Below, piece by piece: positions 1-64,000 of a stretch of DNA of 64,000 nt. The notes under the pieces were generated by a model, which was given only the letters and a program-made list of their open reading frames with translations, was not told the origin of the DNA and did no database searches. Each line of letters opens with the position of its first letter. Position 1 is the stretch's first letter. Origin of the DNA: Pseudomonas phage sp. 30-2; the sequence record LC727697.1. One strand, given 5' to 3'. Both the position numbers and the translations under genes were made by a program.

Positions 1-81
1 TGCCAGAGTAAATTACAATTAATCTAGCTTTATTAGATATTTCTAAAATTTCGTCATAATAAATTTTATGCATAGTCAGAA

Positions 82-387
82 TTATTTTAACCATTTGCCG
101 TGATAATATCTTCTTCCTATAGCAAGGAAAATGTATTCATCGTCTATATCTTTAAATGATACTTTAATGTCCACAGCACCCCATACAACAAGTGATGTAG
201 TTGTGTGCTGTAATAGTAGAATACGATATATGGAATCTAACTTTATGTTATGAAGTACAACTGCGCCTTTTCCTGTTCTTCGGTTTATCGAAAGAACATG
301 ACCGCCTAAACTCGTTATTAACGTGATACAGTCCGTGTCAAAGAAGATTTCGGAAGTTGATGCTTGAATGTTAATGATAATATTCAT
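82..387 (-). CDS. hypothetical small protein (about 100-aa early-gene-like array)
   Basis: ORF in tightly tiled same-strand array; AT-rich; no recognisable motif. Confidence 0.4.
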   Translation of the reverse strand: MNIIINIQASTSEIFFDTDCITLITSLGGHVLSINRRTGKGAVVLHNIKLDSIYRILLLQHTTTSLVVWGAVDIKVSFKDIDDEYIFLAIGRRYYHGKWLK

Positions 388-456
388 ATATTTTATTCAC
401 AATTGCACATTGTTTTTTATTATTGCACATTGTGCATGTTATAGCAACTGAAAAAG

Positions 457-738
457 TTATTGGTAAAGACCTTTCCATATAAGTGTACCATTATATGATA
501 TGCAAATTGCATACTTATTATCGAATATTACGCGGCAAAATGATTGTATTATAAAAGGAGATAGTGTAAACACACACAAATATAAATGATGTATTCTGCT
601 AGCAGCACGGGAACCCATGTATGGTATAGATATGCTATAAAATATGATTCCAGCAGCGTTGAACAAGTCTACACAGTTATGAGAAAATGAAGTTATATAA
701 GTCTCTTTACTTAACAATAGTATTAATTCATCGTTCAT
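457..738 (-). CDS. hypothetical small protein
   Basis: tiled minus-strand ORF, stop/start overlap with next ORF. Confidence 0.4.
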   Translation of the reverse strand: MNDELILLLSKETYITSFSHNCVDLFNAAGIIFYSISIPYMGSRAASRIHHLYLCVFTLSPFIIQSFCRVIFDNKYAICISYNGTLIWKGLYQ

Positions 739-1028
739 AACATATTTGTACGAAATACAGCATCTGCTGATATATTAGATTTATTTTGACGGAAAAGTAT
801 AATAGACGGTAAATATACCAGTTTATTTGTATAATATTGTATAATTATAGGTAATGAAATATAGTTTAACCAACTGTTATCTATATAAGGAAAATTACAC
901 ATACCATGCAAGTGTATTGGTATTATTTTATAAAAGAATATACCTTTATTGCCAACAAAGGTAATATTTGTGTCGAATATAATACAATTTGTGTTATTAC
1001 TTATATGTAATATAAAATCATATTTCAT
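735..1028 (-). CDS. hypothetical small protein
   Basis: tiled minus-strand ORF. Confidence 0.4.
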   Translation of the reverse strand: MKYDFILHISNNTNCIIFDTNITFVGNKGIFFYKIIPIHLHGMCNFPYIDNSWLNYISLPIIIQYYTNKLVYLPSIILFRQNKSNISADAVFRTNML

Positions 1029-1042
1029 TAAGTATAGATATC

Positions 1043-1309
1043 CTAATTAACACAACTAGTCATGATAACGCCATTGCAATTGCGTATAAAAGCATATCTG
1101 GGGGTGACATAAATTTCGGAACAATTTTTACTTATATAAATGATAATAAAACTATCTGTTATTAATTCGTCTACAACAATTAATGACTTAGTTTTAGATA
1201 AAAAATTTATAAAGTATACCACTTTATTATAATTTTGAAAACGCACAACATCGTCTAATAATGCTATCTGTTTAGTATTAATAGAAATTGTAAGTATTAA
1301 TTTAGTCAT
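1043..1309 (-). CDS. hypothetical small protein
   Basis: tiled minus-strand ORF. Confidence 0.4.
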   Translation of the reverse strand: MTKLILTISINTKQIALLDDVVRFQNYNKVVYFINFLSKTKSLIVVDELITDSFIIIYISKNCSEIYVTPRYAFIRNCNGVIMTSCVN

Positions 1310-1530
1310 TTAAAGGTATATAGTATGTATAATAACTGTTTAGTGCAATAACACGACAATCTGAGTAACATGCAGCATATATTGTATCTGTGTGATAAGA
1401 TAATACCAATATATTAAATATGCATCCGGTAGGAAATAGATTTTTCATTAATAATTTATTTTATCTAATTGACATATTTAATAGTGTCACAATAACTAGT
1501 ATACACTAATTAAAATTAATGGTATGATAT

Positions 1531-1866
1531 TTATGGTGTAACTTGATCTGATTTAGCAGATACGTTACTAAGACAATAAAATATCTTTAACTTAGTAGTA
1601 GTTACCTGTATCTTTTCTCTACCAATAATAAATAAAAGCTTATTACAATATTTAGACGTTAGTAAGATTTTTTGTTTCCAATCAAAATCGAAAATGTCGA
1701 TTGGGTGTCCTGCGGCTGAACGTATTGCATAAAATACTCTATTGTGTTTATTAATTAAATAAAATGTAGTTATATTAGAACACTGGACAGCTATCTCGCA
1801 CGAAATATAAAATATATTGTCCATCAAATTACCTATGTATTGTACAATTATATTAGTAAGTGACAA
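1531..1866 (-). CDS. hypothetical small protein
   Basis: tiled minus-strand ORF. Confidence 0.4.
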   Translation of the reverse strand: MSLTNIIVQYIGNLMDNIFYISCEIAVQCSNITTFYLINKHNRVFYAIRSAAGHPIDIFDFDWKQKILLTSKYCNKLLFIIGREKIQVTTTKLKIFYCLSNVSAKSDQVTP

Positions 1867-2146
1867 TCTTAGAGAAAAATTGACCTACTTTTGTGAGCAC
1901 ATATATTTGAATTAATTCGTGATGCACAGAAAATTTAAAAATATCTGTGTAAAACTGAACTAGTGCGGGAATCTCATATATTGTCCCCCAGCCATTACTT
2001 CCGTCGTCTATCACTACCGGATGTGAATTAAGATTTTTTGTTACAACATAGATACATTTTTGATCAAATCTGTATAATAAGAATGTGCTATTACTCGTTG
2101 ATGTTATATAGTATGTATTGTTTGATATAAAAAGAATAATATCCAT
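1853..2146 (-). CDS. hypothetical small protein
   Basis: tiled minus-strand ORF overlapping neighbour by 14 nt. Confidence 0.4.
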   Translation of the reverse strand: MDIILFISNNTYYITSTSNSTFLLYRFDQKCIYVVTKNLNSHPVVIDDGSNGWGTIYEIPALVQFYTDIFKFSVHHELIQIYVLTKVGQFFSKIVTY

Positions 2147-2258
2147 TTAGTGTTCCGCATTTAATTAACTTGTACACTAACATACAACACTTAATAACAC
2201 AACAGAGTTTTTATAATGAATAATACATAAGATATCACATTTTTCTGCAAATGTACTG

Positions 2259-2582
2259 TCACTGACCTATGTAATATAACAAATCTGTTAAAGATCTTCT
2301 GTCATCAGAATAAAAATAAAATACTACTTTATCGTATATTCTTAGTTCAGTGATGTGTTTACATTTACATGACAAAATAAAAATAAATAATTTTTTAAAT
2401 ACTGATATATCGAGATTTAACATAAGTGATACTGTTTTACCATATTTTACTTCTGTTATATATTTGATTATATCGTTAGAGGGGCTAGTTCGAATATATA
2501 TTATATTGTTTATATGTCCGATTGACCGGTCTATACCTATTTGTATATTATCAATGCTAGCTATACAAAATATTAAATTCAT
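2259..2582 (-). CDS. hypothetical small protein
   Basis: tiled minus-strand ORF. Confidence 0.4.
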   Translation of the reverse strand: MNLIFCIASIDNIQIGIDRSIGHINNIIYIRTSPSNDIIKYITEVKYGKTVSLMLNLDISVFKKLFIFILSCKCKHITELRIYDKVVFYFYSDDRRSLTDLLYYIGQ

Positions 2583-2583
2583 T

Positions 2584-2925
2584 TTATAATAAAACAGAAA
2601 TATTTATAATTACAGAAGATGAATAACAAGACGAATATGTCATATTCGTATCAACTACTGACAGTAGTATATTTCTGTTATTATTTTTTATTATAAAACT
2701 TGCATTATCTGCTCCATATGCTATCGTGTGTGTATGGTTACATAATGCAATAATATCTATACTGCAATTATTATAGGATATAAATGAACAATTATGCCAG
2801 TTTTTGAGATGATATGCTGTAAATTCTCTAGCTCCTGTAGTATTATTAATGGTAACTATACATCCGTATTCTGCTTCTAATTTTCTACTTCTTATAAAAT
2901 TCTGAACATATAATATATTATTCAT
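2584..2925 (-). CDS. hypothetical small protein (YGC..T.G motif shared with 17914..18237)
   Basis: tiled ORF; EYGCIVTINNTTG resembles DYGCITLHNDTFCLGTG in 17914..18237. Confidence 0.4.
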   Translation of the reverse strand: MNNILYVQNFIRSRKLEAEYGCIVTINNTTGAREFTAYHLKNWHNCSFISYNNCSIDIIALCNHTHTIAYGADNASFIIKNNNRNILLSVVDTNMTYSSCYSSSVIINISVLL

Positions 2926-3412
2926 TTATGATACGCCGTAACAAAGGTGTTGGATCTAATAAATTTTCAGGTCTGCTAGTATTTAATTGCCATAATCCAA
3001 TAGAATTTGTAGTTCCTTTTGTATATCGTTCTACGTGAAGCATAGACATAGGACGTCCTTTGTTCTTTTTTAACACTTGTTCTACTCTGCCGATACATGT
3101 TCCAGCTGGTACAGTATCTCCTATGTTAATCCAATTTCCTACTAATATTTCGCCGTATACCCATACACCAAATACGTCTTCTACTACTAATGCACTTGTT
3201 TTATTCCACCAAGGTGTTCCGCAACCTGGTCCTGTAAAATCTTTTATTATATTAACTACTTTACCCGATAGCATTGTAAACACAGGTTCTTTATTTTTAC
3301 AATAAAGGTCTACGCCTTCGTGTATATGATTTTTTCGTTGGTATGCAAATCCGCCCGGATGTGTGTAATCTGGGATATTATTCAATTCTATAAATGGTTT
3401 TTGAAATATCAT
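2918..3412 (-). CDS. M23 family metallopeptidase (LytM-like peptidoglycan endopeptidase)
   Basis: HEGVDLY (HxxxD) and SMLHVE (HxH) motifs typical of peptidase M23. Confidence 0.75.
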   Translation of the reverse strand: MIFQKPFIELNNIPDYTHPGGFAYQRKNHIHEGVDLYCKNKEPVFTMLSGKVVNIIKDFTGPGCGTPWWNKTSALVVEDVFGVWVYGEILVGNWINIGDTVPAGTCIGRVEQVLKKNKGRPMSMLHVERYTKGTTNSIGLWQLNTSRPENLLDPTPLLRRIINE

Positions 3413-3732
3413 ATTATGTAGGATACGTTTATCATAGTATATGCTTTTAACTTCCGAAATGATATAGTAAACAAATGCGAAGAACTGTGTAATTGAGTGT
3501 CATTGTACGAAAAAATCGTATCTCTTGCACGATGCGAAACATTACACACATCTATTATATGAATAGGAGTACACAGTATACTGGATACAACTTTTGTTAT
3601 AGGCCTACCCATTCCGAATATAACAAAATGAAACGATGTATAATTACTCAGTCTTATTGTATACGAATATCTTGTTATATTGCATAATATACTTGAATCA
3701 GACATATCATATTGTAGAAAATGTATATTCAT
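3409..3732 (-). CDS. hypothetical small protein
   Basis: tiled ORF. Confidence 0.4.
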   Translation of the reverse strand: MNIHFLQYDMSDSSILCNITRYSYTIRLSNYTSFHFVIFGMGRPITKVVSSILCTPIHIIDVCNVSHRARDTIFSYNDTQLHSSSHLFTISFRKLKAYTMINVSYII

Positions 3733-3881
3733 ATACAGCTATAAACTTATTGTTGCGTTCTGTTATATATTGAATTATATAATTACCAAATACATCTGCT
3801 ATACAAAATGTAACGAAATCACTATACGCATCTTCAGATATAGACGTGCATCTAGCAGTAATTGATACAATATATGTAATG

Positions 3882-4241
3882 CTAGCTGACATACGATATT
3901 CTATATCTGCAATATACTTCATCTGCAATACGGGGTCTTAATATACCCACAGAGCATATAGTATTGTGCATTATATCATCTAATACATATGTACTGTTTC
4001 TATATCTGTTTTTTATAGAATACACTGTATTGACTAATTTAAATAAATCTATTTTGAATTCATTTTTATATTTTAAGGTACATAATCCTGTAGTTAAATT
4101 AGTTGCCCATAAAATTATAGTAATATTAGGTGAAATATATAACGACCATATAGTGATTGTATGGTCCATTACCTTTATACTTCGTGTATTTTTAGAAATA
4201 TAATAAATTTTTTCTATATTAGAATGCATGTCCGAGCCCAT
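3882..4241 (-). CDS. hypothetical small protein
   Basis: tiled ORF. Confidence 0.4.
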   Translation of the reverse strand: MGSDMHSNIEKIYYISKNTRSIKVMDHTITIWSLYISPNITIILWATNLTTGLCTLKYKNEFKIDLFKLVNTVYSIKNRYRNSTYVLDDIMHNTICSVGILRPRIADEVYCRYRISYVS

Positions 4242-4555
4242 GTGTGATTTTTGTAACTATATAACAATCCGTTTCCTTTATTATTAATAATACATACAGA
4301 TCTAGTTTTATAATACATCTCTGAGGCCATTTTAATCATAAAACATTTACTAGATAAAGACAGTACACATATATCATTTTTAAATGTGTAAATGTATGAT
4401 AAGTGCTCTGAATCATGGTTTAAATTATATCTTACAAAAAAGTTTAATGTTTTTGTTGGTTTGTCATATAATCCTTCTATACTTATAACACTGTTACCTA
4501 TAACAGCCACGTTTGAGCATCCTGCTTGCATTTCTAGTATATTGTTTTCCTTCAT
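4214..4555 (-). CDS. hypothetical small protein
   Basis: tiled ORF. Confidence 0.4.
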   Translation of the reverse strand: MKENNILEMQAGCSNVAVIGNSVISIEGLYDKPTKTLNFFVRYNLNHDSEHLSYIYTFKNDICVLSLSSKCFMIKMASEMYYKTRSVCIINNKGNGLLYSYKNHTWARTCILI

Positions 4556-4603
4556 TTCAATACCTTATTTAAGAAATAACTAAACACAAATTATATCACA
4601 TGT

Positions 4604-4936
4604 TTATACAAAACACACCGGATCCCAATTATGGAACCGAGAACCTTGTATATCTATATTTAAGAAACATGGATTTATACCTAATGCTACTGCACGGTTT
4701 GATTCCATTTCTAAGTATAAAGTAGGATAGTCGAAACATATAATACAACACAAGGTAGACACCAAAAATACATTGATATGTAGATTTTTTGCAAACATAG
4801 AATACAAAGACGATTCTTTGTTACTGTAATGGAATACTTTCATGTTTTCTGAGTTAACAATAAAAAACCCGTAATTGTATTTTGAGTTATCTATTTCTAT
4901 TTTGTCACAATTGCTTTGTAATTTAATGATAAACAC
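4604..4936 (-). CDS. hypothetical small protein
   Basis: ORF, hydrophobic central segment. Confidence 0.4.
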   Translation of the reverse strand: MFIIKLQSNCDKIEIDNSKYNYGFFIVNSENMKVFHYSNKESSLYSMFAKNLHINVFLVSTLCCIICFDYPTLYLEMESNRAVALGINPCFLNIDIQGSRFHNWDPVCFV

Positions 4937-5148
4937 TTAAAATACCTTATATAATTTTGTTAAATTAACCCAACACGAATGGATAGTCAAGCATTTTGCG
5001 GTTCTTTGTCCTGTACATCTAACTCAGCAATAGTTGTACAGATTTTACTAGAATTGCAATAATAAGAATATACATAAAGAAGTTACATTTTTAGTTTGGA
5101 ATTTAAATGCAAATGGTGCGTTATGGTCTTATGCTAAAATACATTCAT

Positions 5149-5496
5149 TTATGCTAATACTATTTCGGATGAATAATTTTTACTACTAATACTATCATTT
5201 GCTATTTCATTGTATAAAATTGTACTTGAGTTACTGTCTGTCAATACTACTACTATTCTATTAATAATATAAGATGATATTTTTTGTGTTAATAGCTGAA
5301 TCTTAAATATATCTAAGTATATCAAACTATTGTTATATGTATAGTCTACAAACCACGACTGTAATGAATTTTCAATTTCTACACAATAAAATATATTATT
5401 ACCACGTCTATCTTTGATAATAAAATTATAGCGGTATGACCGGTCGTCTGGTTGTATTGTTTCCTGCAAAGCACTTAGCGTTATTATAGTATTCAT
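5149..5496 (-). CDS. hypothetical small protein
   Basis: ORF. Confidence 0.4.
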   Translation of the reverse strand: MNTIITLSALQETIQPDDRSYRYNFIIKDRRGNNIFYCVEIENSLQSWFVDYTYNNSLIYLDIFKIQLLTQKISSYIINRIVVVLTDSNSSTILYNEIANDSISSKNYSSEIVLA

Positions 5497-5604
5497 TTGC
5501 TACTAGATAAAATAAACACAAGTTTATGTTTAACACCGACATACGGTATTATATGATAATTCCTTGCTTGAATAGAAATAACAAGCATTGTTAAAAGTGA
5601 GTGT

Positions 5605-6216
5605 TTAGCCATTCTCTTCTCTTACTTTTTTTGCAATCACTTTAAACAATCCTGGATTTACTTTAAGTGCTTGAGGAATTATATTATGTCGAATTTGATT
5701 TCTATTAAAATTAGTGTCTCGGTTACTAGGATCTTCTAACCATTGTACACCATTACTTTTCGCATATTTTTTAAATTCGTTTTTTGTAGTAAGCATAAAC
5801 GGTCGGATGACATTTTTTTTCCGATACGGAATGATACGAGGCGAACCGTGCATACTATAAAACAACCACGTCTCTACGTTGTCGTCTAGTGTATGTGCAG
5901 TCATGATTTCTAATTCATGAGAGTGCAGAAATTTATATCGTTCGTTTCGCCAATGTTCTTCCCAACTGCAACCTTTTGGTTTTTTTGTGTTAATGCAGTA
6001 TACATGGCAATTTATTTTATTGTCGCTACAATAATCTCTCACAAATTGCTCTGCTTTGATATCATACTCCGATCCGTGGTTTACATGAAAGACATCGAAG
6101 TTATTTTGTGGATATTTCTTTAAGAAGGACAATGCAACCATAGAATCAATACCGCCCGAAACAGCGATACCAAATTTCTGTCCATAATATGCAATGGGTT
6201 TTACTAACTTAATCAA
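5605..6216 (-). CDS. tilS: tRNA(Ile)-lysidine synthetase, minimal N-terminal PP-loop domain
   Basis: PP-loop SGGIDS; AHTLDDNVETWL; RPFM; WLEDPSNRD..RNQIRH match TilS signature blocks (AHxxDDxxET, RPLL, WxEDxSN..RNxIR); a QueC reading was considered and rejected. Confidence 0.8.
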   Translation of the reverse strand: MIKLVKPIAYYGQKFGIAVSGGIDSMVALSFLKKYPQNNFDVFHVNHGSEYDIKAEQFVRDYCSDNKINCHVYCINTKKPKGCSWEEHWRNERYKFLHSHELEIMTAHTLDDNVETWLFYSMHGSPRIIPYRKKNVIRPFMLTTKNEFKKYAKSNGVQWLEDPSNRDTNFNRNQIRHNIIPQALKVNPGLFKVIAKKVREENG

Positions 6217-6521
6217 ACCTAATATCCTTCCTTCATAACTAATCCAAGTACATAAGAAAAATTACACGATTCTAAACCAGTTCTTAAACTTTTTCTATAT
6301 ATATGATATGTAGTTAAGGTATCATCAGTAGTAACTGACAAGAATACCATATTGCTCCAGATATATATACATTTATAGTTCAACGATATGCGTTGTAACG
6401 CTAGTATGCTGTACATGTTTTTATGCACTGTATTGTTAGCTGTATTAGCGTTATACATGCGTTTGCACGTTATTGCAAACTTGCGTATAGCATAATGCAA
6501 ACGTGCAAAATAACGCATTTT

Positions 6522-6818
6522 TTAAATTCCTCTTATTTTATTAATTTCCCGCTCAACGGATGTCATAGCTCTACTAAAGGAAATATAAATGTCAGTGTCG
6601 TATAACCTCCATACAACAAATCTATATCTAACTAGAAATTTTATATATGTATACTTAACAGATATAAAAGATATATAAAAAATAGAATTAACTTTAATAA
6701 ATCTAGTTTCATTATTGATAAATGGGTATTCCTTGCCATAAATTTCGCACAAAAATGCCCCTTCGGGATTATCACCTACATAATACAATATCGGTTTCAT
6801 TTTAATTATATTTGCCAT
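6522..6818 (-). CDS. hypothetical protein
   Basis: ORF. Confidence 0.4.
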   Translation of the reverse strand: MANIIKMKPILYYVGDNPEGAFLCEIYGKEYPFINNETRFIKVNSIFYISFISVKYTYIKFLVRYRFVVWRLYDTDIYISFSRAMTSVEREINKIRGI

Positions 6819-6992
6819 TCAGGAAAGACACCCATACATCCGTCTTGAGATACGTACAAATACCTACCATACTTATCTGACTTTGTAACGTATACCCATG
6901 CCTTTTTAATGTTTAATCCGAAAATATAAAAAGTTATGGTTGTAGTATTTGCACAAATTGAATAGTTTAGTATTAAACTCATACTATACCTC

Positions 6993-7214
6993 TTACCAAT
7001 ACTTTTTTCTTCGTTTATTCTTCGGTAACAAATGTTCCCCGGATAATTTTTTTATCATTTGCCGTTGCTGCTCTTGTGCAGTTTGTTTACAAGACTTAGA
7101 ACAATATAGTCCCCAACCTCTTTTAACATCGGCAATTCTTACTTCGAATACATTATTACATTCTATATTATTGCATGTTATTTTAGTTTTCTTTCCCCTA
7201 GGCGTTGTTGACAT
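6993..7214 (-). CDS. small basic Cys-rich (zinc-ribbon-like) protein
   Basis: CNNIEC...CSKSC Cys pairs, Lys/Arg-rich tail. Confidence 0.45.
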   Translation of the reverse strand: MSTTPRGKKTKITCNNIECNNVFEVRIADVKRGWGLYCSKSCKQTAQEQQRQMIKKLSGEHLLPKNKRRKKYW

Positions 7215-7303
7215 TTAATTACTCGCAACAATACACTGTGTATTAGAATGCACAGTGTATATTATAGATAGTTGAATGCATGACTTACTTTGTTTCTTAC
7301 TAT

Positions 7304-7332
7304 AAAAAAAGGGCACAATGTGCCCTTTTTTT
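7304..7332. terminator. rho-independent terminator
   Basis: aaaaaaagggcacaatgtgcccttttttt. Confidence 0.75.
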
Positions 7333-7337
7333 ATATT

Positions 7338-7487
7338 TTACTTCTTGCCAGTGGAAGAAGTAATAATTTCTTTACCGCAAACAGTGCAACGATAGCCCTT
7401 AGTAAACACGTTATGCACACGATTACCTTTGCCGTACACACTGTCCTGGAAATCATGTGCGCATTTGCACGATTTGATATTATCCAC
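7338..7487 (-). CDS. unlisted small zinc-ribbon protein (49 aa, GTG start)
   Basis: Minus-strand frame VDNIKSCKCAHDF...YRCTVCGKEIITSSTGKK; GAGGT 5 nt upstream of GTG; stop abuts hairpin terminator 7304..7332; locally GC-richer. Confidence 0.35.
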   Translation of the reverse strand: MDNIKSCKCAHDFQDSVYGKGNRVHNVFTKGYRCTVCGKEIITSSTGKK

Positions 7488-8298
7488 GTTTACCTCTGCT
7501 AGTTAATGTGTTGAGTGTTTAGTATACTGTTTTATAACAACGAAATCTAGCATTTTTTTAAATTCTTATAACTGGTCCAGCCTAAGCCCCCTATTTCATG
7601 CGAAATATAAGTTGTATAATCATAATTACCTATACTCATCGATCTTGTATCATAAATCATACGTCTATACAAAACTATCCCTTTTTCTCCCCGGACCCAT
7701 ATACATGTATATATGGTACTTGGTTCTATGCATATTTGGCGTGCATTATAAGACAGTTTTAGGATCATATTTAGTTTTTACCTTAGCAAAAATAAATCCA
7801 AAATCATTTACAAATGATATAATGTAAACTGTATTACCTTTTATGTCTTTTTGTACATGTTCTACTATATGTAATTTTATAGAATTATACGATAATCCTA
7901 TAATAGAGGTATTGAAATTTGGATTATATGACATATTAGAATCCTTCTTATATGCAAATATTTATTGCTTAGATTCTTAATATATTATATCTATTAATAC
8001 GTTATAATGTAATTCAGAGACATTCAGGTTATATTTGTTTTCTAAATATAATCTCACTAAGTTTGTTTAGTGTTATTATCTTTTTTAGATTTATTTTCAT
8101 TTCTTTCTTCTATACAAAACGATAATAGGTTTATAACAGTTGGTAGTAAGCAACATGTAGCTAAATTAGAAACAATGTCAATTCTTATTAAACTATATAT
8201 TTTATTAAAAATGGAAATAAAAAAATTAGAATATTTAATAGAAACAACGATTGTACTATTTCTAACTACTCTAGATAATTTACATAATAATGATAGAT

Positions 8299-8529
8299 TC
8301 ATTTGTATAACTTATTTCTCAGATCAAACAACGACTGGCATTCCACACATTTTGTTGCACTTGGTAGTATACGTTTTCTTTCTTCTCCTATTTCTTCTCC
8401 GCAATCTATACATTCGGTATAGCCAGAATTTCTTGCCATTTCTTTTCGTATTTTACTTACAGCTTTTTCTACAATTTGTTCGTGGGTTTCAGCAAGTCCG
8501 CTGTCATCTATATCAAATTCTGAACTCAT
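8299..8529 (-). CDS. TraR/DksA-family C4 zinc-finger protein (start corrected to internal Met)
   Basis: CIDCGEEI...CVECQ four-Cys finger; the listed upstream Met lies inside the terminator hairpin 8604..8634, so MSSEF start with AAGGA SD is preferred. Confidence 0.7.
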   Translation of the reverse strand: MSSEFDIDDSGLAETHEQIVEKAVSKIRKEMARNSGYTECIDCGEEIGEERKRILPSATKCVECQSLFDLRNKLYK

Positions 8530-8603
8530 AAAACATTTCCTTGTTATTAAACGTCCATTATTTATTATTTGTATAATAGCATAAGAAAAATAAAAATACA
8601 ATA

Positions 8604-8634
8604 AAACATTGCCCGCATTAGCGGGCAATGTTTT
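8604..8634. terminator. rho-independent terminator
   Basis: aaaacattgcccgcattagcgggcaatgtttt. Confidence 0.7.
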
Positions 8635-8635
8635 A

Positions 8636-9274
8636 TTAATATTGTTGCCAAAGATTTTTGGATTTCATTTCATTTACTAACCATGTGCAAAATTTAGCAT
8701 GCCCGGCAGCATTTAAATGCAATCCATCACCAAAATATGTTGCATTTTGGACAGGTGCTTGTTTCCCATCTATAAAATAGACATTACTATTATTAGCAGA
8801 AACAAGTGAAGTAACCCATTGTGCTGTATTTTGAAAATCTGCAAGTACATTAGTCGTTCCGTCGTATTTTAACACAGATGTATCCTTATCTTGTCGCCAT
8901 ATAGGCGAAACAATTACAACAGGTATGGTTAACGATATTGCTGCATTCAAAAAATCAGTTAAAGCATAAAAATAATCGACTGTAGTTACGTATGGACTTC
9001 CGTAGTCGTTTGTACCTAATGTACACACAACTCCGTTTAACCCGAAAAATCCATGTAATTTGCTTAATGAAGAAATATCAAACGGATCACTAGGATCAGT
9101 TCCTTTTGCTAAACGCATACCCGGGACAGACACGTTCTGTATAGATGCGTTTACTTTAAACGGTATCATAGATGCAGTGAGTTTATCTGCCCTCGGAATA
9201 ATACCACTATTACTATTTTCTAATACCCATGCCTGGATAGAATCTCCAACTAATGCCCAACGCTGTTGCCACAT
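8636..9274 (-). CDS. SGNH/GDSL-family hydrolase
   Basis: N-terminal GDS(I) block and C-terminal GDGLHLNAAGH (DxxH) block. Confidence 0.75.
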   Translation of the reverse strand: MWQQRWALVGDSIQAWVLENSNSGIIPRADKLTASMIPFKVNASIQNVSVPGMRLAKGTDPSDPFDISSLSKLHGFFGLNGVVCTLGTNDYGSPYVTTVDYFYALTDFLNAAISLTIPVVIVSPIWRQDKDTSVLKYDGTTNVLADFQNTAQWVTSLVSANNSNVYFIDGKQAPVQNATYFGDGLHLNAAGHAKFCTWLVNEMKSKNLWQQY

Positions 9275-9335
9275 AATATATCTCCTACATAATTAAAGAT
9301 ATTTAGTGGCATTGCATTTATAAATCTAATGTGTG

Positions 9336-9854
9336 TTAATCTTTATAACACACTTGTTCTAAATCTTTGGCGTCAGCGTCGGATATTTCTAAGATTGTTA
9401 ACCAATTTTTAAAATATTTAGATAATTGATGAGATCTTTTGTGGGTGTCTTTATGATATATTTTAAAATCTTTGAAATTTTGAACCTTATCTGCTATTAG
9501 CATTTCTTTTACAGGATGAATAATATGACCTATTTTTTTAGATGCATATTCAACTGTCCAATGATCTGTTTCTTTTTTACACAAATATGTATTTGCTTTG
9601 TGTCTATATTCCATTGCAAGAAGAATACTTTTTGTTACCAGGCCGCCTGTGCTTACTACTAAATCATAGTTATTTTCAAATTCTTCGTTATTTTGGAGCA
9701 AAGGATGTAAACAAAATGCTTCTTTTACTTCGTATGAAGAATTTATTGTATCTAAAATTTTTAGACCTTCATCTATATGGTTCATTAACGGAATCCCGGA
9801 ACGTTTAGCAACCCGGGTACCATAATATTCTTTAATTAAATCATACCCTTTCAT
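9336..9854 (-). CDS. hypothetical protein
   Basis: 172-aa ORF; no secure motif. Confidence 0.5.
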   Translation of the reverse strand: MKGYDLIKEYYGTRVAKRSGIPLMNHIDEGLKILDTINSSYEVKEAFCLHPLLQNNEEFENNYDLVVSTGGLVTKSILLAMEYRHKANTYLCKKETDHWTVEYASKKIGHIIHPVKEMLIADKVQNFKDFKIYHKDTHKRSHQLSKYFKNWLTILEISDADAKDLEQVCYKD

Positions 9855-10069
9855 GCTGAATATTTTCCTTCCATTAAGTATATAAAACTTTTTGTGTATT
9901 TTCCTTTATTATACTGAGTATCGTTGTGCGAAGTAGTCTCGTAAGACCATTTATACCATATAGAACCGTCTGAAAAATATTCTGCCAGATCGTAGTGTAC
10001 ACCATAATGGCGTGATGAATCTATAAAAATTAAACAATAGGAACTTAATTTAAAGATGTAATCTATCAT
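9851..10069 (-). CDS. hypothetical small protein
   Basis: ORF overlapping start of upstream gene by 4 nt. Confidence 0.4.
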   Translation of the reverse strand: MIDYIFKLSSYCLIFIDSSRHYGVHYDLAEYFSDGSIWYKWSYETTSHNDTQYNKGKYTKSFIYLMEGKYSA

Positions 10070-10245
10070 TTTATTTTAGATTTTAAGAAATTAATATACC
10101 TCAGTACATTAGTGTGTTTATTTCTGTCTGACAGACACTTACAACCGCCGTTAGTTACCATTCCTTTCCGATGCGATGGGCGAAATATACAATTGCCATC
10201 AGTACATGCACAATCTAATTGTTCTAGAAATTCGTCTATTGTCAT

Positions 10246-10596
10246 TTACTTTACCTTCAAATACGGTTGCATTGTATATGCACTGGAATAAAATGTTCTT
10301 CGCCAAACTAATGTATAATTTATCCACATATTTAATATTTCTTTCTGGGTAGCACGATTGTACACTGGTGATATTTTCACATTAGATGCAGAAATTCTAA
10401 TTATGCGTTCTAGTTCTTCTTCTATGATGTTAATTGGGCTAGTAATATTATGGTCTAACAAGCGATGCATTTTTTTATTATTTTTGTATTCTATATATAC
10501 GCCGTAGTCGTTATAAAATTTAGATAACGAAATACGTTCTATCGAACTAGAAACTTTTAGTAGATTGATTAATTTAAATACATACTCAAAGTTCAT
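10246..10596 (-). CDS. hypothetical protein
   Basis: ORF. Confidence 0.45.
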   Translation of the reverse strand: MNFEYVFKLINLLKVSSSIERISLSKFYNDYGVYIEYKNNKKMHRLLDHNITSPINIIEEELERIIRISASNVKISPVYNRATQKEILNMWINYTLVWRRTFYSSAYTMQPYLKVK

Positions 10597-10753
10597 TCAT
10601 TATACTCTTTAATTTCATAATGACTGTTCCATATGGGTTTAGGATTATTTAAATTAATAAAAACGATGGGTGATGATGATGAATCTATAGTATATATAGA
10701 TAAATGATAATATATCATATGTGCTAAGTGCATCTGTATTTTAAATATGTTTA

Positions 10754-11026
10754 TCATTTATAAAGTTTCATTCTTGGGTTATTAATCCATCTAATATAAC
10801 TGTTATGTAAATGATTTATTCTATTAGAATAATCACTTAGATTATTAGTTATTTTAGTTGTTTCCTTATGTACTTTAAAATGAAATATGAAAGATGAAAT
10901 ACTACCATACTCTGTCGGTACTTCGAATCTAATTATAATTGATGTTGTTTTGTCCTGCAGATTTTCCATGATGATTTCGAGATATTGATACATGGAACAT
11001 AGTTTACATAGTTTAGTCATGTGCAT
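10754..11026 (-). CDS. hypothetical small protein
   Basis: ORF. Confidence 0.4.
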   Translation of the reverse strand: MHMTKLCKLCSMYQYLEIIMENLQDKTTSIIIRFEVPTEYGSISSFIFHFKVHKETTKITNNLSDYSNRINHLHNSYIRWINNPRMKLYK

Positions 11027-11235
11027 GATTTTAAGAACCTAGAATAGCTTAATATCTCGTAGTTGGATACATTCGCACATAACACTATGTTTACTTTTTT
11101 TACTAATACTTTGAATATGTCATTAACACTGAAATCGCCATACGCATCTTTAGTGTCATAGGTTATTCCACAGTTTGGTTCTTGCCAAAATGCCGGCGAA
11201 GGACCGGCATCTGTACACATAACAAATATTCTCAT
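11017..11235 (-). CDS. hypothetical small protein
   Basis: ORF. Confidence 0.4.
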   Translation of the reverse strand: MRIFVMCTDAGPSPAFWQEPNCGITYDTKDAYGDFSVNDIFKVLVKKVNIVLCANVSNYEILSYSRFLKSCT

Positions 11236-11239
11236 TTAA

Positions 11240-11455
11240 TTAGTATTGTTTCTTTATTTTATAAAGGGCTGCTGTGCAGTAGTGAGATAGTACGCGGATG
11301 GCGTCGTCGGCAGTGCAATTTTCGTGGCGTGCAACATACTCGCCCTCGTTAGGTTGTTGGCCAACCTCATATCTACCATCGTCGCGATATTTCCTTACTT
11401 GTACAGTATAAGTAGGATATTCGAGTTCGGCAATTATATCGAAATGTTTGTTCAT
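11240..11455 (-). CDS. hypothetical small protein
   Basis: ORF, locally GC-richer. Confidence 0.45.
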   Translation of the reverse strand: MNKHFDIIAELEYPTYTVQVRKYRDDGRYEVGQQPNEGEYVARHENCTADDAIRVLSHYCTAALYKIKKQY

Positions 11456-11770
11456 AACTGTGACCTCGTGTGATTTATATTTAATATACTATACTCTGTG
11501 TATTAATAAAATTGTAAATTTATTGTTTTAATGGAAAATACCAGAATGTAATACTATACTGATTTAAATGAGTATTTTCTGATTTTGCTAAATTAGATAA
11601 TAATAGTTGATTGCATTTGACATCTGCAATAATACTTTGTCTAGTAATCTTTTTCTATATAATACCTAAACTAATATTATTACAAATTATTTTAGAAATT
11701 TCAAAACTAGTATTATAAGATATGTTTTATAATGAGTAACATTATAAAATAACATTTATTAGGTTAATAA

Positions 11771-11798
11771 AAAGCGGAACAATTGTTCCGCTTTTGTG
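11771..11798. terminator. hairpin terminator at 3' end of tRNA operon
   Basis: aaagcggaacaattgttccgcttttgtg immediately downstream (minus strand) of the last tRNA. Confidence 0.65.
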
Positions 11799-11799
11799 T

Positions 11800-11889
11800 T
11801 GGCAGATACTGTAGGATTCGAACCTACGGAGCTTTTTCAAACTCACTTCCTTAGCAGGGAAGCACCTTAAGCCACTCGGTCAAGTATCT
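11800..11889 (-). tRNA. tRNA-Ser (anticodon GCU), CCA encoded
   Basis: Cloverleaf read by hand: acceptor AGATACT/AGTATCT, anticodon loop CTGCTAA, long variable arm, T-loop GTAGG-TTCGAAT-CCTAC. Confidence 0.85.
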
Positions 11890-11894
11890 ATATT

Positions 11895-11984
11895 TGGCGG
11901 AGAGGGTGGGATTCGAACCCACGGGACCTTTCGATCCGCTAGTTTTCAAGACTAGTATAATAAACCAGACTCTATCACCTCTCC
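11895..11984 (-). tRNA. tRNA-Ser (anticodon UGA), CCA encoded
   Basis: acceptor GGAGAGG/CCTCTCC, anticodon loop CTTGAAA, long variable arm, T-loop TTCGAAT. Confidence 0.85.
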
Positions 11985-11998
11985 AAAACTAGTTAATT

Positions 11999-12358
11999 CT
12001 ATTCGTAAATTATTCTACAATGTTGTTTTCCTGCAACTCTATCTAAATAACCAAGTCTAGCTAAAATAGCTGGAGCTACATTATTATATTCATCTATAAA
12101 AGATTTAGGAACATTATATAAGTATGCACTTTGGTCATTATCGAATTCTTTACAAAAGATACCATAAAAGTGCGGAACATAGGGATTATCTTCGAATTCC
12201 TTATTTTCTAAAATCTTATCTTCTAAATACGCATCATTTGCAAATAATCTAATATTTTTATTTATTTTATTAGATTCGTATTCCGAGTCTTCGTATATAA
12301 TTTTTGCATCGGCAGTAGGAAGATATATTCCGTATACAATTTGAATTTTGGAAATCAT
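11999..12358 (-). CDS. hypothetical protein within tRNA region
   Basis: 119-aa ORF. Confidence 0.45.
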   Translation of the reverse strand: MISKIQIVYGIYLPTADAKIIYEDSEYESNKINKNIRLFANDAYLEDKILENKEFEDNPYVPHFYGIFCKEFDNDQSAYLYNVPKSFIDEYNNVAPAILARLGYLDRVAGKQHCRIIYE

Positions 12359-13170
12359 TTAAAATTCTCTTTTGTTATTTTATGCACTTATTATACGAAA
12401 TAATTATACTTTTGTCAAATGTTATTTTGTATATTTAAAAGAAATCATCATAAGAATGTACTACAAGTATATATTTTTCTTATTAAATATCCGTCGGGAT
12501 CTATTATAAAAATATTCAAATGCTTTGAATAAAAAACACCATTAAAAAAGTAAGTAGGGGATATTCGTATAATACCTTCGTTAGCATTAATAGATATCCT
12601 AAATATGTTTTCCATAAATCCACACCGTTATTATGTGTATTTATGGTTTTATTTCTATTTAGAATAGTTATTATAATAGATATATAATGGTTATTTAAAG
12701 GTAAGTCAATTTATAAAATAATAGATAAGCTAAAAATATTTGCATGCAATTAAAAAATCAGTTGTTTTATCTACAACATATATTTCTAATTGTTTTCTAT
12801 TGCTTGTCGGTTTAGTTTTTATCGAAACACATATAGATTTTGTATAAGACAACCTAGAAATGCTATATACATTTTCACGAAAAATAGACAAATCGAGTCT
12901 AAATATGCAACCTGCCATTTAATGTTGGTTCCTTAAACAGAACAATATCAATTTATATTTTTATTCTATCTGTCTAAAAACCATAAAGCATAATTTCCTA
13001 TATTAGGAAGGTATAAACATAAACAATGAGATTTTCTTACATACAATAACTCTGTTGTGTATGCCTGTATTTCCAGCACCGTTATATTAGATGGTATAAC
13101 TAATACTTCCATATTTATCCACTACACGAATCATCGAATAGATATACCAATCAATTATATTAGAATATTG

Positions 13171-13243
13171 AGCAGCCCACGGGACTCGAACCCGTAACAT
13201 CTGACTTGGAAGGACAGTGCTCTACCAATTGAGCTAGGACTGC
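13171..13243 (-). tRNA. tRNA-Gly (anticodon UCC, probable), no encoded CCA
   Basis: acceptor GCAGTCC/GGGCTGC (one GU), D-arm GCTC-AATTGGTA-GAGC, anticodon loop CTTCCAA, T-loop TTCGAGT. Confidence 0.7.
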
Positions 13244-13252
13244 ATAGTAAAT

Positions 13253-13329
13253 TGGTCTAGGCAGGAGACCTCGAATCCCCAACCTCTTGCTCCCAAAGCA
13301 AGTGCTCTACCTACTTGAGCTATGCCTAG
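13253..13329 (-). tRNA. tRNA-Pro (anticodon UGG), CCA encoded
   Basis: acceptor CTAGGCA/TGCCTAG, anticodon stem CTTGC/GCAAG, loop TTTGGGA, T-loop TTCGAGG. Confidence 0.85.
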
Positions 13330-13338
13330 ATATAAAAC

Positions 13339-13415
13339 TGGTTGCAGGGGTGGGATTCGAACCCACGATAAAAAGGTTATGAGCCTTTCTGCTTAGACCT
13401 CTTGCATACCCTGCG
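13339..13415 (-). tRNA. tRNA-Met, initiator-like (anticodon CAU, C1-A72 mismatch, A73)
   Basis: 5' CGCAGGG vs 3' CCCTGCA leaves C1:A72 unpaired as in bacterial tRNA-fMet; anticodon loop CTCATAA; 3' end ...CCCTGCAACCA resembles E. coli tRNA-fMet. Confidence 0.7.
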
Positions 13416-13438
13416 ATAAAACTATATTGTTATATTAT

Positions 13439-13771
13439 TTACCATTTTAAATTTTTAATCTGAGAAAAATCAAATTCCGGAAGTATGCATTTATCGTCTA
13501 GATAATCTTGCATAATCTTTACATCATCAGGCGAACACGAACCTGTACTAGATTGCCACAGGCTCATTATATCTTTCGAATACATAGATCCACGACTATG
13601 TATTCCGTATCTACAGTGCATATTGTCTTTTACTATGCCAACTCTTGCTTTTCCGGCATCGAAATAAACAATATTATATATTCCGTCTATATATGAAATT
13701 AGACGTGCATTTTTTCTATTGTTACGCTTTATCCATTTTAGAACATCTGTATCATTAGAATAATTATTCAT
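13439..13771 (-). CDS. hypothetical protein
   Basis: ORF between tRNAs. Confidence 0.45.
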   Translation of the reverse strand: MNNYSNDTDVLKWIKRNNRKNARLISYIDGIYNIVYFDAGKARVGIVKDNMHCRYGIHSRGSMYSKDIMSLWQSSTGSCSPDDVKIMQDYLDDKCILPEFDFSQIKNLKW

Positions 13772-13799
13772 TATTTGAGGTACTCTTATATATACATGT

Positions 13800-14042
13800 T
13801 TATTCTAAAATTATTTTCCCTTTACCGTATAATTCTGTATTATACCAAGCTACAGAGTATAAGTAAATAGAATTATATTTAATATCGAATATGTATATTC
13901 CGCTAGTATCAGTTCTAATACTGAATGCTTGTTGTTGAAGCCAAAATAATTTTATTTGTAACGATAACTCTTTGCATTTCCTACAAGTCGATGTATGCTT
14001 TTTGATTGTTCTGTATTGTAGATGTTCTTTGCATCTATTCAT
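13800..14042 (-). CDS. hypothetical small protein
   Basis: ORF. Confidence 0.35.
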   Translation of the reverse strand: MNRCKEHLQYRTIKKHTSTCRKCKELSLQIKLFWLQQQAFSIRTDTSGIYIFDIKYNSIYLYSVAWYNTELYGKGKIILE

Positions 14043-14310
14043 ATTATTAATATAAATTTTTATACTATAATATTTTTATAGCGAGTCCAGCCTACTAAAC
14101 AGGTATTGTGCAGATTGTAGTTCGAATCAATTCCGATTAATACTCGTCCTATATAATTTTTTCGTAAGTTTAGCTGACCTGGACTGATCCGAGTTTTTCT
14201 GCACACTTCAAATATATCTTTACCTATACAACAGAAACCTTGTTTCATACTATAACGAAGAAGTCTTATGTCAAATCTTATTGTTTGCATAACACAACAC
14301 TCTTTAAAAT

Positions 14311-14387
14311 TGGCGCGCCCGGAGGGATTCGAACCCCCGACCATCCGCTTAGAAGGCGGATGCTCTATCCAGCTGAGCTACGAGCGC
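14311..14387 (-). tRNA. tRNA-Arg (anticodon UCU), CCA encoded
   Basis: acceptor GCGCTCG/CGGGCGC, anticodon stem TCCGC/GCGGA, loop CTTCTAA, T-loop TTCGAAT. Confidence 0.9.
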
Positions 14388-15293
14388 ATATCTTGTGCAA
14401 CTAATGATAGCTTTGTAATAATGCTTTGTATGCGTAACATTATATACTGTTTTGTTTGTTCGGTCAACTATTTTTATTAAAATATATATCTATACAATTA
14501 AGTAATGATCGACGTAACATTTATGAAAATAACTACCACTATTTATTAAGTATAAAGCTATTACGGATTTCTCACAAAAAGTATTTTTACTGACTACAAA
14601 CCCTTTGTAGATTTTTGCATGACATACGATGCGTTCTAAATAGTACGAATAGGAAAAAATACAGTTCATTATCATCATCTTAGCCGTACAATATAACAAT
14701 TCTTATCTAGCCGAACATACCATACTATTTCGCCAGAATAAACACAAACTATGGATTCCGACCATTTTAATAACGACAATTTACATATCAATGTTTTATG
14801 CGAAATAGTTAAAATTTTTTCCATTCTTTATTCTATGTAATAAAGTTAATAAGAAATACTAAGTATACCGCAATATCGATAATAAACAGAATTGCTATAT
14901 ATTATCTAAGCACTTCCGGTATTTGTTACAATAAAAATATTATGTATTATAGAATATAACGGAACATCGGATGCAAATAGTATCTTATCTTAAATATCAT
15001 AGTAATAGAAAGGATAGTAACAGATCTATTATCGCATAACGATATTATGTTGAAACAAGGCATGTATATTACTTCTGTTGAGTATTGTAAATTAATAATG
15101 TATTTCATTTTTTAATTCTATATTGCATTGTATTTCCATGCCATAGAAAATGTACCGATATCAAAATGTACCCATAATGTAAAAGATCTATTATTTTTTA
15201 TAGTGACTACTAACTTGTTTAATACGCGATATTCTATTACGTATGTGTTGGCAGATATATGCATTATTTCATTCATAATAAAAATATCATAAT

Positions 15294-15326
15294 AAAAAAG
15301 GAACATACCATAATATGTTCCTTTTG
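15294..15326 (-). terminator. rho-independent terminator inside tRNA cluster
   Basis: aaaaaaggaacataccataatatgttccttttg hairpin flanked by A/T runs. Confidence 0.6.
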
Positions 15327-15334
15327 TAGGAGTT

Positions 15335-15419
15335 TGGTGCCCGGTGCCAGACTCGAACTGGCACGACTTTCGTCGGGAGATTTTAAGTCTCCTGTGTCTA
15401 CCGATTTCACCAACCGGGC
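15335..15419 (-). tRNA. tRNA-Leu (anticodon UAA), CCA encoded
   Basis: acceptor GCCCGGT/ACCGGGC, anticodon stem GGAGA/TCTCC, loop CTTAAAA, long variable arm. Confidence 0.85.
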
Positions 15420-15469
15420 ATATTCATTCATTATATAGTTTAAGTATAGTTTGATTTGTATATAAAAAT

Positions 15470-15546
15470 TGGTGGGACTTACTGGATTCGAACCAGTGAC
15501 CTAGCGATTATGAGTCGCGCGCTCTAACCAACTGAGCTAAAGTCCC
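15470..15546 (-). tRNA. tRNA with CAU anticodon: elongator Met or Ile2 (lysidine) candidate
   Basis: acceptor GGGACTT/AAGTCCC; body GCTCAGTTGGTTAGAGC-GCGCGA-CTCATAA-TCGCT closely resembles E. coli tRNA-Ile2. Confidence 0.8.
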
Positions 15547-15615
15547 GTTTGAAACATTATATGAATATTTTATTTAGACTATTGTATCTCTTTAGATACA
15601 AATGTTATTTAAAAT

Positions 15616-15691
<76 letters not shown>

Positions 15692-15717
15692 ATATTGAAT
15701 ATACAACAAAGTGTAAT

Positions 15718-15793
15718 TGGCTGGCTAGGTAGGACTCGAACCTACGACCCAATGATTAACAGTCATTTGCTCTACCGACTGAGCTACTAGCCA
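15718..15793 (-). tRNA. tRNA-Asn (anticodon GUU), CCA encoded
   Basis: acceptor TGGCTAG/CTAGCCA, anticodon stem AATGA/TCATT, loop CTGTTAA, T-loop GTAGG-TTCGAGT-CCTAC. Confidence 0.85.
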
Positions 15794-15843
15794 TTTAATT
15801 TTAGAATAGTTTCCTATCTTGTTAAGTATTTATATCTTTTGTT

Positions 15844-15928
15844 TGGTACCCGAGACCGGACTCGAACCGGTACGCTGCGAAGCGGGAGATTTTAAGTCTC
15901 CTGTGTCTACCAATTTCACCACTCGGGC
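15844..15928 (-). tRNA. tRNA-Leu (anticodon UAA), second diverged copy
   Basis: same D-arm and anticodon arm as 15335..15419 but different acceptor stem (GCCCGAG) and variable arm. Confidence 0.85.
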
Positions 15929-15950
15929 TAAAAGCACAACATCTTAAAAT

Positions 15951-16027
15951 TGGTCCCTCGAACTGGATTCGAACCAGTGACCTAGCGATTATGAGTCGCG
16001 CGCTCTAACCAACTGAGCTACCGAGGG
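15951..16027 (-). tRNA. tRNA with CAU anticodon: Ile2 (lysidine) or elongator Met candidate
   Basis: body identical to 15470..15546 between positions 8 and 65; acceptor stem CCCTCGG/TCGAGGG differs. Confidence 0.8.
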
Positions 16028-16064
16028 GTTTTTTAACTTGTTAAATAAGCTGCATTATACGCTT

Positions 16065-16093
16065 ATTATACTAAAACTTTTAAGCTATTGCAA
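16065..16093 (-). promoter_or_regulatory. sigma70-type promoter P1 for tRNA operon (-35 TTGCAA, 17-bp spacer, -10 TATAAT)
   Basis: minus strand reads TTGCAA-tagcttaaaagttttag-TATAAT; lies about 35 nt upstream of the 5' end of the first tRNA. Confidence 0.65.
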
Positions 16094-16143
16094 CATTTTT
16101 TATTACGTTTTGTTTGTAAACTGTATTGCGTTGTTATGTGCTT

Positions 16144-16172
16144 ATTATACTAAAACTTTTAAGCTATTGCAA
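16144..16172 (-). promoter_or_regulatory. sigma70-type promoter P2, exact duplicate of P1
   Basis: second copy of the same -35/-10 pair within an about 79-bp tandem duplication. Confidence 0.6.
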
Positions 16173-16530
16173 CATTTTTTATTACGTTTTGTTTGTTGCT
16201 GTGTTATTGCGTTATATGTGCAAATTATACGCATACTTTTATATGAAAACTATACTATATTTACAATATTTTTGGAATGTACTTTTATATAAGTAGTGAA
16301 CAGAAAGTTATATAATATACACGAAATATATTTCATACACTTCGGTAATAAAAGTATTTAATTACCAGGTTCCCACGTTTATCTGGTAGAATTAGAGACA
16401 TTCGTTGTAAAATATAACTAAAATTGTAATGCAGTCTTACAACTCTACTTCTGCTGCTTATATGTAATATAGTTTCAAATGTAACTATTTTGTCGTTATT
16501 CTGTCTTATATAATCATAAGTGTTCATATA

Positions 16531-17016
16531 TTAATATCTATCTAATTTTCTAGAAAGTTTTTCTACAAAATCTACAAATCTTGTAAATTTATATTGACTG
16601 GCGATGTTGGTTTTAAATGCAGCAGAAGTGTATGTGTGAAAACATTTTATGAGGTATTTCTTATGTTTTGCTCCGCATACCTTTAGTGCAAATCTACTAG
16701 CAAACATTTCGGAATAAAGACATTTATAAAAATCTTGTGTCTTATTATATAAAAGATACCCGTGTGTAGGACAAATAGGAGTATAGTAATCTAAATAAAT
16801 TTTATAATTAACTAATGTATGATGAATATAATGCCCTATTTCGTGCCAAAATATAGGTATAAAATTACTATTAAATACATTTACGCTAACTGTTATTTTA
16901 TCTGCGTTATCTATTTGTAAACTTCCTGTATCTAATTTTACAAAAGGATTAAATTTAATTCTATACCGTTTGCATATTCGTCTTGCAAGTATAAAATTAT
17001 ATATAGGATTATTCAT
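16531..17016 (-). CDS. putative HExxH zinc metallopeptidase-like protein
   Basis: WHEIGHYIHH motif. Confidence 0.5.
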   Translation of the reverse strand: MNNPIYNFILARRICKRYRIKFNPFVKLDTGSLQIDNADKITVSVNVFNSNFIPIFWHEIGHYIHHTLVNYKIYLDYYTPICPTHGYLLYNKTQDFYKCLYSEMFASRFALKVCGAKHKKYLIKCFHTYTSAAFKTNIASQYKFTRFVDFVEKLSRKLDRY

Positions 17017-17321
17017 ATTCCCGTCATATCGTGTAAAGGAACAGAAGATTCATCTGTAACAGATGTGTCTATGTAGGCAAATTTATCGTGTATTCGGTTT
17101 GCATTCTTACTTATATAGATAATGATATCTATAGAACCGTCTTTAATGTCGTTAAACAAAATGTCAGTAAATACAATGCATTTGCATCTTCTTTTGTGTA
17201 ACGTCATTATAGCAGATAAATTAGAATCACTATAAATATGAATAAGTGTTGCGCCGCCGCGCTGGAATCCTCCTATTACAGACGTACATCTTTGAAGTAT
17301 CAGTATTAAATTTATATTCAT
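17013..17321 (-). CDS. hypothetical small protein
   Basis: tiled ORF. Confidence 0.4.
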   Translation of the reverse strand: MNINLILILQRCTSVIGGFQRGGATLIHIYSDSNLSAIMTLHKRRCKCIVFTDILFNDIKDGSIDIIIYISKNANRIHDKFAYIDTSVTDESSVPLHDMTGI

Positions 17322-17575
17322 CGAAGTATGTGCATTGCTCTTAATAGTTCTAAATCTTTAATATAGATTGCATCTTTGCCTATAGTATTGGTATTACGCG
17401 AAATATATAATATGAAATAAATGCATTTTATTCGTTTCATACATATATCTGTAAATAAGAATCCAATACCACTTCTTCTATTAATTAAAAAATATCCACT
17501 ATTAAAACAACCGAACAGTATTGTATTTTTATTATATGTTATTTTATGTAACAGTCGCTGTACAATGAATATCAT
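17318..17575 (-). CDS. hypothetical small protein
   Basis: tiled ORF. Confidence 0.4.
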   Translation of the reverse strand: MIFIVQRLLHKITYNKNTILFGCFNSGYFLINRRSGIGFLFTDICMKRIKCIYFILYISRNTNTIGKDAIYIKDLELLRAMHILR

Positions 17576-17584
17576 AATTTAGGA

Positions 17585-17911
17585 TTATGTTTTGGGGCGG
17601 GTAAAGAATATAGTAATTCCAAGTTCAGTATCTACTTGTGCTGTACCTGTAGAACCCAAAAATGATATTTCGTCTGAATTTATTGATATATACAATATAA
17701 AATTTTCATCATATATTCCAATATCTTGGATACTATCAATATATAATAAAAATTTCATATTACTGCTAAACGAACCTATATCCATATTGTTATAATTCCG
17801 TGCAGATATCTTGACACTTTTACCGATTCCAAATAATCTTATTTTTGGGTTTCCTAAGTAGGAAAATTTATTAACGCATGCTTGGAAACATAATATAATT
17901 TGTTCATTCAT
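17585..17911 (-). CDS. hypothetical small protein
   Basis: tiled ORF. Confidence 0.4.
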   Translation of the reverse strand: MNEQIILCFQACVNKFSYLGNPKIRLFGIGKSVKISARNYNNMDIGSFSSNMKFLLYIDSIQDIGIYDENFILYISINSDEISFLGSTGTAQVDTELGITIFFTRPKT

Positions 17912-17913
17912 AT

Positions 17914-18237
17914 TTAATCTGCAAAAAATTTAACTTTTTCCTGAAAATATCCAGTACCTAAACAAAATGTATCGTTATGTAGGGTTATACAGCCATAGTC
18001 ATCAGTCACAGTTATTGTTTTTATATTTGACTGGATATATAATATTGATTCTAGTGGTATAGTTTTGCCCATACATTGAACAAAAAGCATAGTGAATTCT
18101 GTATTGACTATTATATTATGTAGATATGTATTATTGTCACTATACATACACAAATATAACACATCATCCTTGCCATATTCAAATTCCATTTTATATATTT
18201 TATTAGATACAATTAACGGTATATTAACAGAGACCAT
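17914..18237 (-). CDS. hypothetical small protein
   Basis: tiled ORF; motif resemblance to 2584..2925. Confidence 0.4.
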   Translation of the reverse strand: MVSVNIPLIVSNKIYKMEFEYGKDDVLYLCMYSDNNTYLHNIIVNTEFTMLFVQCMGKTIPLESILYIQSNIKTITVTDDYGCITLHNDTFCLGTGYFQEKVKFFAD

Positions 18238-18679
18238 TAAAATATACTCCGTTTGTTAAATGTTACTTGCAAATCAATAAGTATATTTTTACTTGTATTT
18301 AATATAGTATTATAAGATTGAATGTGCATAAAGTCTGAGATAATAAAATTTTTAATTGTAACATTTCCGTAATGTATATTATAAGATAGGTTAAATCTAG
18401 AATTTAAAAATATACATCATTCTAGCAAATTATTATATTTGTAAGAATACGTACCCCTAGCGTTATAGCTGCAAAAATGCGTTATTTTGCATGCTAGTTT
18501 GCATAGTAGTGCAGTATACACAAAGCACACAAACAACGCATTATGCGCGTGTTTTGTGCTGTTTACGTATGCATTATTTTGCATGCTTTGCAGCAACTGT
18601 AAAAAGCATTTAAATTCCCAACTGTCATTGTATATCATAAAAAGAATACCATATATAGTCTAGTATCGTATTAAATAAA

Positions 18680-19765
18680 TTATATATGATTTAATACTTC
18701 ATTTATAAAACTATCATCGTATTCATATGGGTTAATTTCATCAGTTACAGTTGTTTTACGGACGATTTTATTTTTAAAGTCTACGTATAAGGGTAATGCA
18801 TTGCTAGCACTGATATATTTGTAAGATAGCCATTTCTTGGGAATAGCTACATATGTTCCGGGAATTCCGTTACTGACAAACATTTCACTAATATCGTCGA
18901 TTTCTTGATACAACGAAGGAACACCTACTGTATATTGCAGTCCGTATAGATAACTTCCGGTGCCTAGCGTCCGCCCGGTTGCCACATCAAATCTGCGGTC
19001 AAATACACGATGTCCTTCTTTTGTGCAATAATAAAACGCCTTTAAGAAATACTTTTCATATATACTCGATAGATCACCTACATCTAATTGTTTTAATTTT
19101 AGTATAACATTGTACATGTCTTCGTCATATGATTTTAATTTTTCAAATTCGTTCTTATACACATTATGATCAGAATTTATATACCATGCATATCTTCCGC
19201 CTACAAGATCTACTGCCATTTTTGCTAGACCTTTTTCTTCTTGATGATTAGGCAAGTTGATTGTCAAAAATAATTGTTTGCCACATTCAGTTGATGCCTT
19301 CCCTAGGTATATAACGGAATTTCCTACTTTATCTTTATATGCCCTAAATGGAATTAGTTCTTTTGCAGTTTTCTTTGCACTGGCAGAAATTACATTATCT
19401 GCCGGAATAATTCTATAACTACTAGAACTAAAATCAAATGAAAACTTACCTTTAATTACACCTTCCGAAACAGAAATGTTTTTTGTATGTAAAAGTTCTA
19501 CAAGAGATTCTGCCCTCAGATCAAATCTGCCATACATATCTATCTCTTTTATATATATTGCTGCTTGCATTACTTTCGCACTTCCGTGTCTAGTAGATAT
19601 ATCCTTTAAAATATGTATTTCGTCAAATATGTTTTGTACATTTCTTACACAATTTGTAAAACTGTAGGAAGGTTCAGGGCTAGTAATTTTTTTAGGCCAA
19701 ATCTGTACTTGTTTCTTTGTTTTTGTTTGTAGTTCTACGTCAGTATACCATATATTAATATTCAT
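18680..19765 (-). CDS. hypothetical protein (361 aa)
   Basis: long ORF; TKEGH segment superficially like an RNA-ligase KxDG motif but wrong position and spacing. Confidence 0.55.
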   Translation of the reverse strand: MNINIWYTDVELQTKTKKQVQIWPKKITSPEPSYSFTNCVRNVQNIFDEIHILKDISTRHGSAKVMQAAIYIKEIDMYGRFDLRAESLVELLHTKNISVSEGVIKGKFSFDFSSSSYRIIPADNVISASAKKTAKELIPFRAYKDKVGNSVIYLGKASTECGKQLFLTINLPNHQEEKGLAKMAVDLVGGRYAWYINSDHNVYKNEFEKLKSYDEDMYNVILKLKQLDVGDLSSIYEKYFLKAFYYCTKEGHRVFDRRFDVATGRTLGTGSYLYGLQYTVGVPSLYQEIDDISEMFVSNGIPGTYVAIPKKWLSYKYISASNALPLYVDFKNKIVRKTTVTDEINPYEYDDSFINEVLNHI

Positions 19766-19846
19766 AGATATATTCTCAATACATTATAGTAAGGACATTA
19801 TAGCATAAAACAATATTTTTGTGCTAAAGGTATGCGCAGACAAATA

Positions 19847-19870
19847 AAAAGGGCTTTAAGCCCTTTTTAT
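19847..19870. terminator. rho-independent terminator (AAAAGGGC..GCCCTTTT family)
   Basis: aaaaagggctttaagccctttttat. Confidence 0.7.
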
Positions 19871-19881
19871 TGATTTTCGTT

Positions 19882-20124
19882 CTACAAAAATAGATTGTAG
19901 CATGTTATTATTGAAATTAAAATTCCTAACACAACGGGAACATAAATCCATTTATTGCGAACCCGTTTATTAACAACAAATGTGTTATACAGAGCTACTA
20001 ACATTACCACTAATGATACTGCCATAATCATAAATGTCACAAGAAAAAGTCCAATATTTCCGTCTTGCATGCTCGACCAAAACGCTGCTTCTACCGGATT
20101 TCTGTACACTATAATTTCTTGCAT
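19882..20124 (-). CDS. small membrane protein, two predicted TM helices (holin-like topology)
   Basis: two long hydrophobic stretches separated by a charged loop. Confidence 0.5.
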   Translation of the reverse strand: MQEIIVYRNPVEAAFWSSMQDGNIGLFLVTFMIMAVSLVVMLVALYNTFVVNKRVRNKWIYVPVVLGILISIITCYNLFL

Positions 20125-20186
20125 GATAGTATCCTACTATGCGGTTTGTTGTTGCATAATACAATTAAACAGTAACTGTGTCAAAA

Positions 20187-20213
20187 GAAAAGCGCATATA
20201 AAAGCGCTTTTCT
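20187..20213. terminator. rho-independent terminator
   Basis: aaaagcgcatataaaagcgcttttc. Confidence 0.6.
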
Positions 20214-20227
20214 TTGTTTAGATTTTA

Positions 20228-21208
20228 TTAAAAATCTTTTGTTACACGAACTATCATTTTTGCACTAACAGTATTAAAGTTAGTTTTATGGGTTGCTTCT
20301 AATTTGATAATAAATGTACCTACTATAGGATCTTCTTCACCTACGGGAGGCACAACATTATCTTTAAAGAACGTGTATCTAAGAGTATTTTGAACACACC
20401 GATTATCAGGATCGGATGCACTGTCAGTAATATCTCCATCTAAAACTGTATTTTTCCATACATATGTATCTTCTTTTGCTAAAGTAAATACAGCCGGGTT
20501 TTGTTCTTTGCCTTCTGAATTACAATATGCAGTAAGAACAACGTTGTATTCTGTAGTTATATCTGTTACTGCCGGAGATACGATACCTACACAATAGTCA
20601 AACGCCCAATCTTGTGTTGAAGAAGTTAGAGATATATCATACGAACCGTCGTCGTTTATTTTTCTGTTAATAACAGAACCGCGCAAGTGTGCAGACAATG
20701 CAAGTTCAATTATATTATTTTTAGATACTAACATTCCTGATGCCGGTATTCCCGAACCAGTCCATAATGTTCCGTTTTCTTTCTTAAATGCAGTACTGGC
20801 ATTTGCAAGCAACGTTTGATTACTTGGTTGCGGGACAGAACTAGTATCAGGTTGTAATCCTGTTTCTTCGTCTACTACCCATTGTGTTTGTCCGCCGAAT
20901 TGAATTTCGCCAGTGGAATTAACTGCTACTAATCCGTATTGTTGTATTTTAGAAACAGTTATGTCACTATCTACTTCGCCTACGAATATAACCCCTTCGC
21001 CTTCGTTTAAATCAGCTAATTTAGAATTAACTAGAAAGACATCGCCTATAGTGTCGTTAACGTTTACTTTATATTTACGAGTACCTTTTTGTGCTACTAT
21101 AAAACCCTCGGCAGCATTAGTCATACCAGGTAACTTAGCATATATGCTTAACTTAGGTTGGCCCGTTTCGCTTTCACCAAACCAATCGCTTTTAATAGGT
21201 CTTCCCAT
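20228..21208 (-). CDS. hypothetical protein, Thr/Ser/Gly/Val-rich beta-rich (possible virion structural or Ig-like)
   Basis: 326-aa ORF with compositional bias typical of structural proteins. Confidence 0.5.
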   Translation of the reverse strand: MGRPIKSDWFGESETGQPKLSIYAKLPGMTNAAEGFIVAQKGTRKYKVNVNDTIGDVFLVNSKLADLNEGEGVIFVGEVDSDITVSKIQQYGLVAVNSTGEIQFGGQTQWVVDEETGLQPDTSSVPQPSNQTLLANASTAFKKENGTLWTGSGIPASGMLVSKNNIIELALSAHLRGSVINRKINDDGSYDISLTSSTQDWAFDYCVGIVSPAVTDITTEYNVVLTAYCNSEGKEQNPAVFTLAKEDTYVWKNTVLDGDITDSASDPDNRCVQNTLRYTFFKDNVVPPVGEEDPIVGTFIIKLEATHKTNFNTVSAKMIVRVTKDF

Positions 21209-21293
21209 GGAAAACTCCTCCTTTACAAGATAACACTATTTAGTTATATAATGCGATAAATAAGCATATACATATAATACAGGATTAAAGATT

Positions 21294-21488
21294 ATGAAAC
21301 TTTCCGAAATATGCATACTAGAATCGTCAGAATTAGACGAAGAATTAAAACATATAAATGGAAAATGGGCACTTGTTTCTAAAAAGACAGGGAAGCCCCT
21401 TAGATATTATGAGGGTAAAGGAAAACCTTCTAAAGACTGGGTTTCTAAACAAGAAAAATCTATCCAGTATTGGAAACATAACGGATAG
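21294..21488 (+). CDS. small protein sharing N-terminal motif with the two downstream paralogs
   Basis: MKLSEICILESSE vs MKILEFNLIEKASE vs MRLNEINLIETSDE. Confidence 0.5.
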   Translation: MKLSEICILESSELDEELKHINGKWALVSKKTGKPLRYYEGKGKPSKDWVSKQEKSIQYWKHNG

Positions 21489-21494
21489 GATATA

Positions 21495-22184
21495 ATGAAA
21501 ATTTTAGAATTTAATCTAATAGAAAAGGCAAGCGAAAGTATAATATTATCTACTATTGCAAAAATAATATGGTTTGTTATAGAAAAGAATGCAGAAAATA
21601 AAATATACAATTCATACAAACTAAAAGATTTAATAAAACAAGAATATTTCGATAAGTATCCTGTTTTAAATAATATTTCCGATTTAATAATACGTCCGTA
21701 TGCGAATGAGCATCCAGAACAATACAACGGTGCTTTTATTCAAAGAACTGATGGCAAAAATCTCATAGCACTTTTTGATATAGGTCCGGATTCATATAAA
21801 AATGATATAACATACACAAATACCTTAGTTCATGAATTACAACATGCATTAGATAGTTCTAAGGGTAATCCATTATTATATAAACATACAAACAATTCAG
21901 ATAAACATAAAGAATATTTAAATCAAAAATACGAAATAAATGCAAGAATAGCCGAATTATTAAATGATCTTAAGGTTATATTTTTGCAGTATTGGGGATC
22001 TTCAAAAGAAATACCATCCAAAGAATGGTTTCTAGATAATATAGAAAAATTCGCAAAAGGTCATCAGCTTACATACTTAAAGAAAGAAAATCCAAAAGTA
22101 TGGAAACGAATAGTATCTAGATGTTACGAATTGTATGTTACATTAAAGAAAAGGGCAGAAAATCGTGCGACTGAACGAAATTAA
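21495..22184 (+). CDS. putative HExxH metallopeptidase-like protein, paralog A
   Basis: TLVHELQHALD (HExxH) and YEINARIAELL blocks shared with paralog B. Confidence 0.55.
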   Translation: MKILEFNLIEKASESIILSTIAKIIWFVIEKNAENKIYNSYKLKDLIKQEYFDKYPVLNNISDLIIRPYANEHPEQYNGAFIQRTDGKNLIALFDIGPDSYKNDITYTNTLVHELQHALDSSKGNPLLYKHTNNSDKHKEYLNQKYEINARIAELLNDLKVIFLQYWGSSKEIPSKEWFLDNIEKFAKGHQLTYLKKENPKVWKRIVSRCYELYVTLKKRAENRATERN

Positions 22185-22917
22185 TTTAATCGAAACTTCA
22201 GACGAAGAACTGATTATTCAAAATATTGCGAAAATGTGTGTAGCAAACGCCGTATCATATTTCAATAATTTAAAGCAACACAGAGAAGAAATAGAAGATC
22301 AATTGTTGTTGAAAAACTACGATTGGCCGACTGTACAATTAATGTTAAGTACCCATAGTGTTGTTTTAAAAAATATAATTCCCGATGATATATTTGATAA
22401 TTTGTACAATGAATTTAAAGATATTCAGGTAGTGTTTGACATTTCCGGACAACACGGTGCAAAGAAAGGAGAATACAACTTAGTATCTAATACGATATAT
22501 GTTTATACTCATTATTATGGTAATTCTTTTAGTAATAACAAGAGTGTAGTTTCAACTATAGTACATGAGTTAAGGCATGCACTAGATAAAAATAAAGGAC
22601 AACCGTTTAAGAATGAAAAAATAAAAAGATACGATCCGGCATCTTCGGATACATATTATAGACAATCATACGAAATAAATGCAAGAATAAGTCAAGCTTT
22701 AGAACAAACTGTAGATCAATTTAGTTTTTTATACAAAAAAGGAACTGTATTAACAAAAGAAGAATTTATAAATGCATTTATAGAAAATGCACACATAAAT
22801 TATATTATGTTTCTTAAAAATGAAAATCCCAGAGCATACAAACGTATAATCAAACGTGCATATGATTTATATAATACTATAATGACTAAAATTTCAAATA
22901 ATAAAACAGGAGCCTAA
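22165..22917 (+). CDS. putative HExxH metallopeptidase-like protein, paralog B
   Basis: TIVHELRHALD and YEINARISQAL; N-terminus MRLNEINLIE. Confidence 0.55.
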   Translation: MRLNEINLIETSDEELIIQNIAKMCVANAVSYFNNLKQHREEIEDQLLLKNYDWPTVQLMLSTHSVVLKNIIPDDIFDNLYNEFKDIQVVFDISGQHGAKKGEYNLVSNTIYVYTHYYGNSFSNNKSVVSTIVHELRHALDKNKGQPFKNEKIKRYDPASSDTYYRQSYEINARISQALEQTVDQFSFLYKKGTVLTKEEFINAFIENAHINYIMFLKNENPRAYKRIIKRAYDLYNTIMTKISNNKTGA

Positions 22918-22931
22918 TGCTCCTGTTTTAT
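22904..22931 (+). terminator. rho-independent terminator closing plus-strand module
   Basis: aaaacaggagcctaatgctcctgtttta. Confidence 0.7.
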
Positions 22932-22947
22932 TATATAGAAACTACTG

Positions 22948-23211
22948 TTAGGTGTCTACATTTTGTAATTTTGTTGATATTTCAGTTTTAGTAGAATTAA
23001 TTTCTTTGTTTAATTCCTTTATTTCCAGATTTAGTGCTTTTTGTTGTTCCAATAATTCATTCATATTTTTAATAAGATTATCCCTACTATTAGAATACCC
23101 TGGAGAGTTTTCTTTTCCGGCAAATATAAATCCATATGTCAACGCATATATAATTCCGGATATAGCTAATATGAATACCAGTGAAAAATATGCAATGAAA
23201 TATCTACGCAT
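22948..23211 (-). CDS. membrane-anchored coiled-coil protein
   Basis: N-terminal TM segment then heptad-like Leu/Glu/Lys region. Confidence 0.45.
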   Translation of the reverse strand: MRRYFIAYFSLVFILAISGIIYALTYGFIFAGKENSPGYSNSRDNLIKNMNELLEQQKALNLEIKELNKEINSTKTEISTKLQNVDT

Positions 23212-23216
23212 ATTGT

Positions 23217-24665
23217 TTAGTTCCCGAAACCAATTTTTTGTTTCTTAAGTTGGACTTTAAAGTCAGGATTATCCATATTGTAAATGTCTGCTAGCGTCAT
23301 TTCGCCTTTTGCTACATATGTCCCTGTTCCGTATTTTTTGTCTAAAAGATTTTGGGATTTTTCTTTTGTTAATTTGTTAAATTCATACTCTGCATTTAAC
23401 CGACCTTTACGAGTTAATGCACTGTCAATTTCTGAAATTTTACAGTTAAACGTACAAATAAACTGACACCGAACAGCATCACCTAGAATACCGTCACTCA
23501 TGTTAAGAAGGTTAGACACTGCCGAACTGCCGCCGCCCTCCCGAGGACGGAGAATATTTTCTGCGTCTTCTACTATAAACACACTATCTTTGTGGTTCAT
23601 AACAAACGAGACAAACTGAGGTCTGGCTAACTCCGGAGCCATATCAGAAGGAACATATATGAGTTTCTTCTTTTTAGCTTTATTTGCAATGTATCGGATG
23701 AAATTAGTTTTACCAGTTCCTCGTTCGCCATAAAGGAGTGTTATACCTTTACTAGAACTAATAATTTTTTCTACTATATATTCAGATGTGTCTTTAAAAT
23801 CATCGTTATAATTTTCTTCAATAAAGGCATCTATGTTTTGCAGAGGAGTCATGTCAAACGACTCTAAATCATAACCGTGGGAATCAGCCACAATAATATT
23901 AATTTCCGGTTTTTCTTCTTTTACTTTAGGATATGCATTTGCATATACTTTTCCAAATTCTTCTACAAACCTAGCTACATTACAACTATCATTTGCAGAA
24001 ATTACCATAAACCGTACACTATCGTAAATATCTGTAATTCTAGAAATAGCTGCTTTTTCGTTTCCTATTACCCAAATTTCCTCAGATGCAACGTCTGCAT
24101 CTCGCTCTGCATCAGATGACGAATAAGATGTTATATTTGTATATTTTTTGGAGATTATATCAAACGATTCTTTACTTAGGCAAGTTTTAAATGCTTCTTC
24201 TACTGCCTTTGTGTTACAATCTATAAATGCTACCCACGTTTTTCTTATAGGCGATTCATTAAAGACATTAGAGAATTCTTCTTCCAGAGAAAACTCAATA
24301 TCGTTGCTATTACGTGTGTAAGTTCTGTTAACTTGAGTCATTCCGGCATCCTCTTTATAATTCATAATAACTTTGTTAGTGTAAGATGTGCAACCTGAAA
24401 CATTTCCTGCAGTGTTGCGTATTAATTGACAGGGTATATCGTCAGAATATATCGACGATCTTCCTGCATATTTGCTATCTCCTGCCCAACTACAGATAGC
24501 AGCATCCTCTGCTATTATATTCTTTGTAAAATAGTGATCAAATGCTCCATTTAATTTCCCGCTCATCATATGGGGAATTTTAATCTTAACTGCTACTTTT
24601 GATATCAATCTATGAGAAGATGAAAGATTTATATTACGCCGCATATATCCATCCCAACATAGCAA
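23217..24665 (-). CDS. classical AAA family ATPase with about 300-aa unknown N-terminal domain
   Basis: Walker A GERGTGKT, Walker B VFIVEDAE, second region of homology DSALTRKGRLN. Confidence 0.7.
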   Translation of the reverse strand: MLCWDGYMRRNINLSSSHRLISKVAVKIKIPHMMSGKLNGAFDHYFTKNIIAEDAAICSWAGDSKYAGRSSIYSDDIPCQLIRNTAGNVSGCTSYTNKVIMNYKEDAGMTQVNRTYTRNSNDIEFSLEEEFSNVFNESPIRKTWVAFIDCNTKAVEEAFKTCLSKESFDIISKKYTNITSYSSSDAERDADVASEEIWVIGNEKAAISRITDIYDSVRFMVISANDSCNVARFVEEFGKVYANAYPKVKEEKPEINIIVADSHGYDLESFDMTPLQNIDAFIEENYNDDFKDTSEYIVEKIISSSKGITLLYGERGTGKTNFIRYIANKAKKKKLIYVPSDMAPELARPQFVSFVMNHKDSVFIVEDAENILRPREGGGSSAVSNLLNMSDGILGDAVRCQFICTFNCKISEIDSALTRKGRLNAEYEFNKLTKEKSQNLLDKKYGTGTYVAKGEMTLADIYNMDNPDFKVQLKKQKIGFGN

Positions 24666-24963
24666 CTAACACTACAGCGATGCCAGATATAACACCTACC
24701 GTAGTTGCAATATTTTTCTCTGGTTTTATCAATTCTATTATTTTACAACTTTTTAATCCACATAGAAGACCTATAATACAATACAAAACTACTATAGTTG
24801 TATAAACCGAGTCGGATACCAAATTTTGTACATTATTTAATTTAGACACATAACACAGAAATACTGTAGTTACTATACAACTAAAAAGAAATATAACGTT
24901 TGACAGAACTATATAGGAAAATCCGTTATAAAAATCTAAAATATGTTTAATTATATTTTTCAT
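24634..24963 (-). CDS. small multi-pass membrane protein
   Basis: three hydrophobic segments. Confidence 0.45.
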   Translation of the reverse strand: MKNIIKHILDFYNGFSYIVLSNVIFLFSCIVTTVFLCYVSKLNNVQNLVSDSVYTTIVVLYCIIGLLCGLKSCKIIELIKPEKNIATTVGVISGIAVVLVAMLGWIYAA

Positions 24964-24973
24964 TATATTTCCA

Positions 24974-25600
24974 CTATATAAAAGTTATGTTATGTTCTTG
25001 TGCGTAACTAATTAAAGATTTAAGTTTCTTATCGGATTTTCTTATTCTGTTTCTTGCTTCGTGTTGTAAGTGTTCTGGTAATTGACGTATATAGGTATTA
25101 ATTATTTCTTCTAATTGTTTATATTGCATTCCTTTGTTTGTATGACAATTTTCTTTTATTAAACTTTGCGATAACGCATATTCTTCCCTGCCTTTAGCAA
25201 CAATTATATTTTGTTCTTCTATAGATTTAAATAGTTTGTTTGCAAGCTTAGACGAATTAATTGCAGTTAGTGCATCACCTACATTATGCATATATTTGTC
25301 GAATCCCTTCATTTTAGATAAAGGGTTATTTTTTAATGCGCCGGAAGTATATGCAGATACAGTAATGTTTGATATTTCTATAAATGCAGGCGAAAGAGAA
25401 ACTAATTCTTTTGCAGAAGAAGAAATTATATAATAGTTTTTAGAAAACCAAGTTCCTTTCCTGCAAACTACTTGTCTATCTAATATGTCGCCGTGTCCAT
25501 CGTCTATCATTTTTTCTAAAGAGATGTTTATTTTATAAATTTCTAAAATAAGAGAATTTGCAACAGACCTAAATATGTTTGCATGCGAACTGTATATCAT
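24974..25600 (-). CDS. hypothetical protein
   Basis: ORF in operon with AAA ATPase. Confidence 0.5.
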   Translation of the reverse strand: MIYSSHANIFRSVANSLILEIYKINISLEKMIDDGHGDILDRQVVCRKGTWFSKNYYIISSSAKELVSLSPAFIEISNITVSAYTSGALKNNPLSKMKGFDKYMHNVGDALTAINSSKLANKLFKSIEEQNIIVAKGREEYALSQSLIKENCHTNKGMQYKQLEEIINTYIRQLPEHLQHEARNRIRKSDKKLKSLISYAQEHNITFI

Positions 25601-25986
25601 ACAATATATTCCACTTCGCCTAAATCTACGTATACAGACAAATTATTACCTATAATTCCTATTTTTGTTTCAAACAAAAATAAATTATCCACATTAGTAA
25701 TAGTGTCTAACTTTTCTTTTGTTTTAGAGTGATATTTTGCTGCAAGTTTAATGGAATGGTATATGTTATCTTTCGATTTAACAGAAAATTCTATTATTAA
25801 TTTCTTTTTACATTTGTATGATATAAAAGAATTAGAAATAAATTCGTAGTGCTCAGCTGAACATCCGGAAATACACTTTAAAATAATAGAATTATATATA
25901 GAGAAATACCCGTAATGCTCTGTCTCTTTTTTATTATACAGATACTCGGTTATAAACTTTTCGAAATTATACATTGGTAATCTCAA
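25597..25986 (-). CDS. hypothetical protein
   Basis: ORF, 4-nt overlap with downstream gene. Confidence 0.45.
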   Translation of the reverse strand: MRLPMYNFEKFITEYLYNKKETEHYGYFSIYNSIILKCISGCSAEHYEFISNSFISYKCKKKLIIEFSVKSKDNIYHSIKLAAKYHSKTKEKLDTITNVDNLFLFETKIGIIGNNLSVYVDLGEVEYIV

Positions 25987-26008
25987 AAGTTTTTAAATAT
26001 ATTACATT

Positions 26009-26488
26009 TTAACACTTTTGTATAAAAACACAACTAGTTATTTTTAAATTAATTGAAGTATTAGGTTCTTCGATGTAGCAGATTAATTGTTTGTCATTAT
26101 AATAACTTCTATATCCATATAAAATATTTCCAGATTTAGTAACAACTCTGTTACTTCCTTTAAAAAACACAGTATCGGACTTTACTTCTATCCAACCGTC
26201 CAATTTAAGAGAGTTGTAAATTGTATCTATTGTTCTTTTTTGAATTGTTAATTCTAATAAATTTTCCCACGGGTTATCTTCATCACCAGAACCCCAGCAA
26301 GCATCGCACCGGCCGGGTGTTATTGCATTCCCTCCGACTGCACCTCTGTTCCACATAGCAGTAGATCCATAACAAATAATTCCGTAGCCCATACATTTTT
26401 TACAAGGATTTTTTATATGTCTTAATTTTAGACCTTGATCTTTTAATAATTCTATTTCTCTTCGGAGAGATTGTATGGTTTCATTCAT
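26009..26488 (-). CDS. DnaJ-type zinc-finger (CxxCxGxG x2) protein
   Basis: CKKCMGYG and CDACWGSG repeats. Confidence 0.5.
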   Translation of the reverse strand: MNETIQSLRREIELLKDQGLKLRHIKNPCKKCMGYGIICYGSTAMWNRGAVGGNAITPGRCDACWGSGDEDNPWENLLELTIQKRTIDTIYNSLKLDGWIEVKSDTVFFKGSNRVVTKSGNILYGYRSYYNDKQLICYIEEPNTSINLKITSCVFIQKC

Positions 26489-27089
26489 TTATTAATACCG
26501 GAAAAATTATATTAGAGTTTTTATCTATTTCTAATACCAAATTATAGGATTCTATTACAGGCATGCTGTATTCTGTTTTATTGATCTTAGGAAATATAAC
26601 AGTTATAGCCGAACTATTTACACTTACATTAGGTCCTCCGAGTATGTGTGAATTAGTCCAGTATGTCCACACACGTATAAAACCGCCGTAATCACCTATA
26701 TTCAAGTTTTTGTAATTATGAAGTACGATAGAATTGGATGCAATCCTAGATAGTATATAGGGAATATATTTGTATAACTCATTTGCTTTGGATATTATAG
26801 ATATATAAGAATAAAAAATTCTATTCTTCTTTAATTTGTTTGAATTTAATAATTTAATTTCAGTGGGATAGATATTATTTTCCGGATCGTCATTTAAAGA
26901 TCCATATTTATAATAAAATAAATCCAATTCGCACGAATGAATTATACAATTATAAAAATTGCTCTCAAAACATATTATGCATGAATTTCGAACTACATCG
27001 AAACTAGAAAGTCTGCAGTTATATATAAGATAGCTAACTCCAAATATATTCCCGTATTCAGACTTTCCTATTTCTTTTAAATTTAACAT
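26481..27089 (-). CDS. hypothetical protein
   Basis: ORF. Confidence 0.45.
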   Translation of the reverse strand: MLNLKEIGKSEYGNIFGVSYLIYNCRLSSFDVVRNSCIICFESNFYNCIIHSCELDLFYYKYGSLNDDPENNIYPTEIKLLNSNKLKKNRIFYSYISIISKANELYKYIPYILSRIASNSIVLHNYKNLNIGDYGGFIRVWTYWTNSHILGGPNVSVNSSAITVIFPKINKTEYSMPVIESYNLVLEIDKNSNIIFPVLINE

Positions 27090-27694
27090 ATTTCATCAAT
27101 ATCCCATATACTAAACTGTTTTGATATTTTGAATGTGTGTTTATATATAGTATTATAATTATACACGGTCAATGAAAAGTACAGGAAACTCCTGGAACTA
27201 AAATGTACATTACATAAATCTGTATCATTTACATGCGATATTATTTTATAATTGATGTTATTTCGTGATCCTGTGGGAGTCGTCGTTATATACTGTAGAT
27301 TGTGTGTTGTAAATTGACATTCTCTTACTTCTTTTACTATAAAAGGAATAAACATATCAAACGATATGTTTTTAAAATGGATAGCAAACGAAGTTTCATA
27401 TTTGTTAGTATGTAATATATCTGATACTTTGGTCTGTTTTTTAATGTCTTGATAGGCATAATGACCATCAGACCATGTTATCGTATTTAAAAATAATTTA
27501 TTATTTACAGAAGGCACTATTTTGATATTATATATAACTTCACTTACTATACCAGTTGAGTACCATCGTAAGATTATAGATTGATTACTTACATATGTGC
27601 CAGCTGGTTTGCATTCAGAAACACATTTAGAAAATAAAAATATATTAGCAATAACTTCAGTCACACCTACTAATAAACATTCATTTTTGAACAC
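27083..27694 (-). CDS. hypothetical protein
   Basis: ORF. Confidence 0.45.
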   Translation of the reverse strand: MFKNECLLVGVTEVIANIFLFSKCVSECKPAGTYVSNQSIILRWYSTGIVSEVIYNIKIVPSVNNKLFLNTITWSDGHYAYQDIKKQTKVSDILHTNKYETSFAIHFKNISFDMFIPFIVKEVRECQFTTHNLQYITTTPTGSRNNINYKIISHVNDTDLCNVHFSSRSFLYFSLTVYNYNTIYKHTFKISKQFSIWDIDEIC

Positions 27695-27823
27695 ACTATA
27701 TATCCTATTATGAAAATATAATTACAGAAACGACTAATATTTTACATTAATTATTATATTCAAAAATACATGATTGCAGGCAACATTCAACTAAAAATGT
27801 CATTTATTGTTTATTTCTTATAT

Positions 27824-27852
27824 AAAATAAGGGACATAAAGTCCCTTATTTT
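27824..27852. terminator. rho-independent terminator
   Basis: aaaataagggacataaagtcccttatttt. Confidence 0.7.
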
Positions 27853-27880
27853 ATATAAACCGAGCGCACTCGCCGCCGGT

Positions 27881-28240
27881 TTAGTCGTCAGTGTCGAACT
27901 CGAACTGATCGTCGCCGTGTTGAAGCTTGAGCATCATAATGTGCTCTTTCGGCACCCGGTCGCCGACGGCTTTTTCGTATTCATCCCAGGTGCGGATGAT
28001 GTCACCGTCCACTGCCCATGCGTTTTTCTTTTTCCCGTTGATGTGGGTGGCCGGACCGAGCAAGCGGTGCATGTTGCCCTGAATGTTCAGCCACACCTTG
28101 TTGCCGTCCTTGTCAACGATGCAGTAGGAGTCGATTTCCTGGAGAACGTATTCGGTTACGCCGCCGACTTGACCATCGACGACCTTCGAGTGCTCGGGAA
28201 ATTCTGCCAGTGCCCATGCTTCTTCGTAGCTTTTTGCCAT
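27881..28240 (-). CDS. hypothetical acidic protein encoded by an about 60%-GC island
   Basis: protein-like minus-strand frame with GAGAGG SD; the overlapping plus-strand 169-aa ORF is Val/Leu-rich antisense noise. Confidence 0.6.
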   Translation of the reverse strand: MAKSYEEAWALAEFPEHSKVVDGQVGGVTEYVLQEIDSYCIVDKDGNKVWLNIQGNMHRLLGPATHINGKKKNAWAVDGDIIRTWDEYEKAVGDRVPKEHIMMLKLQHGDDQFEFDTDD

Positions 28241-28314
28241 TGCAAATTACCTCTCGGTTGTATTAATGTTGTTTGTTAAGCTTCTTAGCTTGATATACAG
28301 TATAGCGCAAAATA

Positions 28315-28614
28315 TTATGTTCGTCTAGTTACGTTTACTTTATTACATTTTTGCCTCTGCTGTTTAGTTGAAGACTTAGCTTTAATATAAAGTAATTTTA
28401 TTTTAGCTTGTTTACATACGGTATGCAATTGTTTAATAAGTTGTTTTACAGAATTTCGTCTAAAATTTAAAGATCTAAAATAAACATCTTTAACTTGTTC
28501 TGAATAGAACTTTGTATAATGTTGCATTAGGTCTTCATTAAGTTCTTTTTTTGTTCTTTTAAACTCTTTTATTTCTTCGATTAAAAGATTTATTTTATAT
28601 TCTATTTTTTTCAT
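28315..28614 (-). CDS. hypothetical basic coiled-coil protein
   Basis: ORF. Confidence 0.4.
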   Translation of the reverse strand: MKKIEYKINLLIEEIKEFKRTKKELNEDLMQHYTKFYSEQVKDVYFRSLNFRRNSVKQLIKQLHTVCKQAKIKLLYIKAKSSTKQQRQKCNKVNVTRRT

Positions 28615-28858
28615 ATTCCCTATATAATCTACAAGACTGTATATATTGGTCGCATTCTTCGTTAACGTAATAATTTTGCAATACTATTCCCTGGTTAAAC
28701 GGGGTTTTATAATATATTTCTATTATATTTGCTCTTGTGCTAATATATATATGAGCAACGGTAGAATAGTTTCTTATATTATATTGCATTTCAAACATTT
28801 CTTTTGTTATTGTTTTACATACCATAGTATAATCCTCATTACGATTTATAAAACACAT
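28595..28858 (-). CDS. hypothetical small protein
   Basis: ORF. Confidence 0.4.
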   Translation of the reverse strand: MCFINRNEDYTMVCKTITKEMFEMQYNIRNYSTVAHIYISTRANIIEIYYKTPFNQGIVLQNYYVNEECDQYIQSCRLYREYEKNRI

Positions 28859-29405
28859 GATTACCTAATTTGGCAGTTTTTCTCATTTTCTTTGCCCAAT
28901 ACGGTTTGCTTACTCTGTGCGGTGCATAATAATGATCTGCGCCGTTGGTGGGATCGCTAGATAGTCTATTTATAGCCCTATATGCTACTATATTAGCTAA
29001 ATCCCATTTATCTTTTTCTTTAAAACCTTGTTTTCTACTGCCGTCGCAAGTATAACTAAATTGGCATTTATAGTAAACCACACTGTACGGGGTGTTGGGC
29101 CATCTAGTAGGATTCATGGCTCTATTTAATATCGTAAATGCTACACCTTGCATTCCGATCCTAGATTCACTACGCGCTTCATAATATATTGCTTCTGCTA
29201 CTGCCCTGCAATTCTTTCTTCTTTTACACAACGCTATATATGATTTTATTTTATCTTCATCATTTATAGCAAATTCTTCTTTTAGTTTTTCTTCTTTTAG
29301 TTTAAGGTTAGTAATGTATTCAAATTCTTTAGAATACATTTTGTCTGCTACCATACAACTTGCAGCGATAGCGAGACTAAGTAGAGTTGCCTCAGTTGTA
29401 GTCAT
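28839..29405 (-). CDS. SleB/CwlJ-like cell-wall hydrolase with N-terminal signal anchor
   Basis: AIYYEARSESRIGMQGVAFTILNRA and CQFSYTCDG blocks typical of Hydrolase_2 (SleB); N-terminal hydrophobic TLLSLAIAASCMVA. Confidence 0.7.
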   Translation of the reverse strand: MTTTEATLLSLAIAASCMVADKMYSKEFEYITNLKLKEEKLKEEFAINDEDKIKSYIALCKRRKNCRAVAEAIYYEARSESRIGMQGVAFTILNRAMNPTRWPNTPYSVVYYKCQFSYTCDGSRKQGFKEKDKWDLANIVAYRAINRLSSDPTNGADHYYAPHRVSKPYWAKKMRKTAKLGNHVFYKS

Positions 29406-29415
29406 GCAGAAATTC

Positions 29416-29655
29416 CTATAATTCTATTATAAGTATTTCGTCAGAATCTTTCGGAAAAGAAAACTTCTGTTTTGTTGTATGAATTCGTTTTTGATACCCA
29501 TCGGTGCATTTGTATATTTTAACAACATTTAGAAATCCTGTGTATTCTGTTTCTGTTTCTTCTAGAAATTCTAAATAACCTTCCTGTCTGATAACTATAT
29601 CGTATATTTCGGCATTACCCCGGCAAATACGTTGTTCTTTTATATAAACTCTCAT
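29416..29655 (-). CDS. hypothetical small protein
   Basis: ORF. Confidence 0.4.
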   Translation of the reverse strand: MRVYIKEQRICRGNAEIYDIVIRQEGYLEFLEETETEYTGFLNVVKIYKCTDGYQKRIHTTKQKFSFPKDSDEILIIEL

Positions 29656-30085
29656 TATTATATTTCTTTATATAAGATATTACTTCTGGATGTACTAAAT
29701 AATTTTTGGATGGATACACAAAAAACGAACCATTCAGTGTATTGTCGTATTTAAAAAAGTAATAGTTTGATAATTGTGTACCAAAATCATAAAAATTCAT
29801 TGATATAAGATTACATTTTGCTACAGAAATAATTCCTTTTGTATTACAGGCAATAAAATAATCCTCGTCGAGTGGCATGTCAATCGATATAGTGCAATAA
29901 TCCATGCTTAAGAGACGTTCAAATCTATATGCTCCTATAGTTGTACCTGCTAAATTACTTAACAGAAGTATTTCCGATAGATGATGTTTATGAACACATT
30001 TAAAGAAGACATAGAATCTTATATATTTTATATAAGCAACTTCGTTAAGGAACGCATAAATTGCGTTATACAGCTTTTTAAGCAT
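29615..30085 (-). CDS. hypothetical protein
   Basis: ORF. Confidence 0.45.
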   Translation of the reverse strand: MLKKLYNAIYAFLNEVAYIKYIRFYVFFKCVHKHHLSEILLLSNLAGTTIGAYRFERLLSMDYCTISIDMPLDEDYFIACNTKGIISVAKCNLISMNFYDFGTQLSNYYFFKYDNTLNGSFFVYPSKNYLVHPEVISYIKKYNNESLYKRTTYLPG

Positions 30086-30154
30086 AAGCGTATATAAGCT
30101 CTAGTGTTACATGTTTTTGTAGCATACGCGCAAATTAACGCGCAGTAAAGCGCG

Positions 30155-30460
30155 TTATTGTGTTAACTTTTTAAGTATAAGTAATTCTGTGTGTTCAGCT
30201 AGAGTGTATGTTGGCTGGTCAGCTTCTACATACTGAACAATTTCACATTCGTTGTATATGTCTTGTAAAACCGGGTTATTACGAATAGTAGTAAGATGAG
30301 ATCTAAGTTTACCTAAAGTATTGAATACTTTTCCCGGACCAGAAGTTACAAACGCCGGACTGGAAGACCCTGTGCTAAATGCACCGTCAGAAATGCGACG
30401 AATTCTATATAGTGCGCCTTTCGGTTCATATACTTTGCTATAATTAATTTTTTTCGTCAA
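30155..30460 (-). CDS. hypothetical protein
   Basis: ORF. Confidence 0.45.
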   Translation of the reverse strand: MTKKINYSKVYEPKGALYRIRRISDGAFSTGSSSPAFVTSGPGKVFNTLGKLRSHLTTIRNNPVLQDIYNECEIVQYVEADQPTYTLAEHTELLILKKLTQ

Positions 30461-30968
30461 TTGAAATATCTCCTGTATATTTGTCCCAGCTAGTATGTAC
30501 GGTATTATCTTTTAAATCGTTTAACTTATGACACCATACTCCTTCGTTAGTTTCATCAAAACCTATATCATCTATCTTTAATATAGTGTTTTTATTGTAT
30601 TCGGATATATTTGGTATTTTTGCACTTATAATAGGAATAAATTTATCATACTTAGATAAATCCATTTCTAAAATTGCAGAAGAATTGCATATATCAAAAT
30701 CTAAAGTACACCAAAATCCTTTATTTAAGCAATGCAGTATCATTTGTTTCCATTTAATTACTTCTGTTATATCTATTTTGTGTAGAGGGAAACTTTGGTT
30801 AGCACCGAAATATATATGTTTACAGTTATGTTTCAGTGCATTACTTACTACTTCGTCACCGGCTTGGGGACCAGCAACAAAAAGTGTTTTTTCACCGTAT
30901 ACTGGAGTATGTTCGACTTCTGTTCCTATAAAATAAATTACTTCTTTTCTATCCATTGTTAGTTCCAA
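30444..30968 (-). CDS. hypothetical protein (weak nucleoside 2-deoxyribosyltransferase/DNPH1-like LFVAGP..E signature)
   Basis: KTLFVAGPQAGDE resembles the IYLAGPFF..E motif; weak. Confidence 0.4.
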   Translation of the reverse strand: MELTMDRKEVIYFIGTEVEHTPVYGEKTLFVAGPQAGDEVVSNALKHNCKHIYFGANQSFPLHKIDITEVIKWKQMILHCLNKGFWCTLDFDICNSSAILEMDLSKYDKFIPIISAKIPNISEYNKNTILKIDDIGFDETNEGVWCHKLNDLKDNTVHTSWDKYTGDISIDEKN

Positions 30969-31861
30969 ATAATATAACCATAATTATAATGTTTCGGGCG
31001 ATTAATCCCTGTACTGAATGCACTTTTCCATTCAGTGTCTCTTTTATATCCCTTAGTCCAAAATTTATTAGGATCAAAGATTTTAGTTTCTACTATTCTA
31101 CATGCATCATTTAATGATTCGTAAAATTTATTATTATCGGGACTAGGGAAATTTATTGTAACAGATTTATGTGCTAATAGATTTAAATCTATTAAAGTTG
31201 GTTTACCTGCGGCACCTATTATTAATAAGGAATTCGTATTCAATATATTATTTGTTAAGGGTGTGTTTAAACCCTGCAGATCAAACACTATGTCATACAA
31301 GTGAATCGGTAGAGTATTATACAACGATTTATTAAAGATAGATTTATTATGAGATCCAACAACATATATTCTATTAGGATCAATATCGTGTTCTTTTGTT
31401 AAGACAGTATACAGTACAGATGCAACAAAACCAGATCCTAGAATAAGTATTTTACCTTCGTTTCTATTTAACTCTACGAATTTGTTCCAATTTTGTGTTA
31501 TTAAATTTAATGATCGAGCAATTGGTTCTAAAATATATCTAGGAGAACATTTAGGGATTTTTACATATTCTTCTGTTTTACAATTATAAAAATCTGAATA
31601 TAAATGATTCGTAGTTGTGGCTACAAAATCTCCCACTTTTACATCAGTAATTTTAGATCCAACTTTTGTTACTATACCTACACTTTCACAACCATATTTG
31701 TTACTAGCATAAGTTGTTTGGTTATAAATTACATTTAAATCATTATTGGAAACACCTACATATTTTGTTTTAACTTCAATTTCTGTATTTTTTATATCGG
31801 GCTTATCCCATACTGTTTCTTCGAATACATTGTTTATGGGATGAAAATAACGGACCTTCAT
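30959..31861 (-). CDS. medium-chain dehydrogenase/reductase-like oxidoreductase
   Basis: ILGSGFVAS Rossmann GxGxxA/G after an N-terminal GroES-like region. Confidence 0.55.
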   Translation of the reverse strand: MKVRYFHPINNVFEETVWDKPDIKNTEIEVKTKYVGVSNNDLNVIYNQTTYASNKYGCESVGIVTKVGSKITDVKVGDFVATTTNHLYSDFYNCKTEEYVKIPKCSPRYILEPIARSLNLITQNWNKFVELNRNEGKILILGSGFVASVLYTVLTKEHDIDPNRIYVVGSHNKSIFNKSLYNTLPIHLYDIVFDLQGLNTPLTNNILNTNSLLIIGAAGKPTLIDLNLLAHKSVTINFPSPDNNKFYESLNDACRIVETKIFDPNKFWTKGYKRDTEWKSAFSTGINRPKHYNYGYIIWN

Positions 31862-32727
31862 TATAAATTCTCTATTTGTTTAAGTATCCATTCATCTATT
31901 AAATAATGATAACTCCAAAATCCTTCGTTACTTAAATTTTGTACACAGTTAGATATCATCCGAGAGTATGATGATTCTTCATTATAATCTATATCGAATA
32001 AACTACTAGTATCGTCATTTAAAATGAATTCTATATTTTTTACATCAGTTTTATTACTTTTCCAGTCAGCTTCTAAATTACATATTATTTTAGATCGATA
32101 CGACACATTAAAATAATCGTCTACATCGTAAATTAAACCAGGACCCGGTATATATTTTTTTATATCTGATAATGACAAATTACGTTTTAATATTGTCTCT
32201 GTTGCTACAGATTCTGCAAAATCATCATTTAATAAAACAAATATACTTAGTAAATGAGGCAATATATCTCTGCTTGTTCCGCCGAACGAAAAACCCTTAA
32301 TTGTGTTCCAGTAATCTAAAGAATTTAATTTGTTTTTATTAAGACATTTTATATTAATTGCTTTTGTATCTGGTATTAATTTTTTAAAATCAGAAATATT
32401 AGAATTCCACATATTATTTTTTAATAAAATAAATCTAGTATACGGAAATTCTTTTTTAATATCTTCCCATTCTTGTGCCGATCTAAAACCATTTATGTCT
32501 ATGAAAACAATTTTACATCTCGAAGCACAAAGTTTTGCTATTTCGTATTGAAAATGAGTAGATGTACGTACAAAAGCAGTAAAGAAATCTTTAGAATTAA
32601 GTTCTTCTTCTATTTTATCGAACTCTACTATATCATCTACTTGTATAGTAGTTGTTATAAATCCTAAATTCGACAGTGTTGTTTCGTATAAAAGATCTTT
32701 TTTTGTTTTTATAATTATACTATTCAT
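31861..32727 (-). CDS. hypothetical protein
   Basis: ORF. Confidence 0.5.
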   Translation of the reverse strand: MNSIIIKTKKDLLYETTLSNLGFITTTIQVDDIVEFDKIEEELNSKDFFTAFVRTSTHFQYEIAKLCASRCKIVFIDINGFRSAQEWEDIKKEFPYTRFILLKNNMWNSNISDFKKLIPDTKAINIKCLNKNKLNSLDYWNTIKGFSFGGTSRDILPHLLSIFVLLNDDFAESVATETILKRNLSLSDIKKYIPGPGLIYDVDDYFNVSYRSKIICNLEADWKSNKTDVKNIEFILNDDTSSLFDIDYNEESSYSRMISNCVQNLSNEGFWSYHYLIDEWILKQIENL

Positions 32728-32729
32728 GG

Positions 32730-33140
32730 TTATATTTTTAGTTTTTCTTTATCTCTGTCTATTAACAGAATATTTCTTTTTTCTTTTAATTTAGTTTTAC
32801 CAAATTCTGTTAATTTATTAGTATACACTATTTTTGCCCTACATACAATAAAGGCAACAGACAACCCGTTATTCTTTAGGATGTCTGGTTTGTTTTCAAC
32901 AGAATATGTTATATTTTTATTATTTTCTTTGTACGAAATAATCCATTCGTATAAATTAGTATTAGTATCAGAAAATTTAGTTGTTATTAAATTTTGTGCA
33001 GAATCTATTAAACACGAGAATATACAATAATTTTGATATCCATTTAATACACTATGCATATCTGTTTGTTCTGGTTTACAAGAAACAAACGTATTTAGAT
33101 ATTTTTTAGCGTCTGTATAATTTTTGAAAATCTTCATCAT
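32730..33140 (-). CDS. hypothetical protein
   Basis: ORF. Confidence 0.45.
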   Translation of the reverse strand: MMKIFKNYTDAKKYLNTFVSCKPEQTDMHSVLNGYQNYCIFSCLIDSAQNLITTKFSDTNTNLYEWIISYKENNKNITYSVENKPDILKNNGLSVAFIVCRAKIVYTNKLTEFGKTKLKEKRNILLIDRDKEKLKI

Positions 33141-33663
33141 TCATGAATACACTAGAACTTACTGATCCGTATAAATCTGCCAGTATCATATCTTCTTTGA
33201 GTTTATGTTTTAGGTAAAATGTTATTAATATAAATACCGGGTGAGACAGTTTAGATAAATCTATTTTAGTATTTTTAACATTATCTACATAAATAAATTT
33301 TCCATTATTATGTAAATATACACCGTTTTTATTTACAAAGATGTGTATAGTTTCGTCATCTTTTAAAGAATAAATAAAACCATCATTTGTTATTTTCCAA
33401 GTTGTGTCAAAGTGACCAATATTTCTAAAAATAGAGAATATACTTAAAGCACAATTAAAAAAATTTCCAGATGAACACGCTGCTAGTTCTGCAATAAACA
33501 AAATTATAAGCATAGTGACAAAATAAAAACACGCCGGCCACACATTTTGTTCTGAAAAAAGGAAATATATTACAGACGTAAGAATTAAAGGTATAACTAT
33601 AAACGTTGTTATAGAACTTTTTATATTTCTATCTAAAAAAGCAAACCTAACACAATGATTCAT
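33106..33663 (-). CDS. membrane protein (two TM helices)
   Basis: hydrophobic segments FIVIPLILTSVIYFLF and LIILFIAELAAC. Confidence 0.45.
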   Translation of the reverse strand: MNHCVRFAFLDRNIKSSITTFIVIPLILTSVIYFLFSEQNVWPACFYFVTMLIILFIAELAACSSGNFFNCALSIFSIFRNIGHFDTTWKITNDGFIYSLKDDETIHIFVNKNGVYLHNNGKFIYVDNVKNTKIDLSKLSHPVFILITFYLKHKLKEDMILADLYGSVSSSVFMNDEDFQKLYRR

Positions 33664-33706
33664 ACCGTATCTCCGGAAAGTAGCATCCTTGCTACTTTAT
33701 TGTGTA

Positions 33707-34861
33707 TTAAATATCACTGTACTTTTCGTTATACAGCCGCCGGAATTTTGCATTCCGTTTCAGTACAGTTGTCTCTGCATATTCTCGCCAACCATCTTTT
33801 TTGAATTTAATCAGATCGGCAATTTTAATTACCATACGCAAGCTAAGTTCTCGCAGATCATTCTGGTTATCGATAATATATTCTAGGATTTCTTCATCTT
33901 CTCCGTTATTAAATTCATATTTACTAAGCATCCCGTCGCGCACAACTTGTTTAATGCGAAGGATCTGGTCTCTCGTACTACTAATTTCCATGTCTAAATA
34001 ATGACACCGGGACATAATTGCTTCTAGGTGCCTTCCAATTCGGGACTTTGTATCCTCGAAGTTAAGGTTAGTAAGGAAAATTACACTACCTTCGAAATCG
34101 AATTTAGGTGGAATATCATTTTCTTTTAAAACGCGGGACTCACTAAGCCAGTAAATAGTTCTACGCTTAGTAGTATCTAATGCACCTTTAAGGAGATTTA
34201 GACTATCTTCGTCAAATAGTACGCGGTCGCAATCATCGAAAATAAGGATTTTACCTTTATCTTTAAATTCGTAAAGCTTTTGGTAAACACCAATTGCACT
34301 TGCAGCGCCCTTTACGATCTCAAACGGTTCTTTATTATCTTTAATTTTATCCAACAAGAAACACCTGTTTAGTGTTTCTTCTACGCCGAAGCTTTTTCCG
34401 ATTCCGGGAGGACCGGAGATGATCATAGAACGGATTTCGCCTGCCGCAGCAGCCTCTGTTAGTTCATTTACAATCTCAAAAGTCCGTTTGATACGATTCA
34501 TTGCATCGTTTTCGGATTCTAGTTGCTGGTATTGCTTTTCGTAGTCAATTTCTACTGCGGTGCCTTCATACACTGTACCGCGACTAGATGCAGGAACATT
34601 ATTATTATTTTCGCCCACAAAAGGACGTATAACATTAGGCAAATCTAAAACCTCTCCTTGTTCGTTCGAATACTGTACTGTTGCGTCATTACCGAGTGTA
34701 ACTCTACATTTATGTTGAGACCATTCCGGCAATGCACCTAATACGTTAATAACTCGTTTTCCCGACCCAGTAACTTTCACATCTTCGAGTAAAAGGAATG
34801 TGCCGTTTACTTGCTGGTTACGGTACATTCCGTTAGTGATAGTTACGTACATCTGACTCAT
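33707..34861 (-). CDS. AAA+ ATPase with clamp-loader (RFC/gp44)-like motifs and about 140-aa N-terminal extension
   Basis: Walker A GPPGIGKS, Walker B ILIFDDCD, sensor-1 VIFLTN, SRC motif IMSRCHYL. Confidence 0.6.
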   Translation of the reverse strand: MSQMYVTITNGMYRNQQVNGTFLLLEDVKVTGSGKRVINVLGALPEWSQHKCRVTLGNDATVQYSNEQGEVLDLPNVIRPFVGENNNNVPASSRGTVYEGTAVEIDYEKQYQQLESENDAMNRIKRTFEIVNELTEAAAAGEIRSMIISGPPGIGKSFGVEETLNRCFLLDKIKDNKEPFEIVKGAASAIGVYQKLYEFKDKGKILIFDDCDRVLFDEDSLNLLKGALDTTKRRTIYWLSESRVLKENDIPPKFDFEGSVIFLTNLNFEDTKSRIGRHLEAIMSRCHYLDMEISSTRDQILRIKQVVRDGMLSKYEFNNGEDEEILEYIIDNQNDLRELSLRMVIKIADLIKFKKDGWREYAETTVLKRNAKFRRLYNEKYSDI

Positions 34862-34963
34862 AAATGCTACTCCTAGCTATGTTTTTAAACATGCTACAAG
34901 TATAGTGCTATCCAACAAATGAGTCAACCTAGGGTTAACCTAGAGTTAGGTTGGTTAGCTGTC

Positions 34964-35161
34964 TTACGCAAGTTCTTGTGAACTTTTTTGTTTTGCAATA
35001 ATTCTTTCTTGTTTAGTTCCTACCGAAACAGGTCGAACTTCCCATAGTTCGCATGATTTAGCACTACAATTTTCTACTTGTTGGCGCCAACTACCGGTAG
35101 ACTCAGGATCATAAATGCATCCTTTGCAGAATTCATCAATGCATTTTCTTAGACCTGCCAT
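34964..35161 (-). CDS. small Cys-rich protein
   Basis: ORF, CxxC pairs. Confidence 0.4.
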   Translation of the reverse strand: MAGLRKCIDEFCKGCIYDPESTGSWRQQVENCSAKSCELWEVRPVSVGTKQERIIAKQKSSQELA

Positions 35162-35163
35162 TT

Positions 35164-35373
35164 TTAGCTCCTCGTTTGTATCAGTTTATTAATAAGCAAA
35201 TAAGATAGTAAACTTATTATCCATACTATAGCAATTGTTATAACTAATGTAATAAAGAACGATGCAGGAAGAAACAAAATAACACAGGGAAGCAATGCAA
35301 ATAAAAATGCCTGTACCTTTACTAGTGTTTGTAAGTCTGATAATATTAATAGTAATATATAACGAATTTTCAT
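35164..35373 (-). CDS. small membrane protein
   Basis: two hydrophobic helices. Confidence 0.4.
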   Translation of the reverse strand: MKIRYILLLILSDLQTLVKVQAFLFALLPCVILFLPASFFITLVITIAIVWIISLLSYLLINKLIQTRS

Positions 35374-35588
35374 AAAAAGTTTTCCGGTACTAAATGTATT
35401 TCCATTACCCTTACATTACTATCGCCAAACTTTTTCTTACAAGATTCTAATATAGATGATATTTTAGAAATATCATATTCTACAACCGGAGAATCCTGAT
35501 AATTTATCCATGTGCATGATTTCCAATTATTATCTGTAACTACGACAATATAACATTTAGACGGAGATATTTTAGATATAGCATTCAT
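35370..35588 (-). CDS. small protein, tandem paralog 1
   Basis: similar to 35585..35806 (C-termini EIHLVPENFL / EVYIVPEKVL). Confidence 0.45.
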   Translation of the reverse strand: MNAISKISPSKCYIVVVTDNNWKSCTWINYQDSPVVEYDISKISSILESCKKKFGDSNVRVMEIHLVPENFL

Positions 35589-35806
35589 AACACCTTCTCC
35601 GGGACAATATATACTTCTGCTATTTTTATTTCAGCATCCGGCCATTCGTTTTTACAATTGTCAAATTCATCATTTAAAACTACCGGATTGTCTACCAACA
35701 TATATTGATCGTCTAGCGATACCCAGCTAAATCTAGTATCGCCTGGATGACGCACAACTATGCAATATCCTTTAATGGGCGGAAGTTCTTTAATTACGTT
35801 TACCAT
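35585..35806 (-). CDS. small protein, tandem paralog 2
   Basis: paralog of 35370..35588. Confidence 0.45.
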   Translation of the reverse strand: MVNVIKELPPIKGYCIVVRHPGDTRFSWVSLDDQYMLVDNPVVLNDEFDNCKNEWPDAEIKIAEVYIVPEKVL

Positions 35807-36483
35807 AAATTACGTGCATGATTAATGATGTTTTTATTACTATACACTATTTTTAATAAAATACTATTTTGTTTCATACAGGAAACAGGTGTGCTTTTTA
35901 TATATATGCCTATTTTTGTCGTTTTATACATAAAATAAGTCAAAATTTTGAATAGTATAATTCTATTAAAATAGCTTGTGTCATAAATTGCAAACATTAT
36001 AAAATTATATTATAAATCTTGAATAACATATAATAAAACAGATGAAAGAATTATATTCTTTCATCATTTGAGTATGACACAGAAAACTAATTATAATGGA
36101 ATTCTTCTAAAGCACATAATAACTAATTAGTTTTATATACGGCAAGTATCAATGCATAATAATATAGGTAGTGTCGATTCAATACAAAACATAGTTTGAT
36201 GTATATTCTCTATATAATTTGGTTTGTTATTACACTATAGCGTATATAACTGTATACATTAATAATCGATTATGCAGATTAATGAAACTAAAAAATATAG
36301 ACACAAATATTATGTGTCTCAATTTATCATATTTGCTATATCCCGAGACGTATTAAATATAAAGAAAAATAACCATTTATTGACAAATGTAATTAGTAAA
36401 TGTATTTCTATAAAATATAGTTATCGTACAGATATTATTAATTATAATCTGAATATCTAAAACCGAATACCATATAATCAAAT

Positions 36484-36510
36484 AAAAACCCTACATTTGT
36501 AGGGTTTTTA
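36484..36510. terminator. bidirectional hairpin terminator
   Basis: aaaaaccctacatttgtagggttttta. Confidence 0.6.
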
Positions 36511-36552
36511 ATGACTTTAAGATTATAAAAGAAATAGACAAAATAGTTTTAT

Positions 36553-36653
36553 ATGAAATTGTTTAAATTAAAATTACAAAATGATATTGTTTAATATATT
36601 TCCATTTTAAATCACGAAATAGTATTTTAAATTAAAATCACAAAATGACATTT
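36553..36653. repeat. iteron-like direct repeats (TTAAATTAAAAT(T/C)ACAAAATGA)
   Basis: two about 29-bp copies at 36553 and 36624, plus a partial copy. Confidence 0.6.
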
Positions 36654-36766
36654 AAAAATAATATTTAAAATTATATTTTATAGATTGATTTTCAAAAACA
36701 CATTTCAAAATATAAAATTGAAAATACAAATTGCAATTTTAAACAGCGAAGCAAGCTTCACTGGTA

Positions 36767-36816
36767 GTTATTAAGTATATTCGTTTTCGTAAACTACAAC
36801 TCATATACTTAATAAC
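36767..36816. repeat. 14-bp-stem inverted repeat (gttattaagtatat / atatacttaataac) with 22-nt loop
   Basis: perfect 14-bp arms. Confidence 0.7.
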
Positions 36817-36850
36817 TAATTAAACGAATTTTATATATTAATTATTAATG

Positions 36851-37613
36851 CTTTTGATCTTATGATATTCGGGCGGAGAAGATTTCCTCCCCGTTTGGGA
36901 AGGAAATCGTAATAACAGAAACGTATGTTTCGGTATGGTACGAAGTTTAGTGTACGTTGGGAAGTGCAATCCCTGAGGCGGGCACCGATAGGTAATTCCT
37001 CATTGTAAACGCATCCTCTTACTCATATATACAGTTGCTACTAATGCTTACTGTCTCGCATCACTGCATATACTTTCAATGCCGGAATAAACTATAGCCA
37101 CACTAACAAAAACTATAGTCTATTGATGTTGGTGTTTCAACTTTCAGCCATACGGAATCTATACTGAAAGATTTATAGAAACTCTGTTTCAACCAGAGCA
37201 TCATCCTTTCCGTGTAGTAGTTGAGGCATATATTCTATGCCGTGGTTAGACCAACATCCTACACAAGTTTCGAGATTATATGCGGTTCTTACTAAGTCCT
37301 TTTAGTAAGTACAATCTCTGTGGCACCCAAAATCATAATTTAAATAACTGTTAAAACGTTAACCCGACACTATCGGAACTACAATAACAGCACGATGGGG
37401 ATAGTTTCTACTATCAATATCCAATAACGGAACAGAGCCACTTGTCTGTATATACATATAGCACTATCGTATATACATTTCTTACGCAAGCGCACAGTTT
37501 ACTAAAAGACAATACCAATGTCAAGTGCCTAATTACCACATTTTGTTACCAAACACAGTTGACTATTGAATATACATATTTTATAGTATGGTAAAAATTT
37601 TTACGGTATACGT
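36851..37613. other. about 760-bp ORF-free, GC-elevated region with multiple hairpins: candidate structured ncRNA or intron/origin remnant
   Basis: no ORF of 60 aa or more on either strand; 10-bp stem hairpin at 36881..36908; composition departs from flanks. Confidence 0.35.
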
Positions 37614-38507
37614 ATGGATATTAGCTATATTAAAGCTTTAGGCGAATTAGAATATTTTATTAAATTTAGAAAAAATAAAGAAATAACAATTGCTAATAAT
37701 TCAGCTAAAGATGCACTAATTGCAGTCTGTAATTCTATTGACGTTGAATATATACCGTTCAATGCTACTGTATTGAATGTTCTTATGGAAATTAAAAGTC
37801 CAAAATTAATAAACTTTATATCAAGTAATTATTCATCTTCTATTAGTGAATATAACAGATCTATAAGTAAAGAAGATTTATATCTTGTCAGGCAATGTAT
37901 TGGAAAATTTTCAAATTCAATGTTTCCTATGAAAGTTCCTATAACATGTCATAAATTATTTTATGTTGTTTTAAAGAATTTAAAACCGAGAAAAGCATTA
38001 TCTAAAGATATAATAACGCAATTGTGTACCATACAATCTTTACCTGATTTAAACATAGTAAGACTTATTTTAAAAGAATTAAAACGACATAACGTTTTGT
38101 TGAATAAAAGAGTATTTAATTTTTTTTGTAGTAAAAGATATTCTGTTTTTGAAGAATATGTAAAATTTGTAGGGTTTGATACTATTTCTAAAAATAAACA
38201 ATATCACTGGTTTCTTTTTGAAAGGATGTCTTCGCTATTCTATATGCATAAAGCAAATGGTCAGACAATGTCTACTGATAGTTGTATTAAATTTCTTAAA
38301 AATATAGATTGGTCTTATATAGCAGGACGACATATATTGACTATATTTTCGAGGAATGTGTTGCATAGTAATTCTATAAAATATTTAGATCATATAAATC
38401 TCGATTTTTTGCCGTATTCGTACTGGAACAAACTTATAAAGATCTTCCCTCATTTGGCTGGGTCAGAACAACATGTACTAGCAAAACTTAAAGGTCCCCG
38501 AAACTAA
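37614..38507 (+). CDS. hypothetical protein
   Basis: first gene of plus-strand module. Confidence 0.5.
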   Translation: MDISYIKALGELEYFIKFRKNKEITIANNSAKDALIAVCNSIDVEYIPFNATVLNVLMEIKSPKLINFISSNYSSSISEYNRSISKEDLYLVRQCIGKFSNSMFPMKVPITCHKLFYVVLKNLKPRKALSKDIITQLCTIQSLPDLNIVRLILKELKRHNVLLNKRVFNFFCSKRYSVFEEYVKFVGFDTISKNKQYHWFLFERMSSLFYMHKANGQTMSTDSCIKFLKNIDWSYIAGRHILTIFSRNVLHSNSIKYLDHINLDFLPYSYWNKLIKIFPHLAGSEQHVLAKLKGPRN

Positions 38508-39466
38508 TGAAAAAATCAGTATCACACATGTTATCACAAATTGACTGGAATTCGGTAGAACGAAACGATATAGAATATATATTAGAAAGTTCTATTAGAT
38601 ATGACATACCGTTAGAACATTCATCAGATGCACACTATGCATTATCATCGTTTTTTAACAATGATAATTTATCTACTAGTCTTTATGCATTTAAGAATAG
38701 TACACAGTTTGATGGGTTATGCAGAGCATTGCATGAATTTCTTATAAAAGACATTACTATTTTGTTTAATGAAAAAATAATTAATGAGTTTAAATCTAAA
38801 TTCAACAGTAAACCTATTGTAAATAATGTGGCAGCTAGGTACAGTGACTGTATTCCATTGATGCTGTGTTTAAATAAAATAGATGTGTCTGATTTACATA
38901 ATTTAAAAACATATAAAAATTATGATAAATTATATGCCAGTGTAATAGATAAACATATTAAACGTCTGTGTAGTATGGCAAATCTCGTATTTACTTATAA
39001 TTCATTTTCGTATTATTACCATTTGCCGCCAGCAATTAAACATACAGTATCTGACTTTAATAAGTCTAATAAATTGTGTCCTAAATATGCTTTAGATACA
39101 GTAAACGATCTTAAGCAAATATTTACTTTAGATACAATAAAAAACGATATAATAAAAAATAAGTACATTTCTAAATCTGATGTATACAATATTGTTAACT
39201 TTTTTGAAATTAACGAAAACGATATATCGGATGAACTTTCTTCTAAAGAATTTGTACACGGCACTCCGTTTACAGGTGCTAACTTAGTAGCATTTGCTAA
39301 GAAATATACGACAACCTTTAAGCCTATAGTACCTAAGCATCTCGAAAAATTAACAAAAACTAGTTGGTCAGAAATGTTTAAGATGTATCCTGAATTAAAA
39401 AATAACGAAGAATATTTTATGTATATTTTATCTACAGGCAAAGGAAAAAGAAAAACAAATGAATAA
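38507..39466 (+). CDS. hypothetical protein
   Basis: ATGA start/stop overlap. Confidence 0.5.
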   Translation: MKKSVSHMLSQIDWNSVERNDIEYILESSIRYDIPLEHSSDAHYALSSFFNNDNLSTSLYAFKNSTQFDGLCRALHEFLIKDITILFNEKIINEFKSKFNSKPIVNNVAARYSDCIPLMLCLNKIDVSDLHNLKTYKNYDKLYASVIDKHIKRLCSMANLVFTYNSFSYYYHLPPAIKHTVSDFNKSNKLCPKYALDTVNDLKQIFTLDTIKNDIIKNKYISKSDVYNIVNFFEINENDISDELSSKEFVHGTPFTGANLVAFAKKYTTTFKPIVPKHLEKLTKTSWSEMFKMYPELKNNEEYFMYILSTGKGKRKTNE

Positions 39467-40205
39467 CAAAATTTATATAGAAAAAGAAGATTTGAAAGAA
39501 ATCTTATTAAATACGTATAATTGCAAAAAACATAACATCGTAAAACTAATAGAGAATAATTATTCTAATGACGACGAACTACTGTATCATGCTGCTGTAG
39601 ATGCATCTACAGCAGCAAAAACTAGATTAGTTTCTAAAATGTCAGACAAGTTTGTTGCTAGACATATACACACATTCGGCGATAGTATTCCAAACGAGCG
39701 GTTAAAAACTATTGTTAGTATTCACCCTAAAGTGTTAATGAAGTATATACAAGTCTGGCATAATACTCCATACTATCGTGTAATTTATTATAATTCTAAA
39801 GACTGTATAAAACGTATGGCAAAAATATTAACAGATTTAGATTTAAACTCAATAGTATATAATACACCTATTCCTGAACAATTATTTAAAATTTCGTTTA
39901 GAACAAAATTTATTGAATTTGTAGCAAATAACAATATAGATAACATTAAACCTTGCCTTGTAATTTCTGAAATATGTAATAATAAATTGCCTAAATCTAG
40001 GGAAACTGAAACATTATTGAATAAAATACAATTAACTGGCACTGATGCTATTAGATTAATGAAAGTTGATCCCGAATATTACCATATAGCAGATAAAAAT
40101 AAAACAATGCCTATGAGTTTTCATAAAAAAGTAAAGCAATTATTTCCAAATTACTATGACGAATTAGCACATTGTATGTCAATTTTGGTAAGAAAAGGTA
40201 AGTAA
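39459..40205 (+). CDS. hypothetical protein
   Basis: ORF. Confidence 0.5.
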   Translation: MNNKIYIEKEDLKEILLNTYNCKKHNIVKLIENNYSNDDELLYHAAVDASTAAKTRLVSKMSDKFVARHIHTFGDSIPNERLKTIVSIHPKVLMKYIQVWHNTPYYRVIYYNSKDCIKRMAKILTDLDLNSIVYNTPIPEQLFKISFRTKFIEFVANNNIDNIKPCLVISEICNNKLPKSRETETLLNKIQLTGTDAIRLMKVDPEYYHIADKNKTMPMSFHKKVKQLFPNYYDELAHCMSILVRKGK

Positions 40206-40209
40206 TGCT

Positions 40210-40235
40210 AAAGGGGAATTTAATTCCCCTTTTAA
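40210..40235 (+). terminator. rho-independent terminator
   Basis: aaaggggaatttaattccccttttaa. Confidence 0.65.
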
Positions 40236-40276
40236 TTTATATATAAGATAAATATCCATATTAAGGACTATTTTTT

Positions 40277-40702
40277 ATGCACTTATTTGAACTATTCGAT
40301 CAGATTGAAAAATATCAGTATACCAACATTAATGGAACCGTTAATGCATATTTTATTGTTGGTAATATGAAATATAGAGTCATAGAAACTATGGTTAATG
40401 GAAGACTATTAATATCGTTTACTGCAAAGGAAGTCGATGTTGACGATTATTATTATGATACTACTGTTACCGGAACTGGCAATGAATTTAAAGTATTCTC
40501 TACTATATTAGATATTACCAAACGTGCTATTTCTGAATTAAAACCTAACCAAATATATTTTACTGCCGATCTATCCGAGCCATCTAGAGTTAAATTATAC
40601 AATAGACTCGCAACAAAAATGGCTACTCAATATGGTTACACAATACAGTCAAACAAAAATACCAATAATGAACATACTTACCTTCTGACAAAGACTAGTT
40701 AA
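40277..40702 (+). CDS. hypothetical protein
   Basis: ORF, AAGGA SD. Confidence 0.5.
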   Translation: MHLFELFDQIEKYQYTNINGTVNAYFIVGNMKYRVIETMVNGRLLISFTAKEVDVDDYYYDTTVTGTGNEFKVFSTILDITKRAISELKPNQIYFTADLSEPSRVKLYNRLATKMATQYGYTIQSNKNTNNEHTYLLTKTS

Positions 40703-40822
40703 AAATATATTGACAACGGTAATATGCTGTTATATAATATGCACACTAGCTAGGGAAGGCGTTGTTTCCCTTCTTAGGAAATATATACGTAGATAAATAC
40801 TTTAATAAAAGGAGAAACGTAT

Positions 40823-41071
40823 ATGATTTCTGTCACACGGGAATATAGATTAACAGAAGACGAATTTTATTCATTAAAAGGCACTACTCTATATTCTAAT
40901 TTACTTTATAACAAATATGTAGTTCATATTTCTAAGGATGAAGTAGAAAAACTCATTGCAGTTATTAGTACCAATATAAAATATCCTTGGTATATAAAAA
41001 TACAAGATGGTAGATCTACTGTATACTTTTCACAATATGTAGACCCAGGAATATTAAGTGGATTTTGTTAA
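40823..41071 (+). CDS. hypothetical small protein
   Basis: AAGGAG SD. Confidence 0.45.
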   Translation: MISVTREYRLTEDEFYSLKGTTLYSNLLYNKYVVHISKDEVEKLIAVISTNIKYPWYIKIQDGRSTVYFSQYVDPGILSGFC

Positions 41072-41300
41072 TATGACTAGGTTTAGTGTACAACGATCTG
41101 CTAACGGGTTAGGAGAAGTATTTAAGCTTTACTTAGGTGTATGGCTAGACTCTAATTGTGATGGAAAGTATACTATTTTAGAAGAAATACAACCTACAAA
41201 AAATGAAATTTTTTATAACATTGATTTCGAAAAACAGGAAGATCAAGTGTTTGTAACATTAAAAGGTTTTCCGGAAGAATTAAAGAAATACATGAAATAA
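41058..41300 (+). CDS. hypothetical small protein
   Basis: ORF. Confidence 0.45.
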   Translation: MDFVNMTRFSVQRSANGLGEVFKLYLGVWLDSNCDGKYTILEEIQPTKNEIFYNIDFEKQEDQVFVTLKGFPEELKKYMK

Positions 41301-41327
41301 AAAGATAAATAACTGTGTAGTTTATAA

Positions 41328-41930
41328 ATGGATACTTTGATACTTAACAAAGACGGTAATCCGTTATGCATGTTACCATTATCTGTTGTAGACTGGCAAA
41401 CTAGTATTAAATTAGTATCGCTTGGCAAGGTCGAAATTTTAAAAAATTACGACAATTGGGAAGTTAATTCTCCCAGTATTACTATGAAGGTTCCGTCTAT
41501 TGTAATGTCAACTGAATACATTAAATGGAATCATAAAACAAAGTTTTCCAGAAACAACGTATATTTAAGGGATAACTATCAGTGTCAGTTTTGTTTTAGA
41601 ACGTTTCCTGTTAAACAGCTAACACTAGATCATGTTTTACCTAAGAGATACGGTGGTAAGACAAATTGGACTAATATATGTACTGCATGCAAAGTTTGCA
41701 ATAACAAAAAAGGCGATAACAAGAATATTATTCCCATTAAAATGCCACATAGACCTACTTATTATGAACTTGTTTCTCGTAGGCAACAATTACCTATTTT
41801 AATAAGAGATAGTGATTGGAAATTTTATTTGCCGTGGGATTCAAACTTAATAATTATTACTGATAAAAAATGTATATCAGAAATTGAATCGAGCCCGACA
41901 CACAATTACGGAGAAATGTTAAATGGCTAA
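41328..41930 (+). CDS. HNH endonuclease
   Basis: LDHVLPKRYGGKTNWTNICTACKVCNNKKG: HNH core with flanking Cys pairs. Confidence 0.75.
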   Translation: MDTLILNKDGNPLCMLPLSVVDWQTSIKLVSLGKVEILKNYDNWEVNSPSITMKVPSIVMSTEYIKWNHKTKFSRNNVYLRDNYQCQFCFRTFPVKQLTLDHVLPKRYGGKTNWTNICTACKVCNNKKGDNKNIIPIKMPHRPTYYELVSRRQQLPILIRDSDWKFYLPWDSNLIIITDKKCISEIESSPTHNYGEMLNG

Positions 41931-42195
41931 GAAAGCTAAAGCTGTAGAAAAAGAAGTTGTAGAAAAAGAAGTTGTAGATCAAGAGAATATGACTGAACAA
42001 GCAAGCGAAGAACCTCGTCTAGGTGTACAAGACATTAAAGATTTACTAACCATAGTTGATGTTGCATGCCAACGCGGAGCATTCCGCGCAGAAGAAATGG
42101 CTAGCGTCGGTGGAGTGTTTAGTAAAGTTAAATCTTTTGTATCAGCAATTGAACCTAAACAAGAAGAGCAAGAAGCTGAAACTGAAGCCAAATAA
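41923..42195 (+). CDS. hypothetical acidic protein
   Basis: ORF, GC-richer than flanks. Confidence 0.5.
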   Translation: MAKKAKAVEKEVVEKEVVDQENMTEQASEEPRLGVQDIKDLLTIVDVACQRGAFRAEEMASVGGVFSKVKSFVSAIEPKQEEQEAETEAK

Positions 42196-42212
42196 TACAC
42201 GGAGATTTCCTA

Positions 42213-42953
42213 ATGAGTCTTAAGCGCCACATAGGGAAAATCGCTAATACCGGAACACGTGTGTATGTCGTGTTCCGGGAATTACCCGATGATCCTACTC
42301 ATTGTTTAGTAGTTGAAATAGATAGACTACCAGACATGTACCAAGATAACCTAAAAACTATAGTTGAAAGTAGAGAAGGACAAAATTCTGTCGATTTGTA
42401 TACTGTCCTAAATAATAAACTTTTAGGTGACGGATTGCCTGCACTTCGTACAATGCATGATCGGTCTTTTTTACGCAAAGTGGAAGTTAGACAGGTTTTT
42501 ATGCAACCGTACCCAGGTACTAATGTTGCTTTAGAACTTATTAATTCTCAGATACGCGAAGCTGCATTAGCAGGTGCCGACCCTGTACATACAGAAACTG
42601 CATCAGTACCTGTAGTTGAAGAATCTATTACTGATAAACAACGAGCAGAAGGTCTTATAGTTCAAGCACGGTTGCTTAAAGAAGAGGCTGATGCAAAGTT
42701 AGAGCTTGCATATTCTTTATGTCCTGAACTAAAACCAGCGCCTGGTCGTCAGCGTGAACTTACAGAAGAAGAACTAGAAGAACGTTACAAAGAGCGCCTA
42801 GAAAAACGTAAGGAAAAGCGCAGGGAAGCTAGGCAGAAACGAGAAGAAGAAAAGGCTAGAGCTTTACTAGAAGAAAGCAAAGCTAAGGCCGTTGAGGAAT
42901 TAGAACTTAAGGTTTCTCAAAAACTTGAGCGCGATTCTACTCGCGCGGAGTAA
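42213..42953 (+). CDS. hypothetical protein with Lys/Glu/Arg-rich coiled-coil C-terminus
   Basis: GGAG SD; GC about 45%. Confidence 0.5.
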   Translation: MSLKRHIGKIANTGTRVYVVFRELPDDPTHCLVVEIDRLPDMYQDNLKTIVESREGQNSVDLYTVLNNKLLGDGLPALRTMHDRSFLRKVEVRQVFMQPYPGTNVALELINSQIREAALAGADPVHTETASVPVVEESITDKQRAEGLIVQARLLKEEADAKLELAYSLCPELKPAPGRQRELTEEELEERYKERLEKRKEKRREARQKREEEKARALLEESKAKAVEELELKVSQKLERDSTRAE

Positions 42954-43194
42954 AATGCAAGAAATAAAAGAAGCTTTAGAAGTAAAGGGCATTAATATTA
43001 TATCCATTGAAGAAACTATGGATAACATTACACTAAAATGTAGATGTAAAGATACTAGTGAAATGATAGAAAAAGTTATTGAAGATGTTGTAATATCTGC
43101 ATTAGATATATATGGCAAGTTTTGTCATGTTAGTGCGACACAACACTTTAATATAGGAGAAGATGCGCTAACACTTGTTTTAGAAAAGCTTTAA
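42925..43194 (+). CDS. hypothetical small protein
   Basis: ORF. Confidence 0.45.
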   Translation: MSAILLARSKMQEIKEALEVKGINIISIEETMDNITLKCRCKDTSEMIEKVIEDVVISALDIYGKFCHVSATQHFNIGEDALTLVLEKL

Positions 43195-43199
43195 CTAAC

Positions 43200-43228
43200 A
43201 AAACAGCCCTAGCTAGGGCTGTTTTTTT
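43200..43228 (+). terminator. rho-independent terminator
   Basis: aaaacagccctagctagggctgttttttt. Confidence 0.75.
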
Positions 43229-43360
43229 GGGCAAAAAATGCACAATTTTGCTTGGTAATAAAACTAACTAATACGCTGCATCGTGTTTGTGTGTGCTATT
43301 AAAACTATGCATTTTTGTATAATTGCTAAATATCTATATGCATAGAACGGAGTAGCATAT

Positions 43361-43681
43361 ATGGCCAAAATCTATCTTAAAAAACTCCCCGAACAGGAGG
43401 GGATTTCGTTTGATATAGAAGAATTTCTGCCTAGCATAAGCTTAGACGATTTACATCTTTCTTATGTAGATTATGTAGAAGTTATTTGTGAAAACGGTTC
43501 TGTTAATAAATTTGACAGACAGTTTATAGGAAATCTAATTAAGAGCAAAAAAGATGAACGGTTGTCTAAGTTAGGCAAAATAGAGGCTATTTTTATCTAC
43601 TTAGATATGATTAAACTAGAATCTGAATACCAGGAAGCATATCACAATATGCTATGTACTATTCATGCAAAAATAGAATAA
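43361..43681 (+). CDS. hypothetical protein
   Basis: GGAG SD. Confidence 0.5.
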   Translation: MAKIYLKKLPEQEGISFDIEEFLPSISLDDLHLSYVDYVEVICENGSVNKFDRQFIGNLIKSKKDERLSKLGKIEAIFIYLDMIKLESEYQEAYHNMLCTIHAKIE

Positions 43682-43691
43682 TTGATTAAAA

Positions 43692-43717
43692 TAAAAGGGC
43701 GTTAAGCCCTTTTATTT
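43692..43717 (+). terminator. rho-independent terminator
   Basis: aaaagggcgttaagcccttttatttt. Confidence 0.7.
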
Positions 43718-43773
43718 TGTAAATTAGTTCTATAATAAATTTATCATAATCTTAATAAAATCTTTATAATATT

Positions 43774-44016
43774 TCAAATTCTCTTTATATATTTTTTGCC
43801 TATTACATATATGCAAGCACAACTGAGTACAATAACGTTTAAGTAAGAAAACCACCACATTTTTATAAATTTATGAAACCGGGTTTGCTTGTGGTTTTGT
43901 TTGTGTAACATACTATATGGAAATAGTGTGCTGTATGATACTACATTGTATAAAAACAATGATAATATGTTTCCTATAACATAAACGAATAGTATAACTG
44001 GAAGATAATGTAACAT
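43774..44016 (-). CDS. small membrane protein
   Basis: two hydrophobic helices. Confidence 0.4.
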   Translation of the reverse strand: MLHYLPVILFVYVIGNILSLFLYNVVSYSTLFPYSMLHKQNHKQTRFHKFIKMWWFSYLNVIVLSCACIYVIGKKYIKRI

Positions 44017-44110
44017 AACATTTTATTGTCTTATTTGACACAAACAAGCATACAATACTGCCCCTGTGCATTAAATACAATGCAAAATAAAAAGCATAGT
44101 AGATGTGCTT

Positions 44111-44197
44111 AAAACACGCAAATTTGCGCTATAGCGCGTTTTGCATGCGTAGTATTAGCTATGTATTGTAAAGCATAAAAACACGCAAATTTGCGCT
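44111..44197. promoter_or_regulatory. 21-bp direct repeat pair (aaaacacgcaaatttgcgcta) each with palindrome GCGCAAATTTGCGC: operator-like
   Basis: copies at 44111..44131 and 44177..44197; additional AGCGCT palindromes nearby. Confidence 0.5.
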
Positions 44198-44254
44198 AAT
44201 TTAGCGCTTATATACAGCTATGCTACAGCGCTTTAAGTAGCTAAAACTAGTCAA

Positions 44255-44286
44255 CAAAAAAGGGGCTTATAAGCCCCTTTTTTGTT
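44255..44286. terminator. bidirectional rho-independent terminator
   Basis: aaaaaaggggcttataagcccctttttt. Confidence 0.75.
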
Positions 44287-44297
44287 TTAACCTACGA

Positions 44298-45482
44298 TTA
44301 TTCGTCGTAGTCGATGGTGATGCCAAACGGTGCAGTTACACCCTTGCGACCGTGGTTTATAAACACGGTATCGCAATAGTTAGGATCGCCGTAGTCATAC
44401 ACTTCCATGTCAGTGAAGAATACCAGCTGATGTGGCGGTTCGGTGAGCGTATCTTTAAGGAAGTTAAACACAGCCACAAAATCGGTACCGCCGCCGCCTT
44501 TGAGGGGATACTCATAGATTTCGTCTGCATTGTCGGGAGTATATTTTCGGAATTCATACACTCTAGTATCAAACGTTAGCACTTGTATGGAAAAGTCACT
44601 AAACTGTTCCATAATTCCTAACACTTCTCCTAAGAAATCCCTTAGCTGAGAAGAGCTAATCGAACCAGAGGCGTCTAGTGCCAAGATAACATCAATTTTG
44701 TCATCGACAATCTGACCCGGCAGAGTCGCACCAGTTCCCCAGCTCTTCCGCGACGGACGAGTCCACATATAGTCGGATTTAATGTGCGACGGAATAGTCT
44801 GGTTTAGCAATTCGCGCCAATCTAGTTTAGGTTCAGTGATGTCACTGATCATCTGACGCACACCTGCCGGAGTGTTGCCGACACCAGCAGCTTTAGCAGC
44901 CTGAAGAACAGCTTCAGTGATCTCGTCCCGAAGAGCAGCTTGCTCATCTGCAGACATAGGGATAGGACCGGATTTGCCAGTGCCGTCGCCGTCTTCATTC
45001 CCGGCACCACCCGGTTCGAGGTGAACGTCGAAGCTATCTTTATCTTTTAGTGACGGATCTTTCTTAATTAGTTCGTAGATCTGGTCAGCGGACATTCCGC
45101 GGTACTTTTCATCAAAGCACGGCTCGCACGTACCCGGACGGTGGATAAGCTTGCCGATCTTCATATCGTGCAATTCGAGGTTGATAACAAAGTCGGCAGC
45201 ACAGTTCCACAGTTTAGGCTCTCTGCTGCCGCGCCGCCCCATGTGGTCGTAGACGACGTGCATTACCTCATGACCGATGAGGAAGATAAGTTCCTTATCG
45301 TCCAAGTCTTCGAGGAACTTGGTATTATAATAAAGATGGCGTCCATCAGTACCGGCAGTAGGGCACCAGTCGTTCGCCTCGACTAGTTTAAGGCGCAGCG
45401 CCAAGGTCCCGAAAAACGGATGGTTCAACAGCAACTGAACACGGGCGCGGATGATGCGTTCTTCTAGGGTTTTAGTGGACAT
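44298..45482 (-). CDS. vWA-domain protein with N-terminal putative metallopeptidase (DUF2201-like) domain, partner of the MoxR ATPase
   Basis: HEVMHVV (HExxH) N-terminal; C-terminal ILALDASGSIS (DxSxS MIDAS); GC about 52% vs about 30% background. Confidence 0.8.
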   Translation of the reverse strand: MSTKTLEERIIRARVQLLLNHPFFGTLALRLKLVEANDWCPTAGTDGRHLYYNTKFLEDLDDKELIFLIGHEVMHVVYDHMGRRGSREPKLWNCAADFVINLELHDMKIGKLIHRPGTCEPCFDEKYRGMSADQIYELIKKDPSLKDKDSFDVHLEPGGAGNEDGDGTGKSGPIPMSADEQAALRDEITEAVLQAAKAAGVGNTPAGVRQMISDITEPKLDWRELLNQTIPSHIKSDYMWTRPSRKSWGTGATLPGQIVDDKIDVILALDASGSISSSQLRDFLGEVLGIMEQFSDFSIQVLTFDTRVYEFRKYTPDNADEIYEYPLKGGGGTDFVAVFNFLKDTLTEPPHQLVFFTDMEVYDYGDPNYCDTVFINHGRKGVTAPFGITIDYDE

Positions 45483-45537
45483 ATAATGCTCCGTTAAAAT
45501 GATATGTTTTGTGTTACGTTACAAGTATAACATTATG

Positions 45538-47046
45538 CTAGCGTACCTGCAATGTATATTTGTAATTGCCGCAATCGTAATATTTTAAATAACCTAAACT
45601 ATCCATTATTTCTGATTCGCTTAGATGTAAATTATTTTTATTAGAAATCTTAGATTTTATGAAATTAGATCTATGATATTTTATGTTGTCTTTTATATAC
45701 CAATAACCTGTATTTCTGTCATTCTTGGTTACATTTGTAAACCCGAGCTGTTTATATAAATTTCCATCTGACCAACACCTGTCTGCATATGTAATAATAG
45801 ATTTAGGGGAATATGTTTTTATGAAATATTTAAGAAGTTTGCTGGCTCCTCCTACAACAGTATTTTTGCTAGCATATCTAAGTAATTCATATTCCTCTTT
45901 TGTATATCTAGATTTCCCAAATGTCATTACGGCTACTAACAAATTCTCATTGTCGTATAGACCTAGTCTTACAGATGATTGACAAGAACCTTGGATGTGA
46001 GTTTCTTCTAAAAAAGTTAAAGATTCGTTAAATGTTATTTCTTTTATGGTTGTATTCCTTGCATATATTCTATCACTACAACCTAAAATAGATTTTAACC
46101 TTGATTTTATTATGTCTTGTTTTGATATCCAATCTACATCTAAAATTTGTATTAACTTTATTCCTTTATCTCTGCATTCTATAAATTTATCTACATGATA
46201 TGATTTTTTTCTGTGTTTTGTAGAATGCCAATAACAACCATTATATTCTATTGCTATGTTTGTACCTTTAATTACTATATCTAATTCTTTGTTAGATAAT
46301 ATAGATCGGTCATTGTTAATCACATCAAAACCTAGCGATACTATATAGTTAGATATTTCATTTTCGCCGGCAGACTTTGTTAAAGGATTACAAACATTGC
46401 ACCTCGGAGTAGACCCATAATCTACGTGTCCGATTACTATATTTCCGCATGCATTGCATACCCAGTCATACACATTTTTTCTAAAGCACCCTTCGTACTC
46501 GTCTATACTAAACGTAGGGGTGAGTATGTTAGAAAGTCGTTCTACTACTTTTTTATATCCCAATTCCTTTATAGTTCTATGATCTGGCTTTATATGTTTT
46601 TTACTTAATTGCTGTTTTGCAATAATATCTTTTGACTTAGATGGATTATCGACACCGTATTTTTCTATCCAAGTTTTTATCCTTTTTGTTTTCATACTTT
46701 CTTTTCCGGATTGTGTCATGCCTGGATGATTTTTTAAAGACCATTCCATATGGCATTTACATTTACTTTTATTTCCGCAAAATCCGTATTGGGTTTGTTT
46801 TGTATCTTTATTTCGCTTTAGTGTCCGTTTGTTATCATACTTACAGTAAACATTATCAGCCGGATTTAAGTATATATGAATCCTTTCTGTCACAGAAACG
46901 TCGTCACGAAGAAAGGAATTAGTTCGACGAACTAATTCCTCATATATTTCTTTTTTACTTTTTACTACATTTCCTAATGCGTTAGGATTTGTATTTTTTA
47001 TGAGTTCTTTTAATTCTATATCAAAGTTATCCATTATTCGTGCCAA
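45538..47046 (-). CDS. homing-endonuclease-like protein: Zn-finger pairs + Vsr/DUF559-like PD-(D/E)xK nuclease core + C-terminal domain
   Basis: CNACGN..CNVCN; ELDIVI..IAIEYNGCYWHS; paralog of the ORF at 62881..>64000 (IYAR..I.E..F...H.QG, ADRCWSDGNLY blocks). Confidence 0.7.
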   Translation of the reverse strand: MARIMDNFDIELKELIKNTNPNALGNVVKSKKEIYEELVRRTNSFLRDDVSVTERIHIYLNPADNVYCKYDNKRTLKRNKDTKQTQYGFCGNKSKCKCHMEWSLKNHPGMTQSGKESMKTKRIKTWIEKYGVDNPSKSKDIIAKQQLSKKHIKPDHRTIKELGYKKVVERLSNILTPTFSIDEYEGCFRKNVYDWVCNACGNIVIGHVDYGSTPRCNVCNPLTKSAGENEISNYIVSLGFDVINNDRSILSNKELDIVIKGTNIAIEYNGCYWHSTKHRKKSYHVDKFIECRDKGIKLIQILDVDWISKQDIIKSRLKSILGCSDRIYARNTTIKEITFNESLTFLEETHIQGSCQSSVRLGLYDNENLLVAVMTFGKSRYTKEEYELLRYASKNTVVGGASKLLKYFIKTYSPKSIITYADRCWSDGNLYKQLGFTNVTKNDRNTGYWYIKDNIKYHRSNFIKSKISNKNNLHLSESEIMDSLGYLKYYDCGNYKYTLQVR

Positions 47047-47387
47047 GTATAAAATGTGGGTACCTTTTTATATACTATTTTTATAATATCGGCGTCTACA
47101 TACATATTTAATGCATTTATGGCATCGTTTAGTGTTCTAAATCCAAACTCTTTGTCAAACATAACTAAACCAGAATGTGTTATTTTAAAAGAAAGAAATT
47201 TATATTTTATTTCAGGAATATATACATATTCTATATTAGAGGTACCATATATAATTACATTAGCTGAAATCTTTAGTGACTTATTTAATATCTTACATGT
47301 TATTATTCTGAGACTTATATATAGTATAGTCATAACTGTTATTAATGCAGCTATGAAAATAGAATATATAATCTCGCTGACGATCAT
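47034..47387 (-). CDS. TM-anchored small protein, member of 3-gene family
   Basis: one TM helix then KYKFLSFKITHSG region resembling the neighbours. Confidence 0.45.
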   Translation of the reverse strand: MIVSEIIYSIFIAALITVMTILYISLRIITCKILNKSLKISANVIIYGTSNIEYVYIPEIKYKFLSFKITHSGLVMFDKEFGFRTLNDAINALNMYVDADIIKIVYKKVPTFYTWHE

Positions 47388-47842
47388 ATTAATTTTTTCC
47401 TTTTTTTAAACACAACTTTATTATATTCTGTCTCTGTGTATTGTTTATATATATGTTCTACTTCTTTTAGTGCTTTTTCTAATGAATCATACGAACTATG
47501 TATATGTCTTCTTATAGAAAATCTATTTTGTTTTATATTAAAATAAAATATTTCGGACAGCCATATCTTTTTTATAAAATATAATGTAGGTTTACCTTTT
47601 CTTTTTATAGCTTCTATTTCGAATGAAGTAAAATATTTATTTTCAGATATTTCGCAGAGAATCATCAAATAAAACAATATCGCAATCCCGCATATACTGA
47701 CAGACAGTACACATACTATTAAAGGTATTATTACTAGTGCCAGTACGACATGTTCTTGGTATTCTAGAATAATGCATATAGTAATCAATACAGCAAATAA
47801 AGGTACTAATATTAAACATATGTTACTGAACGGAAGTCTCAT
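47384..47842 (-). CDS. TM-anchored protein (3 TM), family member
   Basis: KYFTSFEIEAIKRKG after the TM helices. Confidence 0.45.
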   Translation of the reverse strand: MRLPFSNICLILVPLFAVLITICIILEYQEHVVLALVIIPLIVCVLSVSICGIAILFYLMILCEISENKYFTSFEIEAIKRKGKPTLYFIKKIWLSEIFYFNIKQNRFSIRRHIHSSYDSLEKALKEVEHIYKQYTETEYNKVVFKKRKKLI

Positions 47843-47843
47843 A

Positions 47844-48299
47844 CTACTTAGTACCTTTACTAGATTTTATTACAGTAGTAATGGCGCTGCTCTTTTTATA
47901 TAGCTCAGCTTGGTCTTCATACCTTTGGAATGTGTTAAGTGCCAATGATTCTGAATTAGTATAGAAATTCGCATAAATAGGAAGACAGCAAAAAGAATTG
48001 TCATGAAAATCGTAATAATATGTTTCACCTAATACATTTAATTTTAAAATATATTTTGTTGAGCTCCCTCTTTGCTTGTCTAAAACGACTTCTAGTTTAT
48101 AAAAACTAAATCTCTTTATATAAAAAAATTCTGCTATGATTTTTCTGTATACACAAGAAATTAATGATATAACACACTGATTAGGAACTGCAACAAGCAT
48201 ATAAATTAATGGCACGTTAGTAACATACATATATATTACAGAAAGAATATTTACTAATGTCATTATAATGACAAACAAAGATGAAGTTAGTGTTCTCAT
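47844..48299 (-). CDS. TM-anchored protein, family member
   Basis: KRFSFYKLEVVLDKQRG after the TM helices. Confidence 0.45.
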   Translation of the reverse strand: MRTLTSSLFVIIMTLVNILSVIYMYVTNVPLIYMLVAVPNQCVISLISCVYRKIIAEFFYIKRFSFYKLEVVLDKQRGSSTKYILKLNVLGETYYYDFHDNSFCCLPIYANFYTNSESLALNTFQRYEDQAELYKKSSAITTVIKSSKGTK

Positions 48300-48332
48300 T
48301 CTATAATTCTGTATCCTATTAATATATAAAAT

Positions 48333-48360
48333 AAAAGGGGCTTTAAGCCCCTTTTATTTT
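48333..48360. terminator. rho-independent terminator
   Basis: aaaaggggctttaagccccttttatttt. Confidence 0.75.
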
Positions 48361-48368
48361 GCCCTTAC

Positions 48369-49484
48369 TTAGTTCGAGTCGACAATAAACTTGCCGTACT
48401 CTTGGAAGAACTTAGTGAAGCAAGGGATCAACTTTCTGTTGATCGGCAGTTGGTATTCGCGCAACGCAGTACGCGCGCCGAGGATGACCATTTCTTGGGC
48501 AAAGTTGTTCATCATGTACTCGAAGAACAAGTTTACCGACTTGTGCCAATCCTCGGTAGTGTACTTTTTGTCGGCGTCAGCTACGTCAGCCAGCCACTCT
48601 TTTAGAGTGTAGCACATACTGACCACGAGCGAGTAACGAGCACTGATCTCTTCGACTTTGAGATCGGTTACCCGGCCGGTTAGCACATCTTCCGGCTTCG
48701 GAAGCTGCGAAGCATACTTCATGTGCTGCATGAAGGAGTAGCTGTGACTTTCGCCGACGGTTCCTGCGATAGTCGCACGTAGCAGGTGGTCCTTGTTGAT
48801 TCCTGCGAGCTGGAGGATGTCGGACACGAACTTCCAGGCTCGCGGAGTAGCAAACGCCTTGCTACGATCTTGGGGATCGAAGCAGAACAGGTTCTGCTTG
48901 TGCTGAGTGAGGTAGCCGACTACATCCGGGTGTACCGTGTTGTTAAGCGCCCACTGCTGCCAGTCCTCGAAGTTGGTTTCGATCTGCAAGTGAACGAAAC
49001 GGTTGGCCAACGGACTAGGCATACGATAAGTAACGCCCTTGTCGGTATCGCGGTTACCAGCAGCGACAATGTCGACGCCATCGGGCAGCTTATACGAACC
49101 GATGGCACGGTTCAGGATGAGCTGATATGCAGCGCCCTGCACGCTCGCCGGCGCCGAGTTCATTTCGTCCAGGAACAGGATGGCGTTGTCCAGGGTAGTT
49201 TCGCCGGGTTGCGGAAGATCGGACGGAATAGCCCAGCGCATGGTATTGGTTTTCGGATCGTAGTACGGAATGCCCTTAATATCAGTGGGATCCATGAGGA
49301 TCAGACGCATGTCGATGACCGGACGGTCAGCCTCGAAACCCAACTGGGCGATGATATCCGACTTGCCTACCCCCGGCGGACCCCAGAGGAACACAGGACG
49401 CTTCGCCTTGAACATGCCGCGGATAATTGCAGCACACTCCGTCGGACGAAGATACGTTTCTACGATGTTTTCTTTTTTAGCCAT
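48369..49484 (-). CDS. MoxR-family AAA+ ATPase (AAA_5; CobS/CbbQ/GvpN-like)
   Basis: Walker A GPPGVGKS, Walker B LFLDEMN, VAAGNRDTDKG sensor region; GC about 55%; antisense ORFs on plus strand are artefacts of the GC richness. Confidence 0.85.
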   Translation of the reverse strand: MAKKENIVETYLRPTECAAIIRGMFKAKRPVFLWGPPGVGKSDIIAQLGFEADRPVIDMRLILMDPTDIKGIPYYDPKTNTMRWAIPSDLPQPGETTLDNAILFLDEMNSAPASVQGAAYQLILNRAIGSYKLPDGVDIVAAGNRDTDKGVTYRMPSPLANRFVHLQIETNFEDWQQWALNNTVHPDVVGYLTQHKQNLFCFDPQDRSKAFATPRAWKFVSDILQLAGINKDHLLRATIAGTVGESHSYSFMQHMKYASQLPKPEDVLTGRVTDLKVEEISARYSLVVSMCYTLKEWLADVADADKKYTTEDWHKSVNLFFEYMMNNFAQEMVILGARTALREYQLPINRKLIPCFTKFFQEYGKFIVDSN

Positions 49485-49674
49485 CTATAATGCCTCTGTG
49501 GTTGAATATGTTTTGCTGTTTAACACCTACATTTTACAGCTTGTAGCTTTTAAAACAACACATAATTAACAATTTTTATGAATGCTATTATTTGTTGTTT
49601 TGCAAAGCAGGATGTTATTAAAGCAAATAACTATATAGTTAGTCAACATAGTAAAACGTAATTTTTTAATCATT

Positions 49675-49702
49675 AAAAAAGGGCAATTATAGCCCTTTTT
49701 TC
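49675..49702. terminator. rho-independent terminator
   Basis: aaaaaagggcaattatagcccttttttc. Confidence 0.7.
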
Positions 49703-50238
49703 TTTTTTCTCTTAAAATATTTAGGAAGTCTAAATGTAGGATACCAGCAGGAGCCACGCGGACCGGAATGCCTAGGATAAGCATATCGTTTTCTTTTATC
49801 TTTGCTGTCTTTATATAGTTTAACACCTGTATTATAAAATGATGATCTTTTACTGCTAATTGTTTCTTCCCCGATACAGCGATCATTTCTTTTTTTACAT
49901 GTATTATTTTTATGTTGTTTTGGTTTTCTTTTGTTAAACGAAGAATGAAATATTTCATAATCGGGTGTTTTATTTATAAACCGATAAGATATAGAAACTA
50001 ACTCAGCAACAAACATATAAAATACTTCATTAAGCACAGGGATAGTATCTAAATATTCTGGTTTATTTTGCAATAATTGCATTATTTTGAGAATAATTAA
50101 GAAACTCGCTATAATAGGATTAAAAACTACATTTCCTACTAGTAATATATAAAATGATAGATTCTTAAAATCATACATTTTATTTCTGTGTGTCATCAAA
50201 AACCATTTAATGTAATATTTCATTTTTATACTATTCAT
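49687..50238 (-). CDS. membrane protein with highly basic C-terminal tail
   Basis: N-terminal TM helices; C-terminus KRKRYAYPRHSGPRG...KRKKKKGL. Confidence 0.4.
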   Translation of the reverse strand: MNSIKMKYYIKWFLMTHRNKMYDFKNLSFYILLVGNVVFNPIIASFLIILKIMQLLQNKPEYLDTIPVLNEVFYMFVAELVSISYRFINKTPDYEIFHSSFNKRKPKQHKNNTCKKRNDRCIGEETISSKRSSFYNTGVKLYKDSKDKRKRYAYPRHSGPRGSCWYPTFRLPKYFKRKKKKGL

Positions 50239-50261
50239 GTTCCTTTTTAGATATTTTTCTA

Positions 50262-50627
50262 TTAAATCACATTTGCGATGTAATGGTATTTTAATACTTG
50301 TCTAAGACGATCTGGTATCTCTACAAAGCGAACATAGTTTTTACCATCTTTAGTAATTTCTCCCGATATCATTTTCAATATGGCATCTTCTTTAGTAATT
50401 ATTTCGATTAATTTTTCGTCTAATTTATATTTTGAACCAGAAATTCTTGTTGCCATCTTTAAATCGAAATTATTTAACTTGCTTAGATAACAAATTAAGC
50501 CGGGAGCAAGTACTACTACAGTGTATACCTCTACATCTTTTTTAAAGAAGTTTAGTAGTGTGCAGAACATAAATGTTCCTTTACTTTTTGCCAATTGATT
50601 TAACAATTTCATCAGGTGGATTTTCAC
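50262..50627 (-). CDS. hypothetical protein
   Basis: ORF. Confidence 0.45.
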   Translation of the reverse strand: MKIHLMKLLNQLAKSKGTFMFCTLLNFFKKDVEVYTVVVLAPGLICYLSKLNNFDLKMATRISGSKYKLDEKLIEIITKEDAILKMISGEITKDGKNYVRFVEIPDRLRQVLKYHYIANVI

Positions 50628-50955
50628 CTAAATATACATATCCGCCCTTGTTGTAAGCTACTGCAACAAATTGTTTTTTACGTTCTTTTTCTTTTAATGC
50701 AATTTCTTCTCTTATTGCAAATTCGTCTTCATATTTGACTGGAATTGCGTTGTTTATAGGTTTATTTGTTTCTATGCTTTTGTATTCTGATAGTGTAGTA
50801 GCCCATGCAGGTATACTAGGACTTAGTTCTATATTAGGTTTTTTATAAGTATTAGATTTACCGTACTTATTAGGATTGCCACCTAATTTCATATTAGTTA
50901 TATATTGTTGATGTTTTTTGTTTTCGGCTCTAGTGATAGATTTAGATTTTTTCAT
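50581..50955 (-). CDS. hypothetical protein
   Basis: ORF. Confidence 0.45.
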   Translation of the reverse strand: MKKSKSITRAENKKHQQYITNMKLGGNPNKYGKSNTYKKPNIELSPSIPAWATTLSEYKSIETNKPINNAIPVKYEDEFAIREEIALKEKERKKQFVAVAYNKGGYVYLGENPPDEIVKSIGKK

Positions 50956-51009
50956 GACAATTTTACAGCACTTTATATACTGTAATTTTATAAAAGTATT
51001 TAAAATATG

Positions 51010-51381
51010 TCAAACACTATGTTCGAACGATTCTAACCAGAGCTTTATATCGCCTATTAAATTTAAATATAAAGAATCGTCGTATGAAAACAATATTAAT
51101 CTTTTATCACTAAAATAATAAGGAAATTTTAGATGCCTACCTAATAGCAATCTTTGTCTGAAAGTTATTTTAAAATCTATATGGTAGGTATAAGAAGTGA
51201 ATAGTTTTGAAAATAGTTTTAGACCATCATACGACAGTCTAAAACTAGAAGGGTGTGCAAATATAAAACGATTAAGTTCTATATCTGTTAACTCAGTTAA
51301 AGATTCGTTATTTTCTCTTAAATAAGAGAAAATTGAATCTCTAAGCTTAGTATTCTTCACCGGTGTATTTTTCTCCTGCAA
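51010..51381 (-). CDS. hypothetical protein
   Basis: ORF. Confidence 0.45.
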   Translation of the reverse strand: MQEKNTPVKNTKLRDSIFSYLRENNESLTELTDIELNRFIFAHPSSFRLSYDGLKLFSKLFTSYTYHIDFKITFRQRLLLGRHLKFPYYFSDKRLILFSYDDSLYLNLIGDIKLWLESFEHSV

Positions 51382-51640
51382 TTAATTTATGAACAGTAAA
51401 GTCAGTGCATTTAAACATTTCATTTAAACGTTCAGCCAAATTAAGTGCATGGCCCGGGTTAACAAATGTAGATTTCTTATATTTAGGAGCATAATCTATC
51501 AATGCACTCTGTGACCGTATATTGATAGGCTCGCCTTTATAAAATACAGCAAACACAGCTTCAGCTTCAAGTATTTGCTCAGATTTATATGTTTTTGGAT
51601 CTACATGTTCAACAAGGATAGTAGGTTTTGGACGTGCCAT
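51347..51640 (-). CDS. hypothetical protein
   Basis: ORF. Confidence 0.45.
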   Translation of the reverse strand: MARPKPTILVEHVDPKTYKSEQILEAEAVFAVFYKGEPINIRSQSALIDYAPKYKKSTFVNPGHALNLAERLNEMFKCTDFTVHKLIAGEKYTGEEY

Positions 51641-51700
51641 ATATATCTCCAGTAATAGCCATCGTATTATTTATCTGATTTTATAATTTACTGGGTATAT

Positions 51701-51731
51701 AAAAACCCTGTATAGTCTATACAGGGTTTTT
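51701..51731. terminator. bidirectional rho-independent terminator
   Basis: aaaaaccctgtatagtctatacagggttttta. Confidence 0.75.
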
Positions 51732-51919
51732 ATATTTAATATACATTGCGTATATACACGATATTAGATAACCTATAGGCCATAATATCCATAATATAGT
51801 CGATAGTATAAATACACATAACCAATTTTCTTTTAATACAAGATTTCTTATAGCTAAATGATGCAGTATACCTACTAAAATAGATTGGATTATTATGTAC
51901 AATACTACTAACGTCATTA

Positions 51920-52492
51920 TTAGCTATTGATCCATTCTTCTTCCGACATCCAAATTGGTTTAAAATTTTTATATATATCGTGTTGCGAACCCAACTGTGC
52001 CCATTTAGTATTATCTTCTTTCATATCAGTAGCTCCAAGCATATACTTATTCTTTGCAGTAGATACATAATCATGAGTTATATAGTTAGTATTAAATACC
52101 AAAAAATTAGGATGATTTATTAATGTTGCTTCTACCCAAGCACCATATGCTTCTGTGCCTAATACGTTATCATATTGTTCCTTGCATGAAATTATATTGT
52201 TATCTAAAACCCAACAATATCTAACTTCATTGTCTTTTGTAATTTCAAAAAATGCAGGTCCGTTATCCCTGTGTATCTTTCCATGATTATACCAAACTTC
52301 GCATACATTGGGAATTATAAGAGCAGGACCGTTTGTTCTGTGACTTTGACCCCAACCATCCATAAACAAATAGATATCTTTAAACATTTCGTGTTTAAAC
52401 ACATAACAGTCTACGTCTTCTTCTATTTGTTTAAACAAATCGGGATCATAACTTCTTCTGTTCATAATTAAATTTCCTGATAAGAACTGCAA
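51920..52492 (-). CDS. MORN-variant / YwqK-like repeat protein
   Basis: repeated G..HR.NGPA units (DGWGQSHRTNGPALI, WYNHGKIHRDNGPAFF). Confidence 0.55.
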   Translation of the reverse strand: MQFLSGNLIMNRRSYDPDLFKQIEEDVDCYVFKHEMFKDIYLFMDGWGQSHRTNGPALIIPNVCEVWYNHGKIHRDNGPAFFEITKDNEVRYCWVLDNNIISCKEQYDNVLGTEAYGAWVEATLINHPNFLVFNTNYITHDYVSTAKNKYMLGATDMKEDNTKWAQLGSQHDIYKNFKPIWMSEEEWINS

Positions 52493-52758
52493 CGTTCTAA
52501 TTTTAATACAACTAGATTATTTGTTTCGGAATCTGTTGTACAAACTGCCCTATACCAAACTAATTCCATACATTCACCATGCACTAAGTTAGTATATTTG
52601 TTTATAAATGTTCTATTTGCTTCTGAGTTAGGAACTATGTGCTCGGATAACTTAATATTAAAGAATATTGTGGGAATATCGGCACCTAAATCATATACTA
52701 CGTTTTTATACATAGATTCTAATTCTTGTTTTGCTAATAGTTCATAGTTATCGAGCAT
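52468..52758 (-). CDS. hypothetical small protein
   Basis: ORF. Confidence 0.4.
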   Translation of the reverse strand: MLDNYELLAKQELESMYKNVVYDLGADIPTIFFNIKLSEHIVPNSEANRTFINKYTNLVHGECMELVWYRAVCTTDSETNNLVVLKLERCSSYQEI

Positions 52759-52769
52759 TTTTATTTTCC

Positions 52770-53228
52770 TTATTTTTTATTAATACTGGTTGTTGCTCTT
52801 GCTTCGAGTTCAGTTTTGAAAGGTCCACTAAACTCGTATTTTTCTAATGTAGAAAGTTTAGGACAAAAACTGTTTATATATGATCCAGGAAATTTAATAC
52901 TATAATATCCGGCACAGTGTATTGATTTTCCTCCCTCTGTTTTAGTGTAACAAGGAAGATTATTTACTGATTGTGCCTTAACAGGGTTAGCAGTAGATAC
53001 TGGCCATCCATCTAATTCGAACACTTCTTCTGTTTTACTAATATATACTATATTACTGAATATATCTTCACCGAAGAATGTATTTGCATCATCTTGCGTA
53101 TCGAATAACATAGATCCGCCAGGAGTCATTAGATTGAGCTTTTCTTTAGTTCTAGTAAGTATACCTACTTTATCGCCCTGGTTGTCTAACACAATCCACG
53201 AAGTTTCAGTTAATGATTTTAATTTCAT
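52770..53228 (-). CDS. hypothetical protein
   Basis: ORF. Confidence 0.45.
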   Translation of the reverse strand: MKLKSLTETSWIVLDNQGDKVGILTRTKEKLNLMTPGGSMLFDTQDDANTFFGEDIFSNIVYISKTEEVFELDGWPVSTANPVKAQSVNNLPCYTKTEGGKSIHCAGYYSIKFPGSYINSFCPKLSTLEKYEFSGPFKTELEARATTSINKK

Positions 53229-53230
53229 AA

Positions 53231-54217
53231 TTATGGTTTAGCATTAAGAAGTTTTGCAAATTCGTCTGGATATTTAGAGATTTGCTCTAGTGCCCATCTA
53301 TTACAGAATTTTAAAAAATGGATGCCTACGTTAGATACGGGCGGTTTATTACGAGCCACATCTGCGACTGTTTTAAATTCTGTTTTTAGATCATCTGGCT
53401 GACAAGTTAAGTCAATTAGTGTTTTGTTAAATTCGTACTTATCGTGAACAACAAATTCATTACCAGCAGAATCTGTAATTTTTGTCAACATAAAATTATT
53501 CCATGCGTAACCTTTATTATCCATATCGGCAAATACTTCACGCATGCCTACTTTATTTTTAGAACTAGTTTCTCTTGCACCTGGGTACGCTGCAAAAATA
53601 AAATCAGATTTATCTCCCCTAATGCATTTTTCAAATAATAACCATTTAGGATCAGGAGCTACTTTTGGTTTCTTTGTTTTATTATCAATTACAGGTTTGC
53701 CTTTATTATCAAAGAAACCTTCTAATGTGATTAGTTGTTCTGTAATTCCATTATATATTTTAACGTTAGGTGCTAATAGCTGGAAAAAATCGCTGTCTGA
53801 ACTAACAATGATATGATTATCATTTGGATTATTTTGAATCCAAGTAGCTATCATATCATCTGCTTCTGCTTTATGGTGATGTAGTACGCTAGAATTTGTT
53901 TTATCATTAATGAATGTGATTAAATCGTTATATGCTTCCATTAAAGCAGCATCTTCTTCGATTTCAGCTTCTGTTCTTGCCATTCTAGCTGCTGTTCGGT
54001 TGAACTTATATTCTTTATAAAAGTCCTTCCGCCAAGATTTGCCTTCTATGCAAAACACAGCATGATCTGCAGAATGGTCTCTGTATACTTTGCGTATACT
54101 GTTAAACATTACATGAAGACACATGCCTACTTTTTCATCTAACGAGGAGGACCTGATTACATGTTTTGCTCTATGAAACATGTTAAATGTATCGATTAAA
54201 ATATAAGTTTTAGACAT
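53231..54217 (-). CDS. rnh: T4-type RNase H / 5'-3' flap exonuclease (FEN family)
   Basis: N-terminal ILIDTFNMFHRA and central HHHKAEADDMIATW (EADD) blocks typical of the phage 5'-3' exonuclease PIN domain; SSDSDF. Confidence 0.8.
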   Translation of the reverse strand: MSKTYILIDTFNMFHRAKHVIRSSSLDEKVGMCLHVMFNSIRKVYRDHSADHAVFCIEGKSWRKDFYKEYKFNRTAARMARTEAEIEEDAALMEAYNDLITFINDKTNSSVLHHHKAEADDMIATWIQNNPNDNHIIVSSDSDFFQLLAPNVKIYNGITEQLITLEGFFDNKGKPVIDNKTKKPKVAPDPKWLLFEKCIRGDKSDFIFAAYPGARETSSKNKVGMREVFADMDNKGYAWNNFMLTKITDSAGNEFVVHDKYEFNKTLIDLTCQPDDLKTEFKTVADVARNKPPVSNVGIHFLKFCNRWALEQISKYPDEFAKLLNAKP

Positions 54218-54828
54218 TACTTAACTTCCCTTCTATAGTTTTCTTTGCTATCTATTTTGTCATTATCTTCTGAAAGATCGTCTACAGATCCCATTCCTCC
54301 GAATTCGTCTAATGCGATATTTTTACATAAAGTAGATAACCATAAATTTACTACTTCTTCGTCAGTCCTACCTACATATCCGTATTCGTGCAATTCTTCT
54401 ATAAAATATTCATTCCAGTCTAATTCCATTTCTCCTGTTGAAATATCAGAGGAAGACAAGCCTATCTTTATTATATCTACCCAAGGTAGCTTTCTTAAGG
54501 TAGCAATTCGTTTGCTATGTTCCCTTTCATTTATTTTATGATGCTTTAAATCTATATCAGCTAATTTTAAGTCTAAAGCCAGACCCGGATCGTATTGAGT
54601 TTTAGCTAAAGCAACATCGTATTCGTATTCTGTTATTTTACCATATTTAAAATCAATATGTAACAATTCAATTTCTTTGGCTTTGCTTGTTGTATTCGAT
54701 AGTGCTACTAATTCCCTATCTAATTCTTCTCCTTCGAGATAATACTCTGCTTTTGCAATAGCTTTCTGTTTAGCAGGTAATCCCCAGCTATATGGCCATA
54801 ACCAAAATGGAAATAATCTTTTTTTCAT
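54217..54828 (-). CDS. hypothetical protein
   Basis: ORF, ATGA overlap with rnh. Confidence 0.45.
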   Translation of the reverse strand: MKKRLFPFWLWPYSWGLPAKQKAIAKAEYYLEGEELDRELVALSNTTSKAKEIELLHIDFKYGKITEYEYDVALAKTQYDPGLALDLKLADIDLKHHKINEREHSKRIATLRKLPWVDIIKIGLSSSDISTGEMELDWNEYFIEELHEYGYVGRTDEEVVNLWLSTLCKNIALDEFGGMGSVDDLSEDNDKIDSKENYRREVK

Positions 54829-55244
54829 TTATTAAAAATATCCGTTAATTTATTGAACTGGTGTATGTTATTATGATATAACCAGTCTGCAGATTTGTAA
54901 AATATTTCTAGACAATTATCTTCATAATATTTTACTAAAACATTAAAATTGTTATTTTCTATATTTTTAGAAACTGTTTCTCTTCCGTCAACTAATCCTT
55001 GATCATACAGTGCTGTATCTGCATTATTCGATTTTAGTGCAGTGTATTTGCCGTATGCATGAAGTACCTGACCTATATTATACAATTTTAAAGTTAATAC
55101 TTCGGTATTTGCATATTCAGACAGTTTAGTAACCATCCCGACGCATTTTCCATGAAGATGCGGATTTATATAGGATTTATTTTCTCCGCATACTGCATAC
55201 GACGATATTAAACTAAACACTACAGAAAGGATAATACGGTTCAT
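54825..55244 (-). CDS. secreted/periplasmic small protein (signal peptide)
   Basis: N-terminal MNRIILSVVFSLISSYAVCG. Confidence 0.45.
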   Translation of the reverse strand: MNRIILSVVFSLISSYAVCGENKSYINPHLHGKCVGMVTKLSEYANTEVLTLKLYNIGQVLHAYGKYTALKSNNADTALYDQGLVDGRETVSKNIENNNFNVLVKYYEDNCLEIFYKSADWLYHNNIHQFNKLTDIFNK

Positions 55245-55248
55245 GGTT

Positions 55249-56121
55249 TTACCTACCTAGTTGATCGTCACCCCAGGTTAATACGTGAACACGCAAACTA
55301 ACATTCCATTCGTATTCGAAGATAGCTTTATCTGCAAGTCTTCCAATTACCGGGTCTGTTTGTTGGGAATAAATGCCCCCGACTGGCATAACCCACACAT
55401 CTGGTAAATACCCATCGGCATTTAATGTGTCTACTATACTTTTTGCTTGATCCCACGATCGCTGATCTTCATTTACTACAAATTTTAGATAGCTATCCGG
55501 TGCAATATCTATATATTCCTTCATTAAATTTATATGGATAGCTCGTTTGGGTTGTTCACCTGCTACATGAAGTAGTTTAGGTGACATAGAAAAATAAAAT
55601 TGCACACCGATCGATTTGCATCTGTTAACTAAATCGATTAAGCATTTTTCTAACGGTCTAGTTGTATTTGTTTCTATTCCTATCCATGCAGGATAATCAT
55701 TAGTATCTATCCAATAATTTACTATATCTACTATAGATTCTTGGTTTACTAACGGTTCTCCGCCCGTAAATACATGACCTATTTTTTTACCAAATGTTTT
55801 ACTAGGAATTAATTGTTTTATTTCATTTGCAACTACAACAGGATCGACTTCTGTTGCAAGATGTTTAAATTTAGCAAATACAGAATAGTCTGAATCACAT
55901 CCATATTTAGGAGTCGGTAATTGTTTATAATCTGTAATGTTTGTTACATCTATTAAATCCGGTCGTTGTTCTACCCATGTTTCGGGATTTCCAGGTTCTT
56001 TTTGTCCAAAGCCCCTACATTGCAACGAACATCCGAAAAATCTAAGCCAAGTGCATAGTTTTCCGGTATGTAGGCTTTCTCCCTGGACTGAGAAAAACTT
56101 TTCAGTATATCTGTGTTTCAT
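55249..56121 (-). CDS. queE: QueE-like radical-SAM 7-carboxy-7-deazaguanine synthase, atypical Cys spacing
   Basis: FFSVQGESLHTG...LRFFGCSLQC matches the QueE N-terminal block (QGEG..G...R..GC..C); VFTGGEPL SAM-binding motif; Cys pattern CX7CX3C rather than CX3CX2C. Confidence 0.65.
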   Translation of the reverse strand: MKHRYTEKFFSVQGESLHTGKLCTWLRFFGCSLQCRGFGQKEPGNPETWVEQRPDLIDVTNITDYKQLPTPKYGCDSDYSVFAKFKHLATEVDPVVVANEIKQLIPSKTFGKKIGHVFTGGEPLVNQESIVDIVNYWIDTNDYPAWIGIETNTTRPLEKCLIDLVNRCKSIGVQFYFSMSPKLLHVAGEQPKRAIHINLMKEYIDIAPDSYLKFVVNEDQRSWDQAKSIVDTLNADGYLPDVWVMPVGGIYSQQTDPVIGRLADKAIFEYEWNVSLRVHVLTWGDDQLGR

Positions 56122-56191
56122 ACATAATCCGCTTTATTTTATAATATACATTATAAACGCAATCATACTAAAAGTAAAGAATAACTTTATA

Positions 56192-56626
56192 TTAAATAAA
56201 TTGTTTAAATTCAAAACTTACCGAATCATGGTAACTTATTTCATCATGATAAAAATCTACAATTGTATTATTTCTTGTTGCAAATATTGATGCTACTCTA
56301 ATTTTACTAATGTCTTCTTTCGTAAAAAAGAATTCGTCTTCTAACAAAGAAATAACAGAATTTACAGTATTGCCTGTATCGATAACATCATCTACGATAA
56401 TGCATTCAGAACTTATGTCATTATTTGTACTAAAACAATCTTCTACCGGATCGTATGTTACAATGGGGCAATCATAATAATAGCTAATCATAGTGGCAGG
56501 AATTAGTCCACCTTTGCTAATAGCAATAATAACTTTAGGAGAAATTCCTGCTTCGTCTATATCACTAACCAAGTCACTGACAATAACTGGCATTTGATCC
56601 ATTGATACAAAATTTTTATCGTACAT
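56192..56626 (-). CDS. type I phosphoribosyltransferase-fold protein
   Basis: IIVDDVIDTGNT PRPP-binding motif. Confidence 0.65.
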   Translation of the reverse strand: MYDKNFVSMDQMPVIVSDLVSDIDEAGISPKVIIAISKGGLIPATMISYYYDCPIVTYDPVEDCFSTNNDISSECIIVDDVIDTGNTVNSVISLLEDEFFFTKEDISKIRVASIFATRNNTIVDFYHDEISYHDSVSFEFKQFI

Positions 56627-56637
56627 ATAATATCTCC

Positions 56638-57156
56638 TTAAAATATATAAAAGTGTTTACTTAATTCTAAATACGGTTGTACTAATTCTATAATGTGTTG
56701 TTCATTATTCTTATCTAACAAATTATATATTTTTGAATTAATTCCTGTCGATTTAGAAAATTCTTCTAAATAGTCTTTATTAGTGTTATTAGAGAGTTTT
56801 AAAAAGGCATCATTATTTTCTGCACTTTTATTTCTAAATACTATTATTTCTTTTATAGAAGTATTTTTTAATACTGATAATAAGTTTATAAATTGAATAC
56901 TATTGTGGTAGAAATGTTGTTGTAATGTATTGCTTTTTTCTACAGCACAATGAATAAGCGTGTCTGCATCAGACTCGAGTATTATATCTTCTGCGATACT
57001 AGATGCATAGCTAGTTTGATAAAAATTAGTTATGTAACTATTTTTTGAATTAATTAAATCAAATCCCACTACATTATATCCTAATGTATAATAGTATTTG
57101 CTTACTGTTTTACCAACATAACCGTTACAACCAGTAATAATGACACGCATTGCCAT
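56638..57156 (-). CDS. short NAD(P)-binding Rossmann-fold protein (epimerase/dehydratase N-terminal-like)
   Basis: VIITGCNGYVG glycine-rich loop at N-terminus. Confidence 0.5.
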   Translation of the reverse strand: MAMRVIITGCNGYVGKTVSKYYYTLGYNVVGFDLINSKNSYITNFYQTSYASSIAEDIILESDADTLIHCAVEKSNTLQQHFYHNSIQFINLLSVLKNTSIKEIIVFRNKSAENNDAFLKLSNNTNKDYLEEFSKSTGINSKIYNLLDKNNEQHIIELVQPYLELSKHFYIF

Positions 57157-57417
57157 TTACTCTTTTTTCTCCGTACCGTTTATGATAGATAATATGACTT
57201 CGTATTCGTCATATGCAGATTTTAATGCAGGATATTTTTCTGAAAGTAATTTATCTACTTCTAACATGCACAACATTTTTTCTATCTGTTCTATCTTTTT
57301 CCTCAATACTGAAAGTTCTGTATCATACATGCCTAGATCCGTTAATCCGGAGTAGCTAGCTGGCATAGAGTTTATCGTTGTAGTAGTATATATTCCCGAC
57401 AGTTGTTTATTATACAT
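57157..57417 (-). CDS. hypothetical coiled-coil protein
   Basis: ORF. Confidence 0.4.
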   Translation of the reverse strand: MYNKQLSGIYTTTTINSMPASYSGLTDLGMYDTELSVLRKKIEQIEKMLCMLEVDKLLSEKYPALKSAYDEYEVILSIINGTEKKE

Positions 57418-57431
57418 AATAGCATCCTTGC

Positions 57432-57809
57432 TTATTTGAAAAATTCTAAAACAGCTTTATTAATATTGTCTTCTGCCACTGTAATCACAACGTCCCTGTT
57501 AGGATATACAATGTTAATTTGTTCATATAATTCTTCTGCCATTGTTTCACAAGATTTACCATCTAGTTTTAGCAGAGATTCACTATACAGTCTTTCTAAG
57601 AACCGTCTAAATTGAATAAATTCGATATCTCGTTCATTATGAAAAACTTCAATTTTAACAGTAAAATAAAAATAATGAAAATGAGGATATCCTAAAAAAG
57701 ATACATCTTTCCAATCATTTGTAGCTAGTGCAGGGTTACTATCTGCACCCAGGTACATGTGAATTCCTTCTTTCTGAAAAGGAACTTCGATCCATCGTTT
57801 AATTCCCAT
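57432..57809 (-). CDS. hypothetical protein in modification cluster
   Basis: ORF; no CxxxHGH (QueD) or CEHH (FolE) motif seen. Confidence 0.45.
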   Translation of the reverse strand: MGIKRWIEVPFQKEGIHMYLGADSNPALATNDWKDVSFLGYPHFHYFYFTVKIEVFHNERDIEFIQFRRFLERLYSESLLKLDGKSCETMAEELYEQINIVYPNRDVVITVAEDNINKAVLEFFK

Positions 57810-57893
57810 AAAAATAATCCTTATTTTTAATTTTGTAATATTATAATGTTTTCGTATTAAAATGTAAATTGTATGCAGAATATTAAATGGAAA

Positions 57894-58955
57894 TTATTTT
57901 AAAATTCTTTTATACAACTCTGTTCCGTTATAATATTTGTTTAATTCGGGCAGTAAATTAAGTTTCATTTCTTCTACTATAAAATTATAATTACGCATAG
58001 TATAATCTATTAGGGTAACTAAATTTTTTAGGTCTGCCAGATTTTCCGAAATAGTCCATTCATTTGGATATACATACAAATTTCTGTTTTTTACATTTTC
58101 TGTCATTTCTTTATAAGACAATCGGTCAGGCAATAATGGAATTGCACCGACTAATGCACCTTCGTAGAAACCTATACCCAATGTTTCCTGCAACGAAGCC
58201 GAAAAGACAATTTTAGAACGTTTAAGAAGTGTATGGTATTCTGCCTTTGATAATTTAGTTTCTTGTGCAAAAACAAACTCGTAGTTAGGAAGTAATGATC
58301 TTAATTTTTTAAATATATTTGGTTGTTTTTCCGGAGAAATTCGATGAGGAAATAATACAGTATCTGTCTTGTTAGTAGAAGGTGTAAGTTGGTCAACTAA
58401 ATATTCCATTGGCCAACCTACTATATCGTGTCTGTTTATGTTAGCTGTTTTACCAAAAAGGTTATCTATCATGAGATCTTTACTAAAATTAGTTGCATAG
58501 AAATTCACATCATATATATTATATAACGATCTTTCAAATTCATATGACCAATTTTTATCAAAGTGCCTTCCTAAAAAATCATGCGGATCATACGAACCGG
58601 CGTGCCACAACCCCATTATTTTAAATTTTTTATTCATTAACGATCGCATGTAATTTAGTTGAACTACTGTGGGATTCCATGCGTCTGTATAGAGAACAAC
58701 ATCGTTATCGTTTAAAGTTTCTATTATACTTGCTAATTTAATGAATTGATTGCATTTGAATATGTTTGTATTTGCAAAGTTAAGGAAGGCACCCGCAGAG
58801 GTGCCTTCGTCAACATAATCTACATCAATTTGAACTATTTCTGCATCGAGACCGGATTCGTTTATATACTTTTCTAGTTGCGGTTTAAGAAACGTATTCC
58901 ATTCTGACGTATACCGAGTTTCTATTGATTCGATTGGGATTATTATAACTTTCAT
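57894..58955 (-). CDS. GT-B fold (GT1/GT4-like) glycosyltransferase
   Basis: C-terminal QETLGIGFYEGALVGAIPLL resembles the E..G....EA...G.P donor-binding block of GT4 enzymes. Confidence 0.6.
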   Translation of the reverse strand: MKVIIIPIESIETRYTSEWNTFLKPQLEKYINESGLDAEIVQIDVDYVDEGTSAGAFLNFANTNIFKCNQFIKLASIIETLNDNDVVLYTDAWNPTVVQLNYMRSLMNKKFKIMGLWHAGSYDPHDFLGRHFDKNWSYEFERSLYNIYDVNFYATNFSKDLMIDNLFGKTANINRHDIVGWPMEYLVDQLTPSTNKTDTVLFPHRISPEKQPNIFKKLRSLLPNYEFVFAQETKLSKAEYHTLLKRSKIVFSASLQETLGIGFYEGALVGAIPLLPDRLSYKEMTENVKNRNLYVYPNEWTISENLADLKNLVTLIDYTMRNYNFIVEEMKLNLLPELNKYYNGTELYKRILK

Positions 58956-60577
58956 TAATTGTCTAATCCTTGTTCTAATTCGGTTAGTTTTTCGTCGTTT
59001 ATGTCTGCAAATTTATTTTCATCTTCGATTGCAGTAGCATCTACATCAAAAAGACTGTTAAATGAGTTTGAGTTATAATTGCCGAAACTAATGCTGTCTA
59101 GCATAGGTCTATAATCTTCTAATAATTGTCGCTTATTAGGAGTACTCGGATCTAGCAATACTTCTACAAAATGATCAAAATATAAAATCGAACTAGGGAC
59201 GTGATTACTTACTTCTATAGTACCTTTCTTTTTATCTCTAGTCCAATCTCGGTAATCTACTTTAACTCGCAACCGTTCTATATCAACTAATCTATTAGAT
59301 TCTTGGATTGCAGCTATATGATTGTAAACATTGTGATTCATTATTAATAAGTAACTAAGTGAATCCCAACTGGTTTTACCTACTTTACCATTTTTATTTG
59401 CACTCGGTGGCACGTATTCTGCATCTTTTCCTTCTTTGAGAGCAGTTTCTACATCTTCTTTTGTAAAGTTTGCATTTTTAACACCATTTATTATACCATA
59501 ACCATTGTGATATGGACATATGTCTTTTAATGATAATTTTTCCATAATAGGACTCATAAACGGCATAGGAATATCCTTATCACTAAACTCTCTGCTGTCC
59601 GGAGCAGAATCCATATTATATCCCCACCGTTTGGGATTAAAATAATTATAGTTATATGCAAGACCGTATGCCACAGAAACAAACGGAGAAGCTGCGTCAA
59701 AACTTATGTTAATATTGGGATTATAATGTTTTCTTATATTTCGCTGAATAGATGTTAAGAAACAAGCCCAATCAGTCCTGCCTAGTCCGAGAAAGTGTAT
59801 CCAGTTTTTATCTGAAATAATATTATCATCTATTAAATCTAAGAATCGAGAAAGAGCACAATACATATTTCTCATGTTTATACCAGCAAATGCATACCCT
59901 TCGAGTGTATGACTAGCCGGATATCCCATTTCTACTACTTTAGCTGGGTCACTAAATGCTTTTACGTTGTCGTACCAAATTTTAGATGTATCTACATCTG
60001 ATCCCGATAATACACTAAGGAATTTAGTTGCGCCAGGAGTTCTGTTCTTCATGTAATAATGTAAATTATGAAGAGAATAATCTAATGTATCTTCAAATTT
60101 ATTAAGACCGGTTTTTGAACTGTACGGAGGAGTAGCAGCAAACGCAGGAACATCTAGTGTCATTGACCAGTCGGCGGTATGTTCACACCATTTTAAAATT
60201 TCATTTCTTATTTTATCTCCGCTAGCTCCTTTAAAATCATCCCAGTTTAATTTAATTACACCGGTAGCTACCTGGAAACCACCCGAGTCTGCAATAACTG
60301 TTGTTTGTGTTTTGTCCCTGGCTTGGATCATCCATTCTTTTGCATCAGTTCTAGATAAAGACAGTTCTGCATGGCCTGCAGAATATAACCCATACCCGTA
60401 AAAGAATGTATCGCTAGATGGATCTAAAAAATTAAGAGTATTATATCCATTAGGAAAGCTAGGTATTTTTCTTGTAGACGGATCGTTAATAGAACTGTCT
60501 AATTGTTTTGTGTAAAACCCACTAATTGCAGGCAAATAGATCGCATAATCTTTTTGACTGTTTGATAAATTTTTCAT
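58955..60577 (-). CDS. dpdA: tRNA-guanine transglycosylase superfamily protein, DpdA-like DNA 7-deazaguanine transglycosylase candidate
   Basis: VIADSGGFQVATG: catalytic-Asp DSGGFQ signature of TGT/DpdA; 540 aa. Confidence 0.7.
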   Translation of the reverse strand: MKNLSNSQKDYAIYLPAISGFYTKQLDSSINDPSTRKIPSFPNGYNTLNFLDPSSDTFFYGYGLYSAGHAELSLSRTDAKEWMIQARDKTQTTVIADSGGFQVATGVIKLNWDDFKGASGDKIRNEILKWCEHTADWSMTLDVPAFAATPPYSSKTGLNKFEDTLDYSLHNLHYYMKNRTPGATKFLSVLSGSDVDTSKIWYDNVKAFSDPAKVVEMGYPASHTLEGYAFAGINMRNMYCALSRFLDLIDDNIISDKNWIHFLGLGRTDWACFLTSIQRNIRKHYNPNINISFDAASPFVSVAYGLAYNYNYFNPKRWGYNMDSAPDSREFSDKDIPMPFMSPIMEKLSLKDICPYHNGYGIINGVKNANFTKEDVETALKEGKDAEYVPPSANKNGKVGKTSWDSLSYLLIMNHNVYNHIAAIQESNRLVDIERLRVKVDYRDWTRDKKKGTIEVSNHVPSSILYFDHFVEVLLDPSTPNKRQLLEDYRPMLDSISFGNYNSNSFNSLFDVDATAIEDENKFADINDEKLTELEQGLDN

Positions 60578-60640
60578 TATATTCCTTAATTATTCTTTAG
60601 TGCATATGTATTTAGGTTAATTCATTTATAAATGAAAAAT

Positions 60641-60661
60641 ATAGGGCAATTATTGCCCTAT
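60641..60661. terminator. hairpin terminator
   Basis: atagggcaattattgccctat. Confidence 0.5.
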
Positions 60662-60910
60662 ATCATATATTTTTAATGTTCTTTTTGCCCATACACTTAG
60701 TTGTTCACACAACTCTTTTTCGGATTCTTGTTTATAATACAAATTGTCTGTTTTCTTAATACGCTCGAATATAATTTTTTCTTTCTTTGTAAAAAATATA
60801 TATTTTCTGTATACAAGAGTAACTGTAGTTATTGGTCTACCTATAGAATTGTAAGATTCCTGTACAATATAGTATTGCAATTTAACTAATTTACGAGCAG
60901 GTAAGATCAT
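60650..60910 (-). CDS. hypothetical small protein
   Basis: ORF. Confidence 0.4.
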   Translation of the reverse strand: MILPARKLVKLQYYIVQESYNSIGRPITTVTLVYRKYIFFTKKEKIIFERIKKTDNLYYKQESEKELCEQLSVWAKRTLKIYDIGQ

Positions 60911-60913
60911 TAT

Positions 60914-61660
60914 TTATGCACTTTTTGCAGGAAGAATATATTGAACTTCTATTAACCCAGTATCGAGTTCAATCATTAATGCACCCTGGCTAGAAATAGA
61001 CATAGTACATTTGCCACTATCTGCGTTTTTTAGAATTGCTAACACTTCTGGTAATGGCCAGGACCAGTTATTGCGTAATGTGCTCTTTACATCTTTTGCA
61101 AATGGTACAACGGTGCGGTCGCTAGTAGCACCGGTGCCTATGTGGAATTCTAAAACACCGTCTGTTACTTTAACTAAAAAGTTAGATTCATAAGAACCCA
61201 ATACAGCACTAAAATATTGAAGATCCTTCATCGCTTGTTTAGTAGGTTGAATAACTATATCCCACACAACTCCTCTAAACGGCGGAACTTTTAGCACTTC
61301 GTCTACTGTATCTCGTGCCATAAACCGGTACGACGATTTATGACCCGTCGAAGAAGAAAATACAATTTCTGCAGGAATTTCTTCACCGTTACGTTCTTGT
61401 TTCTTAATAGAAACTTCAGCATCATCTCCCGAATATGGTGGGAAATTTAACATACCGCTCAGTACAGACATTCTACTTAAACCTACAGTATCGTCTAACC
61501 CCGGAATGGATTTTTTTAAAGAACCGTACATAACTACAGTTTTATTGGTTGACATAGCTTCTAATTTAGTTTCATTTACAGAACCAATAATTTTAACAGT
61601 ATCTATAAAACCCAAACCGTGAGTGTTACGAACTACGTCCTTTAAATTGTCTACAATCAT
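60914..61660 (-). CDS. hypothetical protein downstream of DNA polymerase
   Basis: 248-aa ORF. Confidence 0.5.
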   Translation of the reverse strand: MIVDNLKDVVRNTHGLGFIDTVKIIGSVNETKLEAMSTNKTVVMYGSLKKSIPGLDDTVGLSRMSVLSGMLNFPPYSGDDAEVSIKKQERNGEEIPAEIVFSSSTGHKSSYRFMARDTVDEVLKVPPFRGVVWDIVIQPTKQAMKDLQYFSAVLGSYESNFLVKVTDGVLEFHIGTGATSDRTVVPFAKDVKSTLRNNWSWPLPEVLAILKNADSGKCTMSISSQGALMIELDTGLIEVQYILPAKSA

Positions 61661-61740
61661 TACTTATTATTCTCCTAAGATGTGTGTGAATTATACATTA
61701 AATATTTTCATAATGCAAGTGTACAAAGTATAGTTTTTGA

Positions 61741-62880
61741 TTACCAACCAAACAGCGAATCGAAGTGTGCAGCAGCTTCTTCTGTTTTACTAAAATCCCA
61801 TTTTAGAATACCTAAAAGGTTCTTAACTTTGTTATCTACTACTTTTTCTCTCATTAAATCTTCATCAAATGGCAAAGACGTAAACCATTCTGGTAAGTGC
61901 AATTCATCTACAGGATATGCTATACTAGTAAAATGATTGTCTGCGGTTTCTTTTAAATAACAAACAACACATTTTTGACCATCTGAGATTTTAGGAGTAT
62001 GTAGGTCTTTATTGATAAGCTTTAGTTTATTCCAATTCATCGCAGCAGACACGTGACCAGGGACAGTGATTCTAGACTCTCTTCCTGCTAACTTTTTATT
62101 CATGTGTTCTTCTAATTTATCTTCATATGTACTGATACCGTTGACGCCTTTTGGCATTCCCTTTTCCCACGGTTTCATTTTATTAAATTCTTTTTTAAAT
62201 TCTCTAATATATTCTATTACTTCATCTTCTGTTTTATGTGTTAGCACCATAACTAGAATTTCCATGAGGAATGTTTGGACAAATTTAGGCGTATCTGACC
62301 GACGTAAGTCTAAACCCATTGCTTTTACTTTTCCTGGGCTGTTTTCGTCGTCGTATCTAGTACCTTCTTTATCATACATCATAGCAGCATAACGTTTCTT
62401 TTTAATAAAAAGACCAGAAGTAGCTACAATTTCCCTACCTGACTTAATAACACCTTCTGAGTTTTTATATGGAACATTAAATGTTTGTTTTAAAAATTCT
62501 GGAAATGTATCACTTACTTGTGACGAAACGTTGTCGTATAATTTAATGACAGTATCTTTATCCCATTCCATTTCGCCAGATTCTACAAGGTCTTTTACTG
62601 CAGGCCATGCAGTAAAATAGCAAGAATTGTGAACTAATATATTATTTCCAAAGAAATACGGATTATCGGGATTTTTCATCCCTATATCGTATACATATTG
62701 TTTCTTTTTTCCTAAATTAGTTACTTTAGATACCTTTCCTAAAGACACATTAAATTTATTAGGATCTCTTTCTTTTATATTTTTGTTTAATTCTTCTAGC
62801 GCTCTTTTTGCACTTTTATATTCTTCGTCTTCTGTTTTTGCAGAAAATACACCTAAAAGGTGTTTTGTTAGATTATGCAT
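61741..62880 (-). CDS. family-B DNA polymerase C-terminal segment: intein C-terminal block (VYD..NFFGNNILVHN) followed by the C-extein (S-CYF..., KKRY region)
   Basis: IKKKRYAAMMYDKEGTRYD...GLDLRRSDTPKFVQ nearly colinear with the T4 gp43 KKRYA..DMEGTRY..GLE..S.TPK.VQ region; YVYDIGMKNPDNPYFFGNNILVHN|S matches intein blocks F/G with +1 Ser of motif C (YGDTD|S). Confidence 0.8.
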   Translation of the reverse strand: MHNLTKHLLGVFSAKTEDEEYKSAKRALEELNKNIKERDPNKFNVSLGKVSKVTNLGKKKQYVYDIGMKNPDNPYFFGNNILVHNSCYFTAWPAVKDLVESGEMEWDKDTVIKLYDNVSSQVSDTFPEFLKQTFNVPYKNSEGVIKSGREIVATSGLFIKKKRYAAMMYDKEGTRYDDENSPGKVKAMGLDLRRSDTPKFVQTFLMEILVMVLTHKTEDEVIEYIREFKKEFNKMKPWEKGMPKGVNGISTYEDKLEEHMNKKLAGRESRITVPGHVSAAMNWNKLKLINKDLHTPKISDGQKCVVCYLKETADNHFTSIAYPVDELHLPEWFTSLPFDEDLMREKVVDNKVKNLLGILKWDFSKTEEAAAHFDSLFGW

Positions 62881-64000
62881 TTATAAATCCTTTGTATAAA
62901 CAATATTTCCCGAATCCCAAATCCTGCCATATCCGTTTGCGTAAATATTTTCTACTACGCTAACCGAATTATTATAATTTTTTAATTTAACTTTTGCCTT
63001 GTCTTTAGAGAAAGATAATCTATTATATGTATCTTTGAAGTCAGTATAATAAAATCCAGGAGCTATTATTGAAGTTTTAGCAAATCCGTTTTTTTCATAA
63101 ACGTTTCCTACGGACCAGCGCCTATTTGCATATGATACTATCTTGCCTGTAAAATTACAAGAAACTACCTTTAATAATTTAGAAAACCCACCTATTACAC
63201 TTGTGTTATTTAGGTTACAAAATCTTACTATTTCCCAGTTTGCATTTTTATTAAACCTGGGCTTTGCAATTGTTAATAAAGAAACTAATTGATCCGAATA
63301 ATACAATCCGTATGCATGCCGAAATTGTGCATGACCTTGCAAATGATTCGTTTCGGCGAATTGCTTTGCATCATCGAACTTAACTTCTTTAATTTCTGTT
63401 TTTCTTGCATATATTTTATTAGATAAACCTAGTTTATTTTTTATTACTGAGATCCATATATCTTTTTTAGTATGCCATTCGTTGTCGAAAATGTGTAATA
63501 ATTGGATATTATTTTGTTCACATGTAGTGGTTTTATCAAGGTGGTATGTTTTATATTTTTGATCAGTTTCTATATGTTTAGAAGAATGCCAATAAAGTCC
63601 ATTATATTCTATTGCAAGATTTTTACTAGGAACATATATGTCTAATTCGAACCCGAATCTATTGTATGAATGAATTGTATCTGAGCAATAAGATTTAACT
63701 AAATCGAATATTTCTATTTCTGCCTTAGACCTGTATGTAGTTTCTGCTACTTTATCTAAACCGCATTTCTGACAACCGTGTCCGGCAGTATGATAGTATG
63801 ATATAAGGTTAAAGTCGCCGTGTACCGGGCATGTTATAATAACTTTATCTCTAATGTTAGTGTATATAGTTTTAGTATAGTCATAAAAATTATTATGAAC
63901 GTTATTACTTCTTTCTATGAAAGAATCTGTGTCATATGATAATCTATGACCGATGGCTTCGAACGAGCATTTTTTACAACCGTGACCTGATTGATGGACG
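62881..64000 (-). CDS. homing-endonuclease-like ORF (partial; continues beyond window) in frame with the polymerase segment and separated from it by a single TAA
   Basis: Hand translation gives HGCKKC/HGCQKC Zn fingers, LAIEYNGLYWHSSKH Vsr-like core and a C-terminal domain paralogous to 45538..47046; stop 62881..62883 abuts ATG 62878..62880. Confidence 0.65.
   Translation of the reverse strand, partial: VHQSGHGCKKCSFEAIGHRLSYDTDSFIERSNNVHNNFYDYTKTIYTNIRDKVIITCPVHGDFNLISYYHTAGHGCQKCGLDKVAETTYRSKAEIEIFDLVKSYCSDTIHSYNRFGFELDIYVPSKNLAIEYNGLYWHSSKHIETDQKYKTYHLDKTTTCEQNNIQLLHIFDNEWHTKKDIWISVIKNKLGLSNKIYARKTEIKEVKFDDAKQFAETNHLQGHAQFRHAYGLYYSDQLVSLLTIAKPRFNKNANWEIVRFCNLNNTSVIGGFSKLLKVVSCNFTGKIVSYANRRWSVGNVYEKNGFAKTSIIAPGFYYTDFKDTYNRLSFSKDKAKVKLKNYNNSVSVVENIYANGYGRIWDSGNIVYTKDL

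Follow-up and report, generated by a model that had tools for sequence, protein, structure and literature searches.

The window, that is, the whole stretch of 64,000 nucleotides analysed here, is ~98% identical to ten published genomes of PA5oct/MIJ3-like Pseudomonas jumbo phages (Wroclawvirus). At its end it carries the C-terminal part of a family-B DNA polymerase (Pol-C ORF) and the 3' two-thirds of an endonuclease gene, all features of the locus being on the minus strand (Table 1). The N-terminal part of the polymerase (Pol-N, 803 aa) lies just past base 64000, as do the N-extein and the N-terminal split-intein half (IntN) contained in it, both of which are known only from relatives ~98% identical to the window. 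The layout was read across the locus in six relatives, while four further genomes (>98% identity) were compared at the window end only.

Table 1. Position of the polymerase, intein and endonuclease features in the window
Feature	Position	Strand	Remarks
Pol-C ORF (IntC + C-extein)	61741..62880	-	379 aa, starts MHNLTK...
PolB C-extein	61741..62625	-	294 aa + TAA stop; Pfam DNA_pol_B, PHROG DNA-polymerase
+1 nucleophile Ser of C-extein (SCYFTAWP...)	62623..62625	-	codon TCT
IntC, C-terminal split-intein half	62626..62880	-	85 aa, MHNLTK...QYVYDIGMKNPDNPYFFGNNILVHN; weak Intein_splicing, intein_Cterm
Intein blocks F + G	~62626..62700	-	within IntC
N-terminal extension of IntC, first ~45 residues	62746..62880	-	
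Shine-Dalgarno-like AAGGA	62888..62892	-	7 nt upstream of Pol-C ATG, within last endonuclease codons; direct reading
Endonuclease gene, 3' two-thirds	62881..64000	-	C-terminal 372/560 codons + TAA
Endonuclease zinc-ribbon repeats	~63760..63999	-	
Endonuclease EDxHD/Vsr-like nuclease core	~63430..63738	-	
Endonuclease Mom-like GNAT-fold domain	~62884..63420	-	
Paralogous Hef-type homing-endonuclease gene, free-standing	45538..47046	-	502 aa; outside any split gene

In the six relatives the coordinates of Pol-N, the endonuclease gene and Pol-C are identical, with zero indels, and the three ORFs start at positions 0, 2404 and 4087 of the coding strand; therefore, the endonuclease and Pol-C are in one frame and Pol-N is in another. 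Pol-N ends with ...YGDTD/SVDGSTIL...TEDH...IVYE, and its stop codon is overlapped by the endonuclease ATG (ATGAATAA) in the other frame. The endonuclease, whose start the original prediction had left undecided, has an ATG of its own. Within the window its ORF is open for 372 codons up to the window edge and ends ...VYTKDL-TAA, the TAA (62881..62883) abutting the Pol-C ATG (62878..62880), which stands in the endonuclease frame; this TAAATG junction shows no variation among the window and the six relatives. The earlier claim that the endonuclease ORF lies upstream in frame, with TAA only in between, is therefore right for Pol-C but does not extend to Pol-N. As regards expression signals, the AAGGA ahead of Pol-C is presumably its ribosome-binding site. 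Folding across the junction of endonuclease gene and Pol-C is weak (z=-1.7). Scanning the locus for sigma-70 promoters was not informative, with 38 promoter-like sites as against 29 expected, and all that it showed was a promoter paired with a terminator ahead of Pol-N.

Between them, Pol-N and Pol-C span PHROG 262, a DNA-polymerase profile, Pol-N matching positions 10-583 and Pol-C positions 581-852. Pol-C matches Pfam DNA_pol_B above the cutoff, and the DNA_pol_B and PHROG DNA-polymerase matches span its residues 84-374. The two adjacent ORFs on the same strand are parts of one enzyme, broken within an intein, which is the arrangement that marks a fractured gene. Purifying selection acts strongly on both exteins: the variable codons of the N-extein comprise 56 with synonymous changes only and 7 with an amino-acid change, and those of the C-extein 27 and 0 (window and six relatives). 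The corresponding figures are 19 and 4 for IntN, and 47 and 20 for the endonuclease.

The 85-aa stretch originally taken for the C-terminal part of an intein, with blocks F and G followed by Ser at YGDTD/S, was read in 61741..62880, where residues 61-92 of Pol-C are ...QYVYDIGMKNPDNPYFFGNNILVHN/SCYFTAW. Furthermore, the upstream sequence in the six near-identical genomes bore out the expectation of a PolB N-extein followed by block A (SVDGSTIL...) and block B (VTEDHS), with a match of 31.9 bits between IntN and NCBIfam intein_Nterm (cutoff 24.5). IntN (117 aa) and IntC (85 aa) are both devoid of cysteine, and the set of intein motifs is complete. The residue after the N-extein is Ser1 in the six relatives, and it does not vary across the family alignment. 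Motif NX, by whose Arg/Lys-His pair cysteine-less inteins are recognised, reads RH (in YRHE; H64 invariant); block B includes TEDH (T84, D86 and H87 invariant); and blocks F and G read VYDIGM...FFGNNILVHN/S, with V180, Y181, D182 and N202 invariant and Ser+1 following the HN of block G. The absence of Cys, Ser1/Ser+1, the [K/R]-H of NX and the insertion at DTD/S of motif C are the features of the cysteine-less PolB1 allele. The Pol-C ORF scored below the cutoffs of the C-terminal part of Pfam Intein_splicing (23.2 bits, cutoff 35.8) and, just so, of NCBIfam intein_Cterm (15.4, cutoff 15.6). At the sequence level, the best match of an IntN-IntC fusion among solved structures was 9hth, the Aes123 PolB intein (E=5e-14), the next being the TFIIB, PI-PkoII and RadA inteins.

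IntC can be aligned with the Aes123, PTm1, CP21, SCTP-2 and KP13-7 inteins. The block-F position occupied by His in Aes123, CP21, PTm1 and SCTP-2 is Asn here. The idea that the lack of this His denotes a dead intein was rejected, since the position varies among N, R, H and Q across the sub-clade, even in contiguous inteins that must splice. IntC is also unusually long, 85 aa as against 39 in Aes123 and 42-46 in other PolB split inteins; its extension is collinear with the internal linker of the contiguous mini-inteins P0150, P0172 and P0181. Judging from this alignment, the extra length of IntC is no oddity but goes back to an internal linker that was inherited.

The zinc fingers noticed at the outset in the endonuclease ORF are zinc-ribbon repeats (CxxHG...GHGCxKC), and its paralogy with the gene at 45538..47046 was upheld by BLASTP (38% identity over 293 aa, E=7e-49). 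The product of the latter gives weak Vsr and MTES_1575 matches and a PHROG 3339 match at 1.6e-115; no further endonuclease copies were found in the window by tblastn. A search with the single endonuclease sequence against solved structures gave no match, so that a profile of the endonuclease family was required, which matched I-Bth0305I (3R3P, E=3.6e-7). The catalytic core, ELDIY...AIEYNGLYWHS...FDNEW, has E118, D120, E131 and H138 invariant and E174 at least 90% conserved in 34 sequences. Pfam and NCBIfam searches with the endonuclease, its paralogue and three homologues gave no match to an HNH family, and the sole HNH label is the annotation string of a PHROG. By its sequence, the endonuclease belongs to the EDxHD/Vsr-like (Hef-type) family, and not to the HNH family given in the MIJ3 paper and the GenBank record.

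At its C-terminus the endonuclease bears a strictly conserved Mom-like GNAT-fold domain of ~180 aa, with R199, H219, Q221, E256 and R259 (numbered as in the window endonuclease) invariant. Mom is a DNA-modifying enzyme of phage Mu. A search of the literature on Mom-like domains in homing endonucleases yielded nothing relevant. It is conceivable, if rather unlikely, that the domain is an active DNA-directed acyltransferase that links homing to DNA modification, perhaps by labelling or shielding the allele of the phage itself or by recognising a modified base.

Empty-site, contiguous-intein and fractured alleles occur within one PolB clade. Relatives with an empty site read YGDTDSCYFSA(W/Y)P, which is the predicted ligation product (YGDTDSCYF), and P0219 (empty site) and P0150 (contiguous intein) form a matched pair. 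The contiguous relatives of the intein have no endonuclease domain. The same layout is found in two metagenomic phages, L012 (~54% identical), with a Hef-type endonuclease gene, and L014, with a classical Vsr-like gene; in both, the endonuclease ORF and Pol-C share 11 nt, read in different frames. Moreover, the site is occupied by a split intein in Aes123, PTm1 and CP21 as well, and there too the two halves flank a Vsr-type endonuclease gene. The insertion point of the endonuclease gene is between block N4 and the linker/block F. The coexistence of these allele types, and the occupation of the same intein site by two endonuclease architectures, make the clade a good natural series for the gene-breaking model of Dassa et al.

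The layout, reading frames, motifs, homology and purifying selection established for this locus very probably reflect a fractured PolB gene, with a trans-splicing split intein at motif C and a free-standing endonuclease gene between the halves; from them we infer splicing, as well as the activity and target of the endonuclease. A cysteine-less class-1 mini-intein would have entered the gene of the family-B replicative DNA polymerase at motif C, between YGDTD and S, and an EDxHD/Vsr-like (Hef-type) endonuclease gene would later have landed at the usual endonuclease-insertion site of the intein, splitting it. The outcome would be three tightly packed ORFs: Pol-N with IntN (803 aa), the endonuclease (560 aa) and IntC with Pol-C (379 aa). 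The polymerase pieces would be translated separately, and IntN and IntC would associate to form a HINT (intein-fold) domain. Ser1 would then undergo an N-O acyl shift, Ser+1 would attack the resulting ester, and the cyclisation of the terminal Asn would release the intein, giving a full-length polymerase of ~980 aa with motif C (YGDTDS) intact. The endonuclease would be a selfish passenger, presumably cutting endonuclease-free alleles and spreading by gene conversion.

The polymerase could also work as a non-covalent two-subunit enzyme, in which the intein halves have ceased to splice and are retained for dimerisation alone. Comparable cases would be the NrdA of phage Aeh1, split by an endonuclease gene, and the gp43 of some T4-like phages, which is split but has no intein; splits made by endonuclease genes without splicing are indeed documented (Dassa et al. 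2009, PMC2677866; PMC3045599). The replacement of the block-F His by Asn, the atypical length of IntC and the PA5oct omics paper, which is silent on the polymerase and nowhere mentions inteins or homing endonucleases, point the same way. However, all the residues of the splicing chemistry are retained (Ser1, the His of NX, Thr and His of block B, Asp of block F, the penultimate His, the terminal Asn and Ser+1) and the variable codons of IntN are mostly synonymous (19 against 4). The break, moreover, falls within catalytic motif C, between DTD and S, and the homologous Aes123 intein splices, both it and that of CP21 being in use as splicing tools. With this evidence, an unspliced two-subunit enzyme is very unlikely.

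The alternatives left by the original prediction, a contiguous intein with a stop gained in its endonuclease domain, or read-through followed by splicing, have fared worse. Since the endonuclease ATG lies over the Pol-N stop in a different frame, a contiguous intein with an acquired stop is ruled out, and the frames together with the architecture of the relatives, whose contiguous inteins have no endonuclease domain, lead to the rejection of both options. A single precursor made by recoding and then spliced in cis would suit the common frame of the endonuclease and Pol-C, with the TAA alone between them. To make it, both read-through of the TAA and, because Pol-N is out of frame, a programmed frameshift at the overlap of endonuclease start and Pol-N stop would be required; such a precursor is also at odds with the endonuclease's own ATG and with the out-of-frame overlap of 11 nt in L012 and L014. 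Vsr-like endonucleases, besides, are not known as intein domains (Dassa et al., PMC2677866), and recoding can hardly be credited. Finally, decay of the split polymerase into a pseudogene, with replication by another polymerase, was considered solely for the interrupted gene, and no support for it was found. The extein codon counts (56/7 and 27/0, synonymous-only and amino-acid-changing), the zero indels in six relatives across the locus and the window portion, and the retention of the arrangement in phages only ~54% identical make it extremely improbable.

Naturally split cysteine-less inteins are rare and sought for protein engineering. A more modest reading of the fractured PolB gene is that IntN (117 aa) and IntC (85 aa) may together form a working intein of this kind, equipped with an unusual linker of its own. 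In that case it is likely to be orthogonal to the Aes/CL and LCGC14 inteins and to be of use in protein ligation. No report of a biochemical characterisation of this intein was found, and other literature on PA5oct and inteins contained nothing relevant.

The feature is already known, as the same arrangement was published in 2019: Imam et al. (Front Microbiol, PMC6892783) described the split PolB intein of vB_PaeM_MIJ3 (orf153/154/155), at the same locus and with the same three ORFs, in a genome ~98% identical to the window. Its rediscovery therefore adds little new biology. The published blocks A SVDGSTILNTSL, N2, B NKVIVTEDHSIMV, N4, F VYDIGMKNPDNPYFF and G (GNNILVHNS) agree with the present reading, whereas the intervening gene, labelled HNH homing endonuclease by those authors, is EDxHD/Vsr-like here, without an HNH match. 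New here are the reassignment of this gene from HNH to EDxHD/Hef-type, with a Mom-like domain, which corrects both the published label and that in GenBank, the origin of the long IntC, and the coexistence of the three allele types in one clade.

The original reading of the locus as a fractured gene, with a free-standing Vsr-like endonuclease gene between split-intein halves, agrees with what was seen in the six relatives. The work it referred to on a Vsr-like family is that of Dassa, London, Stoddard, Schueler-Furman and Pietrokovski (Dassa et al. 2009, NAR, PMC2677866), who defined fractured genes, and the match of the endonuclease-family profile to 3R3P is in accordance with it. Common to both are the adjacent ORFs on the same strand for the enzyme halves, each ORF also encoding half of a split intein, and the free-standing endonuclease gene (Vsr-like or GIY-YIG in Dassa et al.) at the canonical insertion point. 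In the fractured genes of Dassa et al. the 3' end of the endonuclease gene provides the downstream start codon, with an overlap of 6-69 bp, whereas at this locus the Pol-C start directly follows the endonuclease stop, and no hairpin of their type was found upstream of the endonuclease start (z=0.02). The present endonuclease, of the Hef type, is also larger, with zinc-ribbon repeats before the nuclease and a Mom-like domain after it.

The best solved relative is the cysteine-less PolB1 split intein of Aes123, from Aeromonas T4-like phages, studied by the Mootz laboratory (PMC11923092, PMC12707363; structure 9hth) and able to trans-splice in vitro (PMC11923092). It shares the DTD/S site, Ser1/Ser+1, the lack of cysteines, the Lys/Arg-His of NX and the Vsr-type gene between the halves, yet IntN is only ~33% identical. 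The Aes endonuclease is a classical Vsr-like protein of 353 aa, having only the nuclease core in common with the present one, and the Aes polymerase is split a second time (gp43A/B1/B2). The conserved E/D/H set is shared with the I-Bth0305I/EDxHD family, which includes Hef of T4-like phages (Taylor et al. 2011, PMC3239194). I-Bth0305I is intron-encoded, with N-terminal NUMOD (nuclease-associated DNA-binding) motifs and the nuclease domain last, whereas the present protein has N-terminal zinc-ribbon repeats and an additional C-terminal GNAT/Mom-like domain. Finally, SCTP-2 (a Salicola phage), P0150, P0172 and P0181 carry homologous motif-C inteins, unsplit and with no endonuclease gene. That of SCTP-2 sits two residues upstream (YGD/TDS), ends in KN and is followed by Thr+1, while the other three share both the insertion site and the internal linker which, in the split form, becomes the IntC extension.

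The 3' part of a fractured family-B DNA polymerase gene is found at the end of the window. In Pol-C, the C-terminal polymerase piece, residues 86-379 correspond to the C-terminal part of the enzyme (Pfam DNA_pol_B; PHROG 262 and 1918, 1e-50 or better). Residues 1-85, the intein half IntC, end in ...QYVYDIGMKNPDNPYFFGNNILVHN, followed by Ser, and match the C-terminal end of Pfam Intein_splicing below threshold and NCBIfam intein_Cterm at a sub-threshold 15.4 bits (cutoff 15.6). AAGGA lies 7 nt upstream of the Pol-C ATG, and the upstream endonuclease ORF runs for 372 open codons as far as the window edge. A free-standing paralogue of the endonuclease is present, and no further copy was found in the window by tblastn. 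The original prediction of a C-intein end, an in-frame TAA junction and a paralogous gene is thus borne out as written.

Coordinates of the polymerase locus in the window and in related sequences
Feature	Sequence	Coordinates	Strand	Remarks
Pol-C ORF	window	61741..62880	minus	379 aa
IntC	window	62626..62880	minus	
Pol-C ATG	window	62878..62880	minus	directly after endonuclease TAA, same frame
TAA of endonuclease ORF	window	62881..62883	minus	
Endonuclease paralogue	window	45538..47046	minus	38% identity over 293 aa, E=7e-49
IntN	L001, Wroclawvirus locus	13560-13910		
Inverted repeat	L001	13486-13513		inside endonuclease 5' end, outside window
Intein insertion before TDS	L005, SCTP-2	2117-5386		Thr+1
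Fractured PolB	L007, KP13-7 (OP617745, Alcyoneusvirus)	1194-5957		Pol-N+IntN 842 aa; Vsr-like endonuclease 325 aa; Pol-C, IntC ~122 aa
Hef-type endonuclease	L012, metagenomic contig	4548-6011		
Classical Vsr-like endonuclease	L014, metagenomic contig	5151-6011		286 aa
PolB with contiguous mini-intein	L015 (ERZ28616737 scaffold_9)	3749-7647		
Misannotated CDS	L008, MIJ3 (LR588166)	6742-9564		

Bases 60000-64000 are 98.3-98.8% identical to ten Wroclawvirus genomes, PA5oct-like jumbo phages of Pseudomonas aeruginosa (among them Cassandra, Callisto, Deifobo, Ettore, MIJ3, PA5oct, PAC2, Paride and 30-3), and the isolate is distinct from all six genomes compared base by base (38-48 differences per 2,260 positions). 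Three CDS are common to 6/6 relatives with zero indels: Pol-N (803 aa), the homing endonuclease (560 aa) and Pol-C (379 aa). The N-extein and intein N-terminal blocks sought beyond base 64000 are found in Pol-N, which ends in ...CVIYGDTD followed by SVDGSTILNTSLGKITIEELF...YVYRHEVEKELFEIEDNNGNKVIVTEDHSIMVIRNAELLEVKPAELTDSDIILSIVYE and the stop. Its intein half, IntN, comprises 117 aa starting at SVDG, contains block A (Ser1), block B (TEDH) and block N4, and scores 31.9 bits against NCBIfam intein_Nterm (cutoff 24.5). The endonuclease also has its own start, an ATG overlapping the Pol-N stop (ATGAATAA). With coding-strand starts at 0 (Pol-N), 2404 (endonuclease) and 4087 (Pol-C), the last two share a frame, as had been claimed, and Pol-N differs; neither junction varies among the genomes compared.

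When IntN and IntC are fused, the best solved relative is the Aes123 PolB intein (9hth, E=5e-14), followed by the TFIIB, PI-PkoII, PI-PfuI, RadA and PolB16 inteins; a family profile, which includes Aes123 itself, makes these structure matches stronger. All residues known for splicing chemistry are kept, and S1, H64, T84/D86/H87, V180/Y181/D182 and N202 are invariant in a nine-sequence family alignment. There is no cysteine in IntN or IntC, and H64 is the histidine of the motif NX [K/R]-H, a signature of cysteine-less Ser1 inteins (PMC10189870).

Codon variability was compared in the window and six relatives, the IntN coding region, outside the window, being taken from six Wroclawvirus genomes. 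Variable codons were synonymous-only or associated with amino-acid change in ratios of 56/7 (N-extein), 19/4 (IntN) and 27/0 (C-extein); therefore, the intein half and both polymerase halves are under purifying selection. The endonuclease (47/20) is constrained, though less than the polymerase. IntN is more variable overall (23/117 codons, vs ~9% in the exteins and 2/85 in IntC), possibly through recombination or co-conversion tracts adjoining the endonuclease gene.

The selection pattern excludes a pseudogene. A two-subunit polymerase, associated non-covalently and without splicing, is possible in principle, since intein-less gene splits by endonuclease genes are known (Dassa et al. 2009, PMC2677866), but it is disfavoured by that same pattern, by the complete catalytic residue set of the intein and by a break that falls inside motif C. 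As for a single precursor made by recoding, which takes in the read-through followed by splicing originally considered, both a frameshift and TAA read-through would be required, and the out-of-frame overlaps of the relatives contradict it. Trans-splicing of the phage polymerase is inferred, the homologous PolB1 split intein of Aes123 having the same insertion site and the same Ser1/Ser+1 and trans-splicing in vitro (PMC11923092). The CP21 PolB1 homologue has been chosen as a cysteine-less split-intein candidate for biochemical characterisation (PMC12707363).

The product predicted by joining ...YGDTD to SCYFTAWP... is also the reading of empty-site alleles among metagenomic Pol-C relatives (P0215, P0236 and P0190, ...YGDTDSCYFSA(Y/W)P...). 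In a matched pair of relatives, P0219 (YCDTDSVYFSAYPMF) is empty and P0150 carries a contiguous intein (SETADT...LLHN between YCDTD and SVYFSAYPMF). Homologous split inteins whose halves flank a Vsr-type endonuclease gene are also present in Aeromonas T4-like phages, Tenacibaculum phage PTm1, Campylobacter phage CP21 and Klebsiella jumbo phage KP13-7, whose three CDS are all annotated just as hypothetical protein. Clearly homologous inteins of motif C are inserted at either of two sites separated by two residues: between DTD and S (Ser+1) in the window phage, Aes123, PTm1 and CP21, and, upstream, between YGD and TDS (Thr+1) in SCTP-2, KP13-7 and the relatives P0125 and P0163. The SCTP-2 intein has a terminal KN, vs HN in the window phage. 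The L015 PolB, with its mini-intein in motif C, is also broken further upstream (561-aa part, 83-aa ORF and 548-aa part in order), resembling the gp43A/gp43B split of Aes123.

The 85-aa IntC is long compared with that of Aes123 (39 aa, PMC11923092) and of other PolB split inteins (42-46 aa, PMC12707363). Its first ~45 residues align collinearly with the linker found between blocks N4 and F inside the contiguous mini-inteins P0150, P0172 and P0181 of the same sub-clade, and the linker is also present in the split relatives L012 and L014. The endonuclease gene therefore inserted immediately 5' of a pre-existing linker. Derivation of the extension from the endonuclease was rejected, because endonuclease and paralogue terminate at the same aligned position. 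At the block-F position, Asn in the window phage and His in Aes, CP21, PTm1 and SCTP-2, Asn was not accepted as a mark of inactivation, since the position varies (N/R/H/Q) across the sub-clade, contiguous inteins included.

The endonuclease is labelled HNH in GenBank and in the MIJ3 paper, and Hef-like in the PA5oct record; Pfam and NCBIfam give it no match to any HNH family. In a 34-sequence family alignment E118, D120, E131 and H138 are invariant and E174 and W175 near-invariant, the core reading ELDIY...AIEYNGLYWHS...FDNEW, and the profile matches I-Bth0305I (3R3P), the EDxHD/Vsr-like prototype (E=3.6e-7). Bacteriophage Hef-type homing endonucleases were placed in this family by Taylor et al. 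2011 (PMC3239194), and the Vsr-like family was defined from fractured genes by Dassa et al. 2009 (PMC2677866), as the original prediction had correctly stated. On this evidence the assignment is corrected from HNH to EDxHD/Vsr-like (Hef-type). For the part of the protein encoded in the window, AlphaFold2 gives a model with a mean pLDDT of 90.4, and the homologues P0046 and P0108 match Pfam PF25680 (Mom protein family) above cutoff. The L001 inverted repeat is perfect, with a 12-bp stem (AAGAAAGAATAC...GTATTCTTTCTT), ~50-80 nt 3' of the endonuclease ATG; it might be regulatory, like the hairpins 5' of the endonuclease gene to which Dassa et al. assigned such a role (PMC2677866).

Furthermore, two endonuclease architectures share one intein position. 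The Hef-type (487-560 aa) is found in the window phage and in L012 (~54% identity, PA5oct-like synteny retained), and the classical Vsr-like type (286-353 aa) in L014, Aes123, CP21, KP13-7 and PTm1. The endonucleases of Aeromonas phages, PTm1, CP21 and KP13-7 show homology to one another along the entire protein and have only the nuclease core (~70-100 aa) in common with the PA5oct-type protein. Occupation of one position by both architectures implies either separate invasions or the exchange of one endonuclease gene for another.

The MIJ3 record names the Pol-C gene 'ATPase' and calls the endonuclease 'HNH homing endonuclease III'; Pol-N, endonuclease and Pol-C are all annotated as hypothetical in the Callisto and 30-3 records. 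What is added here is a corrected family for the endonuclease, its Mom-like domain, the source of the IntC extension, and the finding that empty, contiguous and fractured alleles exist side by side, one site being occupied by two endonuclease architectures. The split-intein PolB itself is real and was read correctly, and it was known before. Imam et al. (PMC6892783) described, in MIJ3 (~98% identical to the window), a putative split intein in the PolB genes orf153 and orf155, accompanied by a homing endonuclease (orf154), listed its blocks (A, N2, B, N4, F, G) and made the comparison with SCTP-2; the general fractured-gene arrangement has been known since 2009 (Dassa et al., PMC2677866); and the homologous locus of Aeromonas phages (Aes123 and others) is annotated in GenBank as an intein-containing split DNA polymerase precursor with a putative VSR endonuclease, the Aes123 PolB1 intein having already been characterised biochemically (PMC11923092).
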